This document shows, piece by piece, positions 1 through 34,512 of a stretch of DNA of 34,512 nt (the stretch's first letter is position 1; the number at the start of each line of letters is the position of its first letter). The stretch is taken from assembly GCF_006345805.1 (NCBI RefSeq), contig NW_021836216.1, positions 1-34,512 of the forward strand. The letters run 5' to 3'. Position numbers and translations under genes: made by a program. Below the pieces are notes generated by a model. It ran no database searches, was not told the DNA's origin, and saw nothing but the letters and a program-made list of their open reading frames with translations. The stretch comes from Octopus sinensis. Its lineage: Eukaryota.

Positions 1-129
1 CTTGTTTAAGACGTGTGCCTATGATTCAGTTAAAGATTCATCTTTGTATTCTTCTTGATCGTCTCTCGAGTTCAAGAATGATGATTCCGCAATTTTCTCC
101 CTGAACGCCCTACGCAAATGATTTGTTTA

Positions 130-351
130 TAGTGATCAACTCCTTGTGTTGTACTTTAGCTCATTCCCTTCATCAAATCCTGTACAGGTGTATGATGTGT
201 CACGCTTCAGGTGTTGAAGTAATCACAAATCACCGTGAAATGAAGTGTTTTAATCGAAAACACAACACAACACACCTCGTGGTCCAGGAAGCAAAACCAC
301 GACTTAGCGATAGTGAGTGAGGGCACCCTAACCACTAGGCCCCGCGCCCTC
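130..351 (-). mobile_element. Degenerate tRNA-derived SINE (family C)
   Basis: Reverse complement begins GAGGGCGCGGGGCCTAGTGGTTAGGGTG (A-box-like), similar to the heads at 31323 and 33828. The 3' boundary is approximate. Confidence 0.6.
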
Positions 352-621
352 ACTAGTTAACGATTGGTATTAGGGGCAAAACCCCCAATTTATTCGTAAG
401 TGTGATTAAAATCCATTTCTTGACCAGAGTGGAAAAGACCTAGCTAAGGATCATTATGAAGAAGCCCTCGTCAAAACCGTGTGCACAGAAAGGTAAGATG
501 ATAGGGTAATCAGGTTGAGATCTTTGTCTTGCTGAACAGTGTTCCCCTTTTATTTTTCACTTGTTTAAGGTCCAGCGGCTTGAAATCGATCTAAGTACTT
601 ATTTAATAAATCTGGTACATA

Positions 622-1027
622 GGCGCAGGAGTGGCTGTGTGGTAAGTAGCTTGCTAACCAACCACATGGTTCCGGGTTCAGTCCCACTGCGTGGCACCTT
701 AGGCAAGTGTCTTCTACTATAGCCTCGGGCCGACCAATGCCTTGTGAGTGAGTGGATTTGGTAGATGGAAACTGAAAGAAGTCCGTCGTATATATGTATA
801 TATATATGTGTGTGTGTGTTTGTGTGTCAGTGTTTGTCTCCATAGCATTGTTTGACAACCGATGCTGGTGTGTTTACGTCCCCGTCACTTAGCGGTTCGG
901 CAAAAGAGACCGATAGAATAAGTACTGGGCTTACAAAGAATAAGTCCCGGGGTCGATTTGCTCGACTAAAGGCGGTGCTCCAGCATGGCCGCAGTCAAAT
1001 GACTGAAACAAGTAAAAGAGTAAAGAG
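622..1027 (+). mobile_element. tRNA-derived SINE family A, full length
   Basis: Head GGCGCAGGAGTGGCTGTGTGGTAAG, B-box-like GGTTCAGTCCC, internal (TA)/(TG) tract, tail AAACAAGTAAAAGAG. Near-identical copies at 4918, 6125, 11036, 21001 and 25771. Confidence 0.9.
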
Positions 1028-1034
1028 AAAACAG

Positions 1035-1324
1035 TATATTCCATCGGTTCTCTTTTGTTGGGGACGTAAAGAAAAGCCAGCATCGTTTGTCAAGTGATGG
1101 CGGTGGAAAAACACAAGCACGAAGACACACATGCGGACGAAACCCCTCTACACACATGCTCACAAACACATACATACCTATGACAAGCTTCTACACTGTC
1201 TGCTAAATTCACTCCTCAAATGGAATGTGCTATTGTAGCACATAATTGTCCAGGATGCGACAATCTGATGTTGAACCTGAAACCATAGAATTGTATGCGA
1301 GCTTCTTAATCCACTCAGCCACGC
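1035..1324 (-). mobile_element. Old degenerate SINE family A copy
   Basis: Recognisable CCATCGGTTCTCTTTTG...GGGACGTAAA...CCAGCATCG...TGTCAAG and head remnant CTTCTTAATCCACTCAGCCA. Confidence 0.6.
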
Positions 1325-1534
1325 ATGGTCGACCTTAGCATAATTTGAACCGAGAGCGAAAAGAGCCGAAAGAAAGCCGATTCCTTTCTACAAGGCTATA
1401 AATTTTGAGCGGAGGGAACTAATCGACAGCATCGACCCCACTGCTCATTCGGTACTTCCTTTATCGACACCGGATAAGGCGACATCGGCGACATTTGAAC
1501 ACATATCGTCAAGTCGGACCAAGAGCCGCTAAGC

Positions 1535-1567
<33 letters not shown>

Positions 1568-1878
1568 CCTCCCCACCTTCTCTCTCTCTCTCTCTTCTCT
1601 CTCTATATATATATATATATCTAGCTCTCCCTCTCTCTGTGAACACACACATATATTTTCTTCAAGCTAGACTACTGATAGCAAAAAATTTCTAAATAAT
1701 TTTTTACTACCCTGAGATTTATTAATAATGATTTTTTGGCTAATTTTGGAAGGACATCGATATTTTTTTCTATATGCTGCCGACAAAAAACTGCGCTTGC
1801 GCGGTGGATTTGAAATATTATAACATGTAAGCACGAGACAGGTTTTGTATCACCTCGTATTTATATGTTAATCTTCGC

Positions 1879-1953
1879 TTTCCTGCTGATGATAGCTGCG
1901 CCTAGCAAATTATTTTATTTGCTGAAGATAGCTTGAAACCATGGTATAAGAAA
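1879..1953 (+). ncRNA. Type I hammerhead ribozyme motif
   Basis: TTTCCTG-CTGATGA(1886-1892)-stem II (AGCT/AGCT with internal hairpin TAGCAAAT/ATTTGCTG)-GAAA(1935-1938)-CCATGG-TA-TAAGAAA. Stem I has one mismatch; GUA cleavage triplet. Confidence 0.7.
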
Positions 1954-2067
1954 TAGATGGTAAATGTTTTTATTTTTAATTCCCTTTCGAAATTACTCCT
2001 AATAGTGGTTTGGATTTATTTAACTAAATCTTCTAGCGGGTTAGATGTCCTCTTATATGCTCTAAAT

Positions 2068-2079
2068 GCACACTGTATA

Positions 2080-2130
<51 letters not shown>

Positions 2131-2155
2131 TGATATAGATATATATCAATGTACA

Positions 2156-2228
<73 letters not shown>

Positions 2229-2250
2229 ATATAGATATATATCAAATGTA

Positions 2251-2290
<40 letters not shown>
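2068..2290. repeat. Tandem units of ACTG(TA)n-TTGATATAGATATATATCAA(A)TGT (about 3 copies)
   Basis: Spacer motif recurs near 2130 and 2227 between (TA)n tracts. Confidence 0.75.
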
Positions 2291-2293
<3 letters not shown>

Positions 2294-2377
2294 AGATAGA
2301 TATATATAAAACAAACTTGTTGCCATTTCAAATATGCTTGAGGCATATTCGAAAGCCATTAAATCTATTATGTCATG

Positions 2378-2418
<41 letters not shown>

Positions 2419-2709
2419 CATACACATATGTGTAGTGCTAACTTAACTATCGGAAAAAAAGTAGAGATTAATATTAGAGATTAATAACATGTTTTATTGT
2501 TGCCGAGTCAGTTGTTTTGCTGCTCTGAATTTCACCTGTGCGTGCATCGGACCTTCAGGCAAATCATAACTCGACGTTTTCTGATGCTCCAGCATGGCCT
2601 CATTGCAGTTACTGCCACAACTGAAAGAATAAAACGAGCAAAATAAACAAAAACAACACACACACTAACACATGCACAGACACACGAACTTATACACGTT
2701 AATTGATGT

Positions 2710-2905
2710 TGTGGCGGTTAAGAAACTTGCCTAGCAATCATATGGTTTCGGGTTCAGTTCCACAGCGGGGTATCTTGGGCAAGTGTCTTCTACAATAGCA
2801 TAGGGCTGACCAATGCCTTGTGAGTGAATTTAGTAGAGGAAAACTGTGTGGAAGCCCGTCGTATACATATATGTGTGTGTGAGTGTTTGTGTGTGTGTGT
2901 GTGTG
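2710..2905 (+). mobile_element. SINE family A 5' half
   Basis: GGTTTCGGGTTCAGTT...TTGGGCAAGTGTCTTCTAC...CCTTGTGAGTG...GAAGCCCGTCGTATA. Confidence 0.75.
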
Positions 2906-2944
2906 TGTGGGTGGGTGGGTGGTGGTGGGGGTGATTGTATGTAT

Positions 2945-3180
2945 TCTTTTATTCTTTTATTTGTTTCAGTCATTTGACTACAGCAATGCTGGGGTATCGA
3001 CTTAAAGGGTTTTAGTCGAACAAATTGGCCCCGGGACTTTTTTTGAAGCGTAGTACTTATTCTATCGGTCTCTTTTGCCGAACCGCTAACTTACGAGGAC
3101 ATTAACACACCAATACCGATTGTCAAGCGGTGGTAGGGAGCAAACACAGATACAAAGATACACACGTACATTAATATATA

Positions 3181-3213
<33 letters not shown>

Positions 3214-3476
3214 ATACTACAAAATTAGAGAATGGAGAAACATACTTAAATCAATAAAACATCAACTATCCGATGATACCCAATCAATACTTTAATACAC
3301 CATTACATATGAGTAAAGGCATATATACAACAGTCTTTTTTCAGTTTCCTTCTAGCACATCCACTCACTAGGACCGGAGGCTATAGTAGAAGACATTTGC
3401 CTGAGGTGTCACGCAGTGGGACAGAACTAGGAACAATGTAGTTGGCAAGCAAGCTTCTTACCACACACCTACGCCT
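2945..3476 (-). mobile_element. SINE family A copy with expanded/inserted middle
   Basis: Tail half at 2945-3160 and head half at 3335-3476, separated by (TA)n and unrelated sequence. Confidence 0.75.
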
Positions 3477-3733
3477 ACGCGTATGTATATCTGTAGGATA
3501 AGGCTACCATTGGTTTTATGTTTAAGGACGTCCCTTAACAATTATCATGACTATCACATGAAACATAGGCGTTTCGATCCAAAATGGAGACAAACACCGA
3601 TGTTCTATGTGTTAGGCTTGATAATTGTCGAGGTGCTCCTTAACATGACACTATAGATAGCCTTAATACACAATAAAGAATCTTACCCACCAGTGCAGTG
3701 TTGTGCATTCATTGTCATTGTTCGATATCCACG

Positions 3734-3773
<40 letters not shown>

Positions 3774-3963
3774 ATTATATTATATATATATATATATCAT
3801 ACATATATATGTACTGGAAAATAGCGAACGTAATAAATACGACGTTAATGTATAGCTTCACTGCGTATGTACTAGTAAAGACGCGTGTGTACAAAAAACA
3901 TGAAAAGAATTGTCTTACCTTAGGAAGAACATCTGAAAAATGAAAAAAACCTAGAAACGGATA

Positions 3964-4035
3964 ATGCAGGACCGGTTTCAGACTCTCCAAAATACTTTTG
4001 CCAACGTATATTTGATTTGTCCTCATCAGCTGCAT
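3964..4035 (-). ncRNA. Type I hammerhead ribozyme (canonical core)
   Basis: Minus strand reads ATGCAG-CTGATGA-GGAC...GTCT-GAAA-CCGG-TC-CTGCAT. Perfect 6-bp stem I, palindromic stem III, GUC triplet. Confidence 0.88.
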
Positions 4036-4392
4036 AAACCTCGACAACATTTCAAATGTTGCCACATCTATGACAGTACACTCGTCTGAACGCCAAAACG
4101 TTAACAGAACGAGAACAGTGAAGAAGTTTCAATGAAAATAGTAATGCAATACGAGAGTATTGCTTTCCAGTAAAGGATTGCCCGTAAGGGTAAAATTATA
4201 CATATAAAAGTAAATAAATGGCACAACGAAGCACCAATATTTACTAGAAAATAGCGAACGTAATAAATACGACGCTAATGTATAGCTTCACTGCGTATGT
4301 ACTAGTAAAGACGCGTGTGTACAACAAACATGAAAAGAATTGCCTTACCTCTAGGAAGAACATCTGAAAAATGAAAAACCTAGAAACGGATA

Positions 4393-4464
4393 ATGCAGGA
4401 ACGGTTTCGGACTCTCCAAAATGCGTTTGCCAACGTATATTTGATTTGTCCTCATCAGCTGCAT
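4393..4464 (-). ncRNA. Type I hammerhead ribozyme (second copy)
   Basis: Minus strand reads ATGCAG-CTGATGA-GGAC...GTCC-GAAA-CCGT-TC-CTGCAT. One substitution in stem III gives a UUC triplet. Confidence 0.8.
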
Positions 4465-4515
4465 AAACAAATATATGTGTATGTATATATATATATATAT
4501 GTGTGTGTATGTATG

Positions 4516-4554
<39 letters not shown>

Positions 4555-4917
4555 GAGAGAGAGAGAGAGAGAGAGAAAGCGGTAGAAAAATAGATATATA
4601 GATAGGTAAGTAGGTAAGTAGACAGAGAGACAGACAGACATATAGATATTACATATGTATGTATGTATATATGCATGTATGAATGGATGGAAAGATGTGT
4701 GTATGTCTTTGTGCTTGTTTGTCCTCCATTATCGCTTAACAGCCGATGTTGGCTTGTTTACAGCCCTGTTACATAGCAGTTTAGCAAAACAAAAACCCAA
4801 TAGAATAAATAACAAATTTTAAAAATAAACAAATAAGAACTGGGGACCATTTGTTCGATTGAAGCTTCGGAACGGCCACAGTCCAATAACTGAAAGGAGT
4901 ATAATATAGGAGATAAT

Positions 4918-5788
4918 GCAGGAGTGGCTGTGTGGTAAGTAGTTTGCCAACCAACCACGTGGTTCCGGGTTCAGTCCCACTGCGTGGCAACTTGGGCAAG
5001 TGTCTTCTGCTATAGCCCCGGGCCGACCAATGCCTTGTGAGTGGATTTGGTAGACTGAAACTGAAAGAAGCCTGTCGTATATATGTATATGTATATGTGT
5101 ATGTGTGTTTGTATGTGTGTGTTTGTCCCCCTAGCATTGCTTGACAACCGATGCTGGAGTGTTTTCGTCCCCGTCACTTAGCGGTTCGGCAAAAGAGACC
5201 GATAGAATAAGTACTGGGCTTACAAAGAATAAATCCCGGGGTCGATTTTGTTAGTTAGTTAGTTAGTTAATTTGGCTCAAAAGCAAATAGCAAGGCCATG
5301 TAGGGGGACATGGAGTTAAGTACAGGGTGGTGTTCATGTAAAGAGTTCAGGCCACTTGAGGTCCAGGGAGGCTTTGAACAAAGCGGTCGTCGGCATCTTC
5401 ACCATCTCGTCTGGCAGCTTGTTCCACGGATCCGCAACCCGGACGGAGAAAGCTCCTCTCCTTCGATTAAATGAAATCGTCGCAGGTAGAGCTTTTCGGA
5501 ATGACCCCGCAGCCGACGCTCTGGAGCAGGAGTGAGAACAGCAGCTCCTTCGAGAGGTTACACTTCCCGCTTATGATGTTGTGGGCGAGAATGAGATCAC
5601 CACGGCGGCCGGCGTTTTTCAAGAGAATAAAGGTCGAGCGTCCTCAGCCTTTCTTCGTAGGACAAATTTTGAGACCATGAACCATGCGGGTAGCCAGCCT
5701 CTGGACTCTTTCGAGATGCTGTATGTCTTTGAGGTGTCTCCAGCATGGCCGCAGTCAAATGACTGAAACAAGTAAAAGAAGTAAAAGA

Positions 5789-5790
<2 letters not shown>
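4918..5790 (+). mobile_element. SINE family A interrupted by a LINE fragment
   Basis: Family A sequence runs to GGGGTCGATTTTG (5250) and resumes at CTCCAGCATGGCCGCAG (5738). Confidence 0.88.
5250..5737 (-). mobile_element. 5'-truncated CR1/L2-group LINE, 3' end of ORF2 (frameshifted) plus 3' UTR
   Basis: Minus-strand translation across frameshifts gives LERVQRLATRMVHGLK..SYEERLRTLDLYSLE..RRGDLILAHNI..RGHSEKLYLRRFHLNRRRGAFSVRVADPWNKLPDEMV..LFKASLDLKWPELFT*, typical of a CR1 ORF2 C-terminus. Ends in a (TAAC)n tail. Confidence 0.88.
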
Positions 5791-5837
<47 letters not shown>

Positions 5838-6054
5838 ATGAAGGGGTTTAGCTCCCTTTTGATCTAAGCGAATATGTACGATGGCTAAGTGCTATAGTTG
5901 GTCGACCATTAGGTTCCAAGATCACAGCTAAGGCTGGATCTAGGGATCTGTGTTAGGGTTCCGGTACACCATGTAGATATTGGTGGAAAAATCAAAGCCA
6001 AGGTAGAACGATTGTCTCAAGTCATTTAGAATAATTTAATTAGGGTAATTTGAA

Positions 6055-6116
6055 GTCTTACAGCCGTTTCTGGGACAACCTAAGTGGTTGGTTAGCATGT
6101 CCGTCACATCAGAGAC
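6055..6116 (-). ncRNA. Degenerate type I hammerhead ribozyme
   Basis: Minus strand reads GTCT-CTGATG(TG)A-..GGACA...TGTCC-CA-GAAA-CGGCTG-TA-AGAC. Apparent 2-nt insertion in the core. Confidence 0.55.
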
Positions 6117-6124
6117 AAGGTATA

Positions 6125-6535
6125 CTCTTTTACTCTTTTACTTGTTTCAGTCATTTGACTGCAGCCATGCTGGAGCACCGCCTGTAGTCGAGCAAATCGA
6201 CCCTAGGACTTATTCTTTGTAAGCTTAGTACTTATTCTATCGGTCTCTTTTGCCGAACCGCTAAGTTACGGGGACGTAAATACTCCAGCATCGGTTGTCA
6301 AGCGATGTTGGGGGGACAAACACAGACACACAAACACACACATATATATACATATATACATATACATATATACGACGGGCTTCTTTCAGTTTCCGTCTAC
6401 CAAATCCACTCACAAGGCTTTGGTCGGCTCGAGGCTATAGTAGAAGGCACTTGCTCAAAGTGCCATGCAGTGGGACTGAACCCGGAACCATGTGGTTCGT
6501 AAGCAAGCTACTTACCACACAGCCGTTCCTGCGCC
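6125..6535 (-). mobile_element. SINE family A, full length
   Basis: Reverse complement of the 622-1027 element. Confidence 0.9.
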
Positions 6536-6802
6536 TACATGAATATTTTAGACGAGGAAAATCTACAGTTTACAAGGAATAAAATTCACAGTTTAACTCT
6601 AATAAAATAGTAACGACCAGCATCCATATCTTCTGGAAAAAGATGTGTTGTGAACATTATTCTGCTGCCTATATTCTTCTAACTGCTCTTACCCTTTATT
6701 CTTCTATTTTTACTCTTTCATTCTTCTATCATATTCCTTATATACTGTGAATTTTAGTCCTTGTAAACAGTAAATTTTCACCGTCTAAAATATTCATACA
6801 TT

Positions 6803-6878
6803 GTCTCTGATGACGTTATATTCAGCGCACGGATATGCTAAACTACCTCTTGGATTACCCCAGGAACGGCTGTAAGAC
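6803..6878 (+). ncRNA. Degenerate type I hammerhead ribozyme
   Basis: GTCT-CTGATGA-(stem II region)-GGAA-CGGCTG-TA-AGAC. GAAA is mutated to GGAA. Confidence 0.55.
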
Positions 6879-6964
6879 TTCAAATTCACTTTATCCTAAT
6901 TATGTTAATCTTAATGCCTCGAGATACTGGTTCTGCTTTGGTTTTGATTCTTCCCCTTGCATAA

Positions 6965-6975
6965 TATTACATATA

Positions 6976-7011
<36 letters not shown>

Positions 7012-7083
7012 TGTATGTATGTATGTATGTATGTATTTATGTATGTATGTATGTATGTATGTGTATATATATATGTATGTGTG

Positions 7084-7125
<42 letters not shown>

Positions 7126-7445
7126 CACACGTATATTTATATATACATATAATAATACATATATACATATATGTATACATATATATACATACATATGTAT
7201 ATATATATAGGTAGACGTATATATGTCAATGTATGTATATTATATATACACACACACACACATACATATACATACATACATCAAGAACACACACAGACAA
7301 ACACACTCACTCATATGTACGTACGCACTAACGCACTCACATACGTATACATATATACATACATATTTACATACATATATACATATCTATATACATATAC
7401 ATACATGCATACATACATACATATACACATACATACATGCATACA

Positions 7446-7507
<62 letters not shown>

Positions 7508-8352
7508 CATGCATACATACATACATACATACATACATACATACATGCATACATACATACATACATACATACATACATACATACATACATACATACATAC
7601 ATACATACCAGCATATATGTTTATGTTTAGATATATATATACTCACACTGTGGCTAGTTATAATATAAGACACACCCAGACAGATAGATATTGCAGAAGA
7701 ATGAGAGGGGAAGAGAGTGAGAGAAAGAGCGAAAGAGAGAGGGAGAGCGAGGGGAGAGAGGGAAAGAGAGAGTAAAAGCGAGGGAGGAAGTGAGAAAGAA
7801 AAAATGGAAGAACGATCAAAACTTTACATATAACATGTATACATAGTCAGCAAAAGTGCTCACACACACACATACGCACACAGACACACACACACACACA
7901 CACACATACACATATACACACACACACATACAAGCTAGCTTTCTTGCACTCACTCAGACACCCACAGCCATATACGTGGCCCATATACACACTAACACAC
8001 ATAGCCTTAGTAACATATGTGTCCTATATATATATACAGACACACGCAGTCGTCTGCTTCTTACATTCATGCCCGCCATACATGTATACGCAGCATATAC
8101 ACCCAAATATGGGAATCACTTTCTCAGAAAAAAAAAATTCCATCGTAAGCATGTATGTACGTGTGTGTCTCTATGTGTGTGTGTGTCTCAGTACCTGCCT
8201 GTGTATGTTTGTACGTGTGGTATCTGAGTACGTAAGGGCGTTTGTAAGCCTCTCGCTATATATATAAGTATGATATATATACATATATGCATATATGTTC
8301 ATATATACAAATATATATATGCATATACACACACATATATATTAGATATATA

Positions 8353-8403
<51 letters not shown>

Positions 8404-8413
8404 TAGATATGCA

Positions 8414-8447
<34 letters not shown>

Positions 8448-8638
8448 CCTATCTATATTATCTATCTATATCAATATATTTGTTTGTCTGTGTGTATGTA
8501 TATATATATGCATCTATATATTTGTGCGTGTATGTATGTTTATACACATATATATATGTGTATATATATATAGATATATATATATATAAGGTACATATAT
8601 ATTCACATACATTGAAATGCACACACACATATATTATG

Positions 8639-8691
<53 letters not shown>

Positions 8692-8973
8692 TATATATAT
8701 ATATATGCATGTATGTACATATATAATATATATGTGTGTGGTATATATACATGTATATATATATATGTATGTATGCATGTGAGCATGGGTGCATACATAC
8801 ATGCATGAGCATTTGAACTATTTATGCGTATGTTGAGTAGATATATGTATACACGAATGCTTGCACACACACGCAAACACACACACACACACGCGCGCGC
8901 AATATCTACAAGTGTAACGAAAGATACAAAAATACATTGATTCTTTGTTATGAGGTGGAACTTGTAGCAATGT

Positions 8974-9006
<33 letters not shown>

Positions 9007-9562
9007 ATATATATACACCCCCTCATACTCACACTCACACAGACATATACACACACAAACATATACATACAAAAATATACAAGTACAAATTACACTCAAA
9101 ACGTTCTCAACCGTTTGCGTTGAAGCATGAATGTGTATATATATATGTATAGGCATTTTTACAGATTTTGTGCATGTTTTGTATGTGTATATAGTTTTAC
9201 GCATGCATGTGCGATGTATGTAAACTTATATGCTTCCTTCTATATATATACATGTACGTATATGAAGGCATGTATGTATATATGTGTATATAAGCTAAAT
9301 CACTTTCTGTGTATGCGAATAGATGTATATTTTTCATTTTCCATTTTATCTAGTTTCAGCTCACGAGCTGTGGCCATGCTGGGGCACCGCCATTAAAAAA
9401 GTACTTTAGCAGAGCGCAGTTGTACTAATACATATCTATATGTATGAGTATATGTATGTGGACGCAAACTTAAGCTGAAGTTGCAAGTATGGTTGTGTGT
9501 AAGCGTCTGTGTATATATACATATATCACACACACACATCTATATATATAAGTATGTGTATG

Positions 9563-9617
<55 letters not shown>

Positions 9618-9694
9618 ATGTATATATAAATATCTGAGGTTGTATGCATATTTGTGTTTAGATGTATATGTATGTGTATGTATCAATATTTGCG

Positions 9695-9730
<36 letters not shown>

Positions 9731-10037
9731 ATGGAAGCATGCATATCTGTGTGTAGCTATATATATGTATGCGTATGTATGAGTATGCAAGTGTATAAAT
9801 AAATGTTCATCAGACATACACACACACACACACACATACATATATACATACATACATACATGCATACATACATACATACATACATACATACATACGTTCA
9901 TACACACATACATACATACATACATACATACATACATACATACATACGTACATACATACATTTACTGCCAGTCGGCCGCTTAGCCAGCCAGCCAGCCAGT
10001 CAGCCAGTCAGTCAGACAGTCAGACAGCCAGACAGCC

Positions 10038-10070
<33 letters not shown>

Positions 10071-10272
10071 GTCAGACAGACAGCAGTCTGTGGAATGTGG
10101 AACGGCGGCAAGGAACAATGGAATCGTAGGAAAGTAATGAATGGGACTCTCTCACGGACTGACGGTAGAGAAACTATGCGTAAGTGTGTGTGACTGACTG
10201 ACTGGAGAATTTTAGGCGTGTGTATGTGTGTGAGTGCGTGTATGTGTGTGAGTGCGTGTATGTGTGTGAGTG

Positions 10273-10304
<32 letters not shown>

Positions 10305-10484
10305 GTATGCGTGTGTGTGTTACTACGTGGTTTGCGTTGAAGGGGAATTGTCTGCATGTCTGTGTATATCCGTGTGTGTGTTCATATGTGTGAGTATGTA
10401 TACGTGTGTGTGTGTGTGACTGACTGTCGAGATTTATGCATTTGTGTATGTGTGTATATATATGTGTGTGTGTGTGTATGTGTG

Positions 10485-10520
<36 letters not shown>

Positions 10521-10566
10521 ACTGATGGTGAAGAATTTTTGTGCGGATATGCCTGGGTATATTTGA

Positions 10567-10615
<49 letters not shown>

Positions 10616-11030
10616 ACGGGAGAATCATGAGTGTGCGTGTGTGTGTGCGTATGCGAATGTGTGTGTGAGAGAGTGAATGCATTGTGTGTATGCGTGTGTG
10701 TATATATATATATATATATGTTGCTGACGTTGAATAACTGAGTGTGTGTATGAGAATATTTGTGTGTATATGTGCTTCTGGGTAGATGTGTGTATTACTG
10801 TGTGTGTACTGAAGATATGTGTATATGTAACAGAATGTATGTGTCTCTATTAGTATGACTGAGTATATGTTGTGCGTATGAGTGTGTACGAGCGCACGCA
10901 TTCTGTCTGGTCGTGTGTGTGTGCGCGCCAATTTATGTGTGTGTATGTTACAGTCGTCTTCTGTAAGTTTGTTTGTGTGTGTATATATATAATGTGTATA
11001 TATGTGTGTGTGTGGTGTGTGTGTGTGTGT
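6965..11030. repeat. Compound microsatellite field: (TATG/TACA)n, (TA)n, (GA)n, (TATC)n, (TG)n, (CAGA)n with short unique islands
   Basis: Simple repeats directly visible throughout. Confidence 0.9.
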
Positions 11031-11035
11031 GTGTA

Positions 11036-11470
11036 TTTACTCTTTTACTTTTACTAAAGCACAACCTTTCGTCGAGCTAAATCGATCCCAAGTTTTATTC
11101 TTTGTAAGCCTAGTACTTATATCGGTCTCTTTTGCCGAGCCGCTAGGTTACGGGGACGTAAACATACCAGCATCGGTCGTCAAGCAATGTTGGGGGGACA
11201 AAAACATAAGCATACACACACACACACAACACACACACACACACACACATACACACACACACATACATACATACATACATACATACACACACAAACACAT
11301 ATATATATGACGGGATTCTTTCAGTTTCTGTCTACCAAATACACTCACAAGGCTTTGGTCGGCCCGAGGCTATAGTAGAAGTCACTTGCCCAAGGTGCCT
11401 CGCAGTGGGACTGAGCCCGGAACCATGTGATTGGTAAGCAAGCTACTTACCACACAGCCACTCCTGCGCC
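11036..11470 (-). mobile_element. SINE family A (3' tail partly deleted)
   Basis: Ends CACACAGCCACTCCTGCGCC; body matches 6125-6535. Confidence 0.88.
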
Positions 11471-11574
11471 TATATAACGATTTTGTAACGATTTTATCAG
11501 CTGGTTGTCTCGAGGAAATAAGTCATAACCCTTTCTGAAATAGGCAAAAATGCCTGAAATTTGGTGGTGGGTTG

Positions 11575-11741
11575 TGCAACTCGATTACACTGACTCCAGT
11601 AACTGACTAGTACTTATTTCAACGATCCAGAATGGATGAAAGGGAAACTCGATCTCAGCAGAATTTGAAGACAGAATGTAAAGATAGGCGAGATGACACT
11701 GAACACTTTATCCGGCTTGCTGATTCTGCCAGATCGCCGCC
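11575..11741 (-). mobile_element. Degenerate SINE family B
   Basis: TAGTACTTATTT..GATGAAAGGGAAACTCGA..GAATTTGAA..TCTGCCAGATCGCCGCC matches the reverse complement of the 27433 element. Confidence 0.65.
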
Positions 11742-12754
11742 TAAGAGGTATTATGTGATGATAAAAGAAGAAAAAAAAAGTAAAGAATAATACAAATTTA
11801 TTGGATGAAAAATAATGCCTTAAATATTGGTAAACATCGTCGCAGATTATTTTCCAGAAAATATTTAATGCATTCAATTTCTTGAAGTGTTAATATTTTT
11901 TAGAATTTTCGGCCTTATTTCCATTGATTAAACATTGATATTTTTAACCAAATATGGTAAATTTGATTATGAGATTTGAAGAAGATAAAAAAAATGTGCT
12001 GACAGAAATTACATAAAAATAGGACACCGATGAAACGCAAAATTGTTAATATGATAGCTTTAGGACAAATTTAATTAAATATAAAAATATTAAAGAGAAT
12101 GGCTAATTTATAGGAAAGTAGGAGCAAGTAACTTGTTATCTTTTCTCATCCCACTCGCCTGATTGCATTCATACAGTATCTTTCCAATCCCACAAACCTT
12201 TGCGCCAATTTCCCTTACACTCACACATCGCCATACATTTTTTGCCATTTCCCTCTTACGTGCAGGTGAAGCTATGTTGCAGGTCGATTGCTTTGCTATA
12301 AGATAATATGAATGCGTTCCATACGTAGTTATTAATTTTTATATGTATGGATGGATGGGTGGGTGAAATATTAATTGCGTTGTAAAGAATACAGTTTCCT
12401 GGGGGAACTTAAACTGAATGGGTTTAATCGGTGTGCAATTGGTAGTGCAGCGTTATCTGATGGGTAACAAAGGAGGGATAAATTATTTCTCTCCTTTGCC
12501 GACACGCTGAGAATATCTCTGAACGTTTTCGTTTATTTTTTTCTTTTCATTTATTCCCCAAAAATAATTCTTCACACATTTTTAACAATTGCTCCAGAGA
12601 AACAGGTGCACGTGTACATCGCTTGAGTTTGTTTGCAGTTAAATTACGTAATCCAGATCGCTAGCGTTGAAACCTTTACGTAATGATTAGGGCCTGCTTT
12701 CATCATTGAACATGCGTCATCATAAATTTTGCATCTCTAATCTTTCATCATTTC

Positions 12755-12955
12755 CTTGTTTCAGTCATTAGACAGCAGCCATGCTGGGGACCTCCTTGAG
12801 GAATCTTTGGTCGAATGAATCGACCGCAGTACATATTTTCATTCTTAAGCCAGGTACTTATTCCGTGGGTCACTTCTGCCAAACCGCTACGTTACGGGGA
12901 CGTACACACGCCGAGGTCTGTTATCAACGTTGGGTAGAAAAAAGCACAAACACAC
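12755..12955 (-). mobile_element. SINE family A 3' half
   Basis: CTTGTTTCAGTCATT..GCCATGCTGG..GGTACTTATTC..TTACGGGGACGTA. Confidence 0.7.
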
Positions 12956-12959
12956 ATGC

Positions 12960-12974
12960 ATATAAATATATATG

Positions 12975-13008
<34 letters not shown>

Positions 13009-13173
13009 GATATATATAATATATAGAGAGAGAGAGAGAGAGAGAGAGGGTAGAGATAGAGAGATAGAACAGATATATACACACCACACACATATATATA
13101 CATATAGATAGATAGATAGATACAACATACATACATACATACATATACATTTACATATATTTATTTTTTATAA

Positions 13174-13205
<32 letters not shown>

Positions 13206-13346
13206 TTATATTATATTATATATATATATATACATATATACACACATATATACATACATATGTGTGTATGCGTGTGTGTGTATGTATACTATATGTATAT
13301 AAATATACATATACAGATAGATAGATATACATTTATATATATATAT

Positions 13347-13412
<66 letters not shown>

Positions 13413-13420
13413 TATGTATG
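12960..13420. repeat. (TA)n/(GA)n/(GATA)n/(TACA)n microsatellites
   Basis: Directly visible. Confidence 0.9.
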
Positions 13421-14301
13421 TATATTTCGTTCTTAGATTTGGTTTGCAAGATCCTGTATGTGAGTTCGTGTGTTGAAGCATATATTGTTGGGTCTGGGGC
13501 GAGTCATTCTCTTTTAGTGCCTTCTTATTTAACACACTCACCGGTAAAGTTTCCAAACCTATTTATTTTTCCTAAAATTTTCGTTGCGTCCTGCAACCAT
13601 TTCAGTGGTGGTTGACTCAACGACTATTGAAAAGGTTGCTAGACGCAACGAAAATTTTAAGAAAGCTAAATAAGTAAATGTGAGTGTGTTAAATATGAAG
13701 GTACTAAAAGTGAATGACTCTCCCCAGACACAATAATATATATATATGATTAATGCAAGACACGGATAATGGAAGATACGAGAATCTTTATTTGTCACTA
13801 CAATTGCTAAGACCTACCTAGCATCGATTCCTGGCGGGTCGGTTACTGAGCATCTAATTTAGGTGCATCCGTTGGTGTAGATGTGTCTCCTCAGGTGATT
13901 TCAAGATGTATTTCGTTAAAATAAATACTGTTTCGTATGATAACTTCTTGGTCTGCGTACATATAAATGGCAAATTAACGTATACAACTTCATACTTATA
14001 GAATATCCGTAACAAATATCACATAAGAAAAGAAGCAAATACACAATACGGCGAATAAAGTATTAGATACAACTGTTGCTAGATAGGTGTGTACATATAT
14101 ATGTTTTAATAATATATTATTATTAATATTAGAAAGTCGATATCAAAACTCCTCAGAAAGATATGGACGTGTGAAAAATAATTGTATTAAAGATATATAA
14201 ATAAATAAATATAAATATGTATAAAAATATATGTAAATATGTATAGGTATAAATATATAATGCATATGACAGTTTAAAAGTTTTGAATTAATTATTTAAA
14301 G

Positions 14302-14393
14302 CATCTTACGATCGTTTCACAGAAGAATTGTCCCTATGATGAAGTCCTATATTGATAAGCATTTATAGACAACGCTTCTACTCTTCAGAGATA
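14302..14393 (-). ncRNA. Type I hammerhead ribozyme with long stem II
   Basis: Minus strand reads TATCT-CTGAAGA-GTAGAAG..TTGTC...GACAA..CTTCTGT-GAAA-CGATCG-TA-AGATG. Intact core, palindromic stem III, GUA triplet. Confidence 0.82.
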
Positions 14394-14739
14394 TAAAATT
14401 TAAATTCTGTATAACATATCGAATGGTAGTTTTTTTTTTTTTTTTTTTAATTTGAAGTAAACTATAAAATGGTGTTTGTTAGATATGGGTGTATAAATAC
14501 CTAGACATACGTGGTCACGCGCACGTATCCTCCCTCGCTCGTACAAACGCACACGCACATACAAGCACATACACGCATCTGTGGTATGACGCACATACGC
14601 TCGTACACTGAATTAAACTGACATTAAACAAGTCATCGGTTTTTACTTGCTAGTGGCATGACTCCGCTTGGTAAGGAGTCATAGATTATGTGGTGCAGTT
14701 CACTGGATCTGGCTGGTTGTACAGTCATAAATACCGACA

Positions 14740-14882
14740 TATATATGTATGTATGTGTGTGTATATACATAATACATACATATATATATGTATATATGAT
14801 TCACTCGTGCATTTGTGTATTAAATCGTATGAACTTATTTATACTGCGTTCATCAAAGGCACGAAAGGCGTTCCGAAATTTC

Positions 14883-14916
<34 letters not shown>

Positions 14917-15307
14917 TGTATATATGTATACACACACGCACACACATATATATACACAAACATATATACACGCGCGCACACGCACACATACTGAAATTGT
15001 TATGGACCTTTAGATGATAACTGATGAGGGTTTATTCGCTTTCTGCGTGTATATTATACAATATAACACAGTATATAACACAATATAGCACATATATATA
15101 TATCTATATATATATTATATATATATATATATATGTATCATATATCTATATAATATATATATATATACATACATACAATACACATGTATACATATTGTAT
15201 ATATTTTTATTGTTTAAATATATGTGTGGGTATATATATATATATATATGTGTGTGTATATATATATCTATAATGTAATATAATAACAATATATAATAAT
15301 AATAATT

Positions 15308-15342
<35 letters not shown>

Positions 15343-15358
15343 TATTAGTATTATTATC

Positions 15359-15392
<34 letters not shown>

Positions 15393-15488
15393 GATATATA
15401 ATATTTATTAAAGTTTGAAAAGGTCTTCAGTTTCACATGATCATTCGTCAGACAGTTGTGATAATCTATATATATATATATATATAAT

Positions 15489-15525
<37 letters not shown>

Positions 15526-15887
15526 TGTATGTATGTATGTATGTATGTACGTATGTATGTATGTATGTATGTATGTACGCATGTATATATGCATGTATGT
15601 ATGTATGTACGCATGTATATATGCATGTATGTATGTATGTATTGTATGTAATGTATTATATGTATGTATGAATAAATAGTCACGGACAAGAACCTGTAAA
15701 TGGGCAGTTGACCGTGTTAGAGATATGGCCTTTGGGCCGTCCAAACGTCCAAAAGCCTCGTAAGTGGATTTGGCAGACGGAAACTAAAAGAAGCCCGACA
15801 CGTGTGGGTGCGGATATGTGTGTGTGTGTTTGCCTGTGCGTGCAGATATTATATATAATATATATATATATATATTAGAGAGAAGAG

Positions 15888-15924
<37 letters not shown>

Positions 15925-15947
15925 GATAGATAGATAGATAGATAGAC

Positions 15948-16008
<61 letters not shown>

Positions 16009-16030
16009 TGTATATATATATATATGTAAA
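14740..16030. repeat. Compound microsatellites (TA, TATG, ATC, ATT, GA, GATA) with a small SINE A fragment at about 15728-15830
   Basis: Directly visible; the fragment contains GTGGATTTGGCAGACGGAAACT..AGAAGCCCG. Confidence 0.85.
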
Positions 16031-16559
16031 ACGTATGTGTCCCCCTTTCTGTATAATAATACAGGGCGGAGTGCGCAGTAACCTATACAAATAACTGTGC
16101 CTTCATAACTCTGTACTTGTATGTCTTTGCCTAAGCTGTGTATACGCATCTGTGCATGCTTGTATGTGTATGCGTATGCAGATTCCATGCGTATGTGCGC
16201 GCGCGTGTGTGTGCGTTGCGTGCGCGTAAGGAAATGAGGTGACGTGTAAATCTGTTATGTCGGCCGACGTTCGTACTGACGCAGACAAATATTTAGGTCT
16301 GTGTGACAGTCTGTGTGTGTAGCTGTGGCCGTGTGAGAACGTGTCTGCGCTTATTGCTTACTAAAGTGTGTACGTATAACGATCCTGTGTTTTATAATCG
16401 TGTACGAATGTGCGAGCGCGCGCGCGCTCTTCTCTCTGTGTCTCTGTGTGTGTTTTTGTGTGTGTGTGTGTGTTTTTATTGATTGTGTTTAAGACAATGA
16501 ATGCAAATGAGGTTGTGTGTATTGTGAGTTTCGTATAAGGGTTTGGGAAATGAAATGTA

Positions 16560-17500
16560 CGCAGGTGTGTGTATGTAAGGGTTTATATATGCCTGCGTGT
16601 GTCTGTGTGTGTGTATGTGTGTGTGTGCGTGTGCAGATGTGTATATGTGTGTGTGAAATGGATGTGTGTGTCAAAGTATATTACTGTGTTTGTATGATAG
16701 TAATGTGTGTGTGTGTGTGTCAGATAGTGCCTTTGAGTGTGAGCGTGTGTGTATGTGTGTGTGTGTTCGTGAGCATGTGTATATGTGTGTGTGAAATGGA
16801 TGTGTGTGTCAACGTATATTAGTGTGTGTGTATGATAGTAATGTGTGCGTAACATAGTGCCTTTATGTGTGAGCGTGTGTTTGTGTGTGTGTGTGTGTGT
16901 GTATGCATGTGTATATATGTGTGTGTGTGAAATGGATGTGTGTGTGTCAATGTATATTACTGTGTTTGTATGATAGTAATATGTGTGTGTAAGATAGTGC
17001 CTTTATGTGTGAGCGTGTATGTATGTGTGTGTGTGCGTGTGCATGTGTATATGTGTGTGTGAAATGGATATGTGTGTGTATGATAGTAATGTGTGCGTAA
17101 GATAGTGTCTTTATGTGTGAGCGTGTATGGTGTGTGTGTGTGTCAAATGGATCTGTGTCAATGTTTATTAATGGGTTTGTATAATGGCGATATGTGTGTA
17201 AAATTCTGCATTTATGTGTGAGTGTGTATGTATTTATGTATGTATGGATGTGTGTGTGGTGCGTGTATGTGTGTGTGTGTGTGTCAATGTTTATTAATGT
17301 GTTTGTATCATGGCGATATGTGTGTAAAATTGTGCATTTATGTGTGAGTGTGTATGTATTTATGTATGTATATGTGTGTATATGTGCGTATATGTGCGTG
17401 TATGTGTGTGTGTGTCACATGGATCTGTGCGTCAACGTATTTTAAATTGTTTGTATTATAGCAATGTAAGATAGTGTATTTATGTGTGTGTGAGTGTGTA
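16560..17500. repeat. TG-rich minisatellite, unit about 110-170 bp, about 6 diverging copies
   Basis: Recurrent GTGAAATGGATGTGTG...TGTATGATAGTAAT...ATAGTGCCTTTATGTGTGAGCGTG near 16635, 16793, 16928, 17060, 17145 and 17418. Confidence 0.85.
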
Positions 17501-18344
17501 ACGGGTTTAAGCGTGTGTGTGTGTTGGTATGAGTATATATGTGTGTAATGTGTTTGTCTATGAATATACATGTGTGCGTTTGTGTTATTTATGTGTGTGT
17601 GTGTGATACGGCATTACGTGTGTGGCTGTGCATATCTTTATGTGCATACATGTACACGTGTATATGTGTGCTTATGTGTGTGTATATGTGTGTATGAGTA
17701 TGTGTGTGTGTGTACGTGTGTTTGACTTTGCGTGTATGTTTGTATTTATATCTTCGCCTATATGTGTGTATGCGCTTATATGTGTGTATGTATATGCGTA
17801 TTTGTGTGTATGTGTGTTTGCACGTGCGTTGGTGTACGTTTGTGCTTGTGCGTGCATCTGCATGTCTTTATACGTGGGTGTGTGTCTTTGTGTGTGTGTG
17901 TGTGTGTGTGTGTGTAGTGTATGTGTGTGATTATGTGTGTATATGCGTGTATAAGTGTTCGTGTATAAACGTGCATGTGTATGTATTCACGTGTGTGTAC
18001 GCACGCACGTGTTTCTATGCGTCTATAAATATTTATGTGTGAACATGCATGCGTATGCACTTATGTATGTGTATATATGTGTGTGTGTGTGTGCGTGTGT
18101 GTGTGTGTGGGGGGGCTGTTACTGTCTCTATGTCTGCTGAACTTGGTTCTTGGTTTTTGCACTCAGACAGACAGAACTGTAACTTAATAATATTGCGTAT
18201 GTATATGCACATAGCTGTGACACTCATTGTTTCTCTACGTGTATATCTTCGTGCATATCTATATATGTATATATATATATGTGTGTGATATGCGAAAGTG
18301 TGCGTGTAACATAAAGTGCGTTAACAGGTGTGATTGTATGTGTA

Positions 18345-18358
18345 TCTATATATATAAA

Positions 18359-18421
<63 letters not shown>

Positions 18422-18422
18422 G

Positions 18423-18454
<32 letters not shown>

Positions 18455-18461
18455 ATGTATG

Positions 18462-18525
<64 letters not shown>

Positions 18526-18567
18526 TGTATATATAGAATATATGTATATATGTATTATATGTATATA

Positions 18568-18616
<49 letters not shown>

Positions 18617-18625
18617 TATATATAT

Positions 18626-18656
<31 letters not shown>

Positions 18657-19222
18657 ATATATATATATATATATTATATATATAAATATAACGTGTTCAC
18701 TGTAGGTGTCTGCGTTTATTTCGACAGCGCGGTGTATTAATGAACCGTTAAGTCACGCTCTATTGATACAATGCCGGTTTTAAAACGCAAACATACCCTT
18801 AGATTCGGATATGGACAACCGCAAAGATATAGTATAGATGTGTTCATAGATGTATACATGAAATCATACATATTATTCCTGTTATATATCTATATATATA
18901 TAAGTATTTGTGTATATGTATATATGTATATATATATGTATATCATAATATACATATATACATATAATATATAATATATATACATTATATACATATATAT
19001 ATACATATTACATATATATATATATACATATATATATACTATATACATATATACATATATATATATAATAATATATGTATATATGTATGTATGAATATAT
19101 ATATATATGTATATATATATGTATATAATATATATATATATATATATGATATGAATATATATAATATATATATAATTATATAGATAATATATAGTATAGA
19201 TATATATATATATAATATAATA

Positions 19223-19257
<35 letters not shown>

Positions 19258-19290
19258 ATATATATATATATACACATATATATATATATG
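18345..19290. repeat. Long (TA)n-rich low-complexity tracts
   Basis: Directly visible, with a short unique island at 18690-18880. Confidence 0.9.
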
Positions 19291-19639
19291 CGCACGTTGA
19301 TACATACACACGCGACGTTTTAATTTCATTTTTTTTCTTCTTTTCTCATACTATTTTGCATATTTGAGTCTGAAGGATTGCTTCGAAGCACACGACATGC
19401 TACAGAAGCTTGTCACATTATTGTATTTTCACAGCATGAAACTAATACTAGCTCGAATTTAAATGAGTCTATGTGTGTATGTGTGTGTGTGTGTGTGCGT
19501 GTGTGTATAAAGGCGCAGGTGTGGCACATGGTTCCAGGTTCAGTCCCACTACATGTGGTAACATGTGGTAACTATAGCATCAGATTGACCAAAGTCCTGT
19601 GAGTGGATTTGGTTGACAGAAGCTGATTTCTGAACTTAC

Positions 19640-19884
19640 AAGATACTACAATCTTATATGTATACCATTCTGCCTAAATAATGGATCTACAAATGCAATA
19701 TCCCTGCATATCTTCACGTCTATTTTCATGCCTTCACTTCACTCTCTATTTCATGTCTTACCTAAAATAAGTATGGTTTAACCATTCTCTCACACCGTTT
19801 CCGATGAAGGGATATATAAAATATCCCGGAAACAGCTGTAAGACATATTCATAAATAATGTTCTAAAATCTTTCACAGCCTTGG
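19640..19884 (+). mobile_element. HHR-bearing repeat family P, copy 1 (Penelope-like terminal repeat)
   Basis: Homologous to 22265-22504 and 29480-30146; all three end at CAGCCTTGG. Confidence 0.75.
19797..19844 (+). ncRNA. Minimal type I hammerhead ribozyme, U4C core variant
   Basis: GTTT-CCGATGA-A-GGGATAT(ATAAA)ATATCCC-G-GAAA-CAGCTG-TA-AGAC. Confidence 0.78.
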
Positions 19885-19909
19885 CTTTGCAACACGGTAT
19901 ATGCAACAC

Positions 19910-20000
19910 GGGTATATGGTGTAGTGGTTAAGAGCGCAGGCTACTAACCCCAAGATTCCAAGTTCGATTCTAGGTAGTGACCTGAATAATAATAGTAATA

Positions 20001-20041
<41 letters not shown>

Positions 20042-20180
20042 TCTTCGGAATGAGAACCCAGGTTCGAAATTTCTCCAAGACACATCAGGTGTCTTGGGGA
20101 AAGCTGGAGGGTATATGAGCCGAAACGTGTTAACAACAAACAAGGTGAGGATAAATATCCATTAAATGTAAATAATATAC
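19910..20180 (+). mobile_element. tRNA-headed SINE-like element with (AAT)n spacer and HHR-like remnant in the tail
   Basis: TGGTGTAGTGG A box and GTTCGATTC B box, then (AAT)n, then AGACAC..AGCTGGAGGGTATATGAGCCGAAACGTGTT. Confidence 0.6.
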
Positions 20181-20204
20181 ACACATATATATATATATAT
20201 ATAT

Positions 20205-20435
20205 ATCACCGTGATCACCGTGACCAACCAGACTATCAGATGTTGCTACACATCACTGGTCACAATGCGCTTTGCATTGTTTTAGCCTTCAAATGACGCC
20301 ACCCCGCTGGCTAAGCGAGCAGGCCAACAGAAGAAAGTTTGAGAGAAAGTTGTGGCGAAAGAGTACAGCAGGGACCGCCACTACTCCCTGCCGGAGTCTC
20401 GTGGAGCTTCAGGTGTTTTCGCTCAATAAACACTC
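20205..20435 (-). mobile_element. SINE family C variant, 3' part
   Basis: Matches 34265-34435 (GTGATCACCGTGACC..GATGTTGCTACACATC..GAGAGAAAGTTGTGG..AGAGTACAGCAGGGA). Confidence 0.75.
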
Positions 20436-20439
20436 ACAT

Positions 20440-20672
20440 CTATGTATGTTTGTGTGCTTTTGTGCCTGTGTCTGTCCCCACCCTCAGCACTTGACAACCT
20501 CTGTTGGTGTGTTTACGACCCAGTAATCTAGCGGTTTTACAAAAGAGGCCAATAGAGTAGTAACCAGGCTAAAAAAAAAGTAGTGGGGTCAATTCGTTCG
20601 ACTACAGTTCTTCCAGCCGGTGCCCCAGCATGGCCGCAGTCTAAATGATTAAAAACACCAAAAGATAAAAGA
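20440..20672 (+). mobile_element. SINE family A 3' half, diverged
   Basis: CTTGACAACC..GGTGTGTTTACG..GGGGTCAATTCGTTCGACT..CCAGCATGGCCGCAGTC. Confidence 0.7.
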
Positions 20673-21000
20673 TATCCGCACGAGCGCGTGTATGCGTGTG
20701 CGTGTATAGAAAGTGTCATCACTTAGTTTTAAGGCATGCGTATGTACTAATGATTAAACATTTATCATTTCCGGCCATTTAATTGTTTACTTTTCAAAAC
20801 TGTTTATAAAATGGAGAGACGTTCTCACTCTTCTAAAGGTCGGAAGTTTAAACACTCTAAAAAATTCATTAGTCTTTTCTAATTATTGACATTATTAAGA
20901 AAGCTACAGTAATTAATGCCATTTCAAACTATTTTAATTTTGAAATTTGATTATTATGCTATATTTTGGTTGTTTTAATGTTTATATTTGATTTTAATTA

Positions 21001-21185
21001 GGCGCAAGAGTGGCTGTGTGGTAAGTAGCTTGCTTACGAACCACATGGTTTCGGGTTCAGTCCCACTAGGTGGCATCTTGGGCAAGTATCTTCTGCTATA
21101 GCTCCGGGCTGACCAATGCCGTGTGAGTGGATTTGGTAGACGGAAACTGAAAGAAGCCTGTCGTATATGTATATATATATATATT

Positions 21186-21238
<53 letters not shown>

Positions 21239-21435
21239 TTGAGTATCTGTGTTTCTGCCCCTAGCATTGCTTGACAACCTGACAACCGATGCTGGTGTGT
21301 TTACGTCCCCGGAAATTAGCGGTTCGGCAAAAGAGACCGATAGAATAAGTACTGGGCTTACAAAGAATAAGGCGGTGCTCCAGCATGGCCGCAGTCAAAT
21401 GACTGAAACAAGTAAAAGAGTAAAAGAGTAAAGAG
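21001..21435 (+). mobile_element. SINE family A, near full length (internal deletion in 3' half)
   Basis: Head GGCGCAAGAGTGGCTGTGTGG, tail (GTAAAAGA)n. Confidence 0.9.
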
Positions 21436-21588
21436 ATGAGATAGTGTTGTGATGGCCGAGTGGTTCAAGAGCTCGCGATGCAACCACCAGTGTTCGGTTT
21501 CAGTTCTATTACACCGTTCCTATTCACTTTAAATTAGCTCTTTCCTTTCCCAACTCATATCCCCTTTAACGTCATTATAATTGTTGTT

Positions 21589-21790
21589 TGGCAGAACCGT
21601 TAGCACGCCGGGCAAAATGCTTAGCAGCATTTCGTCAGTCTTTACTTTCTGAGTTCAAATTCCGCCGTGGCCGACTTTGCCTTTCATCCGCTCGGAGTCG
21701 ATAAAATAAGTACCAGTTGCTCACTAGGGTCGGCATAATCAACTTTCCCTCCCCAAGAAACTATCGACCTTGTGCCAAAATTGCAACCAT
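21589..21790 (+). mobile_element. SINE family B
   Basis: TGGCAGAACCGTTAGCACGCCGGGC..GAGTTCAAATTCCGCC..GCCTTTCATCC..GTCGATAAAATAAGTACCAG. Confidence 0.8.
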
Positions 21791-21802
21791 TCTTCTTCTT
21801 AT

Positions 21803-21955
21803 TATTATTACTTCTGCCTTAGCGAAGGCGGATGTATTGTTTTCAGTCGTGTTGTTTTTTTTTGTCCCTGGACAAGATATCTCAAGAACCGCTTGATGGA
21901 TTCGGATAAAACTTTCAGGGAAGTTTAGCCTCGTTACTGGCACGAACTGATTATT
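21803..21955 (+). mobile_element. Possible non-autonomous Helentron/DINE-like 5' fragment
   Basis: TTATTACTTCTGCCT-TAGCGA-AGGCGGA hairpin followed by TGTTTTC..AAGATATCTCAAGAAC..GGATTCGGATAAAACTT, a layout resembling such elements (recalled, not searched). Confidence 0.45.
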
Positions 21956-22199
21956 TAATTTCTCAACGGTTTTGCTGCCGTTTGTTTATGTAGTTTGATT
22001 TCTTTATCTATCAGTTTCTACTAAGAAAAGAGACGCGAGTAAAATTAAGAGAAACGAAAATAACACTTTGGAAACAGCCTAAAGGGAGATAATTGAGAAA
22101 GACTTGAAAGTGAACGTAAGATGAACATATAAGATTCCAATACCTTTTCAGTAAAATCCAATTGTATTAAAATTGGTCATAAAACCCTTGATTCAATAG

Positions 22200-22504
22200 C
22201 ACTGTGTACAAACTTTATACTTGGAATGAACAATTTTAGGTACTATTAGAGTTTACTCACTAGGTATTAGAATCTTACATGCATACAATTCTGCTTAAAT
22301 AATGGATCTACAAATGCAATATCCCTGCATGTCTAACATCTATTTTCATTCCTCCATTTCACTCTCTATTTCGTATCTTATCAACAATAACTATTGCTTA
22401 ACCATTTTCTCACACCGTCTCCGATGAAGGGATATATAAAATATCCCGGAAACAGCTGTAAGACATTCTATTTATAAATGTTCTGAAATCTTTCACAGCC
22501 TTGG
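22200..22504 (+). mobile_element. HHR-bearing repeat family P, copy 2
   Basis: Homology to 19640-19884 and 29480-30146. Confidence 0.75.
22417..22464 (+). ncRNA. Minimal type I hammerhead ribozyme, U4C core variant
   Basis: GTCT-CCGATGA-A-GGGATAT(ATAAA)ATATCCC-G-GAAA-CAGCTG-TA-AGAC. Confidence 0.8.
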
Positions 22505-22559
22505 ATTTTTTTTTATTGTTAGCCGAATACCTTAACCAATAAGCTACACATACACTTAT

Positions 22560-23018
22560 ATGTATCTATGGAAGCATGAGTGTATGTATGCCTGCATTTA
22601 TGTATGTTTGCATATTTGTCTGTATGCCTGTATGCATATATGTATGTATGCATATATGTATGTATGCATGTACGTATGCATGAATGTATGTATATATGCA
22701 TGCAATATAAGTATGCACGTATTCATGTATGTATGCATATTTGTATGTATGTATGAATACATGTATGTATATATGCATGTAATGTATGTATGCATGTATG
22801 TATGTATATATGCATGTAATGTATGTATGCAAGTATGTATGTATGCAAGCATACATGTATGTATGTATGTATGTATGCATATGTGTATGTATATATGTGT
22901 GTGTGCATGTATGTATTTATGTTCATATATGTATGCATGCATACATGTATGTATGTATGTATGTATGTATGCATATGTGTATGTATATATGTGTGTGCGC
23001 ATGTATGTATTTATGTTC

Positions 23019-23051
<33 letters not shown>

Positions 23052-23072
23052 TGTATGTATGTATATGTATGT
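22560..23072. repeat. Degenerate (TATG/TGCA)n repeat with local duplications
   Basis: Directly visible; a ~95-bp unit is duplicated at about 22850 and 22945. Confidence 0.85.
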
Positions 23073-23432
23073 AATTATAGTCCTGAGGGTTGATTGGTTT
23101 CGACGCGGTGCCCCAGCATCGCCGCATTCCAATGACTGCGTCAAGTAAAAGATAAAATGATAAAATACAATGTATGTGTCTGTGTGTGTGTGTATGGGGT
23201 GGTGTCATTGTCCTTGAGTCTACCTTAAAGGTTAACACCCTTGATGTTTAGACGTCTGCAGTTATAGGCTATTGTTTAGACATATATAACCTGTTTGAAT
23301 GTCTATATAAACATAAGAGACAGAGACCTGGCTATCGTATCATTTCATTAGTGAGAGCGTGACAAGGAGAAACGTGCATGCACACAGGCAGACCTATACG
23401 CGTCTGTCAGCTTGCCTGCCTACCTGCCTGCC

Positions 23433-23496
<64 letters not shown>

Positions 23497-23518
23497 CCTA
23501 TCTCTCTCTTCTCTCTCT

Positions 23519-23557
<39 letters not shown>

Positions 23558-23606
23558 ACATATATATATATACACATGCATATATATACGTGTATATATA
23601 TATATG

Positions 23607-24002
23607 TCTTTATATAAAAAACTGTAGTTGTGTGAGTGTCTGTCCCCTTCGATTTAGATTCCTAACTACTCCCACATTTTGCGATGCAGTTTAACCAAAA
23701 CCGGGTATCTTATAGTTGTGATTCATATCAAGCCATTCTGGGTATTAGCGCGCGTCTACGATGAGTCTACGACTTTTAAAATAATTTACCATAATTTTTT
23801 TCCATTTTAACGCATATTTTTTAAATAAAGGGAAGTAACTCTCTAAAAATGTCTACGATGAGTCAACGATTTAAAAAAAAATTTACCATAATTGCTTTTC
23901 CATTTTTAATGCATTTTTTGCTATTTTATGGCTATAACTCTCTAAAAATGCCTTATAGTTATTTCCCTTACAAACCCGAGCAACGCCGGGCAATAGTGCT
24001 AG
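23607..24002 (+). mobile_element. Non-autonomous Helitron
   Basis: 5' TCTTTATATAAAAA, 3' GC hairpin CCCGAGCAACGCCGGG a few nt before terminal CTAG|T. Internal ~97-bp tandem duplication (GTCTACGATGAGTC at 23755 and 23851). Confidence 0.78.
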
Positions 24003-24020
24003 TATAAGAATAAATATATA

Positions 24021-24448
24021 CATGGCTGCGTGGTAAGAGGCTTGCTTTCCAAACACATGATTCCGAGTTCACCACAGCGTGGCACTCTGGGGAAGTGTCT
24101 TCTACTATAGCCTCGGGCCTTGTGAGTGGATTTGGTAGACGGAATCTGAAAGAAGCCCGTCGTATATATCTATATTTATACACACACACATACACACACA
24201 CACAAGTAACACCTGCATATATATATATTCACGTTACCTTCGAAACGCGGAGTAGTTGAAACAGGGACAACTGATGAAGGGGAATATTCTTTACGTTGCA
24301 TGTCTCGTTTCTCTGTTTGATTTTTCTTTGTTCGAAAAAAGTTCGTTGTCAATGTTTTTGTTTTAATGTTTTCGTTTCTCATGATGTCTGTACCCATATA
24401 TGCATGTTATATTACATATATATATATAGGTATGTACATATATGTATG

Positions 24449-24499
<51 letters not shown>

Positions 24500-24815
24500 T
24501 ATATTATATATTATATTATATTTTATATATCTTATAGATATATATATATATATATATATAATATATGTATATGTATATATATATATGTGTATATATATAC
24601 ATATATATCGCTTGACACCGATGTTGTTGAGCTTAAGCCCCCCGTAACATAGCGGTTCGGCAAAAAAGACCGTAGCAATCTTTATATCCAACTTAAGAAG
24701 CTTGCTTTACAAAGACTCACAAAGAGTAATTCCTGGGGTCGATTTGTTCGACTAAAGGTGGTGCTCCAGCATGGCCGCAGTCAAATGAATGAAACACGTA
24801 AAGAAATAAAAGAAA
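24021..24815 (+). mobile_element. SINE family A split by nested sequence in its microsatellite middle
   Basis: Head half at 24021-24200 and tail half at 24607-24815. Confidence 0.75.
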
Positions 24816-25514
24816 AAAATTATATATATATGAATGTATACAAATATATCTTTGTACGCGCGTGTGTGTGTGTACATATATACATATGCATATATTGGTA
24901 TATATGTATAATATGATAGCCTAGATATGTGATAAGAAGTTTGCTTTCCAACAACATGGAACCGGATCCAGCCAGACATATGTATGTGGTTGGTGGTAAT
25001 GGGGGGAACTTTTTGTCAAAACTTCTGGAAGAAACATAGAATACTTCCATACACAAAGTTTGTGTCGCAAAGAAAGCAAAAGAATATAGCGAGGGAATCA
25101 GTATCAAAACCGAATAGCAATCTTTATATCTAACTTAACGAGTATGTCTTGTTCGAATGCTGAATACTGTTGTATTTGCCTTGAGAGGTCCTTTCATATA
25201 GACAGATGGTTTTAAGAGCACAGGTATATATCGTTAGCAGAGGAGAACCGTCAGGGGTAAGCGCTGGAGTTGCCAGATCACGTGATTTCAGCGTACTGCG
25301 TTTCTTCAGTGACAGGAGTCCAGTCGTTGCGTGAACGGAAAGAGAAGACAGCACTATTATATAAACAAAATACAATAACTATCTTGGACTGTGCTGGTCC
25401 TGCCCGGATCACCCAGACTCTTCATGTCTAAAACGAATTAAAATACAAAATTCATAAAACAGCGGAATATGCATCGCAACATTTTGTATTCAGATTAAAA
25501 TTGAAAATACGCAA

Positions 25515-25672
25515 ACATGGCCATGCAATTAAGAAGCTTGCTTTACAGCCTGATGCTTTTGGAATGGGTTTCAACGCATGGAACCTTAGGCAAGTTTTTC
25601 CACTATAGTCCTGGGCCGATCGATTCCTTGTGAGAAATTCGGTAGACAAAATCCATGAAGAAGCTCGTTGTA
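25515..25672 (+). mobile_element. Degenerate SINE family A head
   Basis: TTAAGAAGCTTGCTT..CCTTAGGCAAGT..CTATAGTCCTGGGCCGA..CCTTGTGAG..GGTAGAC. Confidence 0.65.
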
Positions 25673-25685
25673 TACATCATATATA

Positions 25686-26326
25686 CTGCGTTGGCCAAAA
25701 GTCACCTGACAGTAATTCAAAACCATGCAATACCGAGAATAAAACAAAAAATTATTTTATATAAGACTTCACAGGAGTCGCTGTGTGGTAAGTAGCTCGC
25801 TTACCAACCACAGGGTTCCGAGTTCAGTCCCACGGTGTTGCACCTGTGGCAAGTGTCTTCTACTATAGCCTCGGGCCGACCAAAGCCTTGTGAGTGGATC
25901 TGGTAGACGGAAACTGAAAGAAGCTCGTCGTATATATGTATATATGTATGTGTGTATATATGTTTGTGTGTCTGTGTTTGTCCCCCAGCATCGCTTGACA
26001 ACCGATGCTGGTGTGTTTACGTCCCCGTAACCTAGCGGTTCGGCAAAAGGAGACCAATAGAAGAGGTACTAGGCTTACAAAGAATAAGTCCCGGGGTAGA
26101 TTTGCTCGACTAAAGGCGGTGCTCCAGCATGGCCGCAGTCAAATGACTGAAACAAGTAAAAGAGTAAAAGAGTGATAATTTAACAAATGTTGAAAAAAAG
26201 ATTGGTGACTTTATCCCACAGCATTCAATTATTAAACATTAAACATTAAACTGAAATGAATAAAGTTGAATATTAAGTATTTATGGAAGATTTGATTTAC
26301 TGTCGGGTGACTTTTGGCCATGCCTG
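25686..26326. mobile_element. Tc1/mariner-type MITE containing a nested SINE
   Basis: About 30-bp imperfect TIRs (CTGCGTTGGCCAAAAGTCACCTGACAGTAA / TTACTGTCGGGTGACTTTTGGCCATGCCTG), flanked by TA on both sides. Confidence 0.8.
25771..26173 (+). mobile_element. SINE family A, full length, nested in the MITE
   Basis: Matches 622-1027. Confidence 0.9.
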
Positions 26327-26699
26327 TATGTGAGTGGTGTGTGTGTGTGTGTGAGCGCGCGCGTGCGTTTGTGTGCGTGTGTGTGTGTGTATGTGTGTGT
26401 GTGTGTGTGTGTATACGCTTGGCTTCTTCACAGTTTATATATATATACACACGAAATGGGACGGCCATGTTTGACAATCCTTTGCTTATGGTCTGTTCGA
26501 ACAGTTCTGACGTAGGACTGAACAACAGCAGTAGCAGCAGCAACAACAACAACAACAACAGCAACAATAACAGAGGCGTATAGCACCGTAAAGAGAGTCC
26601 ACTATGTGACAATGTACTTTAGAAGATTCGTCAATGCATGTCGGAATGCGCAGCAGAGCAATCACCTGGGGGATACATCTTGATTATAACTGGAACGCC

Positions 26700-26848
26700 A
26701 TATATACATGCATATAGATATGTGTGCGTGTGTGTGCATATATATATGTATATATATGTGCGTGTGTGTGTGTATGTGTGCGTATGTATATATATATAAA
26801 TATATATGTATATATGTATATATATATATATGTATATATGTATATACA

Positions 26849-26879
<31 letters not shown>

Positions 26880-27129
26880 GTGTGCATGTATATATGTATG
26901 GGTGTGTGTGCGTATATATATGTATCTGAATGCGTGTATATACACACACATATATATGTGTGTGTGTATATACATATATCTATATATACATATATATACA
27001 TATATATAAATATATACATATATGCATATAATGTATATATATAAATATATATATATGTATATATGTATATTATGTACATATATACATATATGCATATATG
27101 TATATATGTATATTATATATATATATATA

Positions 27130-27162
<33 letters not shown>

Positions 27163-27197
27163 GATGTATATATATATACACCACACACCCACACACA
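26700..27197. repeat. (TA)/(TG)/(TATG) microsatellite field
   Basis: Directly visible. Confidence 0.9.
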
Positions 27198-27432
27198 TAG
27201 TTGTGGCTTGCTGCTCGGCCAACGTCCTACGTGATATGATTCGGTTCAATAGCTGGTAACCCATGGTTACACAGCAGCAATTTTATTGTCAAGTTACCTC
27301 TTATACTTCATTAATTGCTGATTTAATTACTAAATTATGACTCTTTTGCATAATGATAAAATTTATATCACTACTCAATTATTCATACCATTCTGGTAAC
27401 ATTTAATAAATATTAATATTAATGACGACGAA

Positions 27433-28112
27433 GGCGGCGAGCTGGCAGAATCGTTAGCACGCCGGGCGAAATGCTTAGCGGTATTTCGTCTGACGTTACG
27501 TTGTGAGTTCAAATTCCGCCGAGGTCGACTTTGCCTTTCATCATTTCGGGGTCGATAAAATAAGTACCAGTTACGCACTGGGGTCTATGTAATCGACTTA
27601 ATCCGTTTGTCTGTCCTTGTTTGTCCCCTCTATGTTTAGCCCTTTGTGGGTAATAGAGAAATAGGTATTTCGTCTGTCGCTACGTTCTGAGTTCAAATTC
27701 CGCCGAGGTCGACTTTGCCTTTCATCCTTTCGGGGTAGATTAAGTACCAGTTACGCACTGGGGTCGATATAATCAACTTCGTTGCATTTCGTCTGTCTCT
27801 ATATTCTGAGTTCAAACTCCACCGGGGTCGGCTTTGCTTTTCATCCTTTCAGGGTCGATAAAGTTAGTTACCAGTTGCTCACTGGGGTTGTTGTAATCGA
27901 CTTACCCCTTTATCCGAAATTGTTTGCCTCGTGCCAAAATTTGAAGCTAATATTAATGAGGATGAACGAAATGTCTTTTGCTATTTAGCCAAAGCCGTTT
28001 ACGTTTCAGGATCGAATCCTGCTGAGATCAGCTATTTCATTCATCCTTCCGAGATCGATAAAATACAAGTCATATATTGGTTCAATACAATCGATCGATA
28101 AAGTAAGTACCA
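27433..28112 (+). mobile_element. SINE family B with tandemly reiterated body modules
   Basis: Head GGCGGCGAGCTGGCAGAATCGTTAG. The module TTTCGTCTG..GAGTTCAAA..GCCTTTCATC..GGGTCGATAA..GTACCAG repeats at about 27485, 27668 and 27787, and degenerately near 28000. Confidence 0.82.
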
Positions 28113-28149
28113 GAGATGCACAACCTGTTTTTCACCGCGTTTTTAGTAT

Positions 28150-28775
28150 TAAAAGTCGAGTAACCAGGCCTCCTTCTAACTGCTCTTTTGGGCGTAGTCA
28201 GAATGCCCCGCTCCCTCTCGATTTTTTGAGAAGCAAAGGCATATCACTATTTTACTTGACCCTTCTCGATGAAATCCTCAATCAAGGAGGGACAGTCTTC
28301 CTTAACGTAGCTCTATCATATTCTTTTGCCTTTCTTCCGGAGCTGTCCCCTTCCCGGATCACAAGGTTAGTAAAAGGTCAAAGGTCTCCCACCTATGTTG
28401 CTGCCATCGTTGTAAACATTTGACTGTCACCAAAATAGAGTTTATTAAAGGACGAAAATCTGTTTTCACAAATAAAGCATTTTGTAGAAATGTCATATTT
28501 TAAAGTACATTTTTCAAAACAATATCTGCATTCGAAATGTCTGTAAGCTTTTTTAATTGTCTTGATCTGTTTTCTTTCAAATTTATGATTTTGTTTTGAA
28601 TTTCCTTTTTCGCTTTTCGAATTCTTTTTTTATGGTTAGCGTCTCTTACTGCTACTCCATAGGAAGCCATATTTAAAAAGAAGTAGAAGAATTTTTTACA
28701 AAATACGAAATATAAAAATGTCCAACGATAAATCATATTTATTTCCACTCCAAGAGAAACATGGCGGACGCTCAA
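28150..28775 (-). pseudogene. Possible decayed retroelement ORF1-like coding remnant
   Basis: Basic helical peptide MASYGVAVRDANHKKRIRKAKKEIQNKIINLKENR.., then after a frameshift KCFICENRFSSFNKL (CxxC-F-L zinc-finger-like start). Multiple stops downstream. Confidence 0.3.
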
Positions 28776-29159
28776 ACAGTCTAACTACAGCAAATGAAAC
28801 ATGGCACATCCATGTAATTCACACATACGCTCACAACAGCAACAAAAAACAAATTCTAACAGAGATATCTTATTTAAAGCCATAAGACACTTTTTCTCTA
28901 ACTAAAAAAAGAAAATAAAAAGGCAAGAATTCCCGAAAAATACCATTCCGGGGCCTATGAGAAGTCGAGCCTCCTCTAAGTCAATTTTGCTTTGACGCTC
29001 ACTTAATTTTAATCCAAACCCTCTTCTACCTAGTTTGACTTTTTGCTTTATGTTCAACTGTACTATTAACTTTTGATGCACAGTAATATTTTCTGCTATA
29101 GCTAAGGTACTTTTGTAATGTTTTGCAATGCACTGTTTGACTGTTTTAAATATTACTTG

Positions 29160-29449
29160 CCTCGGCATGGTTCTCGGTCGGTTGCGACGACGACGAGTGT
29201 TCCAGTTCATTCGACCGACCGAACACCCCGCTCGTGAAATTGATGCGGTGTGGCTGAACACTCCACAGTCTCGAGTACCCTAAACGTAGTTCGTTGTCAG
29301 AGAGATTCAGAGTGACAAAATTTGACAGGGTTACCCCTTTTAATTACTGGTATTGATCATTTTTGCCAACTTAGTAGACTGAACCAACAAGAAATAAAAT
29401 ATCTTGCACAAGAATACTGCCGGGAATCGAACTCAGGACCTCATGATCA
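29160..29449 (-). mobile_element. Degenerate SINE family C
   Basis: Reverse complement of the 33828-34220 tail (CTCGTGAAATT, CTCCACAG, GTACCCT..ACGTAGTT) with B box GGGAATCGAACTC. Confidence 0.65.
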
Positions 29450-29479
29450 TTCCCAGTAGTGAAGGGAATGACCAACTTT

Positions 29480-30146
29480 AAGAGAATCTTACATTGCTTA
29501 CGAACTCTATATCTGGATGGACTCATATTAAACTCTGTTGGACTTTTGGATTTTACTCAAAGGACATTGGAATATTGCATATATACTATTATGCCTATAA
29601 AACGGATTTACAACTTCAATACCCATACATATCTTACACCTATTTTCTTTTCTCCACCTCACTCTCTCTTTGTATCACATCGAAACTAACTATGGCTTAA
29701 TTTTTCCTCTCATACCGTCTCCGATGAAGGGATATTATTAATTAATATCCCAGAAAGGTACTACTAGCGAACAGTGGTCTCGGTGCGCGCACTCGCGCAT
29801 CCGCGTTAGCTAGTCGTAAGTAGTCAATCCTACAACGACTTTTTAACTCTAAACCTAAACCTAACCCTAACCAATAACCTTAGTTTGTTTATGAAAATAA
29901 TTTATTTACTTAGTTTAAAAAATTATTTACTTTGCGTTTTATTTACTTTGTTATTTAATTTTCTTTGATATGTATTCAGCCTTGAAATACAAACATACGC
30001 GCAAGTCGTTCTAGGATCGACTACTTACGACTAGCTAGCGCAGATGCGCGAGTGCGCGCACCGGGACCACTGTTTGCTAGTAGTACCTCCTAGAAACAGC
30101 TGTAAGACCTTCTATCTATAAATTTTCTAATATCTATACAGCCTTG
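29480..30146 (+). mobile_element. HHR-bearing repeat family P, copy 3, interrupted by a MITE
   Basis: GTCT-CCGATGA-A-GGGATATTA/TAATATCCC-AGAAA [MITE] TCCTAGAAA-CAGCTG-TA-AGAC; ends CAGCCTTGG. Confidence 0.78.
29757..30087. mobile_element. 331-bp MITE, 85-bp TIRs, 9-bp TSD (Merlin- or Mutator-like)
   Basis: TIRs at 29757-29841 and 30003-30087 starting GGTACTACTAGC. TSD TCCCAGAAA/TCCTAGAAA. Internal telomere-like (CTAACC)-type repeats. Confidence 0.88.
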
Positions 30147-30589
30147 GTTTTTTATCTCATTACGCAAAAAATTCTTATATTTATATATACATACATATAT
30201 GTACATATATATACGTGTGTGTGAGAGAGAGTACGCCACGACGATTAACTTACCGAAAAAATTTATTGCAAAAATTTTAGGGATTTTAAAATTACACCGG
30301 AATCTGTTTGCATCTTATTAGTTTTAGTATATAAGAAATGGTGAGAATAATTCGAATAACGGTACCTTTTGTCATCAGTTGCTAGTAAACATGGCGTACC
30401 GAATATTGTCTTTTAAACTTTTTATGAAGTTTCCAGAATTATAATTTTAGCTTTATTGTTTTTGAGCCCTAGGACACGTAGGACTGGTTTCCCGGTTTCC
30501 ATAGCGTATAAATAACTGAGATCACAATATTCCTCACTGAATGGAACGCCGGTCCGTTGCGAATTTCAAGGCCAGCTATTTTGAAAGGA

Positions 30590-30738
30590 AGGGACAAGTT
30601 GATTCAAGCAATCCAAGTACTTGACTGCTCTATTTTATCCACCTTGGTGGAATTTGAACTCAGAACCTAAAAAAGTGGAACAAATACTGCTAAACGTTTT
30701 GTTCGACGCTCGCTCACGATTTTGTCAGTTTGCCGCCT
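30590..30738 (-). mobile_element. Degenerate SINE family B
   Basis: GGAATTTGAACTCAGAAC..TGCTAA..TGTCAGTTTGCCGCC. Confidence 0.55.
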
Positions 30739-30827
30739 TTCAGAACTATTTTGTTCATATCAAATTAAACGTTCAATTTCAGGCTACATTTTGCTCATTT
30801 TCTTCCCTATTTTTTCTTTCTTTAATC

Positions 30828-30981
30828 TTCTGCAATTAACCGAAATTGATGCTATTTTGGAATGCAATTAACCGAGAAATTTGATATAAATTTGATACAC
30901 TAATCGGTTTAATGTTTTGTAAAGTTGAGCAATTGACCGAATTGCGCAATGATCTGCTATGCAATTAAGCGGGGTCGACTG
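30828..30981. mobile_element. Single end of a pogo/Tigger-like DNA transposon
   Basis: Terminates TTAAGCGGGGTCGACTG|TA with subterminal GCAATTAACCG repeats; no partner TIR found. Confidence 0.45.
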
Positions 30982-31322
30982 TATCGGAAAATTGAATAAG
31001 TATTGATATATCCATGTGTATCAATATACTTGTAGGATTTCAGACCAATGATAGGGGTTCAAGTAATTGTAAATCCCCCATCGCTTAGGTTCGGATGAGC
31101 TTACTATTTCCTAATACGTTGGGGGATGCTGAGAATTTTATTCCTGCAAATCCTTTAGTTACACTTATTTATATTACGCCTGAATGATACATTATATTTG
31201 CGTATACTATTTTGCGGTTAATTTCTAGTAAGTTAGTGGGTGTGTTTAGTTTGGCAATATCTATTATCGTTTTGTTTATTTGCCTCGTTTTACATATTAG
31301 AGGATGTATAGGGTTGAAATGT

Positions 31323-31580
31323 GGAGGCGCGTGGCTTAGTGGTTAGGGTTTCAGCACCATGATCGTAAGATTGTGGTTTCGATTCCTGGACCGGGCGACG
31401 CGTTTTGTTCTTAAGCAAAACACTTCAGTTCCCGTTGCTCCAGTCCACTCAGCTGGCAAAAATGAGTAACGCTGCGATAGACCGGCGTCCCGTCCAACTG
31501 GGGAAGACATACGCCATAGAAACCGGGAAACCAGGCCCATGAGCCTGGCTAGGCTTTAAAAGGGCGCATTTATTTATTAT
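31323..31580 (+). mobile_element. tRNA-derived SINE family C
   Basis: GGAGGCGCGTGGCTTAGTGGTTAGGG A box, GTTTCGATTCC B box, (ATTT)n tail. Confidence 0.8.
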
Positions 31581-32113
31581 TATAGGGTTGAATTATAATT
31601 TTCTGGAGCAATTTTGTCTTTGATTTTTGGTTGGTGTATTTTTTTTTATTTTGACTTGAATTGGGAGTTGTCCTGTTGAGTATCGATATGAAATGATTGG
31701 ACGAATTTTTAGGGTTATGTATTTTTTTTTGTTAGTTCGGACTATTTTAGATGTAGTGTGGATATACAAAAACTCATCGCGTATGATCGGATGAGATTGT
31801 AAACGTGTGTGCATATGAACATATTCGTTTGTGTGAGAAGATATCTATGTATGCTTCTGCGTGTGGTATGAGTATGTGTGTGTGTATGAGGGAAAGAGAG
31901 AGAGAGAGAGAGGGAACATATCAGTGCTACTCCCTTATTTCTCTGTGCGTCTGTGTATATATGTACATACACACACACAGACATACACACATATATAAGA
32001 ACTAAAAATGACAATGAAATAAGAAAATATATCATGAATTTTATTAGCTTACAACTGTTTCTGTTATAGAATGTATACATACATGCTTGCATATATACAT
32101 AAATACATAAGTA

Positions 32114-32256
32114 TTGGGTTGTCCGGAAAGTTCGTGCCGATTTTTAAAGGAAAGAAAAAGGTCAATAAATACTTGCCATTACGTTTTTAATCAACCAAAT
32201 ATGAACCATTTTGTTGCGCAATGCGTCTCCATTTTCCCTTTAACTTGAAAATCCCC
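32114..32256 (-). mobile_element. Mariner transposon 3' end (TIR plus transposase C-terminus)
   Basis: TA|TTGGGTTGTCCGGAAAGTT terminus. Minus strand encodes GIFKLKGKWRRIAQQNGSYLVD*, typical of a mariner transposase C-terminus. Confidence 0.82.
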
Positions 32257-33320
32257 TTTTATTCTTTTATTTGTTTCAGACATTTTTGACTGCGGCCATG
32301 GTGGAGCACTGCGTTCGGTCGAACAAATCGAACCCAGGACTTATCGTTTGTAAGCGTAGTACTTATTCTATCGGTTCCTTTTGCCGAACCGCTTGGTTAC
32401 GGGGACGTAAATACACCGACATCGGTTGTCAAGCGATGGTGGGGCATGCATAAACACACCACACACACACACACACACACACAATATATATATATATATA
32501 TATAGATATATTATATATATATATTCGGTGATGTACTTGCATAGCAAGTGACCTGATTTGGGATCGCGTGCTGGAACGAAAACAATTGCAGCCTGGACGG
32601 TGTTTATAAGCCATTAAGAAAACACCAAAACCGTTAGATTCATTTCAACATTTAAGTTTAATTTGCCAAGTATTTCGTCGGTTTGAGACCGTGACCTGTT
32701 TACTGACAAAATTCCGTGCTGCATATATGATATATACATATATTCCTGCGTGGAAACACTACTCGCTCTTTTGCTATATATATTATATATATCCTATATA
32801 TATATATATATCACGGATCACTTCCTTTAGTTTCCTATTTCTTTACTACCCACAAGGGGCTACACAGAGGGCACAAACAAGGACAGACAAACAGATTAAG
32901 TAGATTATATCGACCTCGGCGGAATTTGAACTCAGACGTAGCGGCAGACGAAATACCTATTTCTATTTCTTTATTGTCCACAAGAGGCTAAACACAAGTG
33001 GGAACCACCAAGACAGACATAGTATTAAGTCGATTACATCGACCCCAGTTAAACTGGTACTAATTTATCGACCCCGAAAGATGAAAGGCAAAGTTGACCT
33101 CGGCGGAATTTGAACTCAGAACGTAACGGCAGACGAAATATCGTTACGCATTTCGGCCGGCATGCTAACGGTTCTGCCAGCTCGCCGCCTTGTAGTCCTT
33201 TTAGTTTCCGTCTACCAAATCCACAGACAGGACTTTGGTCAACCTGAGACTATATAAATAGATACTCGCCGAAGGTGCCACGCTGTGGGATAGAACAGGA
33301 AACCGTGTTATCGAAAAGCA
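32257..33320 (-). mobile_element. SINE family A split by nested insertions
   Basis: Tail half at 32257-32480 and head half at about 33200-33320. Confidence 0.7.
32830..33189 (-). mobile_element. SINE family B with duplicated module, nested in SINE A
   Basis: Reverse complement of 27433-27780; ends TCTGCCAGCTCGCCGCC. Confidence 0.85.
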
Positions 33321-33554
33321 ATGAATACTGTATTATAATAATTTAATGATATTTTTGTTTTTCTCTCTTTAACACATTTGAAACATTTCCGCCAGGTGTT
33401 TCCAATTCGGTCTGAATTTAGTGTACAAAAGATCATGCAAGATTCAGACAGTTAGCAACTTATAGATCATTTGTTCCGCAAATCTGGTGATGTTAAAGAG
33501 GTGTCGGCTAGCAATCTATTACTTAACAACATTTACAATCCTTCCTTTAGACGG

Positions 33555-33760
33555 CTATGGTTCTGTACTCACGATCGCGGTTTCGAATCCCAGACAGGGA
33601 GGTGTATAGTGTTCTTGATCAAAAACATTTAATTTCACGTTGCCCTGCAATCACTTCGATATCTAACGTGTGGCACACTTGCACATTTGGTAGTATGGCG
33701 GAGGGAGTGAGCTTATGTAAATACAAATCTTTGATACTATATATGGCAATTCAGTAAAAA
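33555..33760 (+). mobile_element. Degenerate SINE family C-like fragment
   Basis: GATCGCGGTTTCGAATCCC..TGTTCTTGATCAAAAACA..TTCACGTTGC resembles 31360-31440. Confidence 0.5.
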
Positions 33761-33827
33761 AAAATTGCAGAACCCTCAGAGAGTCAATTCTATATGTGCG
33801 TGGGTGTATGTATATATATATATATAT

Positions 33828-34219
33828 GGAGGCGCAATGGCCCAGTGGTAGGGCATCGGACTCGCAGTCGTAGGATCGCGGTATTCGATTCCCATCGTTG
33901 TGAGTATTTATTGAGCGAAAAACCTAAATCTTAGCTCCGCGAGGCACCCTCAGGGGATGGTGGTGATCCTGCTGTACTCTTTCACCACAACTTTCTCTCA
34001 CTCTTTCTCTTCCCTGTTTCTTCTGTTGTACCCTGTATTTCAAAGGGCCAGGCCTTGTCACTCTCTGTGTCAGCTGAATATCCCCGAGAAACTACGTTAA
34101 GGGTACACGTGTCTGTGGAGTGCTTGCTCAGCCCCTACACGTTAATTTCACGAGCGGCTGTTCCGTTGATTCGGATCAACCGGAACCCTCGTCGTCTTAA
34201 CGACGGATTGCTTCCATCC

Positions 34220-34220
<1 letters not shown>
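33828..34220 (+). mobile_element. tRNA-derived SINE family C, full length
   Basis: GGAGGCGCAATGGCCCAGTGGTAGGG head, TTCGATTCC B box, (TCCA) tail. Confidence 0.8.
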
Positions 34221-34255
<35 letters not shown>

Positions 34256-34264
34256 CATATATAT

Positions 34265-34512
34265 ATCACAGTGATCACCGTGACCGACCAGGCTGTCAGA
34301 TGTTGCTACACATCGCTGGTCACAATGCCTTTTCGGTTTGGAGAGAAAGTTGTGGTGATAGAGTACAGCAGGGATCGCCACAACTCCCTGCCGGAGACTC
34401 GTGGAGCTTTTGGGTTTTTTTTGCTCAATAAACAACCAAAATGGCCGGTCTGGGAATCGAACCCGCGATCCTACGACCGCGACTCAGCTGCCCTAACCAC
34501 TGGGCTATTGCG
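34265..34512 (-). mobile_element. SINE family C variant, head runs to the window edge
   Basis: Reverse complement CGCAATAGCCCAGTGGTTAGGGCAG..GGTTCGATTCCC; tail shared with 20205-20435. Confidence 0.8.

Follow-up and report, generated by a model that had tools for sequence, protein, structure and literature searches.

We consider it highly probable that a repeat pair in a contig of Octopus sinensis (NW_021836216.1) is a decayed 1.5-unit copy from a dispersed, non-coding family of hammerhead ribozyme (HHR) repeats, a family likely to be copied in trans by the reverse transcriptase (RT) and GIY-YIG endonuclease of a Neptune-type Penelope-like element (PLE). The evidence includes the way in which members of this family end, at two fixed sites, and how these two sites are distributed between the arms of inverted insertions.

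The window, that is, the whole stretch of DNA analysed (34,512 nucleotides, a 34.5-kb contig), is rich in (TA)n and other microsatellites, and the 1-kb bins that hold the copy have a GC content of 0.35 to 0.36. The genome in which the family was searched comprises 2.72 Gb in 13,516 contigs. A very high-copy dispersed repeat, presumably a SINE, recurs through the window (4918-5270, 788-1024, 6129-6532 and elsewhere), and a possible second HHR remnant, CUGAAGA ... GAAAUCACGUGAUC with a palindromic stem III, lies at 25309 on the minus strand. Features of the copy are collected in Table 1, where q denotes positions in the 429-bp unit.

Table 1. Features of the HHR repeat copy, in window coordinates
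Feature	Positions	Strand	Remarks
1.5-unit insertion of the 429-bp HHR repeat family	3808..4468	minus	TA-rich tracts on either side; unit q1-429, then q1-~229; q1 = window 4468 on the minus (HHR) strand
Upstream type I HHR	4393..4464	minus	Predicted cut 4399/4398; ACCGUU disrupts the stem III palindrome; expected to be weak
Downstream type I HHR	3964..4035	minus	Predicted cut 3970/3969; core and ACCGGU palindrome intact
Predicted cut-to-cut monomer, 429 nt	3970..4398	minus	Branched fold pairs HHR stem I across both ends
Site A	4197..4207	minus	q262-272, includes ATATGTATA; main fixed 3' end of the family; internal in the window copy
PLE-type 'tail', ~65 nt	4132..4196	minus	q273-337; terminates at site B, the second fixed 3' end
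Predicted 11-bp helix	4164..4250	minus	4250-4240 with 4174-4164; encloses site A
5' splice-site-like motif, AG|GTAAG(A)	4343..4350	minus	50 nt past the cut; family-conserved; putative

The direct repeats of ~227 bp claimed in a preliminary description of this DNA are real: 4242-4468 and 3812-4039 align over ~228 bp with 95% mean column identity, and blastn takes the second copy to 3807. The ~200 bp between them, described as unique, are actually the remainder of the family's 429-bp unit. A minus-strand type I HHR had also been proposed for each repeat, and the core and stems are present in both, with predicted cuts 429 nt apart. Each has a CUGAUGA core (4458-4452; 4029-4023), GAAA, a 6-bp stem I (AUGCAG/CUGCAU), a 4-bp stem II base within a bulged stem II of 43 nt, and a 2-bp stem III with a CG loop; cleavage is predicted after q70. 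The stem II change between the two (GGAC/GUCC versus GGAC/GUCU) exists, but it is one-sided only, G-C to G-U.

An Rfam scan of the window at the gathering score gave zero hits. Below that score, Hammerhead_HH9 (RF02275) matches both HHRs (E 0.036 and 0.002; 19.8 and 23.8 bits versus 52): core, stem I and GAAACC...GGUC agree, whereas the window HHRs carry a 32-nt stem II insertion and a much shorter stem III. Because the isolated motifs fold like their shuffles (z -0.1 to -0.8), the evidence for the HHRs is the core motif and covariation, not folding energy.

One difference had been overlooked. Of 100 family HHR copies, 77 carry ACCGGU; the upstream HHR has ACCGUU instead, which places a C-U mismatch beside the core in the monomer and in the stem III dimer earlier proposed between the two window HHRs alike. 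Since the upstream HHR carries this mismatch, release of a monomer at the window locus is predicted to be poor; that a monomer comes from this locus is doubtful, and the locus is probably a poor source. The 3' end is short as well, lying ~40 bp before the family norm (q~229, norm q~272). The window copy is a decayed, damaged passenger, and we turn to the family to which it belongs.

A DNA search of the genome with the unit yielded at least 55 matches when 40 of 1,976 candidates were scored. All 30 loci listed are permutations or tandems of one 429-bp unit, reaching 3.25 units. An 18-base anchor (q214-231) has 739 exact hits in the genome and its reversed control none; our estimate suggests a family of at least ~600 loci. 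From the first 100 listed anchor hits, on chromosomes C1 and C2, and with 4 duplicate loci dropped, we obtained an unbiased sample of 84 loci (115 arms), picked by neither HHR nor length. The unit is non-coding, and none of the PLE ORFs tried matches it significantly at the protein level. A genome-wide search for 1.x-mer arrays had been suggested earlier; the unit proves to be dispersed over many chromosomes, in arrays of up to 3.25 units, rather than restricted to the window locus, so that a reading as local duplication only fails. The label 'retrozyme-like non-autonomous HHR retroelement' is supported; in the copies examined, no ORF is joined to the unit.

The HHR looks to be under selection in the family, to judge from its sequence. 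Among 100 HHR-spanning segments, from loci not picked for an HHR, CUGAnGA is found in 95, GAAAC..GUH in 87, both in 82, and GAAACCGGT in 77. The covariation alignment comprises 62 of these 82 distinct sequences, those omitted being mostly second copies from the same locus, and 94.7% of its cells are paired on the named HHR structure. Double changes occupy 80 cells, versus 27.6 in shuffles and at most 19 with slid partners, tallies that count sequences rather than independent events and reflect a few subfamily events. They touch three of the six stem I pairs (for example C-G to U-A and A-U to G-C) and two of the four stem II pairs (for example C-G to U-A).

Folding of the whole unit is also better than in shuffles. 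For the window monomer, z is -5.1 as a linear molecule and -4.2 as a circle. Ten family monomers were tried as circles; two gave no extraction, and the other eight have z between -3.95 and -6.49 against 25 shuffles each, with -2.2 to -5.5 for the antisense strand. HHR stems I and II are formed in three of the four printed predicted circle folds, and in near-full units (n = 43) several long-range pairs vary on one side with pairing kept. The predicted long helices are also possible in linear RNA of unit length.

How do members of the family end? The 5' ends are scattered. At the 3' side, site A (q255-292) is where 75 of the 115 arms stop, almost all of them at q266-272; another 31 stop at site B (q325-340), and 9 at neither. 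A TA run follows 88 of the 106 site A or B ends, a raw count in a genome where TA runs are very common; the (TA)n flanks also make target-site duplications unreadable. Head-to-head inverted pairs are present at 26 of the 84 loci, and their arms start almost always at different sites: 21 pairs are A+B and none B+B, three have a broken arm, and two were classed as A+A. In both of the latter one arm enters the tail, and at one of them (L215) the tail remainder lies 1.1 kb off. The 58 non-inverted loci end at A in 47 cases, at B in 7 and elsewhere in 4. The two fixed ends are ~65 nt apart, which is the length of the tail.

Truncation at 5', partial tandems, adjacent inverted 5' copies and a tail on one arm are features of the PLE type. 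PMC8557442 lists tandems that are truncated, inverted copies next to them, a one-ended tail and insertion into microsatellites as PLE features. In vitro, cleavage and extension of the two target strands have been demonstrated for a PLE protein, and reverse transcription begins at two internal RNA sites, which define the tail; HHR cleavage is unnecessary there, HHR mutants having not impaired insertion (PMC11167929). PLE tails as described measure 30 to 40 nt, whereas the tail of the octopus family is longer, ~65 nt.

A mechanism may be proposed along these lines. Where a locus has both HHRs intact, which is rare, its RNA would be cut through a stem III dimer into ~429-nt monomers, by analogy with known retrozymes, and a host ligase would close them. 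The PLE endonuclease would nick the target within (TA)n, and the DNA end so released would prime cDNA inside the RNA, at site A (q~265-272) or at site B (q~337); site A would then be a start of reverse transcription. Extension of both target strands would yield one arm from A and the other from B, and an enzyme that crosses the HHR junction into a second round would leave copies of 1.x to 3.x units, such as that of the window.

The question arises as to whether the template is a circle. Of 66 arms that reach q94, 58 continue past the HHR cut site. The rate of 5' ends at the cut, 0.12 per 40 nt, equals the rate before it, and an excess of first-pass 5' ends at the cut was tested for and is absent (p 0.11-0.47); the 5' ends of L175 and L216 (q10) were called too short, with subfamily divergence, which leaves the cut-site count unaffected. 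Because arms cross the cut with no excess of ends, the template must have been ligated, or uncut, at the HHR passed. More than one unit is present in 17 arms, at 16 of the 84 loci, and copies of 2.7 to 3.25 units exist, while two complete HHRs in tandem occur at 1 locus of the 84. Repeats within a locus diverge by 3.9% on average in tandem (46 pairs) and by 3.0% when inverted (32 pairs), as if both repeats of a locus had been made at insertion. Rare variants in tandem pairs (29 shared versus 356 unshared) do not separate circular from linear templates.

Two clusters of 5' ends would suit linear RNAs. In the unbiased set, ends are enriched at q324-363 (13 of 38, p 0.001), possibly a transcript start. 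Among the best 40 long copies, a score-selected set, 13 ends fall in q61-90 versus 3 in q11-60, near the upstream cut (p 0.007, and p 0.04 or 0.14 by other windows, all chosen afterwards). Contigs of five runs guessed to be RNA (X1, X2, X5, X4, X13) hold family sequence, though such contigs are blind to strand, level and circularity; the ratio of the family to the neighbouring high-copy repeat is lower in these five than in X15, a run whose kind is unrecorded, and no spliced joint of the unit is listed in their contigs.

Continued multi-unit copies are most simply accounted for by a circle, and we give slightly better than even chances to a circle as the likeliest long-term template, versus slightly worse than even for linear uncleaved multimers with template jumping. 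The reverse transcription around a circle suggested in the preliminary description fits the copies, but uncleaved multimeric linear RNA explains the same copies. Our fuller reading, that the family records Neptune PLE copying round an HHR-made 429-nt circle with target strands primed strictly at two RNA sites, is put forward tentatively, at just under an even chance. A serious competitor, to which we give roughly two chances in five, keeps the same family and the same PLE machinery and dispenses with the circle: the templates would be linear RNAs, transcribed from multi-unit loci, left whole at the downstream HHR though occasionally cleaved at the upstream one, and tandems would be rebuilt by template jumping. 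The two clusters of 5' ends speak for it, as do the ability of linear unit-length RNA to form the long helices and the observation that uncleaved RNA is the dominant substrate of an Anolis PLE in vitro (PMC11167929). However, copying of linear templates only shortens them, yet more than one unit is present at 16 of the 84 loci; double changes in the stems of the HHR are maintained between subfamilies; and analogous repeats of mussel, coral and axolotl do give circles (PMC7229834).

There are two further explanations. The repeats could belong to an autonomous PLE, as its 5'-truncated ends (pLTRs), if the copies that bear its ORF went unsampled; we regard this as unlikely. The order of HHR, splice-donor-like motif, site A and tail is that of a Neptune 3' UTR (see below), and the search for PLEs covered ~90 of more than 14,000 candidates; however, arms that extend upstream of the HHR enter the unit's own 3' half, the unit matches none of the PLE ORFs tried, and the PLE fragments in the flanks of 6 of the 84 loci are not joined to it. 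Still less probable, and largely refuted at the level of the family, is that a one-unit insertion was duplicated in place later, by slippage or unequal crossover, so that the repeat would involve no RNA step. The atypical 3' end of the window copy would be in its favour, but the 429-bp period recurs at many unlinked loci, and the window pair has 0 rare variants in common and a divergence of 4.0%, like the other tandem pairs and close to the inverted ones.

As to the helper, the genome has many GIY-YIG PLEs. ORFs of 775 to 781 aa combine RVT_1 and GIY-YIG domains with a CX2-5CxxC linker, which is given for Neptune and Nematis in PMC8557442; by this linker, rather than by a tree, they would be of Neptune type. 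One such family (30 loci) has two 3' ends ~50 to 60 nt apart at (TA)n, and its 3' layout is like that of the unit, with an HHR-like motif containing GAAACCGGUC, a splice-donor-like motif, a T-rich end and an optional tail, found on one arm only in four of five inverted pairs. The comparison of the unit with ~90 PLE loci (of more than 14,000 candidates) yielded no autonomous element with a matching pLTR or sequence similarity. GIY-YIG profile and protein searches, with 12 long PLE loci and 30 other palindromic-HHR loci, yielded no PLE that shares the unit's sequence. Because no pLTR among those ~90 loci matches, we infer the PLE partner from architecture alone. A PLE protein fragment is present in the flank at 6 of the 84 loci and is joined to the unit in none. 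Three of the six lie upstream on the same strand, 0.6 to 1.1 kb off, at different protein positions, and at L228, read base by base, unrelated repeats intervene before the unit. An RT/GIY-YIG ORF is absent from the window, and none is joined to the sampled copies. Since the flank fragments are not joined and no PLE matches in sequence, the family is non-autonomous as far as sampled. A single 38-nt match, between q201-237 and the antisense strand of the stretch that precedes YxDD in a PLE RT (E 8e-4), was set aside as probably due to chance: 1 of 200 shuffles did as well, it came from one of four databases tried, and it has no extension. The resemblance spans ~40 nt when q194-237 (window 4232-4275, plus strand) is laid against L290:2520-2563.

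Several HHR repeat families seem to be hosted by this genome. A second one (L123, L126, L137, L140, L147, L241, L265), unrelated to the unit in sequence, has the same layout, with a long stem II, ACCGGU, GAG|GTAAGA, (TA)n ends, inverted copies and a tail; its loci gave no PLE protein match. Further short HHR repeats with ACCGGU (L242, L243, L247, L257, L260, L261, L264, L266), several of which end at (TA)n, gave none in the flanks fetched. In the 3' UTR of the Neptune-type PLE (L093-L122, e.g. L095:2074+) there is a minimal HHR-like motif whose stem I has 6 bp and whose core is AUGAAUA, in which an A3-U8 pair replaces C3-G8; searches for CUGAnGA overlook such motifs. U3-A8 cores (UUGAnAA) are seen in other PLE families (L073, L074, L080, L081-L086), some with the palindrome ACAUGU. 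PMC4209133 reports U3-A8 as well as HHR dimers through a palindromic stem III; A3-U8 is not noted in the parts of that paper available to us. A splice-donor-like motif is found ~30 to 55 nt past the HHR cut in the unit family, the second family and the Neptune 3' UTR, a placement as would be expected for a PLE pLTR intron; spliced copies were not observed.

Tandem HHR repeats with circular RNAs are already known in molluscs and other animals, as are PLEs as their proposed helpers. The retrozyme papers, as far as they were available to us, argue the PLE link from co-occurrence and pLTR similarity, and the octopus family displays the tail, inversion and (TA)n signature directly. With this comes the near-strict rule by which the arms of inverted insertions start at different sites. 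Together, the insertion anatomy and this A/B rule make two questions testable with a small RNA: whether PLEs copy circles, and how two start sites are used. If the fuller reading given above is correct, the family would provide direct evidence for a retrozyme-PLE partnership so far inferred, and PLE twin priming could be studied on the 429-nt unit as a minimal natural substrate. The value lies in the clean two-site insertion record of the family, not in the damaged window copy.

The family is likely a previously undescribed member of the known animal retrozymes, of the non-autonomous PLE type. We found no description of it in the octopus and cephalopod literature on HHRs, retrozymes and Penelope elements, a search outside which subscription journals, supplements, Repbase and Dfam mostly lay. 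A plant LTR retrozyme (type III HHR, true LTRs) was rejected as a model: here a type I HHR is combined with repeats that form a permuted tandem unit. Closest are the animal non-LTR retrozymes (Cervera and de la Pena 2020, PMC7229834; Li, Clavereau and Pollet 2026, bioRxiv 10.64898/2026.07.22.740005). Type I HHR repeats of 150 to 450 bp give circular RNAs in coral, mussel and axolotl, with PLEs as likely helpers (PMC7229834), and such repeats have been tied to PLE pLTRs in 35 genomes, those of vertebrates, insects and one coral; in the latter work, 1 of 9 retrozyme dimers tested cleaved and 8 did not (10.64898/2026.07.22.740005). Common to these and to the octopus family are a type I HHR within a tandem, non-coding unit a few hundred bases long, a short palindromic stem III, low GC (<50%), a predicted circle that pairs with itself, and the occurrence of PLEs in the same genome. 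Mussel units measure 350 to 390 bp and the octopus unit 429 bp, within the range of the class. Those retrozymes stand in long arrays, whereas the octopus family consists mostly of dispersed copies, from less than a unit to 1.x units; it further differs by its long, bulged stem II (43 nt), by a circle that is predicted, and by the absence of a matching pLTR among the PLEs found.

Non-autonomous PLE derivatives such as Chlamydomonas MRC1 (Craig et al. 2021, PMC8557442) are alike in their pLTR-like partial tandems and head-to-tail multicopy insertions, and the octopus family also has the PLE features of inverted 5' copies, a one-ended tail and insertion at microsatellites. Such derivatives generally resemble the 3' end of their autonomous partner, a likeness not found for the octopus family among the ~90 PLE loci compared, and most Chlamys elements are devoid of HHRs, whereas the octopus family has an HHR and a ~65-nt tail. 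Finally, the family has AT-rich targets and an HHR in the repeat in common with Poseidon PAc of Anolis (Frangieh et al. 2024, PMC11167929) and Neptune-clade PLEs, and it would also share with them two internal RT start sites, by which the tail is defined, and extension of both target strands.

What the first reader, a model, noticed from the sequence alone, without database searches (positions are those of the whole stretch)
19797..22464. HHR family with a fixed non-canonical core (CCGAUGA, U4C), more conserved than its flanks
Seen: three copies (19797, 22417, 29717) all have CCGATGA and a purine-purine mismatch at the base of stem II. Copies 1 and 2 differ at only 1 of 56 nt across the motif (a change keeping a U-G pair), while their upstream flanks show many substitutions. 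Copy 3 lengthens stem II on both strands (GGGATATTA/TAATATCCC). Established: U4 is highly conserved in HHR cores. Inference: a natural core variant kept by selection on the source elements.
Basis: partly seen in the sequence, partly recalled or inferred. Interest (0 to 1): 0.75.

Follow-up and report, generated by a model that had tools for sequence, protein, structure and literature searches.

The report
Variant self-cutting RNA in jumping gene
These are three leftover ends of a very common animal repeat, likely a Penelope-type jumping gene, carrying a small self-cutting RNA motif with C in place of the usual U at one core position; that swap is known elsewhere to be tolerated, so this is likely a modest variant of a known kind.

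Summary
All three copies read CCGATGA, and 1 of 41 core and stem positions varies among them against 66 of 206 flank positions. The motif is a type I hammerhead with a palindromic helix III, the form published for Penelope-like elements (PLEs). The family is abundant: 4,394-5,715 contigs per DNA run in three coded organisms, with no C-to-T row at position 4 among 40 of 149 variant rows shown.

Corrections: copy 3 is split by a 331-bp inverted-repeat insertion. The purine mismatch is already allowed in the published PLE descriptor. Copy 1's stem I change is predicted to favour an inactive fold. U4C is a known natural variant: active but slower in a viroid, active in viroid-like RNAs. This scan also noted it in a phage, and PLE hammerheads in other genomes.

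What may be new is C4 as the norm of a high-copy animal repeat family, unseen by Rfam and CUGANGA descriptors. Cleavage is untested, no RT or endonuclease gene was found, and family-wide data do not confirm the conservation peak.

The parts
19634..19888 (+). Copy 1: 5'-truncated 3' end of the repeat family
   Evidence: 86% identical to copy 2 over 258 columns
19797..19844 (+). Type I hammerhead motif, copy 1; C4 at 19802, predicted cut after 19840; one U-G pair in stem I
   Evidence: descriptor scan; folding
22117..22178 (-). Inverted 5'-truncated piece of the same family abutting copy 2; repeats the sequence of 22228-22290
   Evidence: local alignment
22179..22508 (+). Copy 2: 3' end of the family, with about 45 nt of tail after the motif
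   Evidence: depth and loose ends
22417..22464 (+). Hammerhead copy 2: stem I 22417-20/22461-64, core 22421-27 (C4 = 22422), extra A 22428, stem II 22429-35/22441-47, extra G 22448, GAAA 22449-52, palindromic helix III 22453-58, predicted cut after 22460
   Evidence: sequence
29492..29756 (+). Copy 3, 5' part; motif half 29717-29756 with C4 at 29722 and a 9-bp stem II
29757..30087 (.). 331-bp inserted element with 85-bp terminal inverted repeats (93% alike) and a 9-bp target duplication (29748-56 / 30088-96, one mismatch); likely a MITE-type DNA transposon; splits copy 3
30088..30151 (+). Copy 3, 3' part: second target-site copy, helix III, cut site, 3' strand of stem I (30097-30108) and tail
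6055..6116 (-). Decayed related motif with U at position 4, a longer stem II, and similar helix III, cut site and tail

Best explanation
These are 5'-truncated 3' ends of a high-copy repeat family, likely a Penelope-like retroelement, whose type I hammerhead motif carries C at position 4 and is predicted to cut slowly and only as a dimer or with protein help. Shown: the motif anatomy, the self-complementary 8-nt helix III, C4 in all window copies, the abundance of the family, the inverted 5' piece and the tail. Inferred: U4C arose once in a source element and was tolerated, because it lowers but does not abolish cleavage and PLE hammerheads are slow anyway. Source lineages then diverged while the core and stems stayed under constraint, and were copied out thousands of times. 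Inserted copies keep the uncut motif plus the tail, as expected if uncut RNA is the template for reverse transcription. The window copies are likely dead remnants: copy 3 is split, copy 1 is predicted to misfold, and no RT gene is nearby.
For: Anatomy matches published PLE hammerheads: extra nucleotide after A9, long helix II, short helix I, palindromic helix III. The active dimer of copy 2 is within 0.2 kcal/mol of the dimer minimum (-31.1 against -31.3), the active monomer 3 kcal/mol above its minimum. 1 of 41 structured against 66 of 206 flank positions vary. In four runs, 0 of 13 core sites are among the 40 rows shown; in-motif variation is in loop II (22437, 22438), the pair closing loop II (22435) and 11.1 C-to-U, which keeps a G-U pair. 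Depth rises toward the 3' end and 10 of 15 joints shown change strand (two may be copy 2's own locus), matching the inverted 5'-truncated copies and tails described for PLEs. Natural CCGA cores self-cleave. In the one reconstituted PLE the hammerhead is protein-assisted and uncut RNA is the main template.
Against: No RT or GIY-YIG remnant in 110 of 215 candidate frames scanned, so PLE membership rests on non-coding features. No cleavage was measured, and the RNA run shows no pile-up of ends at the cut site (inconclusive). U4C considerably lowers activity in vitro, and single changes in CUGA gave low activity in a mutational scan. The family-wide contrast is not significant (4 of 48 against 33 of 282, p=0.63; copy-2-specific letters 0 of 48 against 16 of 282, p=0.14; core 0 of 13 is a small number). 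The exact share of U4 copies could not be read. In the monomer, C3 and C4 are predicted to pair with G12 and the extra G (probability 0.73 in copy 2, 1.0 in copy 1).
Confidence: 0.65

Rival explanations
1. The C4 hammerhead is catalytically dead or nearly so. It hitchhiked with a successful master element, and the stretch is conserved for another reason, such as a binding, nicking or initiation site for the element's protein.
For: Hammerhead mutants did not affect insertion by the anole PLE in vitro. Naiad PLEs proliferate without canonical hammerheads. The fold that buries the core dominates in the monomer. No RNA ends pile up at the site.
Against: Variation spares core and stems and falls in loop II and tolerated positions, the pattern expected from hammerhead constraint. 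CCGA cores are active elsewhere.
Confidence: 0.17
2. C4 is positively selected as a brake. With the extra G before G12 it forms a competing helix that keeps the ribozyme off until two copies pair or the element's protein refolds it, which protects the template RNA.
For: The competing helix is the predicted monomer minimum. Uncut RNA is the main template in a PLE assay. Other hammerhead families in the window keep U4, so C4 is family-specific and it is kept in copies 24% apart.
Against: Copy 3 has A at the extra position, which cannot pair with C4. U4 would still pair with that G as a wobble. Fixation in a founder explains the data without positive selection.
Confidence: 0.1
3. The conservation comes from an overlapping start codon and short reading frame: an AUG sits inside the core (22424), with C4 at position -2.
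For: The anole PLE ORF starts inside its hammerhead. 4 of 5 high-share variable sites in 22424-22465 are third codon positions.
Against: The frame closes after 16-17 codons in copies 1 and 2 and after 5 in copy 3. All four sites are also explained by RNA structure. A 1-nt insertion behind 22443 occurs in the family.
Confidence: 0.05
4. The apparent conservation is chance or gene conversion among three copies, and C4 is not the family norm.
For: Only three copies were aligned in full. Copies 1 and 2 also share a 33-nt identical run upstream. Family-wide rows give no significant peak.
Against: Scan p=0.004 over three copies. No position-4 row among the 40 best-supported of 149 rows in four runs from three coded organisms.
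Confidence: 0.03

Closest known systems
Hammerheads in the pseudo-LTRs of metazoan Penelope-like elements, small-palindromic-helix-III variant (Cervera and De la Pena 2014, PMC4209133)
   Same: Type I topology, 4-bp helix I, 7-bp helix II, extra nucleotide after A9 and before G12, palindromic helix III, mostly single 5'-truncated copies.
   Different: C4 instead of U4: 0 of 56 representatives in Fig. S3 have C4, but that descriptor demanded cuganga, so it could not have found this family directly.
[quoted passage not shown]
   Same: Same core change; cleavage shown or reported. A 2026 survey writes the core as CYGANGA.
   Different: Those are small circular RNA replicons, type III in the zeta and betaviroid-like cases. 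Here C4 is the norm of a high-copy genomic repeat with a weak, dimer-type hammerhead.
Poseidon element of Anolis carolinensis (Frangieh et al. 2024, PMC11167929)
   Same: Hammerhead near the 3' end followed by a tail; no RNA-seq ends at the cut site (here).
   Different: There the ORF and protein are known and the ORF starts in stem II. Here no ORF was found and the in-core AUG frame closes early.
Non-LTR retrozymes of animals (bioRxiv 10.64898/2026.07.22.740005)
   Same: Type I hammerhead in a non-coding repeat proposed to derive from PLE pseudo-LTRs.
   Different: Retrozymes are tandem arrays; these copies are dispersed, 2.6 and 7.3 kb apart among unrelated repeats.

Membership tests
Hammerhead ribozyme, type I | Three helices around the core, ends in helix I | tested here: met
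   Copies 1 and 2 fit the descriptor; 0.007 chance hits per simulated window in 150 simulations. Copy 3 only in two pieces.
Hammerhead ribozyme, type I | C3, G5, A6, G8, A9, G12, A13, A14, A15.1-U16.1, H17 | tested here: met
   All present; 0 of 13 core sites differ among three copies.
Hammerhead ribozyme, type I | U4 of the CUGA turn | tested here: not met
   C4 in 3 of 3 copies; a known natural variant.
Hammerhead ribozyme, type I | Match to an Rfam hammerhead model | tested here: not met
   No hammerhead family up to E=10 for copy 2 or copy 1; also none for a U4 motif at 1880-1952, so the models appear insensitive to this form.
Hammerhead ribozyme, type I | Site-specific self-cleavage | not testable with these tools
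   No pile-up of ends among 601 RNA reads laid; inconclusive.
PLE-type dimer hammerhead | Short palindromic helix III and extra nucleotide after A9 | tested here: met
   The 8-mer is self-complementary and the dimer fold is near its minimum for copy 2; descriptor.
Penelope-like element | Single ORF with PLE reverse transcriptase and GIY-YIG endonuclease | tested here: inconclusive
   No hit in 110 of 215 candidate frames or upstream of the copies; copies are 250-330 bp remnants and no genome is held.
Penelope-like element | 5' truncation with adjacent inverted copy | tested here: met
   Inverted piece 22117-22178; 10 of 15 joints shown change strand.
Penelope-like element | Hammerhead near the 3' end followed by a 30-40 bp tail | tested here: inconclusive
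   About 45 nt of shared sequence follow the motif in all three copies; whether it is an optional tail was not resolved.
Penelope-like element | Tandem pseudo-LTR-ORF-pseudo-LTR arrangement | not testable with these tools
   Copies 1 and 2 flank unrelated repeats, not an ORF; no full-length member was available.
Non-LTR retrozyme | Head-to-tail tandem units each with a hammerhead | tested here: not met
   The three copies are dispersed; arrays elsewhere in the genome were not tested.

The most novel reading that the evidence does not exclude
A very successful animal retroelement family has fixed a slower hammerhead core (C4) as a brake that keeps its template RNA uncut until it dimerises or binds its own protein, and such C4 families form a hidden layer of PLE ribozymes missed by CUGANGA descriptors and Rfam.
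Probability: 0.15. Interest if true: 0.62.

Novelty: new variant of a known kind. Interest (0 to 1): 0.35.

Why it matters
The role of hammerheads in Penelope-like elements is open: they are slow and were dispensable for insertion in vitro. A family that fixed a slowing core change yet keeps the core and stems, beside U4 families in the same genome, is a ready natural comparison for asking how much cleavage these elements need. It also shows that screens demanding CUGANGA undercount these motifs. The core change and the motif type are each already described, so the surprise for a specialist is modest.

Tried and rejected
No whole genome is held, so no genome-wide alignment was possible. Rfam over the window showed only microsatellite-driven matches in the 150 of 391 rows listed. 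The repeat finder was swamped by microsatellites. A pattern spanning core to stem I found 0 matches in viral contigs and 17 in metagenome contigs; 0 of 17 have C at position 3 and none looks like a hammerhead. The idea that the DNA upstream of copy 3 is the end of a GIY-YIG domain came from a recalled motif and was not supported; rejected. No RNA holder was listed for the stretch; this is no evidence either way. CpG decay as the source of U4 in the 6055-6116 relative cannot be told from an ancestral U4: the three motif CpGs of the C4 family read TG, TG and CA there, but its stem II is unrelated. Copy 1's U-G change as a compensatory change: rejected, since its active dimer lies 7.5 kcal/mol above the minimum. 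Paper searches for a retroelement family with a CCGA core showed none (25 of 29 listed). Luense et al. 2017 and Ambros and Flores 1998 are not held, so a prior report there is not excluded.

Full report
Setting. The window is microsatellite-rich, 23-46% GC DNA full of short dispersed repeats. It looks like an animal genome; a resemblance to octopus repeats is recalled and was not tested. No whole genome is held.

Observation. The 16-mer around the core occurs three times, exactly, against 0.02 expected. Copies 1 (19797-19844) and 2 (22417-22464) are complete type I hammerhead motifs. Each has a 4-bp stem I, the core CCGATGA, an extra A, a 7-bp stem II, an extra G, GAAA, the palindrome CAGCTG and UA at the predicted cut. 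A descriptor of this kind gave 0.007 hits per simulated window in 150 simulations and 4 hits in the real one. Copies 1 and 2 differ at 1 of 56 nt against 34 of 202 flank columns (p=0.0017; 0.035 with a free window). Copy 3 has the 9-bp stem II described, but it is split after GAAA by a 331-bp element with 85-bp inverted ends and a 9-bp target duplication; its 3' half resumes at 30097. Aligning the halves separately, 1 of 41 core and stem positions varies among the three copies against 66 of 206 flank positions (p=1.4e-5; scan p=0.004; 14 expected after adjusting for base composition), and the sliding profile has its minimum on the motif.

Family-wide view. A 561-bp stretch around copy 2 was found in part in 20 of 24 listed runs, best share 0.43. 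I laid 4 of the 24 on 22150-22510 at 80% likeness. Three DNA contig sets from coded organisms A, B and D gave 4,765, 5,715 and 4,394 contigs, and one RNA run gave 601 reads. Depth climbs toward the 3' end and peaks over 22410-22461. The tool printed 40 of 149 variant rows. None lies at position 4 (22422) or at any of the 13 core sites. The lowest share among printed rows is 0.36; if rows are ranked by share, which I infer and could not confirm, U4 is below about 36% in each run. Contig depths overweight young, uniform subfamilies. In-motif rows are 22437 and 22438 (loop II), 22435 (the pair closing loop II; 38% in the RNA run, 1% in the DNA runs, and alone it breaks that pair) and 22447 (C to U at 11.1, 51-60%, keeping a G-U pair). 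Against my reading, the printed rows give no significant peak over the 48-nt motif (4 of 48 against 33 of 282, p=0.63; copy-2-specific letters 0 of 48 against 16 of 282, p=0.14). Of the RNA reads 81% run on into unrelated sequence, as expected of copies inside host transcripts, and no ends pile up at the cut site; the same negative was reported for the anole PLE.

What the repeat is. Copy 2 has an inverted 5'-truncated piece at 22117-22178, and 10 of 15 joints shown change strand (27 not shown; two may be this locus). All three copies end about 45 nt after the motif. Inverted 5'-truncated neighbours and 30-40 bp tails are described for PLEs. The motif matches PLE hammerheads with a small palindromic helix III. 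No RT or endonuclease remnant was found in 110 of 215 candidate frames (the rest were short or repeat-derived and not scanned). PLE identity is therefore inferred from non-coding features, and a non-autonomous derivative is equally possible.

How unusual is C4. In a viroid it considerably decreases activity in vitro yet permits infectivity. Another paper citing the same work says cleavage was unaffected and finds CCGA in four variants of a citrus viroid-like RNA. Zeta virus ZV1 and the betaviroid-like RNA 786 each carry a CCGA hammerhead, and both strands cleaved in vitro. A 2026 survey uses CYGANGA as its descriptor. A mutational scan found low activity for single changes in CUGA. Among PLE hammerheads 0 of 56 published representatives have C4, with the search bias noted. 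Searches for a retroelement family with CCGA showed none, but Luense et al. 2017 is not held. The window holds U4 motifs of other families at 1880-1952, 3964-4035 and 4393-4464 and a decayed U4 relative at 6055-6116, so C4 is a change specific to this family. Rfam does not see copies 1 or 2.

Mechanism. Helix III is an 8-nt self-complementary stretch. For copy 2 the active dimer is at -31.1 kcal/mol against a dimer minimum of -31.3, and the active monomer at -7.6 against -10.6. In the monomer C3 and C4 are predicted to pair with G12 and the extra G (0.73). Copy 1's stem I change strengthens that competing helix (1.0; active dimer 7.5 kcal/mol above the minimum), so it is more likely decay than compensation. 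I infer a slow, dimer- or protein-dependent ribozyme in which C4 was tolerated, fixed in a founder and kept under structural constraint while source lineages diverged. This fits the anole PLE, where the hammerhead cuts only with protein and uncut RNA is the main template. One point is unexplained: the three copies carry 16, 10 and 36 private flank differences but 1, 0 and 2 in the motif. Selection on sources explains this only if most flank differences are lineage differences and not mutations after insertion, and that could not be tested.

Papers seen. PMC4209133: parts 1-2 of 4 and the whole supplementary PDF. PMC11167929: parts 1-2 of 4. PMC3088659: passages and section 8. bioRxiv 2026.07.22.740005: part 1 of 5. 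Passages only: PMC9608096, bioRxiv 2026.09.16.752053 (25, 64), PMC8557442 (supplement search 73), PMC6962438, PMC6765202, PMC6155905, PMC9901934, PMC8490949, PMC13481778. Ambros and Flores 1998 and Luense et al. 2017: seen only as cited. bioRxiv supplements were not seen and could bear on the novelty claim.

Verdict. A real and correctly read feature: a PLE-type hammerhead family with C4 as its norm. The motif type and the core change are each known; their combination in a high-copy animal repeat is a new variant of modest interest (0.35), pending a cleavage test.

Noticed in passing
window 3964-4035 (-) and 4393-4464 (-): Two copies of another type I hammerhead-like motif with canonical U4, a 6-bp stem I and a 4-nt palindromic helix III (changed in the second copy), inside 234-bp direct repeats 95% alike and about 430 bp apart. 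Rfam's listed rows did not show them.
   Followed up: partly
window 1880-1952 (+): A third hammerhead-like family: U4 core, extra U on both sides of a long stem II, 6-nt palindromic helix III, 5 of 6 pairs in stem I; no Rfam hammerhead match.
   Followed up: partly
window 29757-30087: 331-bp element with 85-bp terminal inverted repeats and a 9-bp target duplication, single copy in the window; a 9-bp duplication suggests a Mutator-type MITE (recalled).
   Followed up: partly
window 22296-22330 and the matching stretch of copy 1: A 33-nt run identical between copies 1 and 2, upstream of the hammerhead; not specially conserved in copy 3.
   Followed up: partly
window 22117-22178 against 22228-22290: The inverted piece differs from the forward copy it abuts at 18 of 63 columns and carries the family-majority letters at several sites, so it may come from a different template RNA or a second insertion.
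   Followed up: partly
window 22424-22477: An AUG inside the hammerhead core opens a 17-codon frame; 4 of 5 high-share variants fall on third positions.
   Followed up: partly
window 14290-14320 (-): GAAA, a 6-nt palindrome and TAAGA resemble the 3' half of the same motif type, without a recognisable 5' core.
   Followed up: no
window, e.g. 788-1024, 4918-5126, 6129-6531, 11230-11477, 20994-21241, 25772-25981: Many copies of a roughly 200-250 bp SINE-like repeat in both orientations, 82-91% alike.
   Followed up: no
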